From Smithella sp. PtaU1.Bin162 (GTDB lineage: Bacteria > Desulfobacterota > Syntrophia > Syntrophales > Smithellaceae), in NCBI GenBank assembly GCA_002068015.1, contig MVRV01000077.1:784-64783 (forward strand): a stretch of DNA of 64,000 bases, given 5' to 3'. Shown piece after piece: positions 1 to 64,000 of the stretch (within the stretch, counting starts at the first letter, position 1; every line of letters begins with the position of its first letter). The translations under genes and the position numbers were made by a program. The notes beneath the pieces were generated by a model. That model saw only the letters and a program-made list of their open reading frames with translations, had not been told where the DNA came from and ran no database searches.

Positions 1-228
1 GCGCACCTCCGCCGCAATCGGCCCGATGACGGCTTGGTTGTGGTATGTGGGCAGACTCGGGCGAGTAGGTTGCTCGATCGAGCGATTGCGATCTCCGATG
101 AGGCGCAACGTGCCACGCCCGAGACCGAAAAGCGAATGGGCATCCGTGGGTCCCTTATGCGCGCTATCGGAAGATGGGTTCCCCAGGAATGTATCGATGA
201 TGTTTTACACATGATTATCCAGCGATGA
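1..228 (+). CDS. 5'-truncated CDS; C-terminus of a probable Nmad3 (nucleotide modification associated domain 3)-like protein
   Basis: Frame 1 is open from base 1 to TGA 226-228 (AHLRRNRPDDGLVVVCGQTRASRLLDRAIAIS...GSLMRAIGRWV). It resembles my recollection of the Nmad3 C-terminus (H.R...LVLVKG...SRLL..A..IS...S.QR...RWV). The stop overlaps the next start (ATGA). Confidence 0.5.
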   Translation, partial: AHLRRNRPDDGLVVVCGQTRASRLLDRAIAISDEAQRATPETEKRMGIRGSLMRAIGRWVPQECIDDVLHMIIQR

Positions 229-797
229 ACTACAGAATGGCCGAAGAAGAACGGATAAAGCGGGTATTGATCTATAAGAGGACGCACGAGGGCGATCCTG
301 ATCCCGCAATGGGCGTGTTCGGGAATCATTGCTGCATGGGGACAGTTCGCGGATGGAACTATGACGCAGTAATTGGTGTTGGAGGGACAAGGCCATGGCC
401 TCAATACCAGGGGATCGCGGAGAAGCTCAACTGGATCGGGATCGGTCCACGCAGGAGTGGTGGTGTACGCCGTCCCAAAGTGGCCTTCGACCATTTTTTG
501 TATGACGGCCAGAAAGGCCCGATGCTACTCGACATCGCGCCAACCCTAGCACAACGAATGTATCGCAAGAATGCGAGGCTGCTCATTGCCACGCCATCCT
601 CTTCGGAGTGGTCGGATGTTAAGAACATTCTCGATCTTGCGAGGACCGCGCCGGCTTCGGGTCAACTCACGGGCGCGCGTCGACGGAACTTGCACGAGAA
701 GGCCGACGAATGCCATTCAGACTCTTGTAGTTCAACGTCGGCGGTTCGTAAAACCGAACAAGAGAATCCAGCCGACGCCAAAGAACATCGCGGCTGA
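225..797 (+). CDS. Hypothetical protein, possibly a remote Nmad2-like domain; integron-cassette encoded
   Basis: 190-aa ORF with a conserved-looking N-terminal block YKRTHEGDPDP..GVFG..CMG.VR...YDAVIGVGG. It is ATGA-coupled to the upstream ORF and its stop lies inside the attC. Confidence 0.7.
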   Translation: MNYRMAEEERIKRVLIYKRTHEGDPDPAMGVFGNHCCMGTVRGWNYDAVIGVGGTRPWPQYQGIAEKLNWIGIGPRRSGGVRRPKVAFDHFLYDGQKGPMLLDIAPTLAQRMYRKNARLLIATPSSSEWSDVKNILDLARTAPASGQLTGARRRNLHEKADECHSDSCSSTSAVRKTEQENPADAKEHRG

Positions 798-812
798 TTC
801 TCGACGTTGGGG
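753..812 (+). mobile_element. attC-like integron recombination site
   Basis: R'' ACCGAAC (753-759) and R' GTTGGGG (806-812). Inner arms GAGAATCCAGCCG / CGGCTGATTCTC pair with one extrahelical base. It is 60 bp long and lies between two co-oriented genes of very different GC content. Confidence 0.75.
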
Positions 813-832
813 TGCTAAAAAAAGAAAACCGT

Positions 833-2194
833 ATGCAAAATATTAAATTATATAATGCACTGGCAGTATTGACAAAAAAATCATTAGAAATCATTTCAAA
901 GTCTATTGATAAGAACTTTGTTGTCGTCAATGAAAGCACCTGGGTAAAACAAGACAACGAAACATATGTAAGGCAGGGGATGCAACGACCTTTGTGGGGG
1001 ATAGTCCTTCATAAGGCAAAAGATGAAATAACAAAGACCGAAGAATTTGTAGAATTTTCTAAAATCACAAATTCAGATCAAATCATTTCTCCCCAGCTAA
1101 ATACTCTAGTTGGTACTTGTATGGGACGGAGTAGGTTTGAGCTTTTCAGCATTGTTTTTAACTCATTGTCTCCTTTCTTGACAGATACAGAAATAGTCAA
1201 TTTTGATGATCAGATATTCAAAACGGAATATTCAAAAATAGAAAAAGCATTATATTCAGACAAAATTGAATTAGAGAGACTAACCCCATTATGCGGGTTC
1301 TTGACAGATTCCCCCAACTTTGTGCTTGATGATAAACTTTCTATCGTAAAATTATCTGACCCCGAAGTACTTCAGATGCTGAGATTGGGGATAAAAATAG
1401 GAGATACTTTCGGTCAGGAAGACTTCATCCATCATATACATCAATTTGCCATAAAATTAACATACGACCTTCCTAAGATTGCTGGAGATGGGGACATCCA
1501 AGGAAACATCGATGCGCATATTCCCTATGTAAATGGCACTCTCGAACAAAAATTGCTTAGTGCACTTCGGTTGTTTAAAGAAGGTAAAATCTACGCATTA
1601 GGTACTGTTGTTAGGAGTAACAGCATATTTAACGTAGGAGTTTCTTACAACCTTGGGACTACATCGAGAGCTTTTATAGAGAATAAATTCCAACTATCTG
1701 AAACCGAAAGGGATAAATTTATTAAATTCTGGGAAGTGTATCAAGGAACGAATATTCCAGAAAACAATTTTTTGTCTGTAGCAATTCGAAGATTTAGTCA
1801 AGCAAATGAGCGGGTAAGTACTGAAGATAAGATTATTGACCTTTTCATAAGTGCCGAGGCTCTTTTCTTAAGTTCTGGGGGCAGCTTCCAAGGTGAATTG
1901 AAATACCGTCTATCTCACAGGGCTGCAATGTTTCTTGATGATGAGAAAGACAAGCAAAGAGAGGTCTTTAAGTTTATGCAAAAAGCATATGATGTGAGAA
2001 GTGCGATTGTTCATGGTACTGCACTTAACCTTCCCAAAAAAGATGATGGCATGCCTTACTTGCTCGAAGAATTTTGCAAACGCTTAGAGTCCGACCTCCG
2101 CGTTGCAATAAATAAAACAATCAAACAGGCATCAACGGCGAAAAATCCGAACAAAGTCTTAGAATGGGATTCGATTATCTTTCCTTCAGGGTAG
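833..2194 (+). CDS. Apea-like HEPN domain protein (putative RNase / anti-phage effector)
   Basis: C-terminal IIDLFISAEALF...ELKYRLSHRAA...AYDVRSAIVHG carries the HEPN RxxxxH motif. The gene is AT-rich and its ATG at 833 lies just after the attC. Confidence 0.8.
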   Translation: MQNIKLYNALAVLTKKSLEIISKSIDKNFVVVNESTWVKQDNETYVRQGMQRPLWGIVLHKAKDEITKTEEFVEFSKITNSDQIISPQLNTLVGTCMGRSRFELFSIVFNSLSPFLTDTEIVNFDDQIFKTEYSKIEKALYSDKIELERLTPLCGFLTDSPNFVLDDKLSIVKLSDPEVLQMLRLGIKIGDTFGQEDFIHHIHQFAIKLTYDLPKIAGDGDIQGNIDAHIPYVNGTLEQKLLSALRLFKEGKIYALGTVVRSNSIFNVGVSYNLGTTSRAFIENKFQLSETERDKFIKFWEVYQGTNIPENNFLSVAIRRFSQANERVSTEDKIIDLFISAEALFLSSGGSFQGELKYRLSHRAAMFLDDEKDKQREVFKFMQKAYDVRSAIVHGTALNLPKKDDGMPYLLEEFCKRLESDLRVAINKTIKQASTAKNPNKVLEWDSIIFPSG

Positions 2195-2199
2195 GACGG

Positions 2200-2298
2200 G
2201 GGACGCCCTTAAGAAATTAAGTATCTAAGAGCGGTTTGCCTTAAAATAGTTTACAGTGAAGGAATAAAAGCAATAACTTAAATACTTAAGGGCGTCCC
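2200..2298. repeat. 99-bp MITE-like element with 23-bp terminal inverted repeats
   Basis: GGGACGCCCTTAAGAAATTAAGT (2200-2222) versus ACTTAAATACTTAAGGGCGTCCC (2276-2298): 21/23 complementary, with an AT-rich interior. Confidence 0.7.
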
Positions 2299-2317
2299 GT
2301 ATGGACGGCTAATTCCA

Positions 2318-2359
2318 TGTCCTCCGCTGGCGGAGGTGTCACAAAGTGACGGAGGTGGA
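2318..2359. repeat. REP-like palindrome, left flank of the DUF559 gene
   Basis: TGTCCTCCGCTGGCGGAGG hairpin followed by ...GGAGGTGGA; an inverted relative of 2751-2783. Confidence 0.65.
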
Positions 2360-2366
2360 AGATCAA

Positions 2367-2816
2367 ATGACTTTTGATGTCTTTAATAATTGTGGTTATA
2401 ACAAGAATCTAAGATCGCTTGCCGGTAATTTACGTCGTAATATGACAAAATCGGAATCATGCTTATGGAAATATGCTTTGAAAGCTAAACAACTTAAAGG
2501 CTATCAATTTCGAAGGCAAAGACCTGTCTTGAATTATATTGCTGATTTTATATGCAAAGAATTAATGCTGATTATAGAGGTTGACGGGATTACTCACGAT
2601 GTGGAAGTTTCATCAGCCAAAGACAAAAAACGTGAAGAGGAACTTAGCCGGGCAGGTTTTAAAGTAATTAGATTTACCGACGAGGAAGTATTAATAAACA
2701 TGGCAGGTGTCATAACAGCAATTGAGAAAAATATTGAAACCATAGAAGCGTCCACCCCCTCAATCCCCCGCCGGCGGGGGACAGGCAAAGCAAATAATGA
2801 CGGGAGAGTTAATTGA
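2367..2816 (+). CDS. DUF559 / Vsr-like (PD-(D/E)xK) endonuclease domain protein
   Basis: LRRNMTKSE..LW, FRRQRP...YIADF.C, IIEVDGITH and GFKVIRFTD motifs. Confidence 0.9.
   Translation: MTFDVFNNCGYNKNLRSLAGNLRRNMTKSESCLWKYALKAKQLKGYQFRRQRPVLNYIADFICKELMLIIEVDGITHDVEVSSAKDKKREEELSRAGFKVIRFTDEEVLINMAGVITAIEKNIETIEASTPSIPRRRGTGKANNDGRVN
2751..2783. repeat. REP-like palindrome, right flank of the DUF559 gene (inside its 3' end)
   Basis: TCCACCCCCTCAATCCCCCGCCGGCGGGGGACA; inverted copy of 2318-2359. Confidence 0.65.
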
Positions 2817-2905
2817 GGTACAGTATCTTTTCGGGAATGACAAAATAGATAAATTGCTGCAGTTTTGTTCAATCCTTGATATATGCGGCGTCATAATTTT
2901 TAAAT

Positions 2906-3748
2906 TTAAAAATTTTCCTGCCAGCTGACCATGTAATCCAGTGAGTTCTTCTTGGGAGGGTTCTCGCTGATCTTCCAACTGCCTGAAATACCAATTTCCT
3001 TTGCCGTATATTCAAAATGGTTCATGGCTATGCCCATGTCGAGATCCTGAATGGGTACCTCCCGTAATGTATAACCGAAAGCCCGATCCAGATAAAAATG
3101 AAAAGAATTACCGGTGTTATCAAGCACGATACGCCAGGGTTGCTTGTTGGAAGCCGACGGCGCCAGCCGGACATTTTCCAGCGCTTCGGCATATTTCCCG
3201 GCCTGTTCCTCGGTGAGCGGTGTCGTAAAATCTCCGGCAAAAAACATCTCCGGCCAGGGTTTGCGAAAATTGGACCCGGCAAAGCGGCGGAATATTTTTT
3301 CCATGAACGATTTTTGATCGGTGGGATAACCTATCGGGCTTACGGCCGGAAGGAGTTCGTCATCGGAGCGGTTGATGACTTTAGCAAAGCCGCTTGCGTT
3401 GAAAGTGCCCGCAAGCCAGCAGGTGCCGAGCCCGAGTGCCGTCGCCTGCAGGATCAGAGTTTCCATACAGTAACCGTAATCAACTACTGCGTTATCGGCT
3501 TTCTTTATTTTTCCGGCGAGAAATAGCCGCGCATTTTTGATGACGCCATAAGTACCGGTATTTTTCCACTCTTCGGGTGAGGATATATCCGGATTGATTA
3601 AACGGAATAAAGGTTTGTTGCCGAACGGTCCCGCATGCTCTTTAGTGACGATGCTTGCAAACTTCTGCAGTATTTCTTCGTTAAGCGGTTGCAGCGCATA
3701 CGTCCGGCAGGAGATGCGTTTTTTGATCAGTGCGGATATTTCCGGCAT
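2906..3748 (-). CDS. Nitroreductase family protein (duplicated nitroreductase fold)
   Basis: IKKRISCRTY, LQATALGLGTCW, RLAPSASNKQPW and DMGIAMNHF motifs. Confidence 0.9.
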   Translation of the reverse strand: MPEISALIKKRISCRTYALQPLNEEILQKFASIVTKEHAGPFGNKPLFRLINPDISSPEEWKNTGTYGVIKNARLFLAGKIKKADNAVVDYGYCMETLILQATALGLGTCWLAGTFNASGFAKVINRSDDELLPAVSPIGYPTDQKSFMEKIFRRFAGSNFRKPWPEMFFAGDFTTPLTEEQAGKYAEALENVRLAPSASNKQPWRIVLDNTGNSFHFYLDRAFGYTLREVPIQDLDMGIAMNHFEYTAKEIGISGSWKISENPPKKNSLDYMVSWQENF

Positions 3749-3826
3749 AAAATCCCCCTAAAATTGTTGTTGGCAAAATTGCCGGGTAAATGTACTATAA
3801 GTAACCGGTAAAGAAAAACGTTTTTA

Positions 3827-3992
3827 GCAGGCTGCTGAAAAAGGCTCCCGGCACACGCCGGGCAGGCATATGCGCAGTAAATCCGGCGAATGCCGGATAC
3901 GCTTCGGCTCTCGCTGCTCACGTACCTCTAAAGTACGCTCCGCCGCTCGATTCTCGCGATGCCTTGCCTCTGAACCTTTTTGAGCAGCCTGC
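3827..3992. repeat. 166-bp MITE-like element with 18-bp terminal inverted repeats
   Basis: GCAGGCTGCTGAAAAAGG ... CCTTTTTGAGCAGCCTGC (17/18 complementary). GC-rich with internal hairpins, in an AT-rich intergenic gap. Confidence 0.75.
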
Positions 3993-4080
3993 CGGTGGAA
4001 TATTGAAAAATACTTATCTGCTGCGTTTAGGTATATTTATAAACGATGCTATTTCGGTTGCAAAGACTAAATAATGCTTT

Positions 4081-4108
4081 GTAGAGACGTTGCATGCAAC
4101 GTCTCTAC
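4081..4108. repeat. GTAG-type REP palindrome, copy 1
   Basis: Perfect 28-bp palindrome GTAGAGACGTTGCATGCAACGTCTCTAC. Confidence 0.85.
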
Positions 4109-4183
4109 TTCGTAAAAATTACCACCGATCCCCACTTAATGGGTACAACCGTGATTTTTACAGGTTTTGACGAGGAGAGATAT

Positions 4184-5749
4184 ATGAAACTAGCCACTGT
4201 CGAGGAAATGCGTTTCCTGGATCGCTCCGCCATGGAGAAACTGGGGATCAGTGAAGAAATCCTGATGGAGAATGCCGCTCTCGCTTCGATCAGGGTACTG
4301 CAAAGAGAAATAGGAATCTCCGGTAAAAAATTTGTCGTCTTTTGCGGTTCCGGTAACAACGGTGGTGACGGTCTGGCCGTAGCCCGCCTTATTCATTCGA
4401 ACGGTGGCATGGTAAAAATATTTCTCACCGGTGACAGGAAAAAATATCGCGGTGCGGCCAAAACGAATCTGGACATTATTTCCAGATTGCCTGTTTTGGT
4501 AATTGATCTCCGGGCGACGGCGGATGCGCGAAAAGATGTGATGCACTGCGACGCCGTCATTGATGCAATATTCGGCACAGGGCTTGACCGCGAGGTTAAA
4601 GGATTGGCTGCCGATGTTATCGGGCTTGTCAACGCTTGCCGTCATAAGGTTATATCGCTCGATATTCCTTCCGGTGTTAACGGCAATACCGGAGAAATTA
4701 TGGGTGCGGCGGTCAAGGCCGATTATACGGTAACCTTCGGCCTGCCGAAGATAGGCAATATTCTTTATCCCGGCCATGAACTGTGCGGGAAGCTTTTTGT
4801 GACACATATTTCTTTCCCTCCCTCGTTTTATGCAAGCGATGATCTCAAGGTGGAAATAAACGGTTATGTGGCGCTGCCGCCGCGTCCGGCGGAAGCTTAT
4901 AAGGGATCGATGGGTGATGTCCTTTTCATTGCCGGGGCTGCCAATTATTACGGTGCGCCTTATTTTGCCGCCATGTCGTTTATGAAATCGGGTGGCGGCT
5001 ACGCCAGACTTGCCGCTCCGCAATCCATTATTTCCACCATGGCGAAAAAAGGTCGGGAAATAGTTTATCTGCCGCAGGAAGAAACGGCTGCCGGAAGTAT
5101 TGCTCTGAAAAACAAACAACAATTGCTGACGGCGGCAAACGGTGTTGATCTGGTGGTTATCGGCCCCGGTCTTTCTTTGCAGGAGGAGACAGCCCGCCTG
5201 GTGAAGGAGCTGATAAGTAAAATCAAGATTCCTCTTTTAATTGATGGCGACGGACTTACTGCCTTAGCCTCTGATCCTTCTATTCTCCAAAAGCGTAAGG
5301 CGCAAACGATCCTGACGCCTCATTTGGGTGAAATGGCCAGGCTTACCGGAAAATCCGCCGCGGAAATCAGTAAAAATAAAATTACAATTCTACAGGAGAC
5401 GGCTAAAAAACTTAAAGCCGCGATTGTCTTGAAAGGTGCGCATTCTTTGATCGGCCTGCCCGATGGCCGTGTTTATGTAAATTTAAGCGGCAATGCCGGA
5501 ATGGCGACAGCCGGCTCCGGTGACGTGCTAACCGGTTGCATTGCAGCCATGTGCGGGATGGGGCTCACGCCGGGTGAGGCAACGCGCAAAGGTGTTTTTC
5601 TGCACGGCTATGCGGGTGACCTCGCGGCTCACAAAAAGGGTGCTGATGGTATTACGGCCAGGGATATTATGGAATTTTTACCACAGGCCATGAAAAATGA
5701 CCGGGCCGGAAATATCGAAGCGGAATATTTCGCTCCGCCGGTAATTTGA
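4184..5749 (+). CDS. nnr: Bifunctional NAD(P)H-hydrate epimerase/dehydratase (NnrE-NnrD)
   Basis: LMENA, GSGNNGGDG, DAIFGTG, LTPHLGEMARL and MATAGSGDVLTG motifs; GAGGAG RBS before ATG 4184. Confidence 0.95.
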   Translation: MKLATVEEMRFLDRSAMEKLGISEEILMENAALASIRVLQREIGISGKKFVVFCGSGNNGGDGLAVARLIHSNGGMVKIFLTGDRKKYRGAAKTNLDIISRLPVLVIDLRATADARKDVMHCDAVIDAIFGTGLDREVKGLAADVIGLVNACRHKVISLDIPSGVNGNTGEIMGAAVKADYTVTFGLPKIGNILYPGHELCGKLFVTHISFPPSFYASDDLKVEINGYVALPPRPAEAYKGSMGDVLFIAGAANYYGAPYFAAMSFMKSGGGYARLAAPQSIISTMAKKGREIVYLPQEETAAGSIALKNKQQLLTAANGVDLVVIGPGLSLQEETARLVKELISKIKIPLLIDGDGLTALASDPSILQKRKAQTILTPHLGEMARLTGKSAAEISKNKITILQETAKKLKAAIVLKGAHSLIGLPDGRVYVNLSGNAGMATAGSGDVLTGCIAAMCGMGLTPGEATRKGVFLHGYAGDLAAHKKGADGITARDIMEFLPQAMKNDRAGNIEAEYFAPPVI

Positions 5750-5753
5750 TAAC

Positions 5754-5781
5754 GTAGAGACGGTGCATGCAACGTCTCTAC
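5754..5781. repeat. GTAG-type REP palindrome, copy 2
   Basis: GTAGAGACGGTGCATGCAACGTCTCTAC (1 mismatch), between convergent genes. Confidence 0.85.
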
Positions 5782-5811
5782 AGACATAGAATGGTCTGGA
5801 GGCAACTTTCG

Positions 5812-6786
5812 TTATATTTTTCGGGAGAGAATGTATTCGGCGACAGCATACAAGTGGTCTTTTTCCGGGCCGGTTGAAAAGACTTTCAATCCATCCTGTG
5901 CTTCCCGGATAAATGTATGGGCGCGATTGAGCGAATAATCAATGCCGCCGGATTTTTGAATCAGATCAAAAATGCCGCGGACGGCTTCCGCTGAAAAAGC
6001 CTTTTTCTCAATGGTTGTTCTAATCATATTCCGCTCATCCTCTCTGCATTTAGACAGCGTGTAAATGAGCGGCAGCGTCATTTTTCCTTCTTCCAAATCC
6101 TTGCCGATAGATTTGCCGAAATCTTCTTCTTTAGCCATGTAATCGAGCGTATCGTCTGTGATCTGAAACGCCATGCCGATTTTATAACCGAATTGTTCGA
6201 GGGCTTGCTTTTGCTCTTTTGATGCACCGCCCAGTACCGCACCGCTTTCGCAGGCGGCGGAAATGAGCACGGCTGTTTTCTTTTCGACAATGCTTAAATA
6301 TTCAGCTTCCGTAAGGCTTGTATCGCCGCATTTCATGAGTTGAAAAACTTCGCCCTCCGACATGATGTTGGTCATCTTGGACATGAGCTGAACAATCTTA
6401 ATATCACCGATTTCAGCCAAAAGACTGAAGGCTTTGGAATACAGAAAATCGCCGACCAGAACGCTCGCAGCATTTCCCCAGACATTATTGGCTGACGTTT
6501 TACCGCGGCGGATGATTGCTTCGTCAATAACATCGTCATGCAGGAGGCTTGCTGTATGGATGAATTCAATGGATGCCGCAAGCGGGAAACAAGCGTCTCC
6601 CGAATAGCCGCAGAGGTGCGAGCAGATCAGGTGTAAAAGAGGCCGAAACCTTTTGCCGCCGCTGTCAATTAAATGATGAGAGACTTCGGGAATCAGTTTT
6701 ACTTCGGATGTAATATACTTATCGAGGTGTTTTTCCACCTGCTGCATATCATCTTTATAAGCGGCAAAAACATCTTGAATCTGCAT
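5812..6786 (-). CDS. ispB: Polyprenyl diphosphate synthase (IspB-like)
   Basis: GGKRFRP, HTASLLHDDVID and FQITDDTLD (FARM/SARM) motifs. Confidence 0.9.
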   Translation of the reverse strand: MQIQDVFAAYKDDMQQVEKHLDKYITSEVKLIPEVSHHLIDSGGKRFRPLLHLICSHLCGYSGDACFPLAASIEFIHTASLLHDDVIDEAIIRRGKTSANNVWGNAASVLVGDFLYSKAFSLLAEIGDIKIVQLMSKMTNIMSEGEVFQLMKCGDTSLTEAEYLSIVEKKTAVLISAACESGAVLGGASKEQKQALEQFGYKIGMAFQITDDTLDYMAKEEDFGKSIGKDLEEGKMTLPLIYTLSKCREDERNMIRTTIEKKAFSAEAVRGIFDLIQKSGGIDYSLNRAHTFIREAQDGLKVFSTGPEKDHLYAVAEYILSRKI

Positions 6787-6875
6787 GAGATATCTACCTT
6801 GTCGGAACAGAAGTGGGCAAAACTATATTGTAAAGTACTATTGTTTGTCAATTGAGAATTGATAAGTTGCCGCAA

Positions 6876-6903
6876 GTAGAGACGTTGCATGCAACGTCTC
6901 TAT
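6876..6903. repeat. GTAG-type REP palindrome, copy 3
   Basis: GTAGAGACGTTGCATGCAACGTCTCTAT. Confidence 0.85.
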
Positions 6904-6953
6904 AGATTCTGATTTAGAAGAGGTATATATTGTTGAAGAATAATCCTGATTCT

Positions 6954-8300
6954 TCAATCAATTATACGGGCAAAAAGATCATAGTCTTCGGCAGCGGTGA
7001 TTTTACAGCGGACGATTGATCCTGTTTTGGCTTTTCCGCCTCTGACGTAGGTTACGCCGTCAATCTCCGGAGCCTGCCTGCGCGAGCGGCCGACGTGGCT
7101 GTAACCTGCGCGGTCGCTTTTGCCTTCGAGAAGAACTTCCTGGATGCTGCCCACTAAATTCTGATTAATCTTGTTGGAGATTACCGCCTGTTCGTTCATG
7201 ATAATATCGCGGCGGTATTCTTTTTCAGCCTCCGCAATCCTTGATCTGAAGAGCGCGGCCTTTGTTCCTTCTTCGCGCGAATAGGTAAAAACACCCAGAT
7301 GGTCGAATTTTATTTCGCGGATGAATTCAAGAAGTTTTTCAAATCGTTTTGGCGTTTCACCGGGAAACCCGGCAATAATCGAGGTACGCAGGGCAACGCC
7401 GGGGACTATCACCCTCGCCCGTTCGATGGTTTTCCGAATTCCGGCGGCCGTGACTTTACGGTTCATTTTCATAAGAATTGTGTCATCGATATGCTGAACG
7501 GGCAGATCGATGTACCGGCATATTTTATTCTCATCTGCCACTGCCTGCATCACATCTTCGGTAATATGAGCGGGGTGCGCGTATAGCAGCCGGATCCATT
7601 CGATGCCTCTTATCCCGGCAATGTCTCTCAAGATGTCCGACAAGCGCGGGCGTCCGGGTAAGTCCTTGCCATAAACCGTTGTGTCCTGGCCGGTAATAAT
7701 TATTTCTTTGATGCCTCTTTCGGCAAGAGTTTGTGCTTCCTGCAGAATGTCATCGGGACGGCGACTGCGGGCTTTGCCGCGGATTTCCGGAATTACACAG
7801 TATGTGCAGCGGTTGGAACAGCCGTCGGAAATTTTCAGATAAGTACTGAGAGCGGATGCCGGCAATATCCGTGTATGCTGCGCAGTCATTAAAAAATCGG
7901 GTTTGGTGATGACGGCGGTGCGCGGGCTTTTCTTTTTAATGATATTTTTTATGTTCCGGGCGATGTTGGCCACTTCGCCTACGCCCAGAAATAAGTCTAC
8001 TTCGGGTATTTCGTGGAAAAGCTCTTTGCCGTAACGCTGGGCGAGGCATCCCGCGACAACAAGATGAAAGGGACGGGAGCCCTCTTTTTTTTCGGCAGCG
8101 AGTGTAAGTATTTCTTCGAGGGCTTCTTCCTTGGCGGAGCGAATAAAAGCGCAGGTATTGACGATGACTATATCGGCAAGTTCCCGGCGGTTGACGAGCT
8201 GCATGCCGTTTTTAGTGATCTCCCCGCCCATTACTTCGGAATCGACCAGATTTTTGGGACAGCCCAGGCTGATAATATGTACTTTTTTTGCAGGTATCAA
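6954..8300 (-). CDS. rimO: Ribosomal protein S12 methylthiotransferase RimO
   Basis: SLGCPKNLVDSE, NTCAFI, radical SAM CSNRCTYC, APEIDG and a C-terminal TRAM domain. Confidence 0.95.
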   Translation of the reverse strand: MIPAKKVHIISLGCPKNLVDSEVMGGEITKNGMQLVNRRELADIVIVNTCAFIRSAKEEALEEILTLAAEKKEGSRPFHLVVAGCLAQRYGKELFHEIPEVDLFLGVGEVANIARNIKNIIKKKSPRTAVITKPDFLMTAQHTRILPASALSTYLKISDGCSNRCTYCVIPEIRGKARSRRPDDILQEAQTLAERGIKEIIITGQDTTVYGKDLPGRPRLSDILRDIAGIRGIEWIRLLYAHPAHITEDVMQAVADENKICRYIDLPVQHIDDTILMKMNRKVTAAGIRKTIERARVIVPGVALRTSIIAGFPGETPKRFEKLLEFIREIKFDHLGVFTYSREEGTKAALFRSRIAEAEKEYRRDIIMNEQAVISNKINQNLVGSIQEVLLEGKSDRAGYSHVGRSRRQAPEIDGVTYVRGGKAKTGSIVRCKITAAEDYDLFARIID

Positions 8301-10516
8301 TGGGGCAGTTTCCTGATCAATACTTTTCTGGGTTTTGCACCGTCAGATGGTCCGACGATGCCTTCGCGTTCCATCTGCTCAATCATTCGCGCCGCCCTGT
8401 TATAACCGATTTTCATGTAACGCTGCACGAGCGATATGGAGGCCTGACCCAGTTCACCCACCAGTGCCACGGCTTCGTCGTATTTTTCGTCGAAATTTTC
8501 TTCATCGTGCTGGTTTTGTGCTGCTTCCAGCTCGTACTTTTCAATGGAGGCATCATAGGCCGGTTGAGCCTGCCTTTTAATGAAATCGACAATGCGGGAA
8601 ATTTCCGGATCGGAGACGTAAGCACCGTGAATACGCGATAATTTGGAGGTACCCGGAGGAATGAAGAGCATATCACCTGCGCCCAGCAGTTGTTCCGCGC
8701 CCGGCTGGTCGATAATCGTCCGGGAATCAATTTTCGACGAAACCTGGAACGAAATGCGGGTCGGAAAGTTGGCTTTAATGAGACCGGTAATGACGTCGAC
8801 CGAAGGGCGCTGGGTGGCGATGATCAGATGAATGCCGGCCGCCCGGGCCATTTGTGCGAGCCGGGTCAGCGATTCTTCCACGTCGCGCGATGCCACCATC
8901 ATCAGATCGGCGAGTTCATCAATGAGTACCACAATGTAGGGAAGTCGTGAATGATTTATCTGCCGAACGGGTGTTTCCTCATTTACCGGTGGGATATCGT
9001 TTTCATCGATCTGTGTCTGCTCTTTGGGTGCCGCCTTGCTCTTCGGATTTTTCAGGAGCAGTTCGTTATAGGCATCGATGCTTTTTACCCCCAGATCACT
9101 GATGACACGGTAACGCCGCTCCATTTCTTCTACGGTCCAACGCAATACCTGCGAGGCTTTTTTCGGATCAACGACAACCGGATGCATCAGATGCGGAATT
9201 CCTTCATAGGAAGAAAGTTCCAGCCGCTTGGGATCAACCATGAGGAATTTTACGTCGTCGGGACTGGCTTTAAAAAGAATGCTGCAAATCATGGCGTTCA
9301 GAGCCACGCTTTTGCCGGAGCCGGTGGTACCGGCAATGAGCAGATGCGGCATTTTTGTTAAATCGGCAATGACGGGGTTACCGACAAAATCGACACCGAG
9401 CGCAATCGGCAGGCGCAATGAAGAATTGATGAAAGCATCATTATCCAACACATCCTTGAGAAAAACCGATTCTCTTTTCAGGTTGGGTATTTCAATGCCT
9501 ATTACCGATTTGCCGGGAATAGGCGCGATAATGCGAATGCTTGAGGCCATGAGCGCGAGCGCCAGATCATCGGCGAGGTTGGTTATCCTGTTTATTTTTA
9601 CACCGGGCGCCGGCTCCAGTTCATACATGGTAATTACCGGTCCGGGCATTACTTCCACTACCCGTCCTTCTACACCGAAATCGGATAATTTTTTTTCCAG
9701 AATACGGGAATTGGTAATTAAATAATCTCTTTTGACACGCGTATCCTTGTGCTGGGCTTCTTCAAGCAGAGTAAAGGGAGGCAACTGGAATTGACCGTCG
9801 GCCTTGGTAAACTCAAAGTGCGTCTGTTCAATCTTTTTGGCTTTTACTTTTTTTGGTGCGGGCGTATCTTCTTCAATTACCGGTTGAGGTTTACTTTCTA
9901 TTTTTATGCTGCGTGCCGCCTTGGAAGTAATTGCGGAGATTGTGTTTTTGATTGCCGGAGGGGCAGCCCGGCAAAGGAGCGAGAACTTTTCGGCAATTGT
10001 AACCAGGGAAAATTCGACCAGAAAAAGCAGTGAAATGATTAAAATCAGGATTAAAAGAATATATGTTCCGGCCAGATTAAAATAATTGAGTAACAACTGA
10101 ACCACGGCCCCCCCGATTAATCCGCCGACTTTTAATGGTTCTCCGTAAAAGGTGACTGTTTTTATCATAGCGGCCATCAGCCCGGCAAAGGAAACGGCGA
10201 AGAAGATAATGCCGAAGAACTTGCTTTTGTTGAATACAAATTCAATTCTCAGGAAATATTGAAAGGCGCAGAACAAAAAGATTAAAGGTAGCAGAAATGA
10301 ACTTATTCCCAAAAGACGTATAAGGGAATCTGCACTGTAGGAACCCACGGTACCGGTAAAATTATTTACGGTTTTCCCCTCGGCAACAAAATGTGTAAAT
10401 GAAGGGTCCTGCGGATGATAGGAGAGCAGACTTAAGAGCAAAAAAACAGCCGCAGCCAGGCATACCACGCCTTTGATTTCCCGTATCCGCTTGTTGTCAG
10501 TTTGTTTTTCTTCCAT
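8297..10516 (-). CDS. ftsK: DNA translocase FtsK
   Basis: N-terminal TM segments, PHLLIAGTTGSGKS, IDELADLMM, ATQRPSVDVITG and gamma domain IGYNRAAR. Confidence 0.97.
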   Translation of the reverse strand: MEEKQTDNKRIREIKGVVCLAAAVFLLLSLLSYHPQDPSFTHFVAEGKTVNNFTGTVGSYSADSLIRLLGISSFLLPLIFLFCAFQYFLRIEFVFNKSKFFGIIFFAVSFAGLMAAMIKTVTFYGEPLKVGGLIGGAVVQLLLNYFNLAGTYILLILILIISLLFLVEFSLVTIAEKFSLLCRAAPPAIKNTISAITSKAARSIKIESKPQPVIEEDTPAPKKVKAKKIEQTHFEFTKADGQFQLPPFTLLEEAQHKDTRVKRDYLITNSRILEKKLSDFGVEGRVVEVMPGPVITMYELEPAPGVKINRITNLADDLALALMASSIRIIAPIPGKSVIGIEIPNLKRESVFLKDVLDNDAFINSSLRLPIALGVDFVGNPVIADLTKMPHLLIAGTTGSGKSVALNAMICSILFKASPDDVKFLMVDPKRLELSSYEGIPHLMHPVVVDPKKASQVLRWTVEEMERRYRVISDLGVKSIDAYNELLLKNPKSKAAPKEQTQIDENDIPPVNEETPVRQINHSRLPYIVVLIDELADLMMVASRDVEESLTRLAQMARAAGIHLIIATQRPSVDVITGLIKANFPTRISFQVSSKIDSRTIIDQPGAEQLLGAGDMLFIPPGTSKLSRIHGAYVSDPEISRIVDFIKRQAQPAYDASIEKYELEAAQNQHDEENFDEKYDEAVALVGELGQASISLVQRYMKIGYNRAARMIEQMEREGIVGPSDGAKPRKVLIRKLPH

Positions 10517-10699
10517 CGGCTATTGTATAAAAAGTTTTATCTTTCGTGATTATTTCAGAAAAAGCGGACTTTGACAAGCAAAGTGAAAAATCTCAATGTC
10601 CGGCGGTAATAAATTAAACAATTAAATTTATGGCCGCAGCTATCTGTGTAAAAAACCGGTCAATCTTCAAAAGGTTAAAAAGCCGCCTGTCGGAAGTAT

Positions 10700-11452
10700 T
10701 CAGGAGGCTTCTTTTTCCATATCCTTAATGTTTTTGGTGCCGGCTTCTCTCCAGTGATCATAATTATTAATGATGACGTTTCTGACTCTATCGATCAGTT
10801 CATGGCGGTTTTCAACGGTATATTCCTTCACTTCAATAGGCTTGTCAATGATCAATTTTACTCTTCCCGGAGTAACCTTGAGCGATCTTTTGGGCATTAT
10901 CCGACCGCTGCCCACTATTGATACGGGGACGATGGGAACGCCTGCTTTGATGGCCAGATGGAATGTGCCCTGCTTAAAAGACTTGATTTCCCCGTCACGG
11001 CTTCTTGTGCCTTCCGGAAAGGTCATAACGGATTTGCCTTCCCGGATACGCAGAGCTGCTTCATCCAGACTTTGCAGCGCTTTGGCGTGATTCTGTCTGT
11101 CAATCTCAATATATCCGGCATTTTTCATGGCCTGGCCGAAAATCGGAATCTGGAAAAGTTCCTTTTTGGCAATCCAGCGGAATTGACCGGGTATATGGCC
11201 GAGAACAATCAAAATATCAAAATCACTTTGGTGATTGGCCATAAAAACCTGCGGCTTACCCTTAAGAATATTTTCTTTGCCGATTATTTCCACCTTTGTG
11301 TTGGATATTAAAAGCAATATTTTGGCCCAGAGATTGGCAATCTTATGAATTCTGTTTTCGGAATTGGGAATGACGGAGAATATTACACACCAGAGGGAAA
11401 TAAAACCGGTAATGGCAATTCCTAATGTAACAAGCAGTGCGGAACGAAGCAT
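10700..11452 (-). CDS. plsC: 1-acyl-sn-glycerol-3-phosphate acyltransferase
   Basis: NHQSDFD and FPEGTRS motifs. Confidence 0.92.
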   Translation of the reverse strand: MLRSALLVTLGIAITGFISLWCVIFSVIPNSENRIHKIANLWAKILLLISNTKVEIIGKENILKGKPQVFMANHQSDFDILIVLGHIPGQFRWIAKKELFQIPIFGQAMKNAGYIEIDRQNHAKALQSLDEAALRIREGKSVMTFPEGTRSRDGEIKSFKQGTFHLAIKAGVPIVPVSIVGSGRIMPKRSLKVTPGRVKLIIDKPIEVKEYTVENRHELIDRVRNVIINNYDHWREAGTKNIKDMEKEAS

Positions 11453-11700
11453 AGCAGTGACTTTTCCTTGTGCTTTAAATTTATTAGTAATTTTTACTTG
11501 ATAACGATGATGAAGTCAATGATGAATATTTTCAGCATAGAACGCAAAAACAACTCCAGATCAGATAAAAACATAGAAAATATTTGACAAATATCGGTCT
11601 TGGTAATATTAGGAGCGGTATTAACTTTCTGATGGTTTAAGCGCTGAGGGCGCTTTTTTCATTTTTAGAATTCAATCAATAAGTTGCCGGTTATAGGAAA

Positions 11701-12693
11701 ATGCACAATATTTTAACAAAAAAAAGAGCGTTGGGAATAATCAATAATTTTTCCGGTGCAGGTGTTCTTGTCATCGGAGATATTATGGTTGACCATTTCA
11801 TCTGGGGAAAGGTATCCCGCATTTCGCCCGAAGCACCTGTGCCTGTTGTGGATGTGCAAAAAGACAGCATTCTACTCGGTGGCTGTGCCAATGTGCTCAA
11901 CAGCATCTATTCCATGGGTGGTAAGGTTTATGTGGCCGGTGTTATCGGTGCCGATAATATGGGAAAATTGCTGCTGGAAGAGTTGCGGGAGCGAAAAATC
12001 GAAACAGCCGGCATCGTGGTGGAAAAAGCGCGGCCGACAACTCTGAAAACGAGGATAGTTGCTCACGGCCAGCAAATGGTGCGCTTCGATAAAGAAAGCA
12101 GAAAACCGATTCCGAAGGAGAGTACAAAGAAAATATTGCAATATGTTAAATCCCTGCATAAAAAAATCGGTGCCGTTATTATTTCCGATTACAGCAAGGG
12201 AGTTATTTCCAGGGAACTGATTGCGGAAATCAGAGAAATTTTGAAAGATTCGAAAATTTATATCTGTCTTGATCCCAAACAAAATGATTTTTCCATGTAT
12301 GAAGGAGCTTATGTCATTACTCCCAACCATCATGAAGCGCAGCGGGCCGCCGGGATGGAAATAACCAATGGAAATGATCTGCAGCAAGTAGGGGAAATTC
12401 TTTTAAAAAAACATAATTTTCATGCCGTGTTGATTACGCGAGGTGAAGAAGGCATGAGTCTTTTTGAAAGAAGAAATTCAAAAATCATTCGTTCTGATTT
12501 TCCGGCTCAGGCCAAAGAAATTTATGATGTTACCGGAGCCGGAGATACGGTAATCGGCGTACTCGCCTTGAGTCTCGCGGCTCAGGCTGACCTCAAAGAA
12601 GCAACTTGTCTGGCTAATCAGGCGGCGGGTATTGTAGTTGGAAAGGTTGGAACGGCAACAGTCTCACAGGAAGAATTAATGCAGACTTTATGA
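11701..12693 (+). CDS. rfaE1: D-glycero-beta-D-manno-heptose-7-phosphate kinase (HldA/RfaE1)
   Basis: RISPEAPVPVV, SDYSKG, DVTGAGDT and AGIVVGKVGTA motifs; no adenylyltransferase domain. Confidence 0.92.
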   Translation: MHNILTKKRALGIINNFSGAGVLVIGDIMVDHFIWGKVSRISPEAPVPVVDVQKDSILLGGCANVLNSIYSMGGKVYVAGVIGADNMGKLLLEELRERKIETAGIVVEKARPTTLKTRIVAHGQQMVRFDKESRKPIPKESTKKILQYVKSLHKKIGAVIISDYSKGVISRELIAEIREILKDSKIYICLDPKQNDFSMYEGAYVITPNHHEAQRAAGMEITNGNDLQQVGEILLKKHNFHAVLITRGEEGMSLFERRNSKIIRSDFPAQAKEIYDVTGAGDTVIGVLALSLAAQADLKEATCLANQAAGIVVGKVGTATVSQEELMQTL

Positions 12694-13220
12694 GCAGACC
12701 GCATCCGGCAGAACCGGTAAAACTAGTATTCAGTATTTTTGCTTCGACGGGCGAAAAAATAAATGCAACAATCTCGATTTTAGCCGACCGGTATGGAAAT
12801 CCTGATTATGTAAGCGATGAAGTGGCTTTTGATTATACTGATTATTACTCACCGGAAATGGGTGAAAATCTCGTCCGGCGTTTTTTATCGATGGAGAAGC
12901 TGATAAATCCTGAGATGTTGCCGGATGTTAAACTTGTCACCAATGATATAGAAGATAAATTTGCTTCCGGGAAGAAGCGTTCGGTAAATATCGATCCCGG
13001 TTATTTATCCAAGGCTCATTTAATTTTGGCCACCGGAAAAGGTTATTCCCACCGGCCGTATTTGCGGGACGGCATTTTTGCCGATTTGACACTGATTTAT
13101 CAGAATAAGAAGTTTTGTACTTTACCCTGGACTTATCCCGATTATGCTGATGAAAAACAGCTTTTAATGTTTGATAAAATAAGGGCAAGGTATTTATTGC
13201 AGTTGAAAGAAATGGATTAG
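12690..13220 (+). CDS. DUF4416 family protein
   Basis: FDYTDYYSPEMG, VNIDPGYL, LATGKGYSHRPYL and PWTYPDY motifs. Confidence 0.85.
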   Translation: MSRPHPAEPVKLVFSIFASTGEKINATISILADRYGNPDYVSDEVAFDYTDYYSPEMGENLVRRFLSMEKLINPEMLPDVKLVTNDIEDKFASGKKRSVNIDPGYLSKAHLILATGKGYSHRPYLRDGIFADLTLIYQNKKFCTLPWTYPDYADEKQLLMFDKIRARYLLQLKEMD

Positions 13221-13268
13221 ACGGGATAGGTGCAATGGATGTTTCTCGAATAGACAGGCAGGTATAAA

Positions 13269-14147
13269 ATGATCAAAAGCATGACAGGTTTTGGGCGGGT
13301 AGAGACAGCCGGACAGGGCAGAAAAATAGTTGTCGAAGCCAAGTCCGTGAACCACCGTTTTCTGGAAATTTCATTGAGAATGCCCCCGTCTCTTTTTTCC
13401 ATGGAACTGGAATTAAAAAAGAAAATTAGTGAGAAAATAAAAAGGGGCAGAATAGAAATTTTTATCCGGATGGAGGCTGATAATACCGGTACTCCGGAAA
13501 TGCTTCTGAATATGGAAGCGGCCCGGAACTATTTTGCGGTTCTCCGGCGATTAAAAGATGAATTCGGGTTCACCGATGAAATCAGTCTGAAAACGCTCGT
13601 AGGTTTTCGGGATATTTTTTCTCAGCCTGCCGAAGTGGAAGTGAGTCCTGAAATCATCAAGCAGATTGAAAAAGCTCTGGAAGAAGCTTTGAATATGCTT
13701 GTTCATATGCGGCAGGAAGAAGGAATTGCCATTTATAAAGATATGGAGCAAAGGCTCGACGTCATCAGAACTATTCTGGAGAAGGTAAAGGTACGGGCTC
13801 CGCAGGTTGTTCTTGAATATCAAAAGCGTCTGGCGGAAAGAATAAAAGAACTTACAGCCGGATGTATGATTGATGATGCGCGGTTGGCTCAGGAAACGGC
13901 CATTATGGCTGAAAAGAGCGACATAACCGAAGAAATAGTGCGCATGCACAGTCATATCAGTCAGTTTGTTGAATTGCTGCAAAGCAAGGAAGCCGAAGGT
14001 AAAAAAATTGATTTTCTTTTGCAGGAAATGAACCGGGAAATTAACACAACGGGATCAAAAAACAGCGATGCGGAAATTGCCCGTCTTGTGATTGAAGCCA
14101 AAAGTGAGTTGAGCAAACTGCGCGAGCAGGCGCAAAACATAGAGTAA
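13269..14147 (+). CDS. yicC: YicC/YloC family endoribonuclease
   Basis: MIKSMTGFGR, SVNHRFL and DFLLQEMNREINTTGSK motifs. Confidence 0.93.
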   Translation: MIKSMTGFGRVETAGQGRKIVVEAKSVNHRFLEISLRMPPSLFSMELELKKKISEKIKRGRIEIFIRMEADNTGTPEMLLNMEAARNYFAVLRRLKDEFGFTDEISLKTLVGFRDIFSQPAEVEVSPEIIKQIEKALEEALNMLVHMRQEEGIAIYKDMEQRLDVIRTILEKVKVRAPQVVLEYQKRLAERIKELTAGCMIDDARLAQETAIMAEKSDITEEIVRMHSHISQFVELLQSKEAEGKKIDFLLQEMNREINTTGSKNSDAEIARLVIEAKSELSKLREQAQNIE

Positions 14148-14149
14148 TT

Positions 14150-14758
14150 ATGGATAAAGGGATATTTATCGTTGTTTCAGCGCCGTCCGGAACCGGCAAA
14201 AGCAGCATTTGCCAGCGTCTTTTGCAGGTCTGTCCGGAGATTAAATTTTCGATTTCTTATACTACCCGGGTACCGCGTCCCGGGGAAGTCGACGGGAAAG
14301 ATTACTTTTTTATTTCCCGTGAAGAATTTCAGGAGCGTATTGAACGAGGCGAATTTGCGGAATGGACTGAGAATTACGGCAACTTGTATGGCACATCCAT
14401 AAAGGCGATGAAGGATCTTTTAGCAAAAGGAGAAGCCGTTTTACTGGACATTGAACCGCGCGGTGCAAAAAAAATAAAACAGCAATTCCGCCGGGGTATA
14501 TTTGTTTTTGTTCTTCCGCCGTCGCGGGCGGAACTGCTCAAACGGTTGGAGGAACGCGGCCATGAAACACCTGCTGTTATTCGGGCAAGATATGCCCAGG
14601 CGGAAAGTGAATTGAAAGAAATTTCGTGGTATGATTATGTGATTTTTAATGATAATCTGGAAACAGCCGCCAAACAATTGATCTCGATTTATATTGCTCA
14701 AAGATGTAAAAGAAACCATTTACAGGCTAAAATTAAGCAATTTATGAATAAAAAATAA
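14150..14758 (+). CDS. gmk: Guanylate kinase
   Basis: SAPSGTGKS, SYTTRVPRPGEVDGKDYFF and YGTS motifs. Confidence 0.96.
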   Translation: MDKGIFIVVSAPSGTGKSSICQRLLQVCPEIKFSISYTTRVPRPGEVDGKDYFFISREEFQERIERGEFAEWTENYGNLYGTSIKAMKDLLAKGEAVLLDIEPRGAKKIKQQFRRGIFVFVLPPSRAELLKRLEERGHETPAVIRARYAQAESELKEISWYDYVIFNDNLETAAKQLISIYIAQRCKRNHLQAKIKQFMNKK

Positions 14759-14787
14759 AAAGCACTTGCAGGGAGGTTTTTCAAGAT

Positions 14788-15057
14788 ATGGCTAGAATTA
14801 CTGTAGAAGATTCCTTAATGGTTGCCAAAACAAGATTCGGTCTTGTATCTCTGGCATCAAAAAGAGCCCGCCTTTTATTGAAGGGAGCAAAACCACTGAT
14901 GGAAAGTAAAAACAGGGAAATCGTGCTGGCACTGCGTGAAATTGCCGCCGGTAAGGTTACCTATGCCCATCCGGAATATCTGGAAGGGACGCAGGAAGAT
15001 TTCAAACCAATACCTGATAATACGGAGTTTATCGGCGATGAAGAATATCTCGAATAG
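14788..15057 (+). CDS. rpoZ: RNA polymerase omega subunit
   Basis: MARITVED, RFGLV..ASKRAR and ALREIAAG motifs; follows gmk. Confidence 0.95.
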   Translation: MARITVEDSLMVAKTRFGLVSLASKRARLLLKGAKPLMESKNREIVLALREIAAGKVTYAHPEYLEGTQEDFKPIPDNTEFIGDEEYLE

Positions 15058-15787
15058 TGAGGCTGCCGATAAATTAATCTTTGCGCTTGATGCCGCGGGC
15101 TACGACGAAGCCGTGTCCTGGATTGACATTCTTTCCGGCCATGTGGGCATGTTTAAAGTAGGCTTTGAATTATTTACGGCTGCCGGTCCGAAAATAATCG
15201 ATTATATCAAGCAGAAGAATCAGCGGGTCTTCCTGGATCTTAAGTTTCATGATATTCCCAATACGGTTGCCCGCGCTGCCGAAGCTGCCGCTAAAATGGG
15301 TGTCGACATGTTTAACGTGCATGCGTCGGGCGGCAGCAAAATGATTCGGGATACAGTGAAGGCTGTCGAAACGCTGACTGAAAAAGACGGCCTGGTTAAA
15401 CCGGTGATTCTCGCGGTTACCGTATTGACCAGTTTGAATGACGTCGACCTGCAGGAAATCGGATTTGCAAAAAATACCAATGACCAGGTTCTGCATCTGG
15501 CATCTCTCGCCAATGCAGCCGGTGCATCCGGGGTCGTTGCTTCGGCACAGGATATTGTAAAATTGCGCTCCGGTTTGGGTAATGATTTTATCATTGTGAC
15601 GCCGGGAATTCGCAGCTCTCGGGAACCTGTAAAAGATGATCAGAAAAGAACATTGAGCGCCACGGAAGCAGTGAAACTCGGTGCGGATTATATAGTTGTA
15701 GGCAGACCGATTCGCCAGGCAACCGATCCGCTGGCCGCCTGTGAACAAATTGTTAAAGAAATTTCCGAAGGAATGACTACTGGGTAA
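15038..15787 (+). CDS. pyrF: Orotidine-5'-phosphate decarboxylase
   Basis: FLDLKFHDIPNTV, VTVLTS, TPGIR and VVGRPI motifs; start placed at ATG 15038. Confidence 0.95.
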   Translation: MKNISNSEAADKLIFALDAAGYDEAVSWIDILSGHVGMFKVGFELFTAAGPKIIDYIKQKNQRVFLDLKFHDIPNTVARAAEAAAKMGVDMFNVHASGGSKMIRDTVKAVETLTEKDGLVKPVILAVTVLTSLNDVDLQEIGFAKNTNDQVLHLASLANAAGASGVVASAQDIVKLRSGLGNDFIIVTPGIRSSREPVKDDQKRTLSATEAVKLGADYIVVGRPIRQATDPLAACEQIVKEISEGMTTG

Positions 15788-15857
15788 TAATTACTGAAGT
15801 AGCAAAAATATATTTTTATAAGTAAATATTTTAATATCCTTGATTAGATAAAAAGAA

Positions 15858-16202
15858 ATGAAAAAAATTATATTACTTTTGTTTACTATAGGTGCTGCAA
15901 TATTTGTTATTGCCGATAGCGGTTGGGCATTTCGTTGTGGTAATGACTTGGTTACGACAGGTTACAATAAAGTTCAAGTATTATCCATCTGCGGTGAGCC
16001 AACTAATAAAGAACAGTCCTGCCTGGAACATCATCGTGAAACGGGAGTTTGTATTAATAAGGGAGAAATATGGCATTATAACTGTGGCGACGGCGATTTC
16101 TTTTACGCCCTTACCTTTGGTGAGAATGGTATATTAATAAAAGAAAACACTGAAGGACGCGGTATGGGATTGTCGCAATGCCGTGGAAAATTATCAAAAT
16201 AG
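15858..16202 (+). CDS. DUF2845-like secreted protein
   Basis: Signal peptide followed by AFRCGNDLV..G....VL..CGEP and W.YNCG. Confidence 0.75.
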   Translation: MKKIILLLFTIGAAIFVIADSGWAFRCGNDLVTTGYNKVQVLSICGEPTNKEQSCLEHHRETGVCINKGEIWHYNCGDGDFFYALTFGENGILIKENTEGRGMGLSQCRGKLSK

Positions 16203-16259
16203 TAATAACAACTGTAAATATTTCACGTATCTTTTGTTAATGGAGAGTGAGAACAGGGA

Positions 16260-17018
16260 ATGGAAGTAATTTACGGCATAAACCCGATAAAAGTTCTCCT
16301 CCGGCAGCAGCAGACGGGATTGGAAAAAATAATTATAGCTTCGAACAGAGGAGGATCTTTCCTGAAGGATCTGGTTGAGGCTGCCCGGCAAAAAAATATT
16401 CCGGTGGAATTTCATCCCCGCCAGTATCTGGATGAACTGGTCGGCGGTAACGAACACCAGGGTATTGCCGGTTTACGGCCGACATTTACGTATTCCAGCC
16501 TGGATGATTTACTGATAAATCGCAGTGCATCATCCGATTTTGATTTGGTCTTAATTCTCGACAGCATCATGGATCCCCAGAATCTGGGGGCAATCATCAG
16601 AACATCATATTGTCTGGGCGCAAACGGGGTGATTATACCGGTTGATCGTGCTGCGCCGGTTACTGCGGCGGTAATCAAGGCTTCTGCCGGCAGTGCCGAA
16701 CAATTGCCTGTGGTCAGAGTGACTAATCTTGCGCAAACCATTGATTATTTAAAAGAAAAAAAGTTCTGGATTTTTGGTGCTTCTGCGCATGAAGGCGGTA
16801 ATTTAAAGGAAATGGATTTTAATTGTAATGTGGCTTTAGTTTTGGGTGGAGAAGCAAAAGGAATCCGTTCCTTGATTAAGAAGAAATGCGATTTTCTATT
16901 ATCCATTCCACTTGGGCGAAATTTCGATTCCCTGAATGTGTCTGTAGCTGCGGGTATTATCAGCTATGAGATATTCAGCCAGCGCGTTCGGATAAAAGAA
17001 GGGACAAAAGAAAGTTAA
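16260..17018 (+). CDS. rlmB: 23S rRNA (G2251-2'-O)-methyltransferase RlmB
   Basis: HQGI, DPQNLGAIIR, KASAG and DSLNVSVA SPOUT motifs. Confidence 0.93.
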   Translation: MEVIYGINPIKVLLRQQQTGLEKIIIASNRGGSFLKDLVEAARQKNIPVEFHPRQYLDELVGGNEHQGIAGLRPTFTYSSLDDLLINRSASSDFDLVLILDSIMDPQNLGAIIRTSYCLGANGVIIPVDRAAPVTAAVIKASAGSAEQLPVVRVTNLAQTIDYLKEKKFWIFGASAHEGGNLKEMDFNCNVALVLGGEAKGIRSLIKKKCDFLLSIPLGRNFDSLNVSVAAGIISYEIFSQRVRIKEGTKES

Positions 17019-17178
17019 AACCGGTGTGTGAAGAATTTTTACTTTGTGTGAAGTAAATTAGCGGATTACCGGATAAAACGGGTTTTTGTTTTTTGTATTT
17101 AACTGGTTGAATTAACATGGAATATAGGTTATGATAATTCTGACTGATATCATCCCGATATAGAAAGGATAATTAGAT

Positions 17179-18387
17179 ATGCCGGTTTTTATTTGGGAAG
17201 GCACGACCAGAAAAAACGAAGTTAAAAAGGGAGAAATAGAAGGCGTCGATGAACTGGCAGTTCGCGGGCTGTTGCGCAGACAGGGATTTAAATCGGTTGA
17301 AGTCAAAAAGAAGCCTAAAGACCTTTCTGAATATTTACCTTTCTTAAAGGCAGGAGTTAAAGAAAAAGAGATCGTTGTTTTTTGCCGTATTTTTTCCACA
17401 ATGATTAATGCCGGTTTACCGCTTATCCAATGTCTGGATTTATTAGCTCAACAGGAACAGAACAAAACTTTCAAGGAGATCATAAAAAAAGTCAAGGAGG
17501 ATGTAGAAGGCGGTGCCAGTCTAACGGATGCGCTCAGGAAATATCCGAATATTTTTGATGAACTTTTTGTCAATCTGGTTGCTGCCGGTGAAGCAGGCGG
17601 TATTCTGGATGTTATATTGGGAAGGCTTTCCGCGTATATGGAGAAGGCAATGAAGTTGAAAAGTAAAGTCAAGGGAGCAATGACCTATCCGGCTGCCGTT
17701 CTTGTTATTTCCGTTGGTGTTGTTACCCTGTTACTTCTCAAGGTTATCCCCGTGTTTAAAAAAATGTTCGAGGGGATGGGGGGTGAATTGCCCGGACCGA
17801 CGCAGTTTTTGGTTAATGCCAGTGAAATGGCACAGAGTTACTGGTGGATTGCCGGCGGTATTTTAGTTGTACTATATATAATTTTTGACAGATTCCGTAA
17901 AACGGAAAAGGGACGCTGGACATTGGATACCCTGATCCTTAAATCACCTGTCTTCGGGCCGCTTTTGAAAAAAGTTGCTGTTGCCAAATTTTCCCGGACG
18001 CTATCCACTATGATGAGTTCCGGTGTTCCGATTATGGAAGGTTTGAATATTGTCAGCAAAACTTCCGGCAACGTTGTGATTGAAGCCGCGTTAATAAAAA
18101 CCCGCCAGAGTATCAGTGAAGGACGGACAATTGCCGAGCCGCTTACGGAGACCGGTATTTTTCCACCAATGGTTGTGCAAATGATTGCGGTTGGTGAGGC
18201 GACAGGAGCTCTGGATACAATGCTCAGCAAGATTGCTGATTTTTATGATGACGAAGTTGATGCGGCAGTGGAGGCAATGACATCGCTTTTGGAACCGGTG
18301 ATGATGGTTTTCCTGGGGGGTATTGTCGGTGGTATGATTATCGCTATGTATCTGCCGATCTTTAAAATGGCCTCTGTTGTTGGCTGA
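17179..18387 (+). CDS. pilC: Type IV pilus inner-membrane platform protein PilC (T2SS F family)
   Basis: STMINAGLPL, AGEAGGILD, VGEATGALD and AMYLPIF motifs. Confidence 0.93.
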   Translation: MPVFIWEGTTRKNEVKKGEIEGVDELAVRGLLRRQGFKSVEVKKKPKDLSEYLPFLKAGVKEKEIVVFCRIFSTMINAGLPLIQCLDLLAQQEQNKTFKEIIKKVKEDVEGGASLTDALRKYPNIFDELFVNLVAAGEAGGILDVILGRLSAYMEKAMKLKSKVKGAMTYPAAVLVISVGVVTLLLLKVIPVFKKMFEGMGGELPGPTQFLVNASEMAQSYWWIAGGILVVLYIIFDRFRKTEKGRWTLDTLILKSPVFGPLLKKVAVAKFSRTLSTMMSSGVPIMEGLNIVSKTSGNVVIEAALIKTRQSISEGRTIAEPLTETGIFPPMVVQMIAVGEATGALDTMLSKIADFYDDEVDAAVEAMTSLLEPVMMVFLGGIVGGMIIAMYLPIFKMASVVG

Positions 18388-18401
18388 TTCGGGAATAAAA
18401 A

Positions 18402-18478
18402 TGGTCGGGATGGCGCGATTTGAACGCGCGACCCCTGCGTCCCGAACGCAGTGCCCTACCAAACTGGGCCACATCCCG
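18402..18478 (-). tRNA. tRNA-Pro(CGG)
   Basis: Reverse complement reads CGGGATGTGGCCCAGTTTGGTAGGGCACTGCGTT-CGG-GACGCAG...GTTCAAAT...ATCCCGACCA. Confidence 0.95.
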
Positions 18479-18660
18479 ACGTGGCACGGACGATATAAAA
18501 TTTATTTCTAAATGTCCACTTTTTTTTATTCGATTTATAAAATATCACTAACAATGTGATTTGTCAGTGCACGCAGTTGCTATTTTTCTTCGAAATTTAT
18601 GTCATTAATTGTTTTTTGCACTACGGCATGCTAAAATAAAAACTCATTTTTAATGAACAG

Positions 18661-19086
18661 GTGAATAAAGTGATTATTTTCGACTTAAAATGTGAAAATG
18701 GCCATAAATTCGACGGTTGGTTTAAAGACCGAGAGGCCTTTGCTGAGCAGAAAACGCAGAAACTTGTGGCTTGTCCAATATGTAATAGTTGTGGAGTTGA
18801 TATTATTCCTTCTTCTATAACGATTATGGGTAAAGACTCCCGAAATGTCGGTAAGGCGGAAGAAAAGGAAATTTCTCCGGAAAAAGTTCTGCGAATGCTG
18901 CATCGATATATAGATAAAAATTTTGAAGATGTGGGTACTAAATTTGCCGAAGTTGCCTTAAAGATTCATTTTGGAGAAGAAGAAAAACGTAACATTCGGG
19001 GAACTACTACTCCTCAGGAAGACGACAATTTGCGAGAAGAAGGTGTTCAGTTTATTAAAATTCCTGTTCCTAAGATGGACAGCTAG
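18661..19086 (+). CDS. DUF1178 family protein
   Basis: FDLKCENGHKFDGWF, CPIC, FEDVG.KFAE.A.KIHFGE...RNIRG motifs. Confidence 0.88.
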   Translation: MNKVIIFDLKCENGHKFDGWFKDREAFAEQKTQKLVACPICNSCGVDIIPSSITIMGKDSRNVGKAEEKEISPEKVLRMLHRYIDKNFEDVGTKFAEVALKIHFGEEEKRNIRGTTTPQEDDNLREEGVQFIKIPVPKMDS

Positions 19087-19167
19087 CTTCCGGTTGTTTC
19101 ATAACCTATAAACAGCACGTTTAACAGAGAAAACTATACTGTGGTCTTGATATTCAAAAGTTAATTT

Positions 19168-21519
19168 ATGCATAAATTTTATAAAAATATCCTTGACGGT
19201 ATCGGTAATACGCCTCTTGTTGAAATTAACCGACTCAATCCCAATAAAAAGGTAAGGATCATGGCAAAAATAGAAAGTGCCAATCCCGGTGGGTCGATCA
19301 AAGATCGTACTGCTTTGTTCATGATAGAGAGGGCGGAAGAAAGAGGAGAGTTAACCCCTGATAAAATCATACTGGAGGCTACAAGCGGCAATACGGGAAT
19401 CGGTCTGGCCATGATTGCCGCAGCAAAAGGATACAAGCTGTGTCTGACTATGTCGGAGGCGGCAAGTGAGGAACGGAAAAAGATTCTACGTGCTTTGGGA
19501 GCTGAATTGATTTTTACGCCGGCAGCTCAGGGGACAGACGGAGCCATTGAAGTGGCATATAGGATGCTGCGTGAAAATCCCGCTAAATATTTCGGTACGG
19601 ATCAGTTCAATAACGAAGACAACGTTTCCGCTCACTATTACGGTACGGCTCAGGAAATTTGGGAGCAGACGGACGGTGCCGTAACAATGGTTGTGGCAAG
19701 CTTGGGAACCACCGGCACGGCCATGGGGATTTCCAAAAGACTCAAGGAACTAAATCCGCAGATTAAAATTGTCGGCGTGGAACCATATTTGAAGCATAAA
19801 ATTCAGGGCTTGAAAAATATGCGGGAGTCTTATCGACCGGGCATATTTGATAAGAATCGCCTGGATGAAAAGGTCAATATTCTGGATGAAAATGCCTTTA
19901 CCATGGCACGCCGGCTTGCCCGTGAAGAAGGGATTATGGCCGGTATGAGTTCCGGCGCAGCGATGTTTGTTGCCATTCAAAAAGCAATGCAGGTGCAGGA
20001 AGGCCTGATGGTTGTTATTTTACCCGACAGCGGCGAAAGATATTTAAGTACGGAGTTATTTGCAGTCAAAGAGGAATCGTCGGCGTTAAGTCTTTACAAT
20101 ATTTTGAAACGCCAGAAGACTATCTTTAAACCGGTTAATTCCGGAAAAGTTCTCATGCATACGTGCGGTCCGACTGTCCATGATGCGCCGCATATGGGTA
20201 ATTACCGCCGCCTCGTTGTTTCCGATTTGGTCCACCGATATTTGACTTATCAGGGATACAATGTTCAACACATAGTGGATATTGTTGATTTAACTGATAA
20301 ATCTGTTAAAGGTTCCGAGAAGGAAGGCATGAAACTTGAGGATTATACTAACAAATATTTGCAGGTGTTTTTACATGATATGGAATCTTTGAACATTCGG
20401 AATGATAATGTTTATGTTAAAGCTTCCGATAACAGTGATGAAATGTTCAAAATAGTTGAAAAATTAGTTGATAAAAATTATGCCTACGAAAAATTACATT
20501 CGGTTTATTATGATATATCAAAATTAGCGGATTACGGACTTCTTTCCAATGTGAATTTGCATAAAACCAGACAGACTAAAACAATTGACCTCGATGATTA
20601 TGAAAAAGACAGCCCTATGGATTTTGCCCTTCTCAAGAGAGCAAGCCTGGGAGAATTGAAAAGAGGCGTATATTATAAAACGAAATGGGGAAATATCCGG
20701 CCGGGATGGCATATAGGATGTGCGGCAATTTCTCATAAATACCTGGGTTCACTTTATGACATTCATATAAGTGGAGTGGATGAAGTTTTTCCTCATTGCG
20801 AAAATATTCTGGCCATCAACAAGTCGCTTTCCGGGAAAAACGGCGCTAATTACTGGCTTAATGCCGAGCTGGTTATGGTTGCCGGCAGAAAAATGTCCCG
20901 GTCGCTCAATAATGCCCTGCCTTTATCCCAATTGTTCCAAAAAGGTTATTCCGGCCGGGATGCGCGGTTTTTTCTTCTGGGAGTACACTATCGTAAACCG
21001 CTCAATTATTCGGAAGAGGCAATGGTGGCCGCGAGGAATAATGTTAAAAAAATCGATATGTTTATTTGTAGGTTGAGTGCGGTCAATAATGAAGAAAATG
21101 GTTATGCAGATGTGGATCAGCTGATTTACGATCTTAAAAATGGTTTTGCCGCAGCACTGGATGATGATTTGAATATTGCCGGGGCTTTGGCTGTGCTTTT
21201 TGATTTTATCGGTAAAATAAATGCTCCTTTAAACCAGGGAATGATAAGTAAGTCTGACAGCTGCAAAATTCTGGAGGCAATGAAAAGCATCAATGAAATC
21301 ATTGCTGTAGTTGATTTTGAAGTGCGTCCTACCTCTAAAGAAGTACTGGAATTAATTGCCAGAAGAGAATCGGCCCGCAAGGCAGGCAAGTGGCAGGAAG
21401 CGGACCTTTTGCGGTCTCAGCTTGCCGAATTAAATGTTGAAGTAATGGATATGCCGCAGGGACCGGTTTGGCGTTTTAAGACAAAAACAGTTCCTGAAAA
21501 CGAGCGTAGCGAAGTTTGA
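19168..21519 (+). CDS. Fusion of a PLP-dependent cysteine synthase (CysM/CysK-like) and a divergent class I cysteinyl-tRNA synthetase
   Basis: Residues ~1-300: IGNTPLV, NPGGSIKDR, EATSGNTG, GTTGT, PDSGERYLS. Residues ~307-770: CGPTV..PHMGN, RPGWHIGC, FPHCEN, KMSRS, DDDLN. Single uninterrupted frame. Confidence 0.92.
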   Translation: MHKFYKNILDGIGNTPLVEINRLNPNKKVRIMAKIESANPGGSIKDRTALFMIERAEERGELTPDKIILEATSGNTGIGLAMIAAAKGYKLCLTMSEAASEERKKILRALGAELIFTPAAQGTDGAIEVAYRMLRENPAKYFGTDQFNNEDNVSAHYYGTAQEIWEQTDGAVTMVVASLGTTGTAMGISKRLKELNPQIKIVGVEPYLKHKIQGLKNMRESYRPGIFDKNRLDEKVNILDENAFTMARRLAREEGIMAGMSSGAAMFVAIQKAMQVQEGLMVVILPDSGERYLSTELFAVKEESSALSLYNILKRQKTIFKPVNSGKVLMHTCGPTVHDAPHMGNYRRLVVSDLVHRYLTYQGYNVQHIVDIVDLTDKSVKGSEKEGMKLEDYTNKYLQVFLHDMESLNIRNDNVYVKASDNSDEMFKIVEKLVDKNYAYEKLHSVYYDISKLADYGLLSNVNLHKTRQTKTIDLDDYEKDSPMDFALLKRASLGELKRGVYYKTKWGNIRPGWHIGCAAISHKYLGSLYDIHISGVDEVFPHCENILAINKSLSGKNGANYWLNAELVMVAGRKMSRSLNNALPLSQLFQKGYSGRDARFFLLGVHYRKPLNYSEEAMVAARNNVKKIDMFICRLSAVNNEENGYADVDQLIYDLKNGFAAALDDDLNIAGALAVLFDFIGKINAPLNQGMISKSDSCKILEAMKSINEIIAVVDFEVRPTSKEVLELIARRESARKAGKWQEADLLRSQLAELNVEVMDMPQGPVWRFKTKTVPENERSEV

Positions 21520-21524
21520 GGTGT

Positions 21525-21547
21525 AAGTGGAATTGATCCCGAAAGCA
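21525..21547 (+). repeat. Dispersed repeat AAGTGGAATTGATCCCGAAAGCA, copy 1 (with GATCCCGAAA...TTTCGGGATC hairpin)
   Basis: An identical 23-mer occurs at 54061-54083. Confidence 0.75.
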
Positions 21548-21613
21548 AAGCTTTTCGGGATCTCGATGTTAATGATTTCGCAATTGGTCTGCTCATCAAA
21601 ATAGAGATGCCCT

Positions 21614-22435
21614 ATGGAAACTATTAGAAAATCGGTTATAGCGGGCTCCTGGTATCCGGGTAAACCGTCTGTTTTGAGAAAGGATATTGAAGATTATTTT
21701 TCTCAGGCTGCTGATGCTGAAGTTAAAGGAGAAATAGTAGGACTTGTTGCACCTCATGCCGGTTATGTTTATTCCGGACAAGTGGCGGCTTATGCCTATA
21801 AACTTGTTCGCGGTAAAAAGTACGATGCCGTTGTTGTCGTGGGGCCCAGTCATCGCGTTGCTTTTTCCGGTGTATCAGTATTCAGTAAAGGCGGCTATGA
21901 AACACCTTTAGGAGTAGTTTCAGTCGCGGAAGATTTAGCAGAGGATATTGAGAAATTCAGTAAAGTCGTTAACGATATTCCGGCTGCCCACTTACAGGAA
22001 CATTCTGTGGAAATTCAATTACCTTTTTTACAGGTTGCTTTAGGTAATATTTCTTTTGTTCCCCTGGTGATGGGAGATCAAAGAGTGGAAACATGTTATG
22101 ATCTGGCTGCGGCGATTTATCAAGCTGCCCGGGGGAAAAAAATTTTGATTGTAGGCAGTTCCGATCTGTCACATTTTCATAATTATGCATCAGCCGCACA
22201 GATGGATGCGGTCGCTTTAAAGCATTTGCAGGATGGCGACGCTGCCGGTTTGTTGAAGAGCTTGGATAGTGATATTTGTGAAGCTTGCGGCGGCGGTCCT
22301 ATGGCCGTTGCCATACTTACGGCCGGACGCATGGGCGCGGCGAAAGCGCAACTGCTCAAGTATGCCAATTCAGGAGATGTGACGGGTGATAAAAGTTCCG
22401 TGGTTGGATATGCTGCGGCTGTTTTTTATGCATAA
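21614..22435 (+). CDS. amrB: AmmeMemoRadiSam system protein B (MEMO1 family)
   Basis: AGSWYP, PHAGYVYSG, GPSH, EHSVEIQLPFLQ, SSDLSH, ACGGGP and VVGY motifs. Confidence 0.93.
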   Translation: METIRKSVIAGSWYPGKPSVLRKDIEDYFSQAADAEVKGEIVGLVAPHAGYVYSGQVAAYAYKLVRGKKYDAVVVVGPSHRVAFSGVSVFSKGGYETPLGVVSVAEDLAEDIEKFSKVVNDIPAAHLQEHSVEIQLPFLQVALGNISFVPLVMGDQRVETCYDLAAAIYQAARGKKILIVGSSDLSHFHNYASAAQMDAVALKHLQDGDAAGLLKSLDSDICEACGGGPMAVAILTAGRMGAAKAQLLKYANSGDVTGDKSSVVGYAAAVFYA

Positions 22436-22447
22436 GAGGAGTTTAAT

Positions 22448-22996
22448 ATGGAATTAACGGAAAAAGAAAAAGAAGTTCTTCTGGATATTGTAAAAAAAAC
22501 AATTGCCGGCAGACTCAACAATAAAAACCTCCCTAAAATATCAGTCGATTCGGAAACTCTCCAGGAAAAAAGAGGTGCATTTGTTACCTTAAAAAAAAGA
22601 GGTCATCTGCGGGGCTGCATTGGCTATATCAAGGCAGTAAAACCACTCTGGGAAACTGTACAGGAAATGGCTGTAGCCGCTGCCTTTCACGATCCCCGAT
22701 TTCCGTCATTGAAACCGGAAGAGTTTAAAGATTTATCTTTGGAAATTTCCGTATTGAGCCCACTGCAGCGAATAGATGATATTAATGTCATTGAGGTGGG
22801 AAAACATGGCTTATATATTGTTCGGGGTTATAATTCCGGACTGCTTCTGCCACAAGTGGCAATAGAATATGGCTGGGACAGGGAAACATTTCTTAAGGAA
22901 ACGTGTTATAAGGCTGGTTTGCCACCACAGGCCTGGATGGATAAAGAAACAGAAATTTATATTTTTTCCGCAGATTATTTTGGCGATATGGATTAA
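22448..22996 (+). CDS. amrA: AmmeMemoRadiSam system protein A (AMMECR1 family)
   Basis: GAFVTL....LRGCIG, DPRF, LLLPQV and KAGL motifs. Confidence 0.93.
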   Translation: MELTEKEKEVLLDIVKKTIAGRLNNKNLPKISVDSETLQEKRGAFVTLKKRGHLRGCIGYIKAVKPLWETVQEMAVAAAFHDPRFPSLKPEEFKDLSLEISVLSPLQRIDDINVIEVGKHGLYIVRGYNSGLLLPQVAIEYGWDRETFLKETCYKAGLPPQAWMDKETEIYIFSADYFGDMD

Positions 22997-23048
22997 CCGG
23001 TCAATTGTCAAATCCGGAAATTATTTTCTCGTTAAAATAAAAATTTAC

Positions 23049-23077
23049 TTGACAAACACAACCATAAAAATTAGAGT
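23049..23077 (+). promoter_or_regulatory. Sigma70-type promoter for the tRNA cluster
   Basis: TTGACA-17 nt-TAGAGT. Confidence 0.6.
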
Positions 23078-23165
23078 CGGCAATTCGCACTGATGTGTGG
23101 TTTTGTTCGTTTGTTTGTAAAATTGTAAGTATTTGATATTAAAAGATAAACAAGAAAAGGGATTT

Positions 23166-23241
23166 GCTGGCGTAGCTCAATCGGTAGAGCAGCTGATTTG
23201 TAATCAGCAGGTTGCGGGTTCGAGTCCCATCGCCAGCTCCA
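23166..23241 (+). tRNA. tRNA-Thr(TGT)
   Basis: Cloverleaf; anticodon arm CTGAT-TTGTAA-TCAG; CCA end. Confidence 0.96.
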
Positions 23242-23253
23242 TAAAGTATTACT

Positions 23254-23338
23254 GGAGGGGTTCCCGAGCGGTCAAAGGGAGCAGACTGTAAATCTGCCGG
23301 CGAAGCCTACGGAGGTTCGAACCCTCCCCCCTCCACCA
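23254..23338 (+). tRNA. tRNA-Tyr(GTA)
   Basis: GCAGA-CTGTAAA-TCTGC arm, long variable arm, CCA end. Confidence 0.96.
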
Positions 23339-23359
23339 TGACTTATAAAGTGTAAATTA

Positions 23360-23435
23360 GCGGGAGTAGCTCAGTGGCTAGAGCGTCAGCCTTCCAAGCT
23401 GAGGGTCGCGGGTTCGAATCCCGTTTCCCGCTCCA
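23360..23435 (+). tRNA. tRNA-Gly(TCC)
   Basis: TCAGC-CTTCCAA-GCTGA arm; CCA end. Confidence 0.96.
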
Positions 23436-23473
23436 AGCTTTTTTAAGTTAAAGTAGAAAGATTCAACTATTGT

Positions 23474-23549
23474 GCCCACGTAGCTCAGTTGGTAGAGCAC
23501 ATCCTTGGTAAGGATGAGGTCACCAGTTCAATCCTGGTCGTGGGCTCCA
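23474..23549 (+). tRNA. tRNA-Thr(GGT)
   Basis: CATCC-TTGGTAA-GGATG arm; CCA end. Confidence 0.96.
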
Positions 23550-23642
23550 GTTAGGGGTAGTTACGAAACGACCATTTCGTTAGTGCCCGGTATACCGGTG
23601 ATTATATTAAGTTATTGTTTGACGACGGCTTAAGGGAGGGTT

Positions 23643-23792
23643 ATGCGAAACAATATTATTTTAGCTTGTACCGAGTGCAAGCAAAGAAATTATACAACAA
23701 CAAAAAATAAACGTACCATGCAAAACCGTTTGGAAATGAAAAAATACTGTAAGTTTTGCCGGGGACATAAATTACATAGAGAAACCAAGTAA
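23643..23792 (+). CDS. rpmG: 50S ribosomal protein L33 (zinc-ribbon form)
   Basis: Not in the ORF track. Translates to [49 protein letters not shown]; GGAGG RBS. Confidence 0.95.
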
Positions 23793-23812
23793 AATTGGCA
23801 TGAAAAGCAAAC

Positions 23813-23889
23813 AGGCCAGTAGCTCTAATGGATAGAGCGCCGGACTCCAAATCCGGATGCTGGGGGTTCAAGTCCCTCCTGGCCTGCCA
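23813..23889 (+). tRNA. tRNA-Trp(CCA)
   Basis: CCGGA-CTCCAAA-TCCGG arm; usual position before secE. Confidence 0.95.
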
Positions 23890-23915
23890 GTTTTCCTTTT
23901 ACAAGGATTTGAAAA

Positions 23916-24119
23916 ATGGAAAAAATCAAATTACTGATGCAAAAGATAATGCAATTTTTAAGTGAAGCCAAGGCTGAACTTAAAAAGGTTACTTGGCCGG
24001 CGCCCAAGCAAACAGCGGTATCCACGTTGGTGGTAATAGTTATCTCTTTCATCATGGCGATTTATTTCGGAATAGTTGATTTTGGTTTGGCTAAACTGGT
24101 TAAATTAATTTTAGGTTAG
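23916..24119 (+). CDS. secE: Preprotein translocase SecE
   Basis: ELKKVTWP plus one TM helix. Confidence 0.95.
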   Translation: MEKIKLLMQKIMQFLSEAKAELKKVTWPAPKQTAVSTLVVIVISFIMAIYFGIVDFGLAKLVKLILG

Positions 24120-24123
24120 CAAA

Positions 24124-24657
24124 ATGGCTTTTAAATGGTACGTTGTTCATACCTATTCGGGATATGAAAACAAAGTAAAGATGAGCTTGCAGGAACGGGT
24201 TGAACTGGCAGGTGCCCAGGCTTATTTTTCCGATATTTTGATTCCGGAAGAAGACGTTGTGGAATTGATTTCGGGAGAAAAGAAAACTTCCAAGCGCAAA
24301 TTTTTTCCCGGTTACATTCTTGTCCGGATGGAAATGAATGATGAAACGTGGCATATTGTTAAGGATACACCGAAAGTGACCGGTTTTATCGGGAGTAAAG
24401 ATAAGCCGTCACCGATTTCGGATAAAGATGTCGAAAACTTAAAAGTCAGGATAGATGAAGGAACATTAAAACCTAAACCGAAGTTTAAATTTGATGTTGG
24501 TGACCATGTTAAGATAATTGATGGGCCGTTTACTAATTTTGACGGTGTTATTGATGAAGTAAGGCCGGAAAAAGGTAAACTGCGTGTCATTGTAAGCATC
24601 TTTGGCCGTCCGACACCGGTGGAATTGGATTTTATTCAGGTAATTCAAGGTTCTTAA
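24124..24657 (+). CDS. nusG: Transcription factor NusG
   Basis: WYVVHTYSGYENKV, FFPGY and KOW GPF motifs. Confidence 0.97.
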   Translation: MAFKWYVVHTYSGYENKVKMSLQERVELAGAQAYFSDILIPEEDVVELISGEKKTSKRKFFPGYILVRMEMNDETWHIVKDTPKVTGFIGSKDKPSPISDKDVENLKVRIDEGTLKPKPKFKFDVGDHVKIIDGPFTNFDGVIDEVRPEKGKLRVIVSIFGRPTPVELDFIQVIQGS

Positions 24658-24700
24658 AGATTGAATCAGTTTAAAATATTCATAAATCAGGGTGATCATT

Positions 24701-25126
24701 ATGGCAAAAAAGGTTATTGCAAGTATTAAATTGCAGATTAAAGCGGGAAAGGCGACACCGTCTCCGCCAATCGGTCCGGCGTTAGGGCAGCACGGAGTTA
24801 ATATTATGGAATTTTGCAAGGCGTATAACGCCTTGACACAAAAGCAGGAAGGGATGATAATCCCTGTGGTTATTACCGTTTATGCTGATAGATCGTTTAC
24901 ATTCATTACCAAAACGCCACCGGCCTCGGTGCTGCTAAAACAGGCAGCGAAAATTGCCAAAGGAGCGGCTGATCCTAAGCGGGAAAAGGTGGGGACGGTT
25001 ACAGCCAAACAGGTGAAAGAAATAGCTGAATTAAAAATTAACGATTTGAATGCCGTAGATATTGAAGGCGCCATCAAAATAATTGCCGGTACGGCCAGGT
25101 CAATGGGAATTGAAATTGCAAGTTAA
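24701..25126 (+). CDS. rplK: 50S ribosomal protein L11
   Basis: [13 protein letters not shown] and GTARSMG motifs. Confidence 0.97.
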
Positions 25127-25144
25127 TAAAAACGAGGTTTTATC

Positions 25145-25846
25145 ATGTTAAGAAGAGGCAAGCGCATATTAGCAGCAAAAGCAAAAGTTGAGCCCGCTCG
25201 GCGTTACTCGTTGAAAGAGGCTACAGAGATGGTTGTGTCGATGGCAGGCGCCAAATTTGATGAAACAGTGGATGCCGCTGTTCGTTTGGGTGTCAATCCT
25301 GCCCATGCCGATCAGATGGTCAGGGGAAGTGTTGTTTTGCCCAACGGCCTTGGTAAATCGGTCAGAGTGTTGGTTTTTGCCAAGGGTGAAAAGGAAAAAG
25401 AAGCCCTTGATGCTGGTGCCGATTTAGTAGGTAATGACGAGGTTATTGAAAAAATAAAAGGTGGCTGGTTTGAATTTGACCGTGTTATCGCCACCCCTGA
25501 TATGATGGGCGCTGTCGGAAAGATCGGTAAAATATTAGGTCCACGCGGTTTAATGCCCAATCCCAAAGTCGGTACGGTAACTTTTGAAGTGGCCAAAGCA
25601 GTAAAGGAGCTGAAAGCCGGTAAAGTTGAATTCCGGGTGGAAAAAGCCGGTATCGTCCATTCTCCTGTGGGAAAGGTTTCGTTTGGCGCTGAAAAATTAA
25701 AGGAAAATGTTCAGGCTTTATTGGAGACAATTATCAAATTAAAACCTTCCGCAAGCAAAGGAATTTATATTAGAAGCATTTCTCTTTCCAGCACAATGGG
25801 TGCCGGTGTGAGGATTGATCCGCTCGATATTAAGAGCGCTACATAA
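25145..25846 (+). CDS. rplA: 50S ribosomal protein L1
   Basis: KFDETVD and [10 protein letters not shown] motifs. Confidence 0.97.
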
Positions 25847-25872
25847 TTGAAATGTAACGGTTTAATATAAAA

Positions 25873-25924
25873 GGTCGAAGATAGCAGGTACGGAAGTTTA
25901 AATGGTATAGGCCTGCCGAGACTC
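25873..25924 (+). promoter_or_regulatory. L10 leader (rplJL autoregulatory RNA) core
   Basis: GTCGAAGATAGCAGG...TTAA...CCTGCCGAGAC in the rplA-rplJ spacer, matching the typical kink-turn-like L10 leader. Confidence 0.75.
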
Positions 25925-26073
25925 GTAGAATAAAAAGAGTTACTTTATTTTGTTAAGGTAAACAATTTTAAGAAACGGGAATCGGATTAGGTAAGGTTAC
26001 CGTTTTTTATTCTGTATGTGGCTGCATTCTCCGGCCTCAGAAGTAAAATAATCATGGAAAGGAGGCTGACATA

Positions 26074-26598
26074 TTGGATCGGAGAACTAAAGAGCAAATT
26101 GTATCCGAACTGCAGGTGAAACTCAAAGAGGCTAAATTTGGTGTTTTGACCGGTTTCAGCAGGATGAATGTCGAGAAGATGGAATCCTTGAGGAAATTGT
26201 TGCGCAAGTCCAATGCTGAACTGAAAGTTGTAAAAAATACACTTTTGGGTATTGCTTCTAAGGAAACAGAGTTCAGCGTACTTGCCGATCATTTCAAATG
26301 GCCGGTGGCCGTTGTTTTAAGTTATAAAGATCCGGTAGGACCGACAAAGGTTCTTATTGATTTTGCCAAGAAGAATCCGGAATTGGAAATCAAAGTTGGT
26401 GTACTGGACGGCAAGCTTTTAACCAAAAACGATCTTAACATTTTGGCGGAGTTGCCCAGCAGGGAAGTTCTGCTTGGAAAATTAGTTTCTGTCATGGCAG
26501 CGGTGCCGACATCACTCGTAACAGTGTTGTCCGGCGTACCGAGAAATTTTGTGCAAGTGCTCAATGCCTATTGTGATAGGAAAAAGACTTTAAATTAA
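26074..26598 (+). CDS. rplJ: 50S ribosomal protein L10
   Basis: VVKNTL and [11 protein letters not shown] motifs; TTG start after AGGAGG. Confidence 0.96.
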
Positions 26599-26624
26599 TA
26601 AAACATACAGAGAGGGATAGAAAA

Positions 26625-27014
26625 ATGTCAAATTCGATTACAAAAGAAGATGTAGTAAAATTCATTGAAGGTATGACTGTACTGGAGCTTTCCGCTTTAG
26701 TTAAAGAACTGGAAGAAAAATTTGGTGTTTCCGCCGCCGCTCCGATGATGATGGCTGCCGGAGCCGCACCTGGTGCCGCCGCCGCCGCACCGGTTGAAGA
26801 AAAAACCGAATTTAACGCCATTCTGACCGGCTTTGGTGCGGAAAAGATTCAAGTAATCAAAGTTGTTCGTGCTATTACCGGCTTAGGTTTGAAAGAAGCT
26901 AAAGATTTGGTTGAAGGTGTGCCCAAGCCGATAAAAGAAGCCGTTTCCAAGGACGAAGCAGCGGATATTAAGAAAAAGATTGAAGAAGTTGGTGGAACAG
27001 TCGAGATTAAATAA
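26625..27014 (+). CDS. rplL: 50S ribosomal protein L7/L12
   Basis: [12 protein letters not shown] and [12 protein letters not shown] motifs. Confidence 0.97.
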
Positions 27015-27044
27015 TAATCTGTAATATATTATTTTAAGGATATT

Positions 27045-30000
27045 ATGGGCAATTTTAGAAGATATTTTGGCCGAGTAAAACAAGCACTGGATATACCTAA
27101 TTTAATTGAAATCCAGACAAGATCTTACGAAAAATTCTTGCAGAAGGATTTGCCGCCGGCTAAAAGGGCAAACTTCGGTCTGCAAGGTGCTTTTAAGAGT
27201 GTTTTTCCCATTTCTGATTTCAGTGGGAAATGTTCTCTGGAATTTGTCAGTTATAAAATTGGTGATGTCCGGTATGATGTAAAGGAGTGTATTCAGAAAG
27301 GCATGACTTATGCCGCTCCTTTAAAAATTGTCGTGAGGCTCGTTGTCTTTGATACCGATCGTCTTGCGGAAGGCAAATTGGGTAAGGAAGCAACTGAAAC
27401 AAAACCAATACGCGATATTAAAGAACAGGAAATTTACTTCGGCGAAATTCCGCTCATGACGGAAAATGGTACCTTCATTGTCAATGGAACGGAGCGGGTA
27501 ATAGTCAGCCAATTGCATCGTTCGCCCGGTATCTTTTTTGATCATGATAAAGGAAAAACAGTTGCCAGCGGCAAGTTAATTTATTCCGCCCGGGTCATTC
27601 CCATAAGAGGTTCCTGGCTGGATCTGGAGTTTGATTCCAAAGATCTTCTCTATGTGCGGATAGATCGCCGCCGCAAGATGCCCGTCACTATCCTGCTTAA
27701 GGCAATGGGCAATTCGAATGAATTTATCCTGAATTATTTTTACAGTATTGAAAAGATAGCGATTGAAGGGGAAAAACTTTATTTTGCCGTTGACGAGTCT
27801 CTGGTTGGCCAGAAAGCACCGGAGGATATCAAGGATAGCAAAAGTGGTGAAACCATAGTCAAAAAAGGGCGTAAATTAACCAAACCTCTTTTGAAAAGAG
27901 TAATGGATGCCGGTATAAATCGTATTGCCATTAAAGAAGGTGATCTTGCCGGTAAGATTCTTTCTTCTGATATTCGCGATCCCAAAACTGGAGAAATTGT
28001 TTTCCATTGTAACGAAGAACTGCCTCTTAATGGTTTGGCAATCGCGCAGGAAAAAGGTATTCCCGAATTGAAATTTATCCATTTGGATGAAGATTTGGAT
28101 AATGCTTCCATTCGCGATACTTTGTTAATGGATAAGATTGATACGGCTGAAGATGCAGTTCTGGAAATATATCGTAGACTGCGTCCCAGTAATCCGCCTA
28201 CTCCGGATACGGCAACAAAATTTTTCAACAGTCTTTTCTTTGAATCGGAGACTTACGACCTGTCGGATGTCGGCCGCGCGAAGATGAATTACAAATTGCG
28301 TTTGAATGTCTCTACGGATGTTACAATTTTACGCAATGACGATATCCTGGCGGCGGTTAAATATCTTATTGATTTAAAGAATGGAGTCGGGGAATGCAGT
28401 GTTGACGATATCGACCACTTGGGAAACCGCCGTGTACGTTCAGTCGGAGAACTTATTGAAAACCAGTATCGTATCGGTTTGGTCCGAATGGAAAGAGCCA
28501 TTAAAGAGAAAATGAGTCTGCAGGATATCGAAACAATGATGCCGCATGATTTGATTAATGCTAAACCGGTTTCTGCCGTCGTCAATGAGTTTTATGGTTC
28601 CAGTCAACTTTCGCAATTTATGGATCAAACAAATCCTCTCTCGGAAATTACTCATAAGCGACGTTTATCCGCCCTTGGACCAGGAGGCTTAACTCGAGAA
28701 AGGGCCGGATTTGAAGTACGCGATGTTCATAATACCCATTATGGCCGTATTTGCCCGGTGGAAACACCGGAAGGTCCGAATATCGGACTGATTGTTTCGC
28801 TCAGTACTTATGCCCGTGTTAATGAGTTCGGCTTCATCGAAACCCCTTATAAAATGGTGGAGAATGGCCGTGTGCAGGATGAAGTCCGCTTTATGACGGC
28901 CATTGAAGAAGAAAATTTGATTATAGCACCTTCCGACCGTCCTTTGGATAAACACGGTAAGTTTGTTGAGGAATTAATCTCTGTCAGAAAGGGTGACGAT
29001 TTTATTTCGGTGGAACCGGAAGATATTAAATTGATGGATGTGTCGCCCAATCAGCTCGTTTCCGTGGCGGCCGCCCTGATTCCGTTTTTGGAGCATGATG
29101 ATGCTAACCGGGCGCTGATGGGATCCAATATGCAAAGACAGGCCGTGCCGCTCATGTGTCCCGAAGTGCCTGTGGTCGGTACGGGAATGGAAGCAGTTGT
29201 TGCCCGTGATTCCGGTGCAGTACTTGCGGCCAGAAGGGCAGGGGTTGTCGAGAGTGTTGATGCTTCCAGAATAATTGTAAGAGCTGATCACCCCGAAGAA
29301 GATGGTATCGATACGGGGGTTGATATTTATACTCTATCAAAATATCAACGCTCGAATCAGGATACCTGCTTCAACCAGAAACCGATAGTGGATATTGGTG
29401 ACCGTGTCCATAAGAGAGATATTCTTGCTGATGGACCGGCGACGGACAATGGTGAACTGGCTTTAGGCCGCAACGTTATGGTTGCTTTCATGTCCTGGGG
29501 CGGCTACAACTATGAAGATTCGATTCTGGTCAGTGAACGGATTGTCAAAGAAGATGTTTATACCTCAATCCATATTGAAGAGTTTGAAACGATGGCCCGT
29601 GATACCAAGCTGGGCAAGGAAGAGATTACACGGGATATTCCCAATGTCGGGGAAGAATCACTGAAGAATCTGGATGAAAGCGGAATCATGCGCATAGGTG
29701 TTTCGGTGAAACCAGGTGATATACTTGTCGGAAAGATTACTCCCAAGGGTGAAACCCAGCTGTCTGCCGAAGAAAAGCTTCTCCGGGCAATTTTTGGAGA
29801 AAAAGCCAGCGATGTTCGTGATACATCTTTACGCGTACCTCCCGGAGTAGAAGGTACGGTTATTGATGTTAAAATATTTACTCGCAAAGGTGCCGAAAGA
29901 GATTTACGTTCACAGGCGATTGAGTCGGATGCCGTTGAGCAATTAACAAAAAATAGAGATGATGAAATTCGAATTCTTGCGGAAACAGTCAGGAAAGATA

Positions 30001-31160
30001 TAACCAAGCTTGTTATTGGCAAGACCGTAGCGGCAAAAGTAATTGATGCCAAAAAGAAAATCCTTCTTAAAAAGGGTGATAAAATTACGAAAGAAGTTTG
30101 GTCCACTATACCTTTCACTTACTGGAAAGATATTACGCTTGCGGAAAATGATGGTTCAGAAGAAAAGTTAAATAATTTGCTTTCCGCCCTCGAACGTAAA
30201 ATTGATTTCGTCCGGGCGCGGTTTGAAGAAAAGCTGGAAAAGATCAAGGCCAGTGATGAACTTCCTCCTGGTGTGATCAAGATGGTTAAAATTTATGTTG
30301 CCATCAAAAGAAAACTTTCCGTTGGTGATAAAATGGCCGGGCGGCACGGTAATAAAGGCGTTTTGTCCAGGATTCTTCCCGAAGAAGATATGCCCTATTT
30401 TGCCGATGGTTCTACCGTGGATATCGTTTTGAATCCTCTGGGCGTTCCTTCGCGTATGAATGTCGGACAAATTTTGGAAACACATTTGGGCTGGGCGTCA
30501 AAAGCGATTGGTGAAGGCCTTAATGAACTTTTAGAAAAAAATAATAACCTTAACCATGTCAAAAGCGAGTTGAAAAAAACTTACTCTACACCTGATTTTG
30601 ATAAATTCATTGACCAGGCTTCCGCCGAAGATACGAAAAAATTTATCGATCGCCTGAAAAAGGGAATGTTGGTGGCAAGCCCTGTATTTGACGGCTGTCC
30701 GGAAAGTCAGATTAGAGATTTGCTGACGAGGGCGGAATTACCGCAATCAGGACAAGCGGTTCTTTTTGATGGAAGAACCGGTGAACCGTTTGATCAGGAA
30801 GTTACAGTCGGTATTATATATATGTTGAAACTACACCATTTGGTCGATAATAAAATTCATGCTCGTTCCATAGGACCGTATTCACTGGTAACCCAGCAGC
30901 CCTTGGGCGGTAAGGCTCAATTCGGCGGCCAGAGGCTGGGTGAAATGGAAGTATGGGCGATGGAAGCCTATGGTGCGTCATATACCTTGCAGGAATTTCT
31001 TACGGTTAAATCTGATGATGTTACGGGCCGGACAAGAATTTACGAATCCATCGTCAAGGGTGAACACACATTTGAGCCGGGGCTGCCGGAGTCCTTTAAT
31101 GTATTGGTAAAAGAACTCCAGAGTCTTGGGCTGGATGTGGATTTAGTTGAAGAAGAATAA
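27045..31160 (+). CDS. rpoB: RNA polymerase beta subunit
   Basis: [41 protein letters not shown] and GGQRLGEME motifs. Confidence 0.99.
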
Positions 31161-31208
31161 TTGACGCATAAATTTTATTTAAGTTTTTAATCGTACAGGA
31201 GATAAGCT

Positions 31209-34200
31209 GTGGAAGACGTTTTCAGCTATTTTGAAAAGCCAAAAAATCCCGTTAGATTCAATGCCATGAAAATTTCCATTGCCTCGCCGGAAAAGATTCT
31301 TTCCTGGTCACATGGTGAAGTCAAGAAACCGGAAACAATAAATTATCGGACATTCAAACCGGAGCGGGATGGACTGTTTTGTGCTAAAATCTTTGGGCCG
31401 GTAAAGGATTACGAGTGTTTATGCGGCCGCTATAAGCGCATGAAACACCGGGGCGTAGTCTGTGAAAAGTGCGGAGTAGAGGTTATTCAATCCAAAGTCC
31501 GCAGAGAAAGAATGGGGCATATTACACTAGCCACTCCTGTTGCCCACATCTGGTTCTTAAAAAGCCTTCCCAGCCGTATCGGCAATGTCATGGACTTATC
31601 GCTGAAGGAACTCGAAAAAGTTCTTTATTTTGAGTCATGGATTGTTCTAGATCCTAAAGAGACTCCACTCAAAAAGAAAGAGCTGCTTACCGATGAGGAA
31701 TACGGTGAATATCGTGAACAATACGGAGAAAACGGCTTTGTTGTCGGTATCGGCGCCGAAGCGGTAAGACAGCTTCTGGAAGAAATTGATTTGGAAAAGC
31801 TCTATGAAGAATTACGGGCGGAGGTTGTCAGTTCGGTCTCTGATACAAAGAAGAAGAAACTGGTTAAGAGGCTGAAGGTTGTTGAAGCGTTGCGTAAATC
31901 GGGAAATAAGCCGGAATGGATGATCCTTACGGTTCTTCCTGTTATTCCACCGGATTTACGCCCTCTGGTTCCGTTGGACGGCGGCCGGTTTGCCACATCA
32001 GATCTTAACGATTTATACCGGCGTGTTATTAACCGTAATAACCGTTTAAAGCGCTTACAGGAATTAAATGCTCCGGAAATTATTATCCGCAATGAAAAGA
32101 GGATGCTCCAAGAAGCGGTAGATGTTCTTTTTGATAATGGTCGCCGCGGTCGGGCCATAACCGGTACAAATAAAAGACCTCTTAGATCTCTGTCGGATAT
32201 GCTCAAAGGCAAGCAAGGACGTTTCCGTCAGAATTTGCTGGGTAAACGTGTTGATTACTCCGGTCGTTCCGTCATTACCGTAGGTCCGGACCTAAGACTC
32301 CACCAGTGCGGTTTGCCCAAGAAAATGGCACTGGAACTCTTTAAACCGTTTGTTTACAACCGCCTCTTGGATAAGGGATATGTTACAACAGTAAAGAGTG
32401 CCAAGAAGATGGTGGAAAGGGAAACAGCGGAGGTATGGGATGCTCTCGATGAAGTTGTCCGCGAATATCCGGTCATCCTGAATCGCGCACCGACCCTGCA
32501 CCGTTTGGGTATGCAGGCTTTTGAACCAGTGCTCATTGAAGGCAAGGCTATCCGTTTACATCCTCTGGTTTGTACTGCTTTTAATGCCGATTTTGACGGC
32601 GATCAGATGGCTGTTCATGTGCCACTTTCCATTGAAGCCCAGACAGAAGCCCGGGTACTTATGATGTCGACCAACAATATCCTTTCTCCTGCCAACGGGA
32701 AGCCGATTATTATTCCCAGCCAGGATATCGTATTGGGTATTTATTATCTCACTCGCGCTAAAAATGGAGTGAAAGGCGAAGGAATGGCTTTTGCCGACCC
32801 GGAAGAGGTCCGCTGTGCTCTTGATGCCGGGGCGATTGATTTACATGCTAAAATCAAAGTGCGGATCGATGCGGAATTAAAAGAAACAACAGTAGGAAGA
32901 GTTGTTCTTTCCGAAATAGTTCCCCAAGAGATTTCTTTTGACGCCATTAACAAGTTAATGAATAAGAAGGAACTGGCTAATTTAATTGACCATTGCTACA
33001 GATTATGCGGCGATAAAACTACAGTTCTTCTGGCTGACAGGCTCAAAGATTTAGGGTTTAAATATGCGACTATTTCCGGACTTTCCTTTGCTGTAGGCAA
33101 TATGATTATTCCGGAAAATAAAAAGCACATTGTTTCCCAGGCTGAAAAGGATGTTCTGAAGATTCAGAAACAATACATGGATGGTTTGATCACTGACGGT
33201 GAGCGTTACAACAAAGTTATTGATATCTGGGCGCAATCCACGGAAAAAATCGCCTCGGAAATGCTGACCGGGATCAGTACCGAAGAACTGCCCAGCTCTG
33301 AAGGTAAGAAACGCAGAGTCGAAAGTTTCAATCCGATTTACATGATGGCCGATTCGGGTGCCCGGGGTTCGGGAGTTCAGTTAAGACAATTGGCTGGTAT
33401 GCGAGGACTTATGGCCAAGCCGTCCGGAGAAATTATTGAAACGCCGATTACGGCGAACTTCCGCGAAGGATTAACTGTTCTCCAGTACTTTATTTCCACT
33501 CACGGTGCCCGTAAGGGGCTCGCCGATACCGCTTTAAAGACAGCTAATTCCGGTTATTTGACTCGCCGATTGGTCGATGTGGCCCAGGACTGCATAATTA
33601 CAGAGCGGGATTGCGAAACGGTTGACGGCATTTATGTTTCCGCGCTGATGGAAGGCGGAGAAATCATTGAAACTGCGGGCGAGCGTGTATTAGGTCGGGT
33701 TGCACTGCAGGAAATAAAAGATCCCTTTACCGGTGAAGTTATTGTGCATGCCAATGAAGTTATTGACGAAGCTTTGGCAGAAAAAATTGATCATTCCGGT
33801 ATTGAACAAGTCAATATCAGATCAGTTCTGACTTGCCGGGCGCAGCACGGCGTTTGTGCTATGTGTTACGGTCGAGATCTTGCACATGGTCATCTGGTGA
33901 ATATCGGAGAGGCCGTCGGTATTGTTGCGGCGCAGTCCATTGGTGAACCTGGTACGCAATTGACAATGAGAACATTCCATATCGGTGGTACGGCCAAATT
34001 TGACGAGCATTCCACGCTGGAAGCGCGCCATGACGGAATGGTCCGGTTTGTTAATTTAAATGCGGTTAAAACCAGAGAAAATGACTTTGTTGTCATGAAC
34101 CGCCACGGTGAAGTGCATGTTTTGGATGAACAACAACGCAGCCGCGGTAAATACACTGTTCCTTACGGTGCTCATCTGAAAGTAGCCGATAATAGTAAAA

Positions 34201-35309
34201 TTAAAAAAGGACAGTTAATTGCGGAATGGGATCCTTTTTCCATACCGATACTGGCGGAAGTGGATGGTACAATTAAGTACGGTGATATCATTGAAGGAAA
34301 AACCATGCAAGAGCAGGTTGATGAAGTCACCGGTCTGTCGCGTAAAGTAATTATCGAATTCAAAGGTGGCGATTTAAGACCGCGCGTTTCGATTAAAGAC
34401 ATTAAAGGTAAAACAGCGAAACTGTCGGGCACAAGCTCTGTGGCTCGTTACCTTTTATCCGTTGGCGTTAATATCGTTGTTTCTGAAGGAGATGAGGTTC
34501 GTGCCGGTGATATTATTGCCAAAATTCCGCGTGAAACGACTAAAACAAAGGACATTACAGGCGGTTTACCGCGTGTTGCCGAGCTTTTTGAGGCTCGTAA
34601 GCCGAAAGATTTTGCCGTTATCAGTGAGATTGACGGAGTTGTATCTTATGGTAAAGATGCCAAAGGCAAGCGTAAAATAATCGTCACCCCCGAAATTGGT
34701 GAAGAAAAAGAATATCTTATTCCTAAGGGTAAACATATCAGTGTTCAGGAAGGGGATCGTGTCACTCCCGGCGATGCATTGATGGACGGCATGAACAATC
34801 CTCATGATTTGCTGGCGATTAAGGGCGAAAAAGAACTGGCCAAATATCTAGTCGATGAGGTTCAGGAAGTTTATCGTTTGCAAGGTGTTAAGATAAACGA
34901 TAAGCATATGGAAGTTATAGTGCGACAGATGTTGAGACGGGTTCGAGTGACTGATTCGGGCGATACCGCCTTTATTGCTGATGAGCAGGTTGAGCGTTAC
35001 CGTTTCCAGGAAGAAAACGATAAGGTTATTGCTCAGGGTGGTCGTCCGGCAATCGGTGAACCTCTGCTTCTGGGTATTACTAAAGCGTCACTCTCCACGC
35101 AGAGTTTCATCTCTGCGGCATCGTTTCAGGAAACGACAAGAGTTCTTACTGAAGCATCTCTCTCCGGTAAGACGGATTATCTAAGAGGATTAAAAGAAAA
35201 CGTTATCATGGGACGTTTGATACCGGCCGGTACCGGTCTTGTTATGTACCGTAAACTGGGTATTCAAGTCGAGGACCAAGATACTGAATTAAAAGTTGAA
35301 CAAAGTTAA
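31209..35309 (+). CDS. rpoC: RNA polymerase beta' subunit
   Basis: NADFDGDQM catalytic motif and zinc finger; GTG start. Confidence 0.99.
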
Positions 35310-35411
35310 AAAAAACTGAGAAAAAGCTTGACATCTGAGCGTTGAATTGATAGTTAGCAACGCTTTGTTACTGCTTGAAAAATTGCAGGAAAAGTTAGAT
35401 CGGGAGGAAAA

Positions 35412-35783
35412 ATGCCGACGATAAGTCAGTTGGTTCGCAAAGGCAGAGCCAAAATACAGAAAAAAACAAGTACACCGGCGTTGGCGGGGTCACCTCAACG
35501 ACGCGGCGTCTGTGTCAGAGTTTACACAACGACGCCCAAAAAGCCAAATTCCGCTTTGCGTAAAGTAGCTCGAGTTCGTCTCACCAGCGGTTATGAAGTT
35601 ACTTCCTATATTCCCGGTATCGGCCATAACTTACAGGAGCACTCGGTTGTGCTGGTACGCGGCGGCAGAGTTAAGGATTTGCCTGGTGTAAGGTATCATA
35701 TTATTCGCGGTACACTTGATGCTGTTGGAGTTGCCGATCGTAAACAGGGCAGATCAAAGTACGGTGCGAAAAAGCCAAGTTAG
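35412..35783 (+). CDS. rpsL: 30S ribosomal protein S12
   Basis: [10 protein letters not shown] and RVKDLPG motifs. Confidence 0.98.
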
Positions 35784-35797
35784 ACGGAGATATTTAA

Positions 35798-36268
35798 ATG
35801 CCAAGAAGACGGGAAATAGAAAAAAGGGATGTTTTACCCGATCCCAAGTTCAATAATAAGATGGTTGCAAAATTTGTCAATTCGTTGTTAAAACGTGGCA
35901 AGAAGAGTACCGCAGAAAGTATTCTTTATGGCGCCTTTGACATCATTGAAAAAAAAGCAAAAGAGCAACCCGTGGAGCTTTTTGAAAAAGCATTGAATAA
36001 CGTTAAGCCGGTAATTGAGGTTAAGTCAAGACGTGTTGGTGGTTCTACTTATCAAGTGCCGACGGAAGTTGTTCCTGCCCGGCGCACGGCGCTGGCAATT
36101 CGCTGGTTGATTACCAACGCACAGGAACGTACGGAAAAAACAATGCGGGAAAAACTGGCTGGTGAATTAATTGATGCAGCCAATAATCGCGGGGGCTCGA
36201 TTAAAAAGAAAGAAGCGGTGCATAAAATGGCTGAAGCAAATAAAGCTTTTGCCCATTATAAATTTTAA
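35798..36268 (+). CDS. rpsG: 30S ribosomal protein S7
   Basis: [11 protein letters not shown] and [11 protein letters not shown] motifs. Confidence 0.98.
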
Positions 36269-36328
36269 AAAAGTATATAATTAAACGACAGGATAAATAA
36301 CCATTCAAAGTTAAGGAGGTAGATGGAC

Positions 36329-37522
36329 ATGGCAAAGAAAAAATTTGAAAGGACTAAGCCGCATTTAAATATCGGAACAATCGGTCACGTAGACCATGGT
36401 AAAACCACATTGACCGCAGCGATTACCAAACAATTGGCCAAAAAAGGTTTTGCGGAGTTCCGGCCTTTTGACTCTATTGATAATGCACCGGAAGAAAAAG
36501 AGAGAGGCGTTACCATTAACATCTGTCATGTGGAGTATGAGACGGCAAAAAGGCATTATGCTCACGTTGATTGCCCGGGCCATGCCGACTATATCAAAAA
36601 TATGATTTCCGGCGCCGCCCATATGGATGGAACTATCCTTGTCGTAGCCGCATCCGACGGCCCCATGCCGCAGACCCGTGAACATATCCTCCTTGCCCGT
36701 CAGGTTCAGGTACCATACGTTGTCGTTTATCTCAATAAAGTGGATCTGGTTGATGATCCCGAACTCCTTGATCTGGTTGAACTGGAATTAAGAGAACTTT
36801 TAAATCAGTACGAATTCCCGGGCGACAGTATTCCCATTATCCGCGGTTCGGCACTTAAAGCTCTGGAAGCTGATGATCCCGATGCACCGGAGGCAAAATC
36901 AATCTGGGAGTTGATGGATGCAGTTGACAATTATATTCCCGAGCCCAAGCGTGATGTAGAAAAACCTTTCCTTATGCCTGTGGGAGATGTCTTCACGATT
37001 TCCGGACGTGGTACGGTTGTAACGGGTCGTGTGGATAGAGGCATAGCCAAAGTTGGTGATGAAGTGGAGATCATCGGTATTCGTCCGACTTTCAAATCAG
37101 TTATTACCGGAATCGAGATGTTCCGTAAGACTCTGGATGAAGGCCGCGCCGGTGACGATGTCGGTTTGCTTTTAAGAGGTATTAAGCGTGAAGAAGTGGA
37201 AAGAGGCCAGGTTATTGCCAAGCCCGGTTCCATTACTCCGCATACAAAATTTGAAGCAGCTGTTTATGTACTGACAAAAGAAGAAGGTGGCCGCCATACT
37301 CCATTTTTCTCCGGTTATCGTCCCCAGTTTTATTTCCGGACAACAGATGTTACCGGTGTAGCAACTCTGCCGGAGGGTGTGGAAATGGTTATGCCTGGTG
37401 ATAATGTTAACATGCGGATAGAGTTGATTACCCCTATCGCTATGGAAGAACAGTTAAGATTTGCTATTCGCGAAGGCGGTAGAACAGTAGGCGCCGGCGT
37501 CGTAAGCAAGATTATTGAATAG
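36329..37522 (+). CDS. tuf: Elongation factor Tu
   Basis: [20 protein letters not shown] and [10 protein letters not shown] motifs; AAGGAGGT RBS favours ATG 36329. Confidence 0.98.
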
Positions 37523-37547
37523 AAACAGAGAATAGGTTATCCGATAA

Positions 37548-37856
37548 ATGAAAGACCAAAAGATTAGAATTCGTCTCCGCGCTTACGACTATAAATTACT
37601 GGATCGCTCTGTTGAAGAAATAGTTGAAACGGCAAAAAGGACCGGTGCACGTGTTGCCGGTCCTATTCCTCTTCCTACGGAAATCAACAAATATTGCGTA
37701 AACCGTTCACCGCATGTAGATAAAAAATCCCGTGAACAGTTTGAAATCAGAACCCATAAGCGACTGATTGATATTGTCGAACCTACACAAGCGACGGTGG
37801 ATGCATTGATGAAACTGGATTTATCCGCCGGAGTGGATGTCGAAATAAAAGCGTAG
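37548..37856 (+). CDS. rpsJ: 30S ribosomal protein S10
   Basis: GPIPLPT and [12 protein letters not shown] motifs. Confidence 0.98.
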
Positions 37857-37948
37857 GCTTAGATTCGGGTGTCAGGGAGATGGTGTAAAATCATTGCCAT
37901 TCTCCAAAACGGAGATTATTGGCTTTATATTTCTTGAAAAGATGGAAA

Positions 37949-38584
37949 ATGATGAACAAGGGAATCATTGGAAAAAAATTGGGAATGACTCAAGTATTTG
38001 ATGATGATGGCGCTGCTGTTGGTGTTACCGCCATTGAAGTTGAGCCGTCCGTTGTCGTGCAGGTAAAGACCAAAAGCAAGGAAGGATACGATGCTATTCA
38101 ACTTGGTTATGGTCGTAAAAAGCAAAAGAGTGTAACAAAACCGCTACAAGGCCATTTCAATAAAGCCAATAAAGGATTCTTCCGTAAGCTTCAAGAATTC
38201 AAGACAGATGACGGAAAATACGAAGTTGGTCAGGAAATTACCGCAGATATTTTTAAGGCGGGCGATTTTGTTGATGTTATCGGCACATCTAAGGGTAAAG
38301 GATTTGCAGGGGTTGTCAAGAGACACAGTTTCCGCGGTGGTCGCGCTACTCATGGTTCGATGTTCCATCGTGCCCCCGGTTCCATCGGTGCCAGTGCGGA
38401 TCCGTCACGTGTTTTTAAAGGTACAAGAATGGGTGGGCATATGGGCGATGTCCGTAAAACAATACAAAATCTAAAAGTTTGGCAAGTTCGTCCGGACAGG
38501 AATTTAATTTTGTTAAAAGGTTCGATTCCCGGCTGTAAAAATGGTTTTGTTTTGATTAAGCAAGCCAAAAAAATAAGTTTATAA
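37949..38584 (+). CDS. rplC: 50S ribosomal protein L3
   Basis: [16 protein letters not shown] and HRAPGSIG motifs. Confidence 0.97.
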
Positions 38585-38605
38585 GTTACATCTGGAGTTA
38601 GAGAA

Positions 38606-39229
38606 ATGGCAGTGGCAGATGTTTTTGATATTGAAAAAAAGAAAGTTTCGCAAGTTGATTTAAATGACGCTGTTTTTAGCGCTGAAGTCAATGAAGCGGT
38701 TGTGTATGATGTCGTCAAAATGCAAATGGCGGCTCGTCGTTCCGGGACATCTTCCACGAAAACCAGGTCTGATGTCAGAGGCGGGGGGAAAAAGCCATGG
38801 CGGCAAAAGGGTACTGGACGTGCCCGCGTGGGAACAACGAGATCACCTATTTGGCGAGGAGGCGGAATTGTTTTTGGTCCTCATCCCCGGAATTATGCTT
38901 TCAGCGTTCCCAAGAAAATACGGAAAAAAGCTTTGATTTCAGTACTGAGCATGAAACTCAAAGAGGATAAAATGGTGATACTGAAAGATTTTCCCATGGA
39001 AAAAATCAGTACCAAAACATTTAAGAATGTTGTTGATCTCTTTGGTTTTAAAAAAGCACTTTTTGTTTTAGATGATAAAAATGAAGTTTTGTTAAAATCA
39101 TCACGGAATATAAAAAACATTAAAATGATTCGTTCAGAGGGTATTAATGTTTATGATGTTTTAAATTTTGAACATTTGGTCCTTCTTGAACCCTCTGTAA
39201 AGAAAATTGAGGGAGCATTGCTGTCATAA
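38606..39229 (+). CDS. rplD: 50S ribosomal protein L4
   Basis: KPWRQKGTGRAR motif. Confidence 0.97.
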   Translation: MAVADVFDIEKKKVSQVDLNDAVFSAEVNEAVVYDVVKMQMAARRSGTSSTKTRSDVRGGGKKPWRQKGTGRARVGTTRSPIWRGGGIVFGPHPRNYAFSVPKKIRKKALISVLSMKLKEDKMVILKDFPMEKISTKTFKNVVDLFGFKKALFVLDDKNEVLLKSSRNIKNIKMIRSEGINVYDVLNFEHLVLLEPSVKKIEGALLS

Positions 39230-39516
39230 TGGAAGTACATCAGATTATTAGAAAATTACTGGTTACGGAAAAGAGCACCGTGGCCCGGGATGAATCGAAT
39301 AAGTATTGTTTTGAGGTCGACCGGAAAGCCAACAAGGTGGAAATTGGCAAAGCTGTGGAAAAACTTTTTAAAGTTAAAGTCACAGATGTCCGCGTCATGC
39401 ATGTGCTGGGGAAAAAGAAAAGAATGGGCCGGATAATGGGGCAGAAAAGTTCCTGGAAAAAGGCAATTGTGACTCTTGCCGCCGGTAACCGCATAGAGAT
39501 TATTGAAGGTGTATAA
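39229..39516 (+). CDS. rplW: 50S ribosomal protein L23
   Basis: TEKS and WKKAIVTL motifs; S10 operon position. Confidence 0.96.
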   Translation: MEVHQIIRKLLVTEKSTVARDESNKYCFEVDRKANKVEIGKAVEKLFKVKVTDVRVMHVLGKKKRMGRIMGQKSSWKKAIVTLAAGNRIEIIEGV

Positions 39517-39539
39517 GGAATTAGTTAAGGATTAAAATA

Positions 39540-40361
39540 ATGGGAATTATTAAGTATAAACCGACATCAGCTGGAAGAAGATTTCAAAGTGTTTCCGATT
39601 TTGAAGAGATCACTTCTTCCGAGCCGGTAAAGAGCCTGTTAAAACCATTAAAAAGAACCGGTGGCCGCAATTGTTATGGCCGTATTACCGCCAGATATAT
39701 TGGTGGTGGGCACAAAAGAAAATATCGTGTAATCGATTTTTGCCGCAATAAAATAAACATACCGGCCAAAATTGCTTCCATTGAATATGATCCTAATAGA
39801 ACGGCAAGAATTGCTCTTTTGAATTATCGCGATGGTGAAAAGAGATATATCGTTGCCCCTGCGCAAGTTAATGTAGGTGATATCATTATCAGTGGTGATA
39901 AAGCAGATATCAAACCGGGCAATGCGGTTCCTTTGAAGTACATTCCTCTGGGATCTCTTATTCATAATGTTGAATTAAAAATAGGCCGTGGTGGACAGTT
40001 GATACGGTCTGCCGGCGCTTATGGACAACTTATGGCCAAAGAAGGTGATTATGCACAGGTAAGGCTTCCTTCAGGTGAAGTGCGCAAAGTGTTCATTGAG
40101 TGTATGGCGACAATCGGTCAGGTGGGTAATAATGAACATGAAAATATCAGCATCGGTAAAGCAGGCAGAAAAAGATGGCTGGGCAAAAAACCCCATGTTC
40201 GTGGCGTTGTGATGAACCCTATTGACCATCCGATGGGTGGTGGTGAAGGAAAGTCGTCAGGCGGTCGTCATCCCTGTACTCCATGGGGTATTCCGACAAA
40301 GGGGCATAAAACCAGGAAAAACAAGAGAACAGATAAATATATTGTGAAGAGAAGGGATTAA
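39540..40361 (+). CDS. rplB: 50S ribosomal protein L2
   Basis: EYDPNRTA and [13 protein letters not shown] motifs. Confidence 0.98.
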
Positions 40362-40367
40362 AAAGGC

Positions 40368-40649
40368 GTGGCACGTTCGATTAAAAAAGGTCCGTATATT
40401 GAAGAAAGATTGCTTACCAAGGTCCGCAAGATGGAAGCTGAAGGAACCAAAAATGTAATTAAAACTTGGTCGCGGCGTTCAACTATAACACCGGAACTTA
40501 TCGGCTACACATTTGCAGTTCATAACGGTAAAAAATTTATACCGGTTTATGTGACGGAAAACATGGTGGGGCATAAGCTTGGCGAGTTTTCACCGACTAG
40601 GACTTTTTACTCACATTCGGGTGATCGGAAAACGAAAGTCCGCAAATAA
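40368..40649 (+). CDS. rpsS: 30S ribosomal protein S19
   Basis: KTWSRRS and [11 protein letters not shown] motifs. Confidence 0.97.
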
Positions 40650-40688
40650 AACTTACGCTCCGGCGGATACGTTTGAGGTTGAATAAGT

Positions 40689-41021
40689 ATGGAAGCGAAA
40701 GCAGTTGTAAAATATATCAGGATGTCACCGCAAAAAGTCAGATTGGTGGTGGATTTAGTAAGGGGAAAAAAAGTGCGGGAAGCACAAAATATTCTTCTTT
40801 ACACCAGAAAATATGCGGCAGGAATAGTGGCTAAAGTTATTAAATCAGCCGTTGCCAATGCGGCGCAAAATCCCAGCATTGATGAAAACATTCTCTACGT
40901 TAAGGAAATATTTGTCGATCAGGGGCCGGCACTGAAACGCTTTAGAGCGCGGGCGCAAGGAAGAGCGGCAGGGATCAAAAAAAGGACTTCACACATTACA
41001 GTTATTTTGGATGAAAAGTAA
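40689..41021 (+). CDS. rplV: 50S ribosomal protein L22
   Basis: [14 protein letters not shown] and SHITV motifs. Confidence 0.97.
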
Positions 41022-41033
41022 GGAGGTACTATA

Positions 41034-41678
41034 TTGGGTCAGAAGGTTAACCCGGTAGGATTACGTTTAGGCTTTATTAAAAAGTGGCAGTCGGTGTGGT
41101 TTTCCGACAAAAATTATAGTGAAATGTTGCATGAAGATTTGCAGATCAGAAAATATCTCAAGAAAAAACTCTATCATGCCGGTATTTCAAAAATTGAGAT
41201 TGAACGTGCCGCCAATAAGGCGAAAGTGAATATTTATGCAGCCCGACCGGGTGTAATTATCGGTAAAAAAGGCTCGGAAATTGAAAAGCTGAAGGCTGAA
41301 ATCGAAAAGTTTTCACAGGCTGAAATTATTATAAATATTTTAGAAGTACGTAAACCGGAAGTAGATGCCCAGCTTGTTGCGGAAAATGTGGCCATGCAAT
41401 TGGAAAGAAGAGTTGCTTTCCGCCGGGCAATGAAAAAATGTGTTGGTTACGCTCTTAAATTTGGAGCCAAAGGCATTAAGATTAACTGTTCCGGCAGACT
41501 GGGTGGAGCGGAGATGTCCCGTGCGGAATGGTACCGGGAAGGCAGAGTGCCATTGCATACTCTGCGGGCGGATATTGATTATGGATTTATTGAAGCTCAT
41601 ACAGCTTATGGTTTGATCGGAGTTAAAGTTTTAATTTTCCACGGAGAAGTATTACCTACAAAAAACGATAAACAGTAA
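41034..41678 (+). CDS. rpsC: 30S ribosomal protein S3
   Basis: GQKVNP and [14 protein letters not shown] motifs. Confidence 0.97.
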
Positions 41679-41754
41679 ATTTTACCGGTTTGTTTATCCC
41701 GGTTGGTAGTAAATCACGGAATTTTGTTGTAAAGAGCAACAGGAGTTTTAGATT

Positions 41755-42177
41755 ATGTTAATGCCTAAAAGGGTGAAATACAGAAAACTGCAGAAAGGCC
41801 GTATGGGAGGCAAGGCGACAAGGGGAGCATCGCTGTCTTTCGGTGATTTCGGATTGCAGGCGGCAGAATGCGGCTGGATTACGGCCAGACAGATTGAAGC
41901 AGCTCGTATTGCCATGACCAGATACGTCAAGCGTGGCGGTAAGATCTGGATTAGGATTTTCCCTCATAAGTCGATCACCAAAAAACCGGCTGAAACTCGT
42001 ATGGGTAAAGGAAAAGGAGCCCCGGAAGCATGGGTGGCGGTGGTTAAACCTGGTTCGGTTCTTTATGAAATGGAAGGTGTAAGCAAAGAAGTGGCTAAAG
42101 AAGCTTTTCGTCTGGCAACGCACAAGTTGCCGATTGCTACTAAATTTTTCGCAAGGGAGATATCTGATGAAAATTAA
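41755..42177 (+). CDS. rplP: 50S ribosomal protein L16
   Basis: RQIEAAR and RMGKGKG motifs. Confidence 0.97.
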
Positions 42178-42361
42178 GGAAATCAGAAATCTTGGTATAA
42201 GTGAACTCAAACAAAAAAATAGTGAATTAGTGGAAGAAATTTTTAGACTGCGGATACGTCATGCATCAGGCCAGTTGGAGTCAACTGCAACACTCGGCCG
42301 TCTGCGGAAGGATATTGCCCGCATCAATACGGTACTGAAGGAAAAGGAGGCTGCAAGTTAA
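42167..42361 (+). CDS. rpmC: 50S ribosomal protein L29
   Basis: RKDIARINT motif; position. Confidence 0.94.
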
Positions 42362-42362
42362 C

Positions 42363-42620
42363 ATGGCTGAGCAAGGAAATAAGCGCACTATTCGGGGAGT
42401 GGTTGTAAGCACTAAAATGAATAAGTCTGTTGTGGTTAAGGCAGAACGTTTAGTGAAGCATTCAACCTTTCATAAGTATGTGCGCAAACATGTAAAATAC
42501 AAGGTTCATGATGAACAAAACCAGTGCAAAACGGGAGACACCGTTCTGATTATTGAGTCGCGTCCGATCAGCAAGGAAAAACGTTGGCGCATGCTGGAAA
42601 TTCTGGAGAGGGCAAAATAA
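42363..42620 (+). CDS. rpsQ: 30S ribosomal protein S17
   Basis: GVVVSTKMNK, HDE and RPISKEKRW motifs. Confidence 0.96.
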   Translation: MAEQGNKRTIRGVVVSTKMNKSVVVKAERLVKHSTFHKYVRKHVKYKVHDEQNQCKTGDTVLIIESRPISKEKRWRMLEILERAK

Positions 42621-42665
42621 GAGAACTTGCCTCGAGAGGCGGGTTGTTTTAATGGGGTTTTATTT

Positions 42666-43034
42666 ATGATTCAGATGCAAACCATACTAAATGTTGCGGA
42701 TAATTCCGGCGCCAAAAAAGTAGCTTGTATTAAAGTATTAGGTGGATCGAAGCGCCGGTATGCTAGTTTAGGGGATGTTATTGTTGTTGCAGTAAAGGAA
42801 GCAATCCCGAATTCCAAAGTTAAAAAAGGTGACGTCATGAAGGCAGTCATCGTACGTACCGTTAAGGAAGTGAAAAGGCCGGATGGATCGTATTTAAAAT
42901 TTGATGACAACTCGGCCGTTTTGATTTCTAACGCAATGGAACCAATAGGAACAAGAATTTTTGGGCCGGTTGCCCGGGAATTGCGGGCAAAACAATTTAT
43001 GAAAATTATTTCTTTGGCACCAGAGGTTTTGTAA
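42666..43034 (+). CDS. rplN: 50S ribosomal protein L14
   Basis: MIQMQT..VADNSGA and GTRIFGPV motifs. Confidence 0.97.
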
Positions 43035-43056
43035 GCCTGTTTTGAAGAGGAAGAAG

Positions 43057-43380
43057 ATGAGCTTAAGCAGATTGAAAAAAGGGGATATGGTTAAAGTTCT
43101 TGCCGGTAAGGATAAAGGTAAGACGGGAAAAATACTGAAAACTATTCCTGAAAAAAGCCGGATCGTCGTCGAAAAAATCAATTTCATTAAGAAACATAAA
43201 AAGCCGGACCAAAAGACTAAAGGTGGAATAGTGGAAAAAGAAGGGTCTTTGCATGTTTCGAAAGTTGCGTTGTTATGCAGTAAATGTAACGCTGGCGTGC
43301 GAATAAAAAACAAAATACTGGAAGACGGTAAAAAAGTGCGTATTTGCAGTAAATGCAATGAAGCAATTAATGTGGGTTAA
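43057..43380 (+). CDS. rplX: 50S ribosomal protein L24
   Basis: [17 protein letters not shown] motif; two CSKC motifs. Confidence 0.96.
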
Positions 43381-43385
43381 TAAAA

Positions 43386-43925
43386 ATGGCAAGATTAAAA
43401 GAATATTATACAAAAAATGTTGTTCCTGCGCTGATTAAGGAATTCCAATATAAAAATCCGATGCAGGTGCCCAAGCTGGAGAAAATTGTCATCAACATGG
43501 GTTTAGGTGAAGCCATTTCCAATGTAAAAATTATTGATAGCGCTGTGCAAGAGTTATCCATGATTACCGGTCAAAAACCAGTTGTAACCAAGGCTAAAAA
43601 ATCCATTGCGACGTTCAAACTGCGGCAAGGCATGCCGATTGGCTGTTCGGTTACCTTAAGAAAAGAAATTATGTATGAATTTTTTGACCGTCTCGTTAAT
43701 GTTGCTTTGCCTAAAGTAAGAGATTTTCGCGGGATACCTTCTAATTCGTTTGATGGTAGGGGAAATTTCTCCATGGGTTTGCAGGAGCAAATTATTTTCC
43801 CGGAAATCGAGTATGACAAAGTAGAAAAAGTCAAGGGAATGAATATCACTATCGTAACGACGGCGAGGACAGATGCCGAAGCTAGGGTGTTATTAAAGCT
43901 GATGGGTGTACCATTTAAGAATTAA
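43386..43925 (+). CDS. rplE: 50S ribosomal protein L5
   Basis: ITGQKP, FDGRGN and EQIIFPEI motifs. Confidence 0.97.
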
Positions 43926-43951
43926 TTGAGTAATATCCGGAGGAATTTGGT

Positions 43952-44137
43952 GTGGCGAAGAAGTCATTAAGAATAAAAGCGACAAGGAAGATGAAGTTTT
44001 CGGTCCGGGAATATAACCGTTGTCCGATTTGCGGTCGGCCGCGGGCATATTACAGGAAATTTGATATGTGCAGAATTTGTTTGCGGAAACTTTCCCTCCA
44101 GGGAGAACTTCCGGGTGTAATAAAATCGAGTTGGTAA
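43952..44137 (+). CDS. rpsN: 30S ribosomal protein S14 (type Z, zinc-binding)
   Basis: RCPICGRPR...CRIC...PGVIKSSW; 61 aa. Confidence 0.96.
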
Positions 44138-44162
44138 ATTTTGAGGTTTAAGGAGAAAAAGC

Positions 44163-44564
44163 ATGGGGATGACTGATCCTATTGCCGATATGCTTACTAG
44201 AATTAGGAATGCTAATAAGGCTCGTTTTAAGAGTACTCTTGTTCATATGTCACAGATAAATATGAACATAGCTAAAGTATTAAAAAAAGCTGGTTATATC
44301 AGTGGTTACGATAATGTAAAGGATGACAAGGGCTATGCGATGCTGAAAATCACTCTTAAATATCCTGATGCAAAGCATACCGTAATTACCGATATAAAAA
44401 GAATCAGTAAACCGGGACGGCGCGTATATGTCAATGCCGGAAATATTCCCAGCGTATTAAACGGCTACGGGATCTCCGTTCTGTCGACTTCCAGTGGAGT
44501 AATTACGGATAAGGAAGCTCGGGAGATGAATATCGGCGGTGAAGTTATTTGTAATGTTTGGTAG
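44163..44564 (+). CDS. rpsH: 30S ribosomal protein S8
   Basis: DPIADMLTRIRN and SKPGRRVY motifs. Confidence 0.97.
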   Translation: MGMTDPIADMLTRIRNANKARFKSTLVHMSQINMNIAKVLKKAGYISGYDNVKDDKGYAMLKITLKYPDAKHTVITDIKRISKPGRRVYVNAGNIPSVLNGYGISVLSTSSGVITDKEAREMNIGGEVICNVW

Positions 44565-44605
44565 TTGAAATTGAAATAAATGATATTAAGCAGGGGTGCT
44601 TGTTC

Positions 44606-45145
44606 ATGTCGAGAATAGGTAAAAAACCGGTTACATTTCCTAAAAATGTTAAAATCAGCCAGAATGCCGGTATTGTTAAGGTAGAAGGTCCCAAGGGAAT
44701 TCTTTCTTCGAGATTGCCGGAAGGTATAAGCATGACATTGGGTGATGGTAACCTGGTTATCGAGAGAAAATCGGATGAAAGAATTGCCCGGTCTTATCAC
44801 GGCTTGGCCCGAACTTTGATTGGCAATATGGTGACCGGTGTCAGTACAGGTTTTGTAAAGAATCTGGAAATATCCGGTGTCGGTTATCGTGCTGAAGTTG
44901 CCGGGAACACATTAAAGCTCGCTTTGGGATATTCCAGCCAGGTCCAATATCCTATTCCTAAGGGGATAGATGTTAAAGTGGATAAGCAAACCGCAATCGC
45001 TATTTCCGGTATTGATAAACAATTGGTGGGCAGGGTTGCCGCGGAAATTCGTGCATTGAGAAAACCGGAGCCTTACAAGGGTAAAGGTATTAAATATGCG
45101 GGTGAACACGTCAGGCATAAAGCGGGGAAATCAGCGGCTAAGTAA
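44606..45145 (+). CDS. rplF: 50S ribosomal protein L6
   Basis: MSRIGK and PEPYKGKGI motifs. Confidence 0.97.
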   Translation: MSRIGKKPVTFPKNVKISQNAGIVKVEGPKGILSSRLPEGISMTLGDGNLVIERKSDERIARSYHGLARTLIGNMVTGVSTGFVKNLEISGVGYRAEVAGNTLKLALGYSSQVQYPIPKGIDVKVDKQTAIAISGIDKQLVGRVAAEIRALRKPEPYKGKGIKYAGEHVRHKAGKSAAK

Positions 45146-45184
45146 TAAATAGTAAAATTTAATATGTGGTAAAGAGGTGGAACA

Positions 45185-45550
45185 TTGGCTTCCAAGAAGA
45201 CACTTAAGATAAGAAAAAAGAGAGAAAAAAGAGTAAGGAGCAAAATTTCCGGAACACAGGAAAAACCGCGTCTTTCCGTTTTCCGGTCGGATAGACATAT
45301 TTATGCTCAAGCTATTAACGATGTTCAGGGAACTACCCTGGCTGTGGCTTCCACTCTGAGTAAAGATTTAGCTCAAAAAATCAAAGGCAAGAAGAAGGTA
45401 GAGATTGCCGGAGAAGTGGGAAAGTTGATTGCGTCACGCCTAAATGCTCTGGGTGTGGATAAAGTTGTTTTTGATAGGGGAAGGTTTCTCTATCATGGCC
45501 GCGTAAAAGCTTTGGCTGATGGCGCGCGGGAAAATGGTCTTAAATTTTAA
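45185..45550 (+). CDS. rplR: 50S ribosomal protein L18
   Basis: PRLSVFRS and FDRG..YHGRV motifs. Confidence 0.96.
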
Positions 45551-45565
45551 ATTTATTCAATACAC

Positions 45566-46063
45566 GTGATAAGGGAAGAATCGTTGGATAACAAAGAATT
45601 GAAAGATGTGGAGCTCCTGGACCGAGTTATTGCCATAAATAGAACGGCAAAAGTTGTCAAGGGAGGAAGGCGGTTCCGTTTCAGTGCTATAGTTGTTGTT
45701 GGCGATGGCAAAGGTATGATCGGTGCCGGTTTGGGCAAAGCTCATGAAGTGCCGGAAGCTATTCGCAAAGGAATGGAGATGGCCAAGAAGAACATGGTAA
45801 AAGTTGCCGTTGTCGGAAAAACAATTCCTTACGAAGTTATGGGCAGCTATGGAGCGGGTAAGGTTTTATTAAAACCGGCTTCGGAAGGCACTGGTTTAAT
45901 TGCCGGTGGTGCAGTAAGAGCTGTCTTGGAAGTTGCCGGTGTGCACAATATTTTAACCAAATGCTTAGGCTCCCATAACCCGCACAATTTAGTCAAAGCC
46001 ACTCTCGAAGGCCTTTGCCAATTAAAGGATCCGGCGGAAATTTCTGCGCAAAGAGGCAAGTAA
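45566..46063 (+). CDS. rpsE: 30S ribosomal protein S5
   Basis: KVVKGGRRF and GTGLIAGG motifs. Confidence 0.97.
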
Positions 46064-46085
46064 TTTTATTTAATTATTCGGCGAG

Positions 46086-46283
46086 GTGCTTAAAGTGGGC
46101 AATATATTAAAAGTTAAAAAAGTGAAGAGTGAAATTGGTCGTCCGGAAAAACAGAGAAAAATTTTACGCGGTATGGGACTTACAAAATTAAACAGGACGG
46201 TCGTTTTAGCTGATACTCCGCAGGTCCGCGGTATGATAGGTAAGGTTGTTCATTTAGTTTCTGTGGAAGAGTCAAAGGAGTAG
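46086..46283 (+). CDS. rpmD: 50S ribosomal protein L30
   Basis: KS.IGR, RGMI.KV.HLV motifs; start could instead be GTG 46095. Confidence 0.92.
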   Translation: MLKVGNILKVKKVKSEIGRPEKQRKILRGMGLTKLNRTVVLADTPQVRGMIGKVVHLVSVEESKE

Positions 46284-46286
46284 TAT

Positions 46287-46733
46287 ATGGATTTGGGTTC
46301 AATAAAAGCTCCGGTTGGTGCGAGAAAAAATCGAAAGCGCGTTGGTCGTGGCGATGCTTCCGGTCAGGGAGGAACGGCAGGTAAAGGAGATAAGGGGCAA
46401 AAAGCGCGTTCCGGTGGTAAAGTACGCGCCGGTTTCGAAGGTGGTCAGATGCCGCTTTCCCGCAGAATTCCCAAAAGAGGTTTTCGCAATCCGTTCCGCG
46501 AAAAATTTGTTGCGGTAAATCTGGCCGATTTATGCCGTAAATTCAGCAAGGGAGCGGTAGTTGATCAGGCGTCTCTTCTGAAAAGCGGTATAGTAAAGAA
46601 AAAAACTGATAATATTAAAATATTGGCTAAAGGTGAAATCGATTTTCCCGTGACGATCAAAATAGCAAAGATCAGCCAGGCGGCAAAAGTAAAAATTACT
46701 GCCGCCGGTGGTTCAATAGAAGAGGTAATGTAA
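46287..46733 (+). CDS. rplO: 50S ribosomal protein L15
   Basis: GFEGGQMPL.RR.PKRGF motif. Confidence 0.97.
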   Translation: MDLGSIKAPVGARKNRKRVGRGDASGQGGTAGKGDKGQKARSGGKVRAGFEGGQMPLSRRIPKRGFRNPFREKFVAVNLADLCRKFSKGAVVDQASLLKSGIVKKKTDNIKILAKGEIDFPVTIKIAKISQAAKVKITAAGGSIEEVM

Positions 46734-46734
46734 T

Positions 46735-48042
46735 TTGTTAGAAGGACTGGGCAGCGTTTCTAAAATTCCCGAATTGCAAAGAAGAATTTTGTATACATTT
46801 CTTCTTTTGGCTGTTTACAGGGTTGGCGTATTTATTCCGACGCCGGGCATTGATAACGCCGCGTTATTGGCTTTTTTTGAGCAGGCGCGCGGTTCGATGC
46901 TGGGATTAATGGATATGTTTGCCGGTGGTGCTTTAAGCTCATTTTCTATTTTTGCTTTAGGCATAATGCCTTACATCAGTTCTTCGATCATTTTGCAATT
47001 ATTGACTGTAGCCATTCCCCATCTGGAGCGGCTTTCCAAGGAAGGCGAAACCGGACGCCGAAAGATTACTCAGTATACTCGTTACGGTACAATTATTCTA
47101 AGTGTAATTCAGGGATTCGGTATTGCTTACGGCTTGCAGCATATGGCGAGTCCTTCCGGTGCGCCGATTGTTTTACAGCCGGGACTGTCGTTTATAATTA
47201 TGACAGTCATAACACTTACTGCCGGTACTGCTTTTATCATGTGGCTTGGTGAAACGATTACGGAAAAAGGTATTGGTAATGGTATTTCATTAATAATATT
47301 TGCTGGTATCGTTTGCCGCCTTCCTGCGGGCATTGTCAGTACCTGGGATTTATATGTCGCCGGTGAATTACATTTCCTGGTTGTGTTATTTATATTGATT
47401 TTAATGGTGGCGGTTGTTGCTGCCATAGTGTTTGTAGAAGCCGGGCAGCGCCGTATTCCTGTTCAGTATGCCAAAAGAATTGTCGGACGTAAAATGTATG
47501 GAGGACAGACAACTCATCTGCCGCTGAAAATAAATTCGGCCGGAGTTATTCCGCCGATCTTTGCTTCGTCGGTAATTATGTTTCCGGCGACGATAGCAAA
47601 TTTCGCGCCGCAAGGATGGATGAAAGATATATCCGAGTATCTGATGCCGGGCAGGTTAGGTTATGAATTGTTATATGTTGCTTTTATCTTTTTCTTTTGC
47701 TTTTTTTACACGGCGGTAACTTTTAAGCCTGATGATGTTGCAGAAAACATGAAAAAATTCGGCGGATATGTCCCGGGAATACGACCAGGCAAAAAGACAG
47801 CTGAATACATTGAGGATATTCTGGAAAAATTGACTTTTAGCGGTGCTATTTATGTTTCTGCCGTTTGTGTATTGCCCAGTATTTTAATTACGCAATTTAA
47901 TATACCCTTTTACTTCGGGGGAACGTCGCTGTTGATTGTTGTTGGAGTGGCAATGGATACCGCCGGCCAGGTGGAGTCACATTTATTGACAAGGCAATAC
48001 GAAGGATTTATGAAGAAAGGTCACATTGCCCGCAGGCGTTAG
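46735..48042 (+). CDS. secY: Preprotein translocase SecY
   Basis: SIFALGIMPYI, GNGISLII, AGVIPPIFA and PGIRPG motifs. Confidence 0.98.
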   Translation: MLEGLGSVSKIPELQRRILYTFLLLAVYRVGVFIPTPGIDNAALLAFFEQARGSMLGLMDMFAGGALSSFSIFALGIMPYISSSIILQLLTVAIPHLERLSKEGETGRRKITQYTRYGTIILSVIQGFGIAYGLQHMASPSGAPIVLQPGLSFIIMTVITLTAGTAFIMWLGETITEKGIGNGISLIIFAGIVCRLPAGIVSTWDLYVAGELHFLVVLFILILMVAVVAAIVFVEAGQRRIPVQYAKRIVGRKMYGGQTTHLPLKINSAGVIPPIFASSVIMFPATIANFAPQGWMKDISEYLMPGRLGYELLYVAFIFFFCFFYTAVTFKPDDVAENMKKFGGYVPGIRPGKKTAEYIEDILEKLTFSGAIYVSAVCVLPSILITQFNIPFYFGGTSLLIVVGVAMDTAGQVESHLLTRQYEGFMKKGHIARRR

Positions 48043-48066
48043 TACAAATTTTCCTGAAGGTAACAA

Positions 48067-48816
48067 ATGCTGATTTTAAAACTTCCGGAAGAAATTGAAA
48101 AAGCGAGGGCAAGTAACTATATTGTTGCCGAGGTTTTAAGTAAGCTGAGAGAAAAAGTAAAACCGGGTGTAACAACCAGAGAATTGGACAAGTTTGCCGA
48201 GGAAATTGCTGAGAAAAGGGGTGCCAAACCGGCATTTAAAGGTTACCGGGGTTATCCCCATTCACTTTGTACCTCGATTAACGATCAGGTTGTCCATGGA
48301 ATGCCTTCTGCGCGGGTGTTGAAAGAAGGCGATATAGTTGGTTTGGATTTTGGTGTTTGTTACAAAGGTTTTTTCGGCGATGCGTCCATAACATTGCCGG
48401 TAGGAGATGTATCTCTCGAGGCTCTCAAGCTCATCGAAGTAACAGAAGAGAGCCTTTATGCCGGTATCAAACAGGCCAACGACGGCAACAGATTGGGAGA
48501 TATATCTGCTGCTGTACAGTTAACGGTGGAAGCGGCCGGTTATTCCGTGGTGCGGGATTTCGTGGGTCATGGTATCGGCCGAAACCTGCACGAGGAACCG
48601 CAAATTCCTAATTTCGGGAAAAAAGGTCGCGGGATTGAATTGAAAAGCGGCATGATCCTGGCTATTGAGCCGATGGTGAATCAGGGTGATTATAAAGTAA
48701 AGGTTTTGTCGGACGGCTGGACAGTGGTAACTCAAGATGGAAAACTGTCGGCTCATTTTGAGCATTCGATAGCAATTACTGATAACGGGCCAGACATTTT
48801 AAGTAAATTGAGATAA
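48067..48816 (+). CDS. map: Methionine aminopeptidase type I
   Basis: VVHG.P, GHGIG..LHEEP, AIEPM and SAHFEH motifs. Confidence 0.96.
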   Translation: MLILKLPEEIEKARASNYIVAEVLSKLREKVKPGVTTRELDKFAEEIAEKRGAKPAFKGYRGYPHSLCTSINDQVVHGMPSARVLKEGDIVGLDFGVCYKGFFGDASITLPVGDVSLEALKLIEVTEESLYAGIKQANDGNRLGDISAAVQLTVEAAGYSVVRDFVGHGIGRNLHEEPQIPNFGKKGRGIELKSGMILAIEPMVNQGDYKVKVLSDGWTVVTQDGKLSAHFEHSIAITDNGPDILSKLR

Positions 48817-48867
48817 TTTATTTCTTTATTCGGGTGATGGAATAGGGAAGCGTGAAGAAAGCAAAGT

Positions 48868-49086
48868 ATGGCCAAAGAAGAAGCAATAGAAGTTGAAGGT
48901 CGGGTCATTGAACCGCTACCTAATGCCATGTTTCGGGTAGAACTGGAAAACGGGCATAAGGTATTGGCTCATATTTCCGGTAAGATGAGGATGCATTTTA
49001 TAAAAATTCTGCCGGGTGATAAGGTAACTGTAGAGCTTTCACCTTATGATCTGACACGAGGCCGGATTACCTACAGGACCAAATAA
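48868..49086 (+). CDS. infA: Translation initiation factor IF-1
   Basis: [10 protein letters not shown] and [10 protein letters not shown] motifs. Confidence 0.97.
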
Positions 49087-49119
49087 ATATTTTTTTAACG
49101 CGGATAAGGAGTTGGGAGC

Positions 49120-49233
49120 GTGAAAGTAAGATCGTCGGTAAAAAAAATATGTGAGAAGTGTAAGATTGTTAAACGAAAAGGTGTTTTGCGCGTAATTTGT
49201 GAAAACCCTAAACATAAACAGCGTCAGGGATAG
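49120..49233 (+). CDS. rpmJ: 50S ribosomal protein L36
   Basis: Not in the ORF track. GTG start, [37 protein letters not shown]. Confidence 0.96.
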
Positions 49234-49261
49234 TTTGTGAAAGATTGGGAGGTTATATAAG

Positions 49262-49630
49262 GTGGCACGACTTGCAGGAGTTGATTTACCCAAAAATAAA
49301 AGAATGGGAGTTGCTTTAACTTACATTTACGGCATTGGTCCAACGAAGGCAAAGCAGATTCTCAAAGACTCGGGTGTCAGTCCGGATACAAAAACAGATG
49401 AATTGGCTGACTCGGAAATATCGGCAATTAGAAATATTATTGATAAAGAACATAAGGTTGAAGGAGACCTGCGTCGTGATATATCCATGTCGATTAAGAG
49501 ACTGATGGATATCGGTGCTTATCGGGGACTTCGCCATCGTAAAGGTTTGCCGGTGCGAGGACAGAGAACGCATACCAACGGCAGAACGAGAAAAGGGCCC
49601 AGACGTGCTATTGCTGGCAAGAAAAAGTAA
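49262..49630 (+). CDS. rpsM: 30S ribosomal protein S13
   Basis: YIYGIG and LPVRGQRT motifs. Confidence 0.97.
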
Positions 49631-49657
49631 TTGGACTTACTTTGATCCGGAGGAAAA

Positions 49658-50050
49658 ATGGTAAAAGCAGTTAGAAAAACAGGTAAGAAAAAAGAAAAGA
49701 AAAATATTACTGACGGGGTTGCACATATTCAATCCACTTTTAATAATACGATTGTAACTATCACTGATTTATCCGGCAATGTAATTGCCTGGTCAACCGC
49801 CGGACTCCAGGGTTTTAAAGGGTCGCGTAAAAGTACTCCCTTTGCAGCTCAGATGGCGGCGGAAGATGCCGTACGCAAAGCCAAGGAACAGGGAATGCGC
49901 AGAGTGCAGGTTTATATAAAAGGTCCGGGAGCCGGTCGGGAATCGGCATTACGTTCATTACAACTGGCTGGTCTGACAATAACAATGATTCGTGATGTGA
50001 CTCCTGTGCCTCATAATGGATGCAGACCACCGAAGCGTCGCAGGGTCTAA
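49658..50050 (+). CDS. rpsK: 30S ribosomal protein S11
   Basis: [14 protein letters not shown] and PHNGCRP motifs. Confidence 0.97.
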
Positions 50051-50103
50051 TCGGGTAAAATAAGAAATAACGAATAATAATTGGGTAATAAGGGAGGCAT
50101 TTT

Positions 50104-50733
50104 TTGGCAAGATATACGGATTCCTCATGCAGATTGTGTCGCCGGGAAGGATTAAAACTCTTTCTTAAAGGTGACAGGTGCTATTCGGAAAAGTGTGCTT
50201 TTGAAAGAAGGGGTTATGCTCCGGGACAACATGGTCAGTCGCATAAGAAGCAAAACTCTGATTATGGTGTTCAATTACGTGAAAAACAGAAGCTCAAGAG
50301 AATGTACCGCCTTTTGGAAAAGCAGTTTCGCGGGTATTTTGATAAAGGTGATCAATTAAAAGGTATTACGGGAACAAATTTACTCGTGCTCTTGGAAAGA
50401 AGAATGGATAATATGATTTTCCGTATGGGCTTTTCCAGTTCCCGGGACGAAGCAAGGCAACTGGTTACTCATGGCCATTTTTTAGTTAATGGCAAACCGG
50501 TAAATATTCCATCATATTTACTGAGGACGGGAGATGTAATTACCGTTAAAGAGGGCAGCCGCAAAATCACACGGATACTGGAAGCTATGGAAACAGTGGC
50601 CCGTCGCGGTGTGCCGCATTGGCTGGCATTGGATAAAGATAACTTCAGCGCTTCAATTAAAATGCTGCCGGTACGTGAAGATTTAACGATGCCGGTTGCG
50701 GAACAGCTCATAGTAGAACTTTATTCGAAGTAA
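50104..50733 (+). CDS. rpsD: 30S ribosomal protein S4 (zinc-binding form)
   Basis: CRLCRREG...C, PGQHG, LREKQK and VELYSK motifs. Confidence 0.97.
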
Positions 50734-50774
50734 AAAACAAAATTTTATAAACCAGCTAAAGGGTGGGGTTAATT

Positions 50775-51767
50775 ATGCAGAGAAACTGGTCAAGTTTAAT
50801 ACGTCCCAAACGTATAGATGTTGATGAAGCTACACATACTCGGTTTTATGGTGAATTTACCATTCAGCCGCTGGAAAGAGGATATGGGATTACATTAGGT
50901 AACGCCTTAAGACGGGTGCTGCTTTCTTCTATACGGGGAGCTGCTATTGTATCGATTAAAATTGATAATGTTTTACATGAATTTTCCACAATTCCCGGTG
51001 TTAAAGAAGATGTGACCGACGTAATTTTGAATCTAAAAGGAGTGCGTCTGAAGCTGGGGACGGCTGACACGAAAGTGGTGCATATTGACGTGTCGCAACC
51101 AGGTGTTATCAAAGCCGGTGATATTATCTCCGATGGAACAGTTGAGGTATTAAATCCTGATCATTACATTGCCACGATGTCGTCGGCAGGTGCTTCCTTT
51201 AAAGCGGAGTTGGTCGTAAAAATGGGTAAAGGATATATTCCGGCAAAAAAAGAACTGGATCCCGATCAACCCGAAGGTACGATTAATATCGATGCTATTT
51301 TCACACCGGTTAAAAAAGTTAATTATACCGTTTCCCATGCGCGTGTCGGACAAATCACCGATTTCGATAAACTGGTCCTGGAAGTATGGACCGACGGGAG
51401 TTTGAATCCGGAAGACGCCATTGCCTATTCGGCGAAAATATTGAAGCAACAGCTGGATGTTTTCATCAACTTTGAAGAAGTTGATGAAGAAATTCCACCG
51501 GAAGTGGAGGATGAAAAGGGCAATGTCAATGAGGTGTTATTGCGGTCGGTTGAGGATCTGGAACTGTCGGTGCGTTCAGCCAACTGTTTGAAGAATGCCG
51601 GAATCAATACAATCGGTGAACTGGTGCAAAGAACAGAAACCGAAATGCTTAAAACGAAAAATTTTGGCCGCAAATCGCTTTCCGAAATTAAAGATATTTT
51701 AAACGAGTACAATCTTACTTTCGGAATGAAACTTGATTTTGCTCCATGGAACGAAAAAAGCGAATAA
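50775..51767 (+). CDS. rpoA: RNA polymerase alpha subunit
   Basis: [25 protein letters not shown] and NFGRKSL motifs. Confidence 0.98.
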
Positions 51768-51828
51768 GATAACGGTGAAATATTATTTATTGTAGATTAT
51801 TGATCGTCAGGAAAGGAAGATATTAGCA

Positions 51829-52248
51829 ATGTATCATGGTAAGGCGGGCAGAAAGCTGGGTAGAACTTCCAGCCATAAAGAAGCCATGCTTCGTAATATG
51901 GTTACTTCCGTGATTAAACATGAAAGTATTCGTACGACAGACTGCAAGGCAAAAGAATTAAAAAAGCTGGCGGAGAAAATGGTTACTCTTGGTAAGAGAG
52001 GTGATTTACATGCACGCCGTCAGGCCCTGTCTGTTATTCGGGACAAGGCTACTGTTTCCAAGCTTTTTGGTGAACTTTCGGAACGTTATCGTACCCGTAG
52101 CGGAGGATATACCAGGATAGTGAAAATAGGGTATCGTTTCGGCGACAATGCGCCTGTTTCCATTTTGGAATTTATTGACGATGGAAAGAAAAAAGAAAAA
52201 GCCAAATCCAAGGCAAAAGCTAAAGTTAAAGAAGAAGCGGCTAAATAA
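51829..52248 (+). CDS. rplQ: 50S ribosomal protein L17
   Basis: [14 protein letters not shown] and GDNAP motifs. Confidence 0.97.
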
Positions 52249-52276
52249 GCTGTACCTTCAAATTCAGCAAATACTT

Positions 52277-52306
52277 AAGGCAGGGGAAAATACCCTGCCT
52301 TTTTTT
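52277..52306 (+). terminator. Rho-independent terminator of the alpha operon
   Basis: AAGGCAGGG-gaaaata-CCCTGCCTT followed by a T-run. Confidence 0.85.
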
Positions 52307-52335
52307 ATTCTTGTATTTCAATCTCAAAAAATGTA

Positions 52336-52467
52336 TTTATTGCACATCCACTTTCTGTGGCTAACTTTGTTGTCATCGTCGTCGGCTTCCTCAACGTATT
52401 AGTATAATACGCCTCCGAAGCCTCCTCCTTGACACCGCGTTATCCTTTGAAAGTGAATGTGCATAAA
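52336..52467. repeat. MITE-like element with imperfect ~19-bp terminal inverted repeats
   Basis: TTTATTGCACATCCACTTTC ... GAAAGTGAATGTGCATAAA, with an internal CGTATTA-gta-TAATACG hairpin. Confidence 0.6.
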
Positions 52468-52541
52468 TTTAGCTGAAGGCCGATTTTTAAAGGCTTTTAG
52501 CCGAAAGGTCTTCAGTTTTAATAAGCTAGAAGGAGGTTAAT

Positions 52542-52802
52542 ATGGCAGAGCAAAAAATTGGTGAAGTAGTTAAATTCTTTTCCAAGCCGTCGGTTGCTGC
52601 GGTAAAAATTACCGCTGGTGAATTGAATGTTGGTGACAGTGTTAAATTCTCCGGACACACCACCGATTTTACCGATGTTATCAATTCCATGGAGGTTGAC
52701 AACAAACAGGTGCAAAAAGCTGTTGTCGGTGATTTCATCGGCGTGAAGGTTTCCGATCGTGTACGTCCCGGTGATGAAGTACTTAAGGTTATACCTGATT
52801 AA
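52542..52802 (+). CDS. Small translation-elongation-factor-like beta-barrel protein
   Basis: IGEV..FFSKPSVA, GHTTDF and GVKV..RVRPGD motifs; AGGAGG RBS. Confidence 0.8.
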   Translation: MAEQKIGEVVKFFSKPSVAAVKITAGELNVGDSVKFSGHTTDFTDVINSMEVDNKQVQKAVVGDFIGVKVSDRVRPGDEVLKVIPD

Positions 52803-53108
52803 CCGCCGGCCAATTTTGATTATTCTTGCGAACTCATTCCCATCAGATAAAATCGATGTTCAGGGGTGGTATGCGCTTTTATTTCCTGAAAAGTATTTTC
52901 CGACATAAGATACAGGTACGCAGATAAATTCTTGTCTGAGTTAGAGTTGGATCACAGCAACAAAGAGGTATTTTGATCATCGTTATAAAGGGCTTAAAGT
53001 ACACCGGACAATCTATAATTGTTGTCCTTGCATCTGCCGTAATTTTGAACCATCACGGATTGATGGAGTCCATAATATTAAGTTAGGCGAATCTTGGATG
53101 AAGAATTC

Positions 53109-53137
53109 TTGACAATTGCGCTGATGTTGGCGAAAAT
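53109..53137 (+). promoter_or_regulatory. Sigma70-type promoter of phoB
   Basis: TTGACA-17 nt-GAAAAT. Confidence 0.5.
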
Positions 53138-53169
53138 CACCACCTATAGGTTTACTTTAGGAAATCAAA

Positions 53170-53892
53170 ATGCCGTCTAAAACAATACTTGTTGTTGATG
53201 ATGAAAAGGATATTGTTGATCTTATCGCGTATAATCTAGCGCAGGAGGGATTAGCTGTTATTCGGGCTTACGACGGAGAGAAGGCGCTGCAGCTTGTTAA
53301 ACTTAAAGCACCCGATCTTATCCTGCTGGATTTGATGCTTCCCGGTATCAACGGCTTGGATGTCTGCCGCATTATCCGCGCCAAACCGGAAACGGCGGCT
53401 ATTCCCATTATCATGCTGACCGCCAAGGGTGAAGATGTGGACAAGGTTGTCGGTCTGGAAATGGGAGCCGATGATTACATTACCAAGCCGTTTAGTGTCC
53501 GGGAGTTGATTGCCCGTATTCGTACTGTTCTTCGCCGGTCGGCGTTTAGAGATGAAAGCCGTGAAAAGGAAATCTTTGATTTCCGGGAATTGCATATTGA
53601 TTATCAATCATATGAAATAACCATGGGAGGACGAAAAATCGAATTGGGGCCTACTGAAATGAAATTGCTGATGTTTTTTACCCGTCATCCGGGACGTGTC
53701 TATTCCCGGGATCAGCTGTTGGATCATGTCTGGGGTGATGAGGCTTTTGTAGAACCACGTACAGTGGATGTTCACATCAGCCGGCTCCGCTCCGCCATAG
53801 AAACAGATAAAGAAAAGCCCGAATACGTTTTGACCGTCCGTGGTATCGGTTACAAATTCACCGATGAGAAGCAATCCGGGATTACAGTTTAA
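53170..53892 (+). CDS. phoB: Phosphate regulon response regulator PhoB/PhoP (OmpR family)
   Basis: VVDDE, LLDLMLPG, GADDYITKPF and RTVDVHISRLR motifs; adjacent to the pst genes. Confidence 0.9.
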   Translation: MPSKTILVVDDEKDIVDLIAYNLAQEGLAVIRAYDGEKALQLVKLKAPDLILLDLMLPGINGLDVCRIIRAKPETAAIPIIMLTAKGEDVDKVVGLEMGADDYITKPFSVRELIARIRTVLRRSAFRDESREKEIFDFRELHIDYQSYEITMGGRKIELGPTEMKLLMFFTRHPGRVYSRDQLLDHVWGDEAFVEPRTVDVHISRLRSAIETDKEKPEYVLTVRGIGYKFTDEKQSGITV

Positions 53893-53985
53893 AAAAAAGT
53901 GCCGTATTTATTGCAGCTAATTTCCCCATGCCGTTTTCGGAATGACCGTCTTTTGCCCGGATTAATCTGAGAGTGGTACATCTCT

Positions 53986-54014
53986 TTTTCATCAAATCTT
54001 CACATCATTATTAA
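53986..54014 (+). promoter_or_regulatory. Possible distal Pho-box array
   Basis: TTTTCAT / TCTTCAC / TTATTAA at 11-bp period. Confidence 0.4.
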
Positions 54015-54060
54015 ATTCAATGACATTCGCTGAAAACAAAGTCAATGAAGGTTAAAGCGG

Positions 54061-54083
54061 AAGTGGAATTGATCCCGAAAGCA
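54061..54083 (+). repeat. Dispersed repeat AAGTGGAATTGATCCCGAAAGCA, copy 2 (truncated hairpin)
   Basis: Identical to 21525-21547. Confidence 0.75.
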
Positions 54084-54101
54084 TTACACCGTTTTTTTAT
54101 T

Positions 54102-54130
54102 TCTTCATCATGCTGTCATCAAATTGTAAT
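54102..54130 (+). promoter_or_regulatory. Pho boxes upstream of pstS
   Basis: TCTTCAT (54102), CTGTCAT (54113) and TTGTAAT (54124): 7-mers at 11-bp period matching the CTGTCAT consensus. Confidence 0.75.
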
Positions 54131-54176
54131 ATTTCATGTGTATATTACATGCAAATAACATTATGGAGGAAAAAAG

Positions 54177-55001
54177 ATGATCAGCATAGTTAAAAAAATA
54201 ATTTCCGGTATGGCCTTGGTTGTTTTAACGGCCGGTTTTGCGTTTGCCGCCGAGTCGGTAGTAATTAAGGGTTCGACCACCGTCTTGCCTATTACTCAGG
54301 CCGCACTGGAAGCTTTCATGAAGGACAACCCGGGCGTGCAGATATCACTTTCCGGCGGTGGTTCCGGTGAAGGAATTAAAGCTCTGCTTGATAAGGGCAC
54401 CAATATCGCCAACTCTTCACGGGAAATTAAGAAGGAAGAAATTAATCTCGCTGCTTCCAAAGGTATCAAACCGGTAGCGCACGTCGTGGCTTATGACGCG
54501 ATAATTCCTATAGTTAACCCCAAAAACAAGGTTAAAGGTCTTTCCATCGACCAGTTGAGCCAAATCTATCAGGGGAAAATCACCAACTGGAAAGAAATAG
54601 GCGGCGATGATCTGAAAATAGTCGTCATTTCCCGCGATTCATCTTCAGGAACATTTGAATCCTGGGATCATTTTGTAATGAAGAAAAACAAGGTAACGCC
54701 CCGAGCACAGATGCTGGCATCAAATGGTGCAATTGTTACGGCGATTGCGAAAAACAGATATGCGATAGGTTATCTGGGAATGGGCTATCTCAACAAGAGC
54801 GTTAAAGCATTGATGGTAAACGATGTTGTTGCTTCAGCGGAAACGGCGCTAGCCAAACAGTATCCTCTTTCCCGTGAACTCTATATGTACACCAACGGTG
54901 AACCGCAGGGTGTAACCGCCAGGTTTATCGAGTTCCTCAAAAGCCCTGCCGGCCAGAAGATTGTGAAAAAAGAAGGTTTTGTGCCGATCGCGGCAAAATA
55001 A
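54177..55001 (+). CDS. pstS: Phosphate ABC transporter substrate-binding protein
   Basis: Signal peptide, GSTTVLP, GGSGEG and SRDSSSGT motifs. Confidence 0.95.
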   Translation: MISIVKKIISGMALVVLTAGFAFAAESVVIKGSTTVLPITQAALEAFMKDNPGVQISLSGGGSGEGIKALLDKGTNIANSSREIKKEEINLAASKGIKPVAHVVAYDAIIPIVNPKNKVKGLSIDQLSQIYQGKITNWKEIGGDDLKIVVISRDSSSGTFESWDHFVMKKNKVTPRAQMLASNGAIVTAIAKNRYAIGYLGMGYLNKSVKALMVNDVVASAETALAKQYPLSRELYMYTNGEPQGVTARFIEFLKSPAGQKIVKKEGFVPIAAK

Positions 55002-55037
55002 ACCAAGGGAAGTTTTCCCCAATGACATGCTTAAAAT

Positions 55038-55069
55038 TAAGCGACCCCCTGGTGGGAGGGGATCGCTTA
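55038..55069 (+). terminator. Stem-loop after pstS (terminator or mRNA stabiliser)
   Basis: TAAGCGA-CCCCCT...AGGGG-A-TCGCTTA; weak U-tract. Confidence 0.5.
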
Positions 55070-55296
55070 GCCTAATAACTTTTAACGATTCTCTCATAGT
55101 CCGTTGGGTTTCCCGGGACAAGCAATGTCAAGGAGATGATTTTTGGGCTTGTCTCGAGAAAAAGATTAAAAAAATCAAGAGATTCCTTTTTGTTGAAAAA
55201 GAGCAACCCTTACATATATAATGAACTAAAATTAGTAAGTTCACATTTTTTCGTAATAATACATTGTTGTGAAAGTATTTTTGATGTGAGGTAGAA

Positions 55297-55731
55297 ATGG
55301 CAAAGATAAAGGTTTTATTCTTGTGCACCGGTAATTCCGCCCGCAGTCAAATGGCGGAAGCATTCTTAAAAAAATATGCGGGTGATAAATATGATGTCTA
55401 CAGCGCTGGCATCGAACCTCAGGAAATCAATCCTCTGACCAGGGAAGTCATGCAGGAGATCGGCATTGATCTGCGTGACCAATACTCAAAGCATGTAAAT
55501 GTGTACATGGGTAAAATGCATTTTGGGTATTTGATTACTGTTTGTTCTGATGCGGAAGAAAAATGTCCGTCCACTTTTCCCGGTATCGGCAACCGGCTTC
55601 ATTGGTTTTTTGAAGATCCTGCGTCCTTTGACGTACCGGAAAACGAAAGGTTGCAGAAATTCCGGAAAATACGCGATAAAATAGATCAGCGAATCAAGAA
55701 ATGGTTGAAGAAACAGGTTGATAATAATTGA
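55297..55731 (+). CDS. arsC: Arsenate reductase, thioredoxin-coupled LMWP family
   Basis: FLCTGNSARSQMAEA, SAG, TVC....EKCP and HW.FEDPA motifs. Confidence 0.88.
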   Translation: MAKIKVLFLCTGNSARSQMAEAFLKKYAGDKYDVYSAGIEPQEINPLTREVMQEIGIDLRDQYSKHVNVYMGKMHFGYLITVCSDAEEKCPSTFPGIGNRLHWFFEDPASFDVPENERLQKFRKIRDKIDQRIKKWLKKQVDNN

Positions 55732-55791
55732 CATCAGACTTGCCGGTCTGAAATAATTGTAAAGCAGTGGAAATATATTGCGGAATAAAAA

Positions 55792-56679
55792 ATGAACAGA
55801 CATACCAAAGAAAAATTTATTAAATATATTTTATTTCTAATTGCCCTTGTTTCCGTAATTGTTCTGGGGTTGATTGTTTTTTCTCTTTTCCGGGAGGGGC
55901 TCCCGATTTTTAAAAAAATCGGGCTCGCGGATTTTTTATTAGGTCTCGAGTGGTATCCTACTTCCGAGCCGCCGCTTTTCGGTATTCTGCCGCTGATTGT
56001 GGGGTCGTTGATAGTTACATTGATTTCCACTATTATTGCCGTGCCTCTGGGGGTTCTATCCGCAATTTATATTGCGGAAATTGCGCCCGCTGTGCTCAAA
56101 GAAATTTTCAAATCCATAATAGAACTGCTGGCCGGCCTGCCTTCCGTTGTGCTGGGCTTTTTCGGTATGATTGTAGTGGCGCCCTGGTTGCAGGAAACTT
56201 TTGACCTGCCCACCGGCTTAAATATCATTAATGCTTCCGCCATACTGGCCATTATGGCGATTCCGACTATTTCCAGTATTTCGGAGGATGCCCTTTATGC
56301 CGTGCCGCGTGAATTCAAAGAAGCCTCTTATGCACTGGGGGCGACAAAATTTGAAACAATTATCCGGGTTATTTTGCCTTCCGCCCTTTCCGGAGTTTCG
56401 ACGGCGGTTATTCTAGGCATGTCACGTGCGATCGGCGAAACTATGGTGGTGCTTATGGTGGCCGGCGGTGCGGCGGCTATTCCGGAGAGCCTTTTTGATT
56501 CAGTCCGTCCCATGACGGCAAGTATTGCCGCGGAAATGGGAGAGGCACCATACCGCAGCGCCCATTATTCGGCGCTTTTCGCCACTGGTATTGTTTTATT
56601 TTTTCTGGCGTTGGTGTTTAATATGATTGCCGATTATGTTTCCAATAAATACAAGCAAGTGGGATCGGCAACACTTTAA
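55792..56679 (+). CDS. pstC: Phosphate ABC transporter permease PstC
   Basis: ELLAGLPSVVLG and RAIGETMVVLM motifs. Confidence 0.95.
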   Translation: MNRHTKEKFIKYILFLIALVSVIVLGLIVFSLFREGLPIFKKIGLADFLLGLEWYPTSEPPLFGILPLIVGSLIVTLISTIIAVPLGVLSAIYIAEIAPAVLKEIFKSIIELLAGLPSVVLGFFGMIVVAPWLQETFDLPTGLNIINASAILAIMAIPTISSISEDALYAVPREFKEASYALGATKFETIIRVILPSALSGVSTAVILGMSRAIGETMVVLMVAGGAAAIPESLFDSVRPMTASIAAEMGEAPYRSAHYSALFATGIVLFFLALVFNMIADYVSNKYKQVGSATL

Positions 56680-56700
56680 GGAGAGTGAAAAGATAAACTT

Positions 56701-57579
56701 ATGGCGGAGATACAAGAACGTTCCATGAAATGGCGTTATATCCGGCAATCGCTTTTTTTCGGAGTTTTACGTCTGTCCATGTTGCTTATTGCTCTGGCTC
56801 TGGGCGGCATTCTTTTTTACATCATTATTAATGGAATAGGTGCAGTGAGCTGGGAATTTATCACTCAACCGCCGACTGACTCCATGACTAAAGGTGGCAT
56901 AATGCCTGCCATATTGGGGACGCTTTATCTGACCTGCGGCGCGATAGCCGTGGGACTTCCGTTAGGTATCATCTCGGCCATTTATCTTACCGAATATGCC
57001 CGGCAAGGAAGGTTGGTCCGGATTATCCGGATCGGTGTCAATTGTCTGGCGGGAGTACCGTCGGTTGTTTTCGGACTCTTCGGTCTGGGATTTTTTGTTG
57101 TTTTTCTGGGCTTCGGTTCCAGCATTCTGGCCGGATCACTGACGCTGGGATTTCTGATTTTGCCGACAATCATCGGCGCTGCTGAAGAAGCTTTAAAAGC
57201 GGTGCCGCAAACTTTTCGCGAAGCGTCCCTGGCACTCGGGGTTTCCAAATGGCAGACGACTCTGCGCATAGTCTTACCCACTGCCGTACCGGGTATTATG
57301 ACCGGCTCCATTCTTGGAATCGGTCGTGCGGCGGGAGAGACGGCGCCGATTATGTTTACAGCGGCGGCATTTTTTACCGCCAAGCTGCCCGGCTCGATTT
57401 TTGATGAAGTTATGGCGCTGCCTTATCATATCTACGTGCTGGCCACGGCGGGAACGAATATCGAACAGACTAGGCCGCTGCAATATGGAACCGTTCTTGT
57501 GCTGGTGGCGCTTGTTTTGGGAATTGATCTTCTGGCGATAGTAATCCGCTCTCGTATGAGAAAGCAGAAAAGGTGGTAA
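56701..57579 (+). CDS. pstA: Phosphate ABC transporter permease PstA
   Basis: [13 protein letters not shown] and RAAGETAP motifs. Confidence 0.95.
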
Positions 57580-57581
57580 GG

Positions 57582-58343
57582 ATGGAAGTTCACACTATTA
57601 TTGATGTACATAACGTAAATTTTTATTATGGCAGGACAAAAGCGCTTACGGATATTACAATGAGTTTCCGGAAAAACATGGTTACGGCGCTTATCGGTCC
57701 TTCCGGCTGCGGTAAATCAACACTTCTGCGCCTGCTCAACAGAATGAATGATCTGATCGATGGAACGCGGGTCGAAGGAGAAATTCTTTTTGAGGGCAAG
57801 GATATTTATGCCGCCAATGTTGACCCGGTGGAAATCCGCAAAAAAATAGGTATGGTTTTTCAAAAACCGAATCCCTTTCCCAAAACCATTTACAGCAATA
57901 TTACCTATGGTCCCGATCTGATCTGGTCAAAAAATAAAAATGAACTCGACGAACTTGTTGAAAACAGCCTCAAACAGGCGGTACTTTGGGACGAAGTCAA
58001 GGATATTTTAAATAAATCGGCCATGACTCTTTCCGGCGGACAGCAGCAGCGGCTTTGTATTGCGCGGGCTCTGGCCATGAAACCGGATATCCTGCTCATG
58101 GATGAGCCGACCTCGGCGCTCGATCCGATCTCCACGGCAAAAATCGAGGAACTCATCGAAGAGCTGAAAAAAAACTACACTATCATTATTGTAACCCATA
58201 ACATGCAGCAGGCCGCGCGTGTTTCCGATGAAACGGCTTTTTTCTATCTGGGCAAGCTGATAGAATATGATAAAACGGAAAAGATTTTCACCAAGCCGGA
58301 TGTGCGTCAGACGGAAGACTATATAACGGGGAGATTCGGTTGA
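57582..58343 (+). CDS. pstB: Phosphate ABC transporter ATPase PstB
   Basis: [25 protein letters not shown] and YITGRFG motifs. Confidence 0.97.
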
Positions 58344-58499
58344 AAAAGACAAGGCCTTGGGATCTTGACCGAAGCGGATAAAAAACGGGTGCAGATATTA
58401 ATAAAATCCGTTCCCGTATATCCTGCTTCTGGTGATCGCAGAACATATGCCCGTCTGTTATTTAGTTGATCGGTATATTTTATCGGGAGGAATATTATT

Positions 58500-59192
58500 A
58501 TGCAGGAAAAAAGACATACCAGCTCGCATTATGAAACGGAATTACGTGAGGTTAAAAACGGTCTTATCTATCTGGGGGCATTAACGGAGAAAGCTATTCA
58601 GAAAGCCATGAATTCATTACTGGAGAGAAACTCCGAACTTGCCCGGGCAGTCATTAAAGACGATAGGGAAATTGACCAGCTGGATAATGAACTGGAGGAC
58701 AGATGTGTGCGCATTTTGGCATTGCGCCAACCCACGGCAATTGATCTAAGATTCATTACCACGGCCATAAAAATCAACGGGCATTTGGAAAGAATCGGTG
58801 ACATGGCGGTGAACATTGCCGAGAAAGCAATTATGCTCAATGAAGAACCGCAGTTAAAGCCTTATATTGATTTACCGCGCATGGCCGATATGGTGGGGGA
58901 AATGATAAAATTTTCTCTCGATGCACTGGTTAACAACGATGTCGTGCTGGCGGAGAAAGTCCGGCACAAGGAACAGGTAGTCGATGAGCTGAACGAACAG
59001 ATATTTCGTGAATTGCTGACTTTTATGATGGAAGATCCCAAGGCGATTCATCGGGCAATTATTATAATGCAGATATCGAAAAATCTGGAGAGGATTGCCG
59101 ATCATGCCAAAGGTGTGGCCGATATGGTTATTTATCTGGTAACCGGAGAAAGTGTACGACATCAAGGCTGTACGGAAGGGGAAAAAGAATAA
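58500..59192 (+). CDS. phoU: Phosphate signalling protein PhoU
   Basis: QPTAIDLR, LERIGD and LERIADHA motifs. Confidence 0.96.
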   Translation: MQEKRHTSSHYETELREVKNGLIYLGALTEKAIQKAMNSLLERNSELARAVIKDDREIDQLDNELEDRCVRILALRQPTAIDLRFITTAIKINGHLERIGDMAVNIAEKAIMLNEEPQLKPYIDLPRMADMVGEMIKFSLDALVNNDVVLAEKVRHKEQVVDELNEQIFRELLTFMMEDPKAIHRAIIIMQISKNLERIADHAKGVADMVIYLVTGESVRHQGCTEGEKE

Positions 59193-59194
59193 TC

Positions 59195-60937
59195 ATGAAG
59201 CGCCATTTTTTTTATAAAACATTTGGCACGTATTTAGTTATCATCATCCTTTCTTTTTTTGTTTTGAATCTGTTTGTGCGCGATGAAATCAAAAAAATTA
59301 TGACCGCGCAAATCGAAGAACAGCTGATGACCTCCGCCCGGCTGATTGATTTAAATTCCCCCAAAGACATCTCCCGTCAGTTGCAGCAAATTACCGGGAT
59401 ATCCGGAGCACGGGTAACATTAATTGATGTTCAGGGGAAAGTATTTGCCGATTCGGAGAAAGAGGTTGCCGGATTGGAAAATCATATTGACCGTCCGGAA
59501 ATACAGGAAGCAAGAGTAAGAGGCAGGGGCAAATCAGTCCGCTTCAGTAAAACAATTGGTGTGGATATGCTCTATATCGCCATCCCTATTAATGAAGGAG
59601 CAACGATAAAAGGTTATGTCCGGCTCGCGCGTCCGCTGCACGATGTGAAAGAAGCCGGTGAAAAAAGCTATAATTCATTTTTTCTTGCGTTAGTTATCGT
59701 AGCCTTTATTTCACTGATCATTGCCGTCATATTCTCGTATCGTTTAGCGGCGCCGATCAAGGAAATGGAGAGGTTCACCGAAGGGTTGCGCCGGGGAACT
59801 ACCGAAGGGTCAATTATTATAAAAACATCCGACGAAACAAAAAAACTGGCGGACAATATCAATTACCTCGTTATTGAACTGAAAAACAGAATCCGTCTGG
59901 CCAACGAGGAAAACAGCAAGCTGGTTACGGCCTTTGCCAGTATGACCGAAGGTGTGATGATTCTTGACGCCGATGATAAAATTGAAGCAGTCAACCGCGC
60001 TTTAAGCAGCATGCTGGCATCCCGCTATGAAGATATTGCCGGTAAAACACTGCTCGAAGCATTTCGTAATGTGGAACTGCAGCAGGCATTTTTGAAATTT
60101 AAGCAAACCGGGCAGTCTGTTTTTCGGGAAGTGGCATTGGGTGATCCGGAGCCGGTTATTCTAAATGTAAGCATTTCCGGGATAAAAGTCGAGTCCGGCA
60201 ATGCGAAAACCATGGTTGTTTTCCATGATATTACACGATTGAAAAAGCTGGAACGCGTGCGCATTGATTTTGTCGCCAATGTTACGCACGAAATAAGGAC
60301 GCCGCTTACGGCAATTCTCGGTTATCTGGAAACAATCCGTGACGGTGCAATAAATAATCCGGAAGAAGCGCGAAAATTTATTGATATTATTTTGAAACAT
60401 GCTCAAAGGCTTAACCGCCTGGTGGAAGATTTGCTGACTATATCCAGAATAGAGCTGGGGGAAGTAAATTTTCACTTTGAGGACGTTTCTCCCGCAGATG
60501 TCATCAATAATGTTCTGCCAGTAATTGATCCCAAGGCGAAATCAAAGCGTATTGAAATCGATAATTTGATTCCGGAAAAATTACCCCTGATCAGAGCGGA
60601 TAAAGACAGGCTGACGCAAATATTTGTCAATATTCTGGACAATGCCGTTAAATTTACCCCGGAGTCCGGAAAGGTCAGTATCTCTGCGGAAGAAACAAAT
60701 GGATTTGTGCTGGTCGGTATCAGCGATACGGGAATCGGTGTTCCCAAAGAGGAAATTGAGCGCCTGGGGGAACGTTTTTATCGGGTGGACAAAACCCGCT
60801 CCCGGGATTTGGGCGGCACCGGTCTAGGGTTATCAATTGTCAAACATCTGATGATTGCTCACGGCGGAAAGATGGAAATCGAAAGCCAGTTAGGCCGCGG
60901 CACGAAAGTATTTTTATTTTTTCCGGTGATGAAATAA
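59195..60937 (+). CDS. phoR: Phosphate regulon sensor histidine kinase PhoR
   Basis: 2 TM segments, HAMP, PAS, FVANVTHEIRTPL, ERFYRVDK and GTGLGLSI motifs. Confidence 0.92.
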   Translation: MKRHFFYKTFGTYLVIIILSFFVLNLFVRDEIKKIMTAQIEEQLMTSARLIDLNSPKDISRQLQQITGISGARVTLIDVQGKVFADSEKEVAGLENHIDRPEIQEARVRGRGKSVRFSKTIGVDMLYIAIPINEGATIKGYVRLARPLHDVKEAGEKSYNSFFLALVIVAFISLIIAVIFSYRLAAPIKEMERFTEGLRRGTTEGSIIIKTSDETKKLADNINYLVIELKNRIRLANEENSKLVTAFASMTEGVMILDADDKIEAVNRALSSMLASRYEDIAGKTLLEAFRNVELQQAFLKFKQTGQSVFREVALGDPEPVILNVSISGIKVESGNAKTMVVFHDITRLKKLERVRIDFVANVTHEIRTPLTAILGYLETIRDGAINNPEEARKFIDIILKHAQRLNRLVEDLLTISRIELGEVNFHFEDVSPADVINNVLPVIDPKAKSKRIEIDNLIPEKLPLIRADKDRLTQIFVNILDNAVKFTPESGKVSISAEETNGFVLVGISDTGIGVPKEEIERLGERFYRVDKTRSRDLGGTGLGLSIVKHLMIAHGGKMEIESQLGRGTKVFLFFPVMK

Positions 60938-60962
60938 TCTAAATTAATTTGTTGCTGCTCGG

Positions 60963-61700
60963 TCAAAACTTTTTACCCTGTGCTTGCGTTTCATTGTTAG
61001 GTCTTACCGTTACCTGCTTGTCGCTTTTCAAAAAATTCCTGGCGTTGGCAATAGCTGTTTTCATGTCGTTGTCCGGATTATCCGAAAGATTGCCGTGTCC
61101 GGGATATATCTGTTCAACGTATCGCGTATTAAGAGACATTATTGAATTTATATAATCCCCCACGCTGCCCGATTCGGCGATGTAAGAGAGAATACCTCCC
61201 GCAAAAATCATATCACCGGTAAAGAGAAATTTTTTCGAAGGTTCATATATGCATATTGAACCCGAAGTGTGACCGGGTGTATGTATGATGTCGAATGTAT
61301 AATTTCCGAGATCAAATCTGCTTTTACTTTCCAGCCAGAGATGCACATAAAGCGAGAGATCGTTTGTGTCTCCGGAGGAATACAAAGTTACATATTTATC
61401 ATTTACCGCCATCTTGGTTGCTGCAAAACGATGTGCGGCAATAATTGCATTTTCCTGAAAATACCTGTTCGCTCCGATATGATCAAAGTGCTCATGTGTA
61501 TTTACGACGATGTCAATATCTCTGACCTTTAATCCTATTTTTAAAAGATTTTTCTGCAAAAGAGAAAAATTTTTATCCAATCCCGAATCTATAAGCAGAT
61601 TGATTCTGTCACCCTTGACAACATAACTGTGGCTGCTTTTATCCACGCCCCTTATCATAAAAATATTGTCCTGAACTTCTACAATCTTTCCTTTATCCAT
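60963..61700 (-). CDS. MBL-fold metallo-hydrolase
   Basis: THEHFDHIG, TPGHT, FTGD and PGHG motifs. Confidence 0.9.
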   Translation of the reverse strand: MDKGKIVEVQDNIFMIRGVDKSSHSYVVKGDRINLLIDSGLDKNFSLLQKNLLKIGLKVRDIDIVVNTHEHFDHIGANRYFQENAIIAAHRFAATKMAVNDKYVTLYSSGDTNDLSLYVHLWLESKSRFDLGNYTFDIIHTPGHTSGSICIYEPSKKFLFTGDMIFAGGILSYIAESGSVGDYINSIMSLNTRYVEQIYPGHGNLSDNPDNDMKTAIANARNFLKSDKQVTVRPNNETQAQGKKF

Positions 61701-61906
61701 ATATTATCCTTTATCAAAAGATTTTATCAAAACTATATGGCATTGTAATATTTCACTATGTTGAAAGATCCAAGAAGCTTTAGTTAAGAGATGGCGCAAG
61801 ATTTGATATACGGTATTTTTGTCCGGCGAGCCAGCTGTAGAACAATAGCCGTCTTTAAATTTCCGGTAAGAATTATCAAATCTACGCGTAATTCAAATTC
61901 TTCACA

Positions 61907-61935
61907 TTTTAATCAGCTTGTCATCAAAGAGTAAC
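61907..61935 (+). promoter_or_regulatory. Pho boxes upstream of the porin gene
   Basis: TTTTAAT (61907), TTGTCAT (61918) and GAGTAAC (61929) at 11-bp period; TATAAG downstream. Confidence 0.6.
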
Positions 61936-62027
61936 ATTCATCATATAAGGTACCCGGCAAGCAGTGAATAAACAGTCTGAAATATTTTTAGACTGAATAT
62001 TAAATTGATTGCAGGAGGAAAAGGAAA

Positions 62028-63344
62028 ATGAAGAAAATATGGTTTGTTTTGCTTATGCTCGGTGTATCTGTGGTCTTCAGCACGGCAGCCCCGGCGGTCG
62101 ACGTTAAGTTCGGCGGAGAATTTTATGCAGCGGGCGTTTATCTGGATAAAACAACTTTAACCAAGGACCACGGTCCTTCCACGGCGTTTTATTTTCAGAG
62201 ATTGCGCGTGAAAACGGATTTTATTGCTGCACCGGGCCTTACCCTGATAACCCGTTTTGACGCGATGGAACGTGTCTGGGGTGCGACGCGAAGCACTCCC
62301 GGGACAACTCAGTCCGCTGATTCGGCAGGCACCACGGCGGAAAACGAGAATATCGCCATGGACTGGGCCTATATCAATTTCAAGTTGCCTGTCGGTACCT
62401 TTGATGTCGGTATTATGAATGACGGCAGCACGGGAACCGTTTTCGGCAACAGTCTGACTTCCGCGGCGCGGATAAAATATTCATATCCGATCGGTTCTTT
62501 TGCTCTTAATCTCGCCTATACGATGGCGAAGGACGGAAGCTATTCCACGGTCAACACCTCCTCAACTTCCGCCGATGCCGACAATGATAAATACGGCATC
62601 GAGGGCGTCTATACATGGAAAGGGGGCAAAGCCGGCATGCAGATCAATTATTACCGCTATGCCAATACAAGGCCTTCGTCCAATTATAAAAGGACTTACT
62701 ATCTTGTTACGCCCTATGCCATTGCCAAAATCGGCTTTTTGGATTTGCAGGCGGAATTGAACTATGCCGGTGGGAAGTACTATGAATACGATTCCACGAT
62801 AAGCGATGTCAAACTGCAAAACATGAGCGGCTGGCTTGATGCTACGGCTACCTTCGGGCCGGTCTATTTCGGCGGGACTTTTGCCTATGTTTCCGGTGAC
62901 GATCCCAATACTTCCGACAAAAGAGAAGGCGGGACGCTGACAGGCGGCCGCGACTGGAGCCCTACATTAATTATGTGGAACTATGATCGCAGCAAGTGGT
63001 TTGGGGAGCTGGCGAGCAGCGCCACAACAGGCAACGGTTTCGGCACTTCCGGCATGGCCAACGCCTTTCTTTATCAGGGGCGCTTCGGGGTAAGGCCAAT
63101 GGAGAAACTGGATATCACGGCTTCCATAACATACGCCAATACGGACAAGAAACCGGCAAACTATGTATCCGACAAGTACGGCTATGAATTCGATGTTACG
63201 GCATCGTATAAAATTACCAACAACCTGGCTTACATGCTGGGTGTCGGCTACCTCTGGACAGGCGATTATTTCAAGGGAACGAGCGACTCCAACAAGGTAC
63301 AGGATGATTACATGGTCATAAATAAATTGACTTTAACATTCTAA
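62028..63344 (+). CDS. Outer-membrane beta-barrel porin (deltaproteobacterial type)
   Basis: Signal peptide, FYFQRLR, alternating amphipathic strands, SGDD and C-terminal LTLTF; AGGAGG RBS. Confidence 0.82.
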   Translation: MKKIWFVLLMLGVSVVFSTAAPAVDVKFGGEFYAAGVYLDKTTLTKDHGPSTAFYFQRLRVKTDFIAAPGLTLITRFDAMERVWGATRSTPGTTQSADSAGTTAENENIAMDWAYINFKLPVGTFDVGIMNDGSTGTVFGNSLTSAARIKYSYPIGSFALNLAYTMAKDGSYSTVNTSSTSADADNDKYGIEGVYTWKGGKAGMQINYYRYANTRPSSNYKRTYYLVTPYAIAKIGFLDLQAELNYAGGKYYEYDSTISDVKLQNMSGWLDATATFGPVYFGGTFAYVSGDDPNTSDKREGGTLTGGRDWSPTLIMWNYDRSKWFGELASSATTGNGFGTSGMANAFLYQGRFGVRPMEKLDITASITYANTDKKPANYVSDKYGYEFDVTASYKITNNLAYMLGVGYLWTGDYFKGTSDSNKVQDDYMVINKLTLTF

Positions 63345-63362
63345 ATACCATCGTGGCAACTC

Positions 63363-63395
63363 AACTCTCCGGGAAATCTTTTCCCGGAGAGTTTT
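63363..63395. terminator. Terminator-like hairpin after the porin gene
   Basis: AACTCTCCGGGAAA-tct-TTTCCCGGAGAGTT(TT), between convergent genes. Confidence 0.7.
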
Positions 63396-63502
63396 CCCGT
63401 TTAATTAAAGTTTATTTATTTATTGTGAAAAGACGATGCCTGGAAAGTATTTAAAAAAGTGGAAGAGACGATAATTACGTCCTGCCGTTATCGGATCAGT
63501 TT

Positions 63503-64000
63503 TTAAATATTCGGGTACAATTTTTTTCTGCATTCGGGACAAATGCCGTGAGTGAAATCAGCGTCCGAACGGTCTCGTATATAACTTTCAATTTGTTCCC
63601 AGTAGCCTTCATCATTGCGGATTTTTTTGCAGCAGCTGCAGATAGGCAGTAAGCCGCTTAATATCTTGACGCTGGCCAGCGCTTCTCTCAGTTCCCGAAT
63701 AAGTTTTTCCCGTTCTTCCTGGGCTTTTTTACGTTCAGTCACATCGCGGGTGACAAAACGAAGGCCCGCAGGCTCGCCTACTTGATCCAGCAATACGGTT
63801 ACGGATGCTTCGACGATTATTATTTTTCCGTTTTTGCAGATTATTTCGAAATCGATTCTTTTTTCCGGTTTTTCCGGGGAAGAAATTTCCCGGAGCATTT
63901 TGGATATTTTCATCACAGATTCCGTGGTGCAATAGCGCTGGTAATGCATGCCCATTATTTCTTCCGTGGAGTATTGGCTCGAACGGCAGGCGGCCTCGTT
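63503..64000 (-). CDS. 5'-truncated PAS-domain protein with C-terminal zinc-ribbon (LPIC..CKKIR...FTHGICP.C)
   Basis: Frame is open to the window edge (NEAACRSSQYSTEEIMG...); RDVTERK, LSGLLPICSCCKKIRNDEGYW and HGICPEC motifs. Confidence 0.85.
   Translation of the reverse strand, partial: NEAACRSSQYSTEEIMGMHYQRYCTTESVMKISKMLREISSPEKPEKRIDFEIICKNGKIIIVEASVTVLLDQVGEPAGLRFVTRDVTERKKAQEEREKLIRELREALASVKILSGLLPICSCCKKIRNDEGYWEQIESYIRDRSDADFTHGICPECRKKLYPNI

Follow-up and report, generated by a model that had tools for sequence, protein, structure and literature searches.

A cysteine synthase fused to a diverged CysRS paralogue in Smithella and other Desulfobacterota, with a possible regulatory role

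Introduction

What does a cysteinyl-tRNA synthetase (CysRS) do when it is joined in one polypeptide to the enzyme that makes cysteine? The question is raised by a gene in a 64,000-nucleotide stretch of the genome of Smithella sp. PtaU1.Bin162 (Desulfobacterota, Syntrophales; GenBank assembly GCA_002068015.1, contig MVRV01000077.1, positions 784 to 64,783 of the forward strand). This stretch is referred to below as the window, and all nucleotide coordinates are counted from its first letter. A reading of the locus from its letters alone (the sequence-only reading) had proposed either an enzyme that channels newly made cysteine onto tRNA or a repurposed CysRS paralogue that activates a different thiol amino acid. 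We analyzed the gene, its homologues, and its genomic setting with respect to these and other possible functions.

Results and Discussion

Architecture and conservation of the fusion gene

The gene is a single uninterrupted open reading frame, in which a CysM-like PLP cysteine synthase is followed by a full-length CysRS-like half. Pfam placed the domains PALP (aa 8-287), tRNA-synt_1e (aa 320-623), DALR_2 (aa 660-712), and CysS_C (aa 723-769) on the encoded protein, P0001. The main features are as follows:

19168..21519, + strand, whole fusion gene, 783 aa (P0001), stop codon included (ORF list, translation)
19189..20028, + strand, CysM-like PLP cysteine synthase domain (PALP, aa 8-287; PF00291, 235 bits)
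20125..21036, + strand, diverged CysRS-like Rossmann/CP catalytic domain (aa 320-623; PF01406, 272.6 bits; alignment to E. coli 1li5)
21145..21474, + strand, DALR_2 and CysS_C anticodon-binding region (aa 660-769; Pfam), signature residues canonical

The NCBIfam cysS model TIGR00435 was also passed (371.2 bits against a cut-off of 340), and the reading frame, Pfam, and NCBIfam together confirm the earlier description of one 783-aa frame that joins a PLP cysteine synthase to a class I CysRS. The concern that the fusion might be an assembly artefact or chimera missing from relatives was dispelled. Both Pfam domains are present in all 120 database homologues listed (at least 73% identity), and the CysM half lies directly 5' and in frame in 77 of 80 related loci, the remaining 3 of which begin at a contig end. 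Fusion-type matches were found in 98 of the 121 sampled Syntrophales genomes; by row count, 89 of these are nearly complete within a single frame. Across the phylum, 122 of 301 sampled genomes, from 79 of 201 genera, gave such matches. The fusion gene is real, ancient, and widely conserved.

A CysRS paralogue beside the canonical cysS

The Smithella genome does not depend on the fusion for its only cysS, as the sequence-only reading had considered possible: a second, canonical cysS was found (G000:C182; 560.6 bits, all canonical motifs), to whose product the fused half is 35% identical. Canonical cysS (E ≤ 1e-110) was detected in 116 of the 121 genomes of the order and in 96 of the 98 that bear the fusion, which supports the earlier notion of a repurposed paralogue rather than a housekeeping enzyme. 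The two fusion genomes that gave no canonical match are 87% and 75% complete. Since no complete genome with the fusion and without canonical cysS was found among these 98, the two genes are not redundant.

In a tree, a branch with 98% SH-aLRT support separated all 30 sequences of the DFxL[LF]K type, together with 3 others, from 79 canonical-side rows, 58 of them with fully canonical motifs. The fused half belongs to a paralogue clade apart from canonical CysRS, being neither a member of the canonical clade nor the cell's cysS. It shares with the canonical bacterial enzyme (TIGR00435; E. coli 1li5/1u0b) the full domain order of Rossmann domain, CP domain, stem-contact fold (DALR_2), and anticodon domain, as well as C28, W205, H206, C209, H234, H-x-G, and KMS-x-S; unlike that enzyme, it sits behind a cysteine synthase, is a second copy, and falls in a separate clade. 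Judged by its sequence, the fused half is a distinct CysRS paralogue; the housekeeping Cys-tRNA ligase is encoded by the separate canonical cysS, and the fused copy probably no longer performs routine charging. An independent fusion, P0124, joins CysK to a fully canonical CysRS and nests among the canonical sequences.

Residue changes in the CysRS-like half

The following motifs and positions were mapped in the catalytic part of the CysRS-like half:

20164..20202, + strand, CGPTVHDAPHMGN (aa 333-345), C28 equivalent and HIGH-type motif HMGN (translation, 1li5 alignment)
20284..20286, + strand, V373 at the position of canonical T68 (1li5 alignment)
20620..20637, + strand, DFALLK (aa 485-490), W184 replaced by L, hallmark of the entire fused-paralogue clade
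20707..20721, + strand, WHIGC (aa 514-518), W205, H206, and C209 retained, E208 replaced by G
20788..20808, + strand, FPHCENI (aa 541-547), H234 retained, H235 replaced by C544 and E238 by I547
20890..20904, + strand, KMSRS (aa 575-579), K269 replaced by R

All motifs quoted in the sequence-only reading (SIKDR, DFALLK, WHIGC, DIHISG, FPHCENI, and KMSRS) occur in the P0001 translation, with DIHISG at aa 531-536. The Zn ligands of E. coli CysRS, which we take to be C28, C209, H234, and E238, provide the frame for comparison, and T68 presumably contacts the substrate amino group. In the alignment to E. coli CysRS (1li5), C28, C209, and H234 are retained as C333, C518, and H543, and the replaced residues are H235 (C544), E238 (I547), and K269 (R578). 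This bears out the earlier observation of three kept Zn ligands, a Glu-to-Ile exchange, and a new Cys beside the His; the additional replacement of T68 by V373 had gone unremarked. Binding of the active-site Zn by C28 and C209 is described in the accessible text of Akaike 2017 (PMC5660078). The canonical pocket (C28, C209, H234, E238, T68, and W205) is not intact in P0001, given T68 to V, E238 to I, and H235 to C. The second lysine of canonical KMSKS is missing as well (KMSRS), and HMGN lies inside canonical variation, HIGN-type motifs being common among canonical CysRS too.

The altered motifs noted earlier are all present but differ in scope: WHIGC (E208G) is private to this genome and not a family feature, because relatives carry WH[IL]EC, whereas the others are not idiosyncratic and are fixed order-wide. 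The order-wide changes comprise T68I/V, W184L, H235C, E238V/I, and K269R. Among 59 columns that are near-invariant in canonical CysRS, 44 are kept order-wide in the fused half and 15 were replaced and then fixed in the order, including T68, W184, H235, E238, Q241, H256, and K269. At the T68 position, every one of the 21 order members has I or V, and all 58 canonical CysRS have T. W184 is likewise conserved in all 58 canonical sequences, but each of the Syntrophales (21) and Desulfovibrionales (11) fusions compared has L or F there, and none of 20 fusions taken from across the phylum has W. FPHCEN was found in 21 of 21 order members, with V or I at position 238, and H235 and E238 in 58 of 58 canonical CysRS; the K269 position is R in 20 and Q in 1 of the 21 versus K in all 58. 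Replacements common to Syntrophales and Desulfovibrionales are W184L, G201V, G204S, S210A, Q241I, and E238 to a hydrophobic residue.

Other positions are strictly held. H342, G344, K575, M576, S577, S579, D538, C518, and H543 are invariant in the Syntrophales form, H533 is kept in 19 and W514 (W205) in 20 of the 21 order members, and the C28 equivalent is Cys in 18 and Ser in 3. With a mean column identity of 71% within the order and invariant FPHCEN and KMS.S, the fused half appears to be under strong purifying selection there.

According to the accessible text of Akaike 2017 (PMC5660078), the PLP-binding lysines for the persulfide synthase activity of CysRS are K73 and K269. Both positions are mostly Arg in the fused half; a CARS-type persulfide synthase activity is therefore unlikely, and this candidate function was rejected. 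In the same text, E. coli CysRS carrying K269A is reported to sustain translation, so that K269R need not abolish activity.

Motif decay and the anticodon-binding region

Adenylation motifs are frequently lost outside Syntrophales. Of the 20 phylum-wide fusions, which were hand-picked with preference for long contigs and different families and are not a random sample, 3 have KMS[KR]S, 8 have H-x-G, and 15 have the Zn triad. HIGH, KMSKS, C28, and C209 are all missing from the Desulfovibrionales copies, whose PLP half is intact and which retain DFTLLKR, WGNVRPSW, and the anticodon domain. This type is numerous, with 1387 matches at E ≤ 1e-20 among 8000 scored candidates. The motif losses suggest that the Desulfovibrionales copies are catalytically dead, that catalysis is dispensable across the fusion family, and that the Syntrophales form is the least decayed. 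Because the Desulfovibrionales copies have lost the Zn site, cysteine sensing cannot be common to all members.

The anticodon-binding region shows a different pattern of conservation. All 21 order members carry the equivalents of E. coli R423, R427, W432, D436, R439, D451, and G455, and 20 of them carry that of W458; the R427, D436, and R439 equivalents are retained in 19 of the 20 phylum-wide fusions. The latter set thus combines dispensable adenylation motifs with retained binding parts, the pattern of a regulatory pseudo-synthetase.

Complex prediction for the synthase half against the CysRS-like half gave a score of 0.42, with a best value of 0.00 among three controls; the runs shared at least 86% of contacts, and the partner pLDDT was at least 83. 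Of the solved complexes, 116 of 157 pass the mark used, as do 2 of 215 mismatched pairs, and passes at a score of 0.60 or below comprised just 18 of the 157 solved complexes and both of the mismatched pairs that passed. The prediction weakly suggests a specific interface between the two halves.

The cysteine synthase half and CysE

The synthase half carries SIKDR with the Schiff-base lysine K45 and the TSGNTG and GTTGT loops, which we take to be the substrate and phosphate loops. SIKDR (K45), TSGNTG, and G(T/S)TGT vary little or not at all among the 21 order members and across both clades, and the mean column identity of this half is 80% (21 order members). P0001 passed the cysKM family model TIGR01136 (371.1 bits versus 344.15) and stayed under the cut-offs of both the cysM (361 versus 394) and cysK (327 versus 351) equivalog models. 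The closest solved structures are cysteine synthases, CysM among them, and the half is similarly close to solved CysM and to CysK1-type enzymes. It thus shares all PLP fold-II signatures of the CysK/CysM sulfhydrylases, which use O-acetylserine or O-phosphoserine, but P0001 differs from them by its 480-aa CysRS-like C-terminal extension. The fusion alone provides a cysK/M match over the cut-off in its own genome.

No cysE was found in this genome (best match 53 bits against a cut-off of 210.65). Across the phylum, true cysE occurs in 3 of 122 fusion genomes versus 66 of 179 others, and within the order in 13 of 98 versus 10 of 23, counts in which related genomes are not independent samples; cysE is absent from 232 of the 301 phylum genomes anyway, 113 of which also lack the fusion. 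Since the fused synthase is almost confined to genomes without true CysE, it cannot form the classical CysE-CysK complex. SepRS was not found in the genome (best match 28.5 bits), and a tRNA-dependent Sep route was rejected for this reason. We infer that O-phosphoserine is the likely serine donor; the serC_1 profile gave a 48-bit match, below its cut-off, and an Aminotran_5 scan added nothing on O-phosphoserine supply. Three points were not part of the sequence-only reading: the fusion and cysE nearly exclude each other, the anticodon-binding domain is conserved, and the family is spread through the phylum.

Genomic context

Upstream of the fusion gene lies one syntenic neighbor:

18661..19086, + strand, Cys-rich (zinc-ribbon-like) ORF, 141 aa, syntenic within the order only

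This ORF has no NCBIfam match. It precedes the fusion in 71 of 80 related loci and was not found beside 20 fusions from other orders (tblastn, E 1e-3). The order-wide arrangement is yicC-gmk-pyrF-rlmB-pilC-Zn ribbon-fusion-AmmeMemoRadiSam B/A-tRNAs-nusG-rplKAJL-rpoBC. A conserved operon partner was rejected as an explanation of the locus, which is plain housekeeping synteny in the order and has variable neighbors outside it. In the 20 loci outside the order, tmk adjoins the fusion in 5, and neither cysE nor a sulfur carrier was found beside it, except for one ThiF. No functional partner emerged from the neighborhoods of the 80 related loci or of these 20. A search for riboswitches or T-boxes upstream found none, Rfam at the gathering threshold giving only tRNAs within the window.

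A selC*-like tRNA with an 8/4 arm layout, a U73 discriminator, and a UCA anticodon is encoded on a contig other than that of the fusion (G000:C183:7214-7305; 47.1 bits on Rfam tRNA-Sec). Table S1 of Mukai 2017 is said to list selC* in a Smithella genome. By BLAST, for which a 92-nt tRNA query is insensitive, such a tRNA was found in 3 of 121 order genomes versus 98 of 121 for the fusion; an Rfam tRNA scan of the order was noisy, with many 47- to 64-bit matches among those listed. Given these counts and the canonical anticodon domain, the idea that the fusion is a dedicated synthetase for this tRNA was set aside, though softly.

Function of the CysRS-like half

The reading that we tentatively prefer is a CysE-independent cysteine synthase equipped with a CysRS-derived accessory or regulatory module that binds ligands. 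The CysM-like PLP beta-replacement enzyme, the only cysK/M of the organism, would make cysteine independently of CysE. The CysRS-derived half would dock tRNACys(GCA), which is possible because the anticodon-binding and CP domains are kept, and would bind cysteine at the Zn/thiolate pocket, possible because this pocket is kept in most lineages. Bound tRNACys or cysteine would then tune or gate the fused synthase, a control that would replace the feedback given elsewhere by CysE and the CysE-CysK complex. The covalent fusion provides physical coupling to the biosynthetic enzyme, and the predicted interdomain interface is weak (0.42). We infer the tRNA binding, the cysteine binding, and the allosteric coupling, and the regulatory role of the CysRS-like half is proposed by analogy with the systems discussed below.

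The Syntrophales form, with its rebuilt amino-acid pocket (T68V, H235C, E238I), probably still binds ATP and a thiol, because H-x-G, KMS-R-S, and three Zn ligands are kept, and it may keep some adenylation activity. Its residue invariance resembles that of a still-active adenylate-forming enzyme and counts against a regulatory role. In the channelling bifunctional enzyme of the sequence-only reading, the Syntrophales half would still charge tRNACys, perhaps more slowly or in a specialised role, with cysteine received directly from the fused synthase; the free cysteine pool would be kept low, and canonical CysRS would serve imported or pooled cysteine. The TIGR00435 score over the cut-off (371 versus 340 bits), the retention of H-x-G, KMS-R-S, C28 (18/21), C209, H234, and the anticodon domain, and the activity of E. 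coli K269A in translation (accessible text of PMC5660078) all speak for such an enzyme, as do the weak predicted interface (0.42 against a best control of 0.00) and P0124, an independent fusion that suggests that CysK-CysRS linkage can be useful. However, T68, H235, E238, Q241, and H256, present in 58 of 58 canonical CysRS, are all replaced, 3 of the 21 order members have Ser in place of C28, and canonical cysS was never seen dropped among complete fusion genomes. Orthologues elsewhere lose KMSKS (17/20) and HIGH (12/20) yet stay fused, and in Desulfovibrionales HIGH, KMSKS, and the Zn cysteines are gone, so that channelling into tRNA charging fits poorly, and we regard it as unlikely.

The other proposal of that reading, an altered thiol substrate, could apply to the Syntrophales form only, and nothing tested favors it. 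The PLP half would supply another thiol or selenol amino acid, such as cysteine persulfide, S-sulfocysteine, homocysteine, or selenocysteine, which the rebuilt pocket would activate for loading on tRNACys or another acceptor. The canonical anticodon-domain signature implies ordinary tRNACys(GCA) as the target, so that mis-acylation would corrupt translation; the selC*-like tRNA is far rarer than the fusion (3/121 by BLAST versus 98/121), the lysines named for persulfide synthesis in the accessible text of PMC5660078 (K73 and K269) are mostly Arg, orthologues in other orders appear catalytically dead, and none of the positive signs favors a particular substrate. These signs are the three kept Zn ligands and ATP motifs, the hydrophobic pocket replacements with the new invariant Cys544 beside H543, and the tRNASec-like tRNA of the genome (U73 discriminator, UCA anticodon). 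CysM-type enzymes moreover accept alternative sulfur nucleophiles. Taken together, an altered substrate seems very improbable. Scarcely better placed is an inert appendage, in which the CysRS-like half would be a scaffold for folding, oligomerisation, or stability that binds no ligand. The loss of catalytic motifs in many lineages and the failure to find a conserved partner gene in the neighborhoods agree with it, but the anticodon-domain signature (19/20) and Zn triad (15/20) persist in the phylum-wide fusions, and FPHCEN, KMS.S, and W514 (20/21) are invariant or nearly so in the order. Such selective conservation of ligand-contact positions is not expected of a mere scaffold, which we therefore consider improbable.

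Comparison with known systems

The proposed regulatory module has its nearest counterparts in HisZ and GCN2. The HisRS-like domain of GCN2 is a sensor of uncharged tRNA and, like the fused half, a degenerate synthetase-like domain on an effector enzyme with tRNA-binding parts retained; the fusion differs in being bacterial and in having a metabolic enzyme rather than a kinase as effector, and its tRNA binding is putative. HisZ, a HisRS paralogue and regulatory subunit of HisG, is likewise an aaRS paralogue coupled to a biosynthetic enzyme for its cognate amino acid, and in the fusion family, too, the motifs for adenylation have decayed and the amino-acid site has mostly survived. In the accessible text of PMC9437257, HisZ is described as a non-adenylating paralogue that mediates feedback inhibition of the ATP phosphoribosyltransferase HisG. 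In contrast to HisZ, the fusion is class I and not class II, is covalently joined rather than a separate subunit, and keeps its anticodon domain, and its regulatory role is a proposal. A closer parallel, in which tRNACys docking and Zn-site cysteine would allosterically set the synthase rate in a CysE-free pathway, with the Syntrophales form as an ATP-binding evolutionary intermediate, would make the fusion a metabolic counterpart of GCN2 and HisZ, a possibility that we hold to be rather doubtful.

MshC (Cys:GlcN-Ins ligase) has no anticodon-binding domain. It was rejected as an identity for the fused half, which has such a domain and scored 176.2 bits on TIGR03447 against a cut-off of 485.1. 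In the accessible texts, MshC and the CysRS* of Desulfobacterales are diverged CysRS paralogues found alongside the canonical enzyme (PMC5389517, PMC9437257), and CysRS* lacks the anticodon-binding domain and is linked to selC*/selB* (PMC5389517). The fusion differs from both in keeping this domain, and its gene, which sits between the Zn-ribbon ORF and AmmeMemoRadiSam genes, is not linked to selC*/selB*. Membership in CysRS* fails on the same domain and on the selC*-like tRNA, which is on another contig and rare (3/121).

In its accessible text, a 2022 review of CysRS paralogues with new jobs covers MshC and CysRS* only (PMC9437257), and literature searches for the fusion found no description of it. 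Repurposed CysRS paralogues are few, yet this one is abundant: of 301 genomes sampled from a major anaerobic phylum, 122 carry it. If the fused half is indeed a sensor or regulator, it would show how cysteine synthesis is controlled in bacteria without serine acetyltransferase, would extend the HisZ type of synthetase-derived regulators to class I, and would be the feedback device of a CysE-free pathway in roughly 40% of the sampled Desulfobacterota genomes. With an enzyme partner that stays constant and synthetase domains that range from near-active to fully dead, the family is also a useful natural series for the study of aaRS repurposing. In annotation and pathway reconstruction, the fusion gene should not count as cysS; its present annotation is inconsistent, being 'cysteine--tRNA ligase' in Syntrophales and 'cysteine synthase' in Desulfovibrionales.

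Architecture of the fusion gene

The gene at window positions 19168-21519 (+) is one uninterrupted frame of 783 aa in the ORF list and its translation, with four Pfam domains.

Pfam domains of the fusion protein
aa 8-287, +: PALP
aa 320-623, +: tRNA-synt_1e (CysRS catalytic domain)
aa 660-712, +: DALR_2
aa 723-769, +: CysS_C

Both halves score above curated NCBIfam cut-offs, the N-terminal half for cysKM (371.1 bits; cut-off 344.15) and the CysRS-like half for cysS (371.2 bits; cut-off 340), in agreement with the sequence-only reading of a cysteine synthase and a CysRS in a single frame. All motifs quoted in that reading were found in the translation. When aligned by HMMER with E. coli CysRS (1li5), whose numbering is used here, the CysRS-like half retains C28, C209, and H234 and shows the changes H235->C544, E238->I547, and K269->R578, so that three Zn ligands kept, Ile at the Glu position, and a new Cys beside the His were correctly described; T68->V373 is a change beyond those it had listed. 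E208G (WHIGC) is confined to the window's genome and is not found in relatives. We take C28, C209, H234, and E238 to be the Zn ligands of E. coli CysRS. The available part of one study confirms only C28 and C209 as binding the active-site Zn (Akaike 2017, PMC5660078).

Distribution of the fusion and of canonical CysRS

Both domains are present in every one of the 120 close homologues listed (≥73% identity; MAGs of Smithella, Smithellaceae, and Syntrophaceae). Fusion-type matches occur in 98 of the 121 sampled Syntrophales genomes, 89 of them near full length in a single frame and 9 contig-end-cut, truncated, or split, and a whole-fusion profile matched 122 of 301 sampled Desulfobacterota genomes (79 of 201 genera); the fusion is thus neither the assembly artefact considered earlier nor peculiar to one genome. 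A related-locus search returned at least 578 stretches encoding an FPHCENV-type domain, and the CysM half lies immediately upstream in 77 of 80 related loci, the remaining 3 starting at a contig end. The family is widespread and currently mis-annotated. We found no published description of it in the literature searched, which reached only a minority of subscription journals. Two Syntrophales genomes have fusion ORFs of ~700 aa (G057:C7:173018-175024 and G112:C14:17234-19258), away from contig ends, that match query residues 2-679 only and lack the C-terminal anticodon-binding part.

The second canonical cysS that the earlier reading proposed to look for was found in the same genome (G000:C182). 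It encodes a separate 488-aa CysRS (560.6 bits) with HIGH, DFALWK, WHIEC, DIHGGG, FPHHENE, and KMSKS all intact. Canonical orthologues (E≤1e-110) occur in 116/121 Syntrophales genomes and in 96 of the 98 bearing the fusion, the two misses being 87% and 75% complete genomes; the fused copy is therefore nowhere seen replacing the canonical enzyme. The fusion is the sole cysK/M match above cut-off in the window's genome (100% complete). One Syntrophales genome with both the fusion and a main cysS (G073) also carries an extra cysE directly followed by a second canonical-type cysS (C129:223-2227; 51% identity to the canonical CysRS of the window's genome), which looks like an acquired pair.

A distinct CysRS paralogue

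A quick IQ-TREE phylogeny (LG+G4) was built from 112 CysRS-type domains, excluding for size ten Syntrophales members and fragments <430 aa. A branch with 98% SH-aLRT separates all 30 DFxL[LF]K-type sequences and 3 others from 79 rows on the canonical side; the genome's own CysRS is among these 79, of which 58 have canonical motifs throughout. This position, together with the canonical cysS, upholds the earlier suggestion of a repurposed paralogue. Syntrophales fusions form one clade with 100% support and Desulfovibrionales fusions another, the latter with a long stem (0.93). The 768-aa protein P0124, from the representative search, joins CysK to a fully canonical CysRS (DFVLWK, WHLEC, FPHHQNE, KMSKS); its nesting among canonical CysRS makes it an independent fusion, the CysK-CysRS linkage having arisen at least twice.

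Among 59 columns at least 93% conserved in 58 canonical CysRS, the 21 Syntrophales fusions examined retain 44 and the 11 from Desulfovibrionales retain 25. The mostly fixed Syntrophales replacements are Y27H, Y34H, T68I/V, W184L, G201V, G204S, S210A, M212I, G226S, H235C, E238V/I, Q241I, H256N, and K269R, and the C28 equivalent is Ser in 3/21 members. Both clades share W184L, G201V, G204S, S210A, Q241I, and a hydrophobic residue for E238; H235 (L/M) and T68 (A) are also replaced in Desulfovibrionales. The shared replacements are consistent with an origin of the paralogue before the two clades split, the tree leaving their relationship unplaced. Within Syntrophales the fused CysRS domain is under strong constraint, with 71% mean column identity and invariant FPHCEN and KMS.S.

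The Desulfovibrionales family is large (of 8000 candidates scored, 1387 match at E≤1e-20) and annotated 'cysteine synthase'. Its PLP half is intact; its CysRS-like half lacks C28, HIGH, C209, DIHGGG, and KMSKS and retains DFTLLKR, WGNVRPSW, FPH[LM]ENL, and the C-terminal domain. We also scored 20 fusions from other Desulfobacterota lineages, a non-random, hand-picked set favouring long contigs and different families.

Residues kept in the 20 picked fusions
Anticodon-domain R427/D436/R439 equivalents: 19/20
W205: 18/20
Zn triad C28/C209/H234: 15/20
E238: 14/20
T68: 14/20
H-x-G of HIGH: 8/20
KMS[KR]S: 3/20
W184: 0/20

Canonical CysRS share the anticodon-domain residues (R423 52/58, D436 51/58, R439 52/58); these residues contact the anticodon. 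By these counts, selection holds the tRNA-binding architecture everywhere and the thiol/Zn pocket next. The adenylation motifs are expendable across the family; the Syntrophales form is the least decayed in ATP motifs, yet its amino-acid pocket is rebuilt.

The fused half was compared with known CysRS-type proteins and belongs to none of the three compared. Canonical CysRS identity fails on pocket, KMSKS, tree position, and cellular role, and MshC (Cys:GlcN-Ins ligase) on score (176 vs 485 bits) and the presence of an anticodon domain. CysRS* was rejected on two grounds, its lack of an anticodon domain and its link to selC*/selB* (PMC5389517). In the available part of a review of aaRS paralogues from 2022, the only entries under CysRS are CysRS* and MshC (PMC9437257).

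Relation to cysE and the serine donor

Neither cysE (best 53.3 bits; cut-off 210.65) nor SepRS (28.5 bits) was found in the window's genome. True cysE, scoring above the cut-off, occurs in 69/301 Desulfobacterota genomes, namely 3/122 with the fusion (G154, G310, and G343) versus 66/179 others, related genomes not being independent samples; 113 genomes have neither. By family, fusion and cysE are almost complementary.

Fusion and true cysE in sampled families
f33: fusion 8/8, cysE 0/8
f41: fusion 8/9, cysE 0/9
f43: fusion 8/8, cysE 0/8
f35: fusion 0/9, cysE 8/9
f36: fusion 0/9, cysE 9/9

In Syntrophales, true cysE is found in 13/98 fusion genomes versus 10/23 others. From this scarcity we infer that the fused synthase needs neither CysE-made O-acetylserine nor the CysE-CysK regulatory complex; O-phosphoserine would be the obvious candidate donor. 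In 38/121 Syntrophales genomes the sole cysE-like match falls below the cut-off (mostly ~156-172 bits on the cysE model), in ORFs about 310-420 aa long; these, which the window's genome lacks, may represent a divergent family of acetyltransferases.

Proposed function

We rate the fusion as a synthetase paralogue recruited to the biosynthetic enzyme of its own amino acid. Our best-supported but still tentative reading is that the protein is a cysteine synthase independent of CysE, with a CysRS-derived half that serves as a ligand-binding accessory or regulatory module. This half would dock tRNACys via its conserved anticodon and CP domains and, in most lineages, bind cysteine at the Zn site; the Syntrophales form probably binds ATP too. 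The HisRS-like domain of GCN2 would be a parallel. The proposed action also resembles that of HisZ, the HisRS paralogue regulating HisG, as covered in the available part of the review (PMC9437257). Complex prediction hints at a specific interface between the halves, with an interface score of 0.42 (best of 3 controls 0.00), at least 86% contact agreement between runs, and partner pLDDT of at least 83; the mark was reached by 116/157 solved complexes and 2/215 mismatched pairs, and passes at ≤0.60 comprise only 18 of the 157 complexes plus both mismatches.

A still-active CysRS channelling cysteine into charging is plausible for Syntrophales, if rather doubtful: these fusions retain the ATP motifs and three Zn ligands, and translation is reported to continue with the K269A mutant of E. 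coli CysRS (Akaike 2017, PMC5660078). An inert scaffold is quite unlikely in view of how selectively residues are conserved. Action on an altered thiol substrate, with no evidence in its favour, we consider improbable.

Genomic neighbourhood

Features near the fusion (window positions)
18402-18478, minus: tRNA-Pro (CGG)
21614-22996: two AmmeMemoRadiSam system proteins, B of 273 aa and A of 182 aa, immediately downstream
23166-23889 and 24124-35309: tRNA cluster Thr-Tyr-Gly-Thr, then Trp; after it nusG (family model) and five ORFs sized like rplK, rplA, rplJ, rplL, rpoB, rpoC

The B/A pair has no adjacent radical-SAM partner, the tRNA cluster coming next; conserved synteny is seen for B in 45 and for A in 43 of the 80 related loci. 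The tRNA cluster and the nusG/ribosomal-size ORFs place the fusion in a conserved housekeeping region, which we take to resemble the Firmicutes cysE-cysS-rlmB...nusG region. In 5/20 other-order fusions (L151, L153, L154, L157, L164), tmk (thymidylate kinase) adjoins the fusion, with an OB-fold/HD-domain gene beyond it in two.

Outside the window, the window's genome carries a second tRNASec-like gene (L010:7214-7305, contig G000:C183; Rfam tRNA-Sec 47.1 bits) with a UCA anticodon, U73 discriminator, 8-bp acceptor stem, and 4-bp T stem, matching the selC* tRNACys of Mukai et al. (PMC5389517). No selB* lies downstream, the genome having one selB; the flanking genes encode a YedE-like Sulf_transp protein and a DUF3343 Se/S carrier. 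By BLAST, this tRNA type occurs in 3/121 Syntrophales genomes, all within the window's own family.
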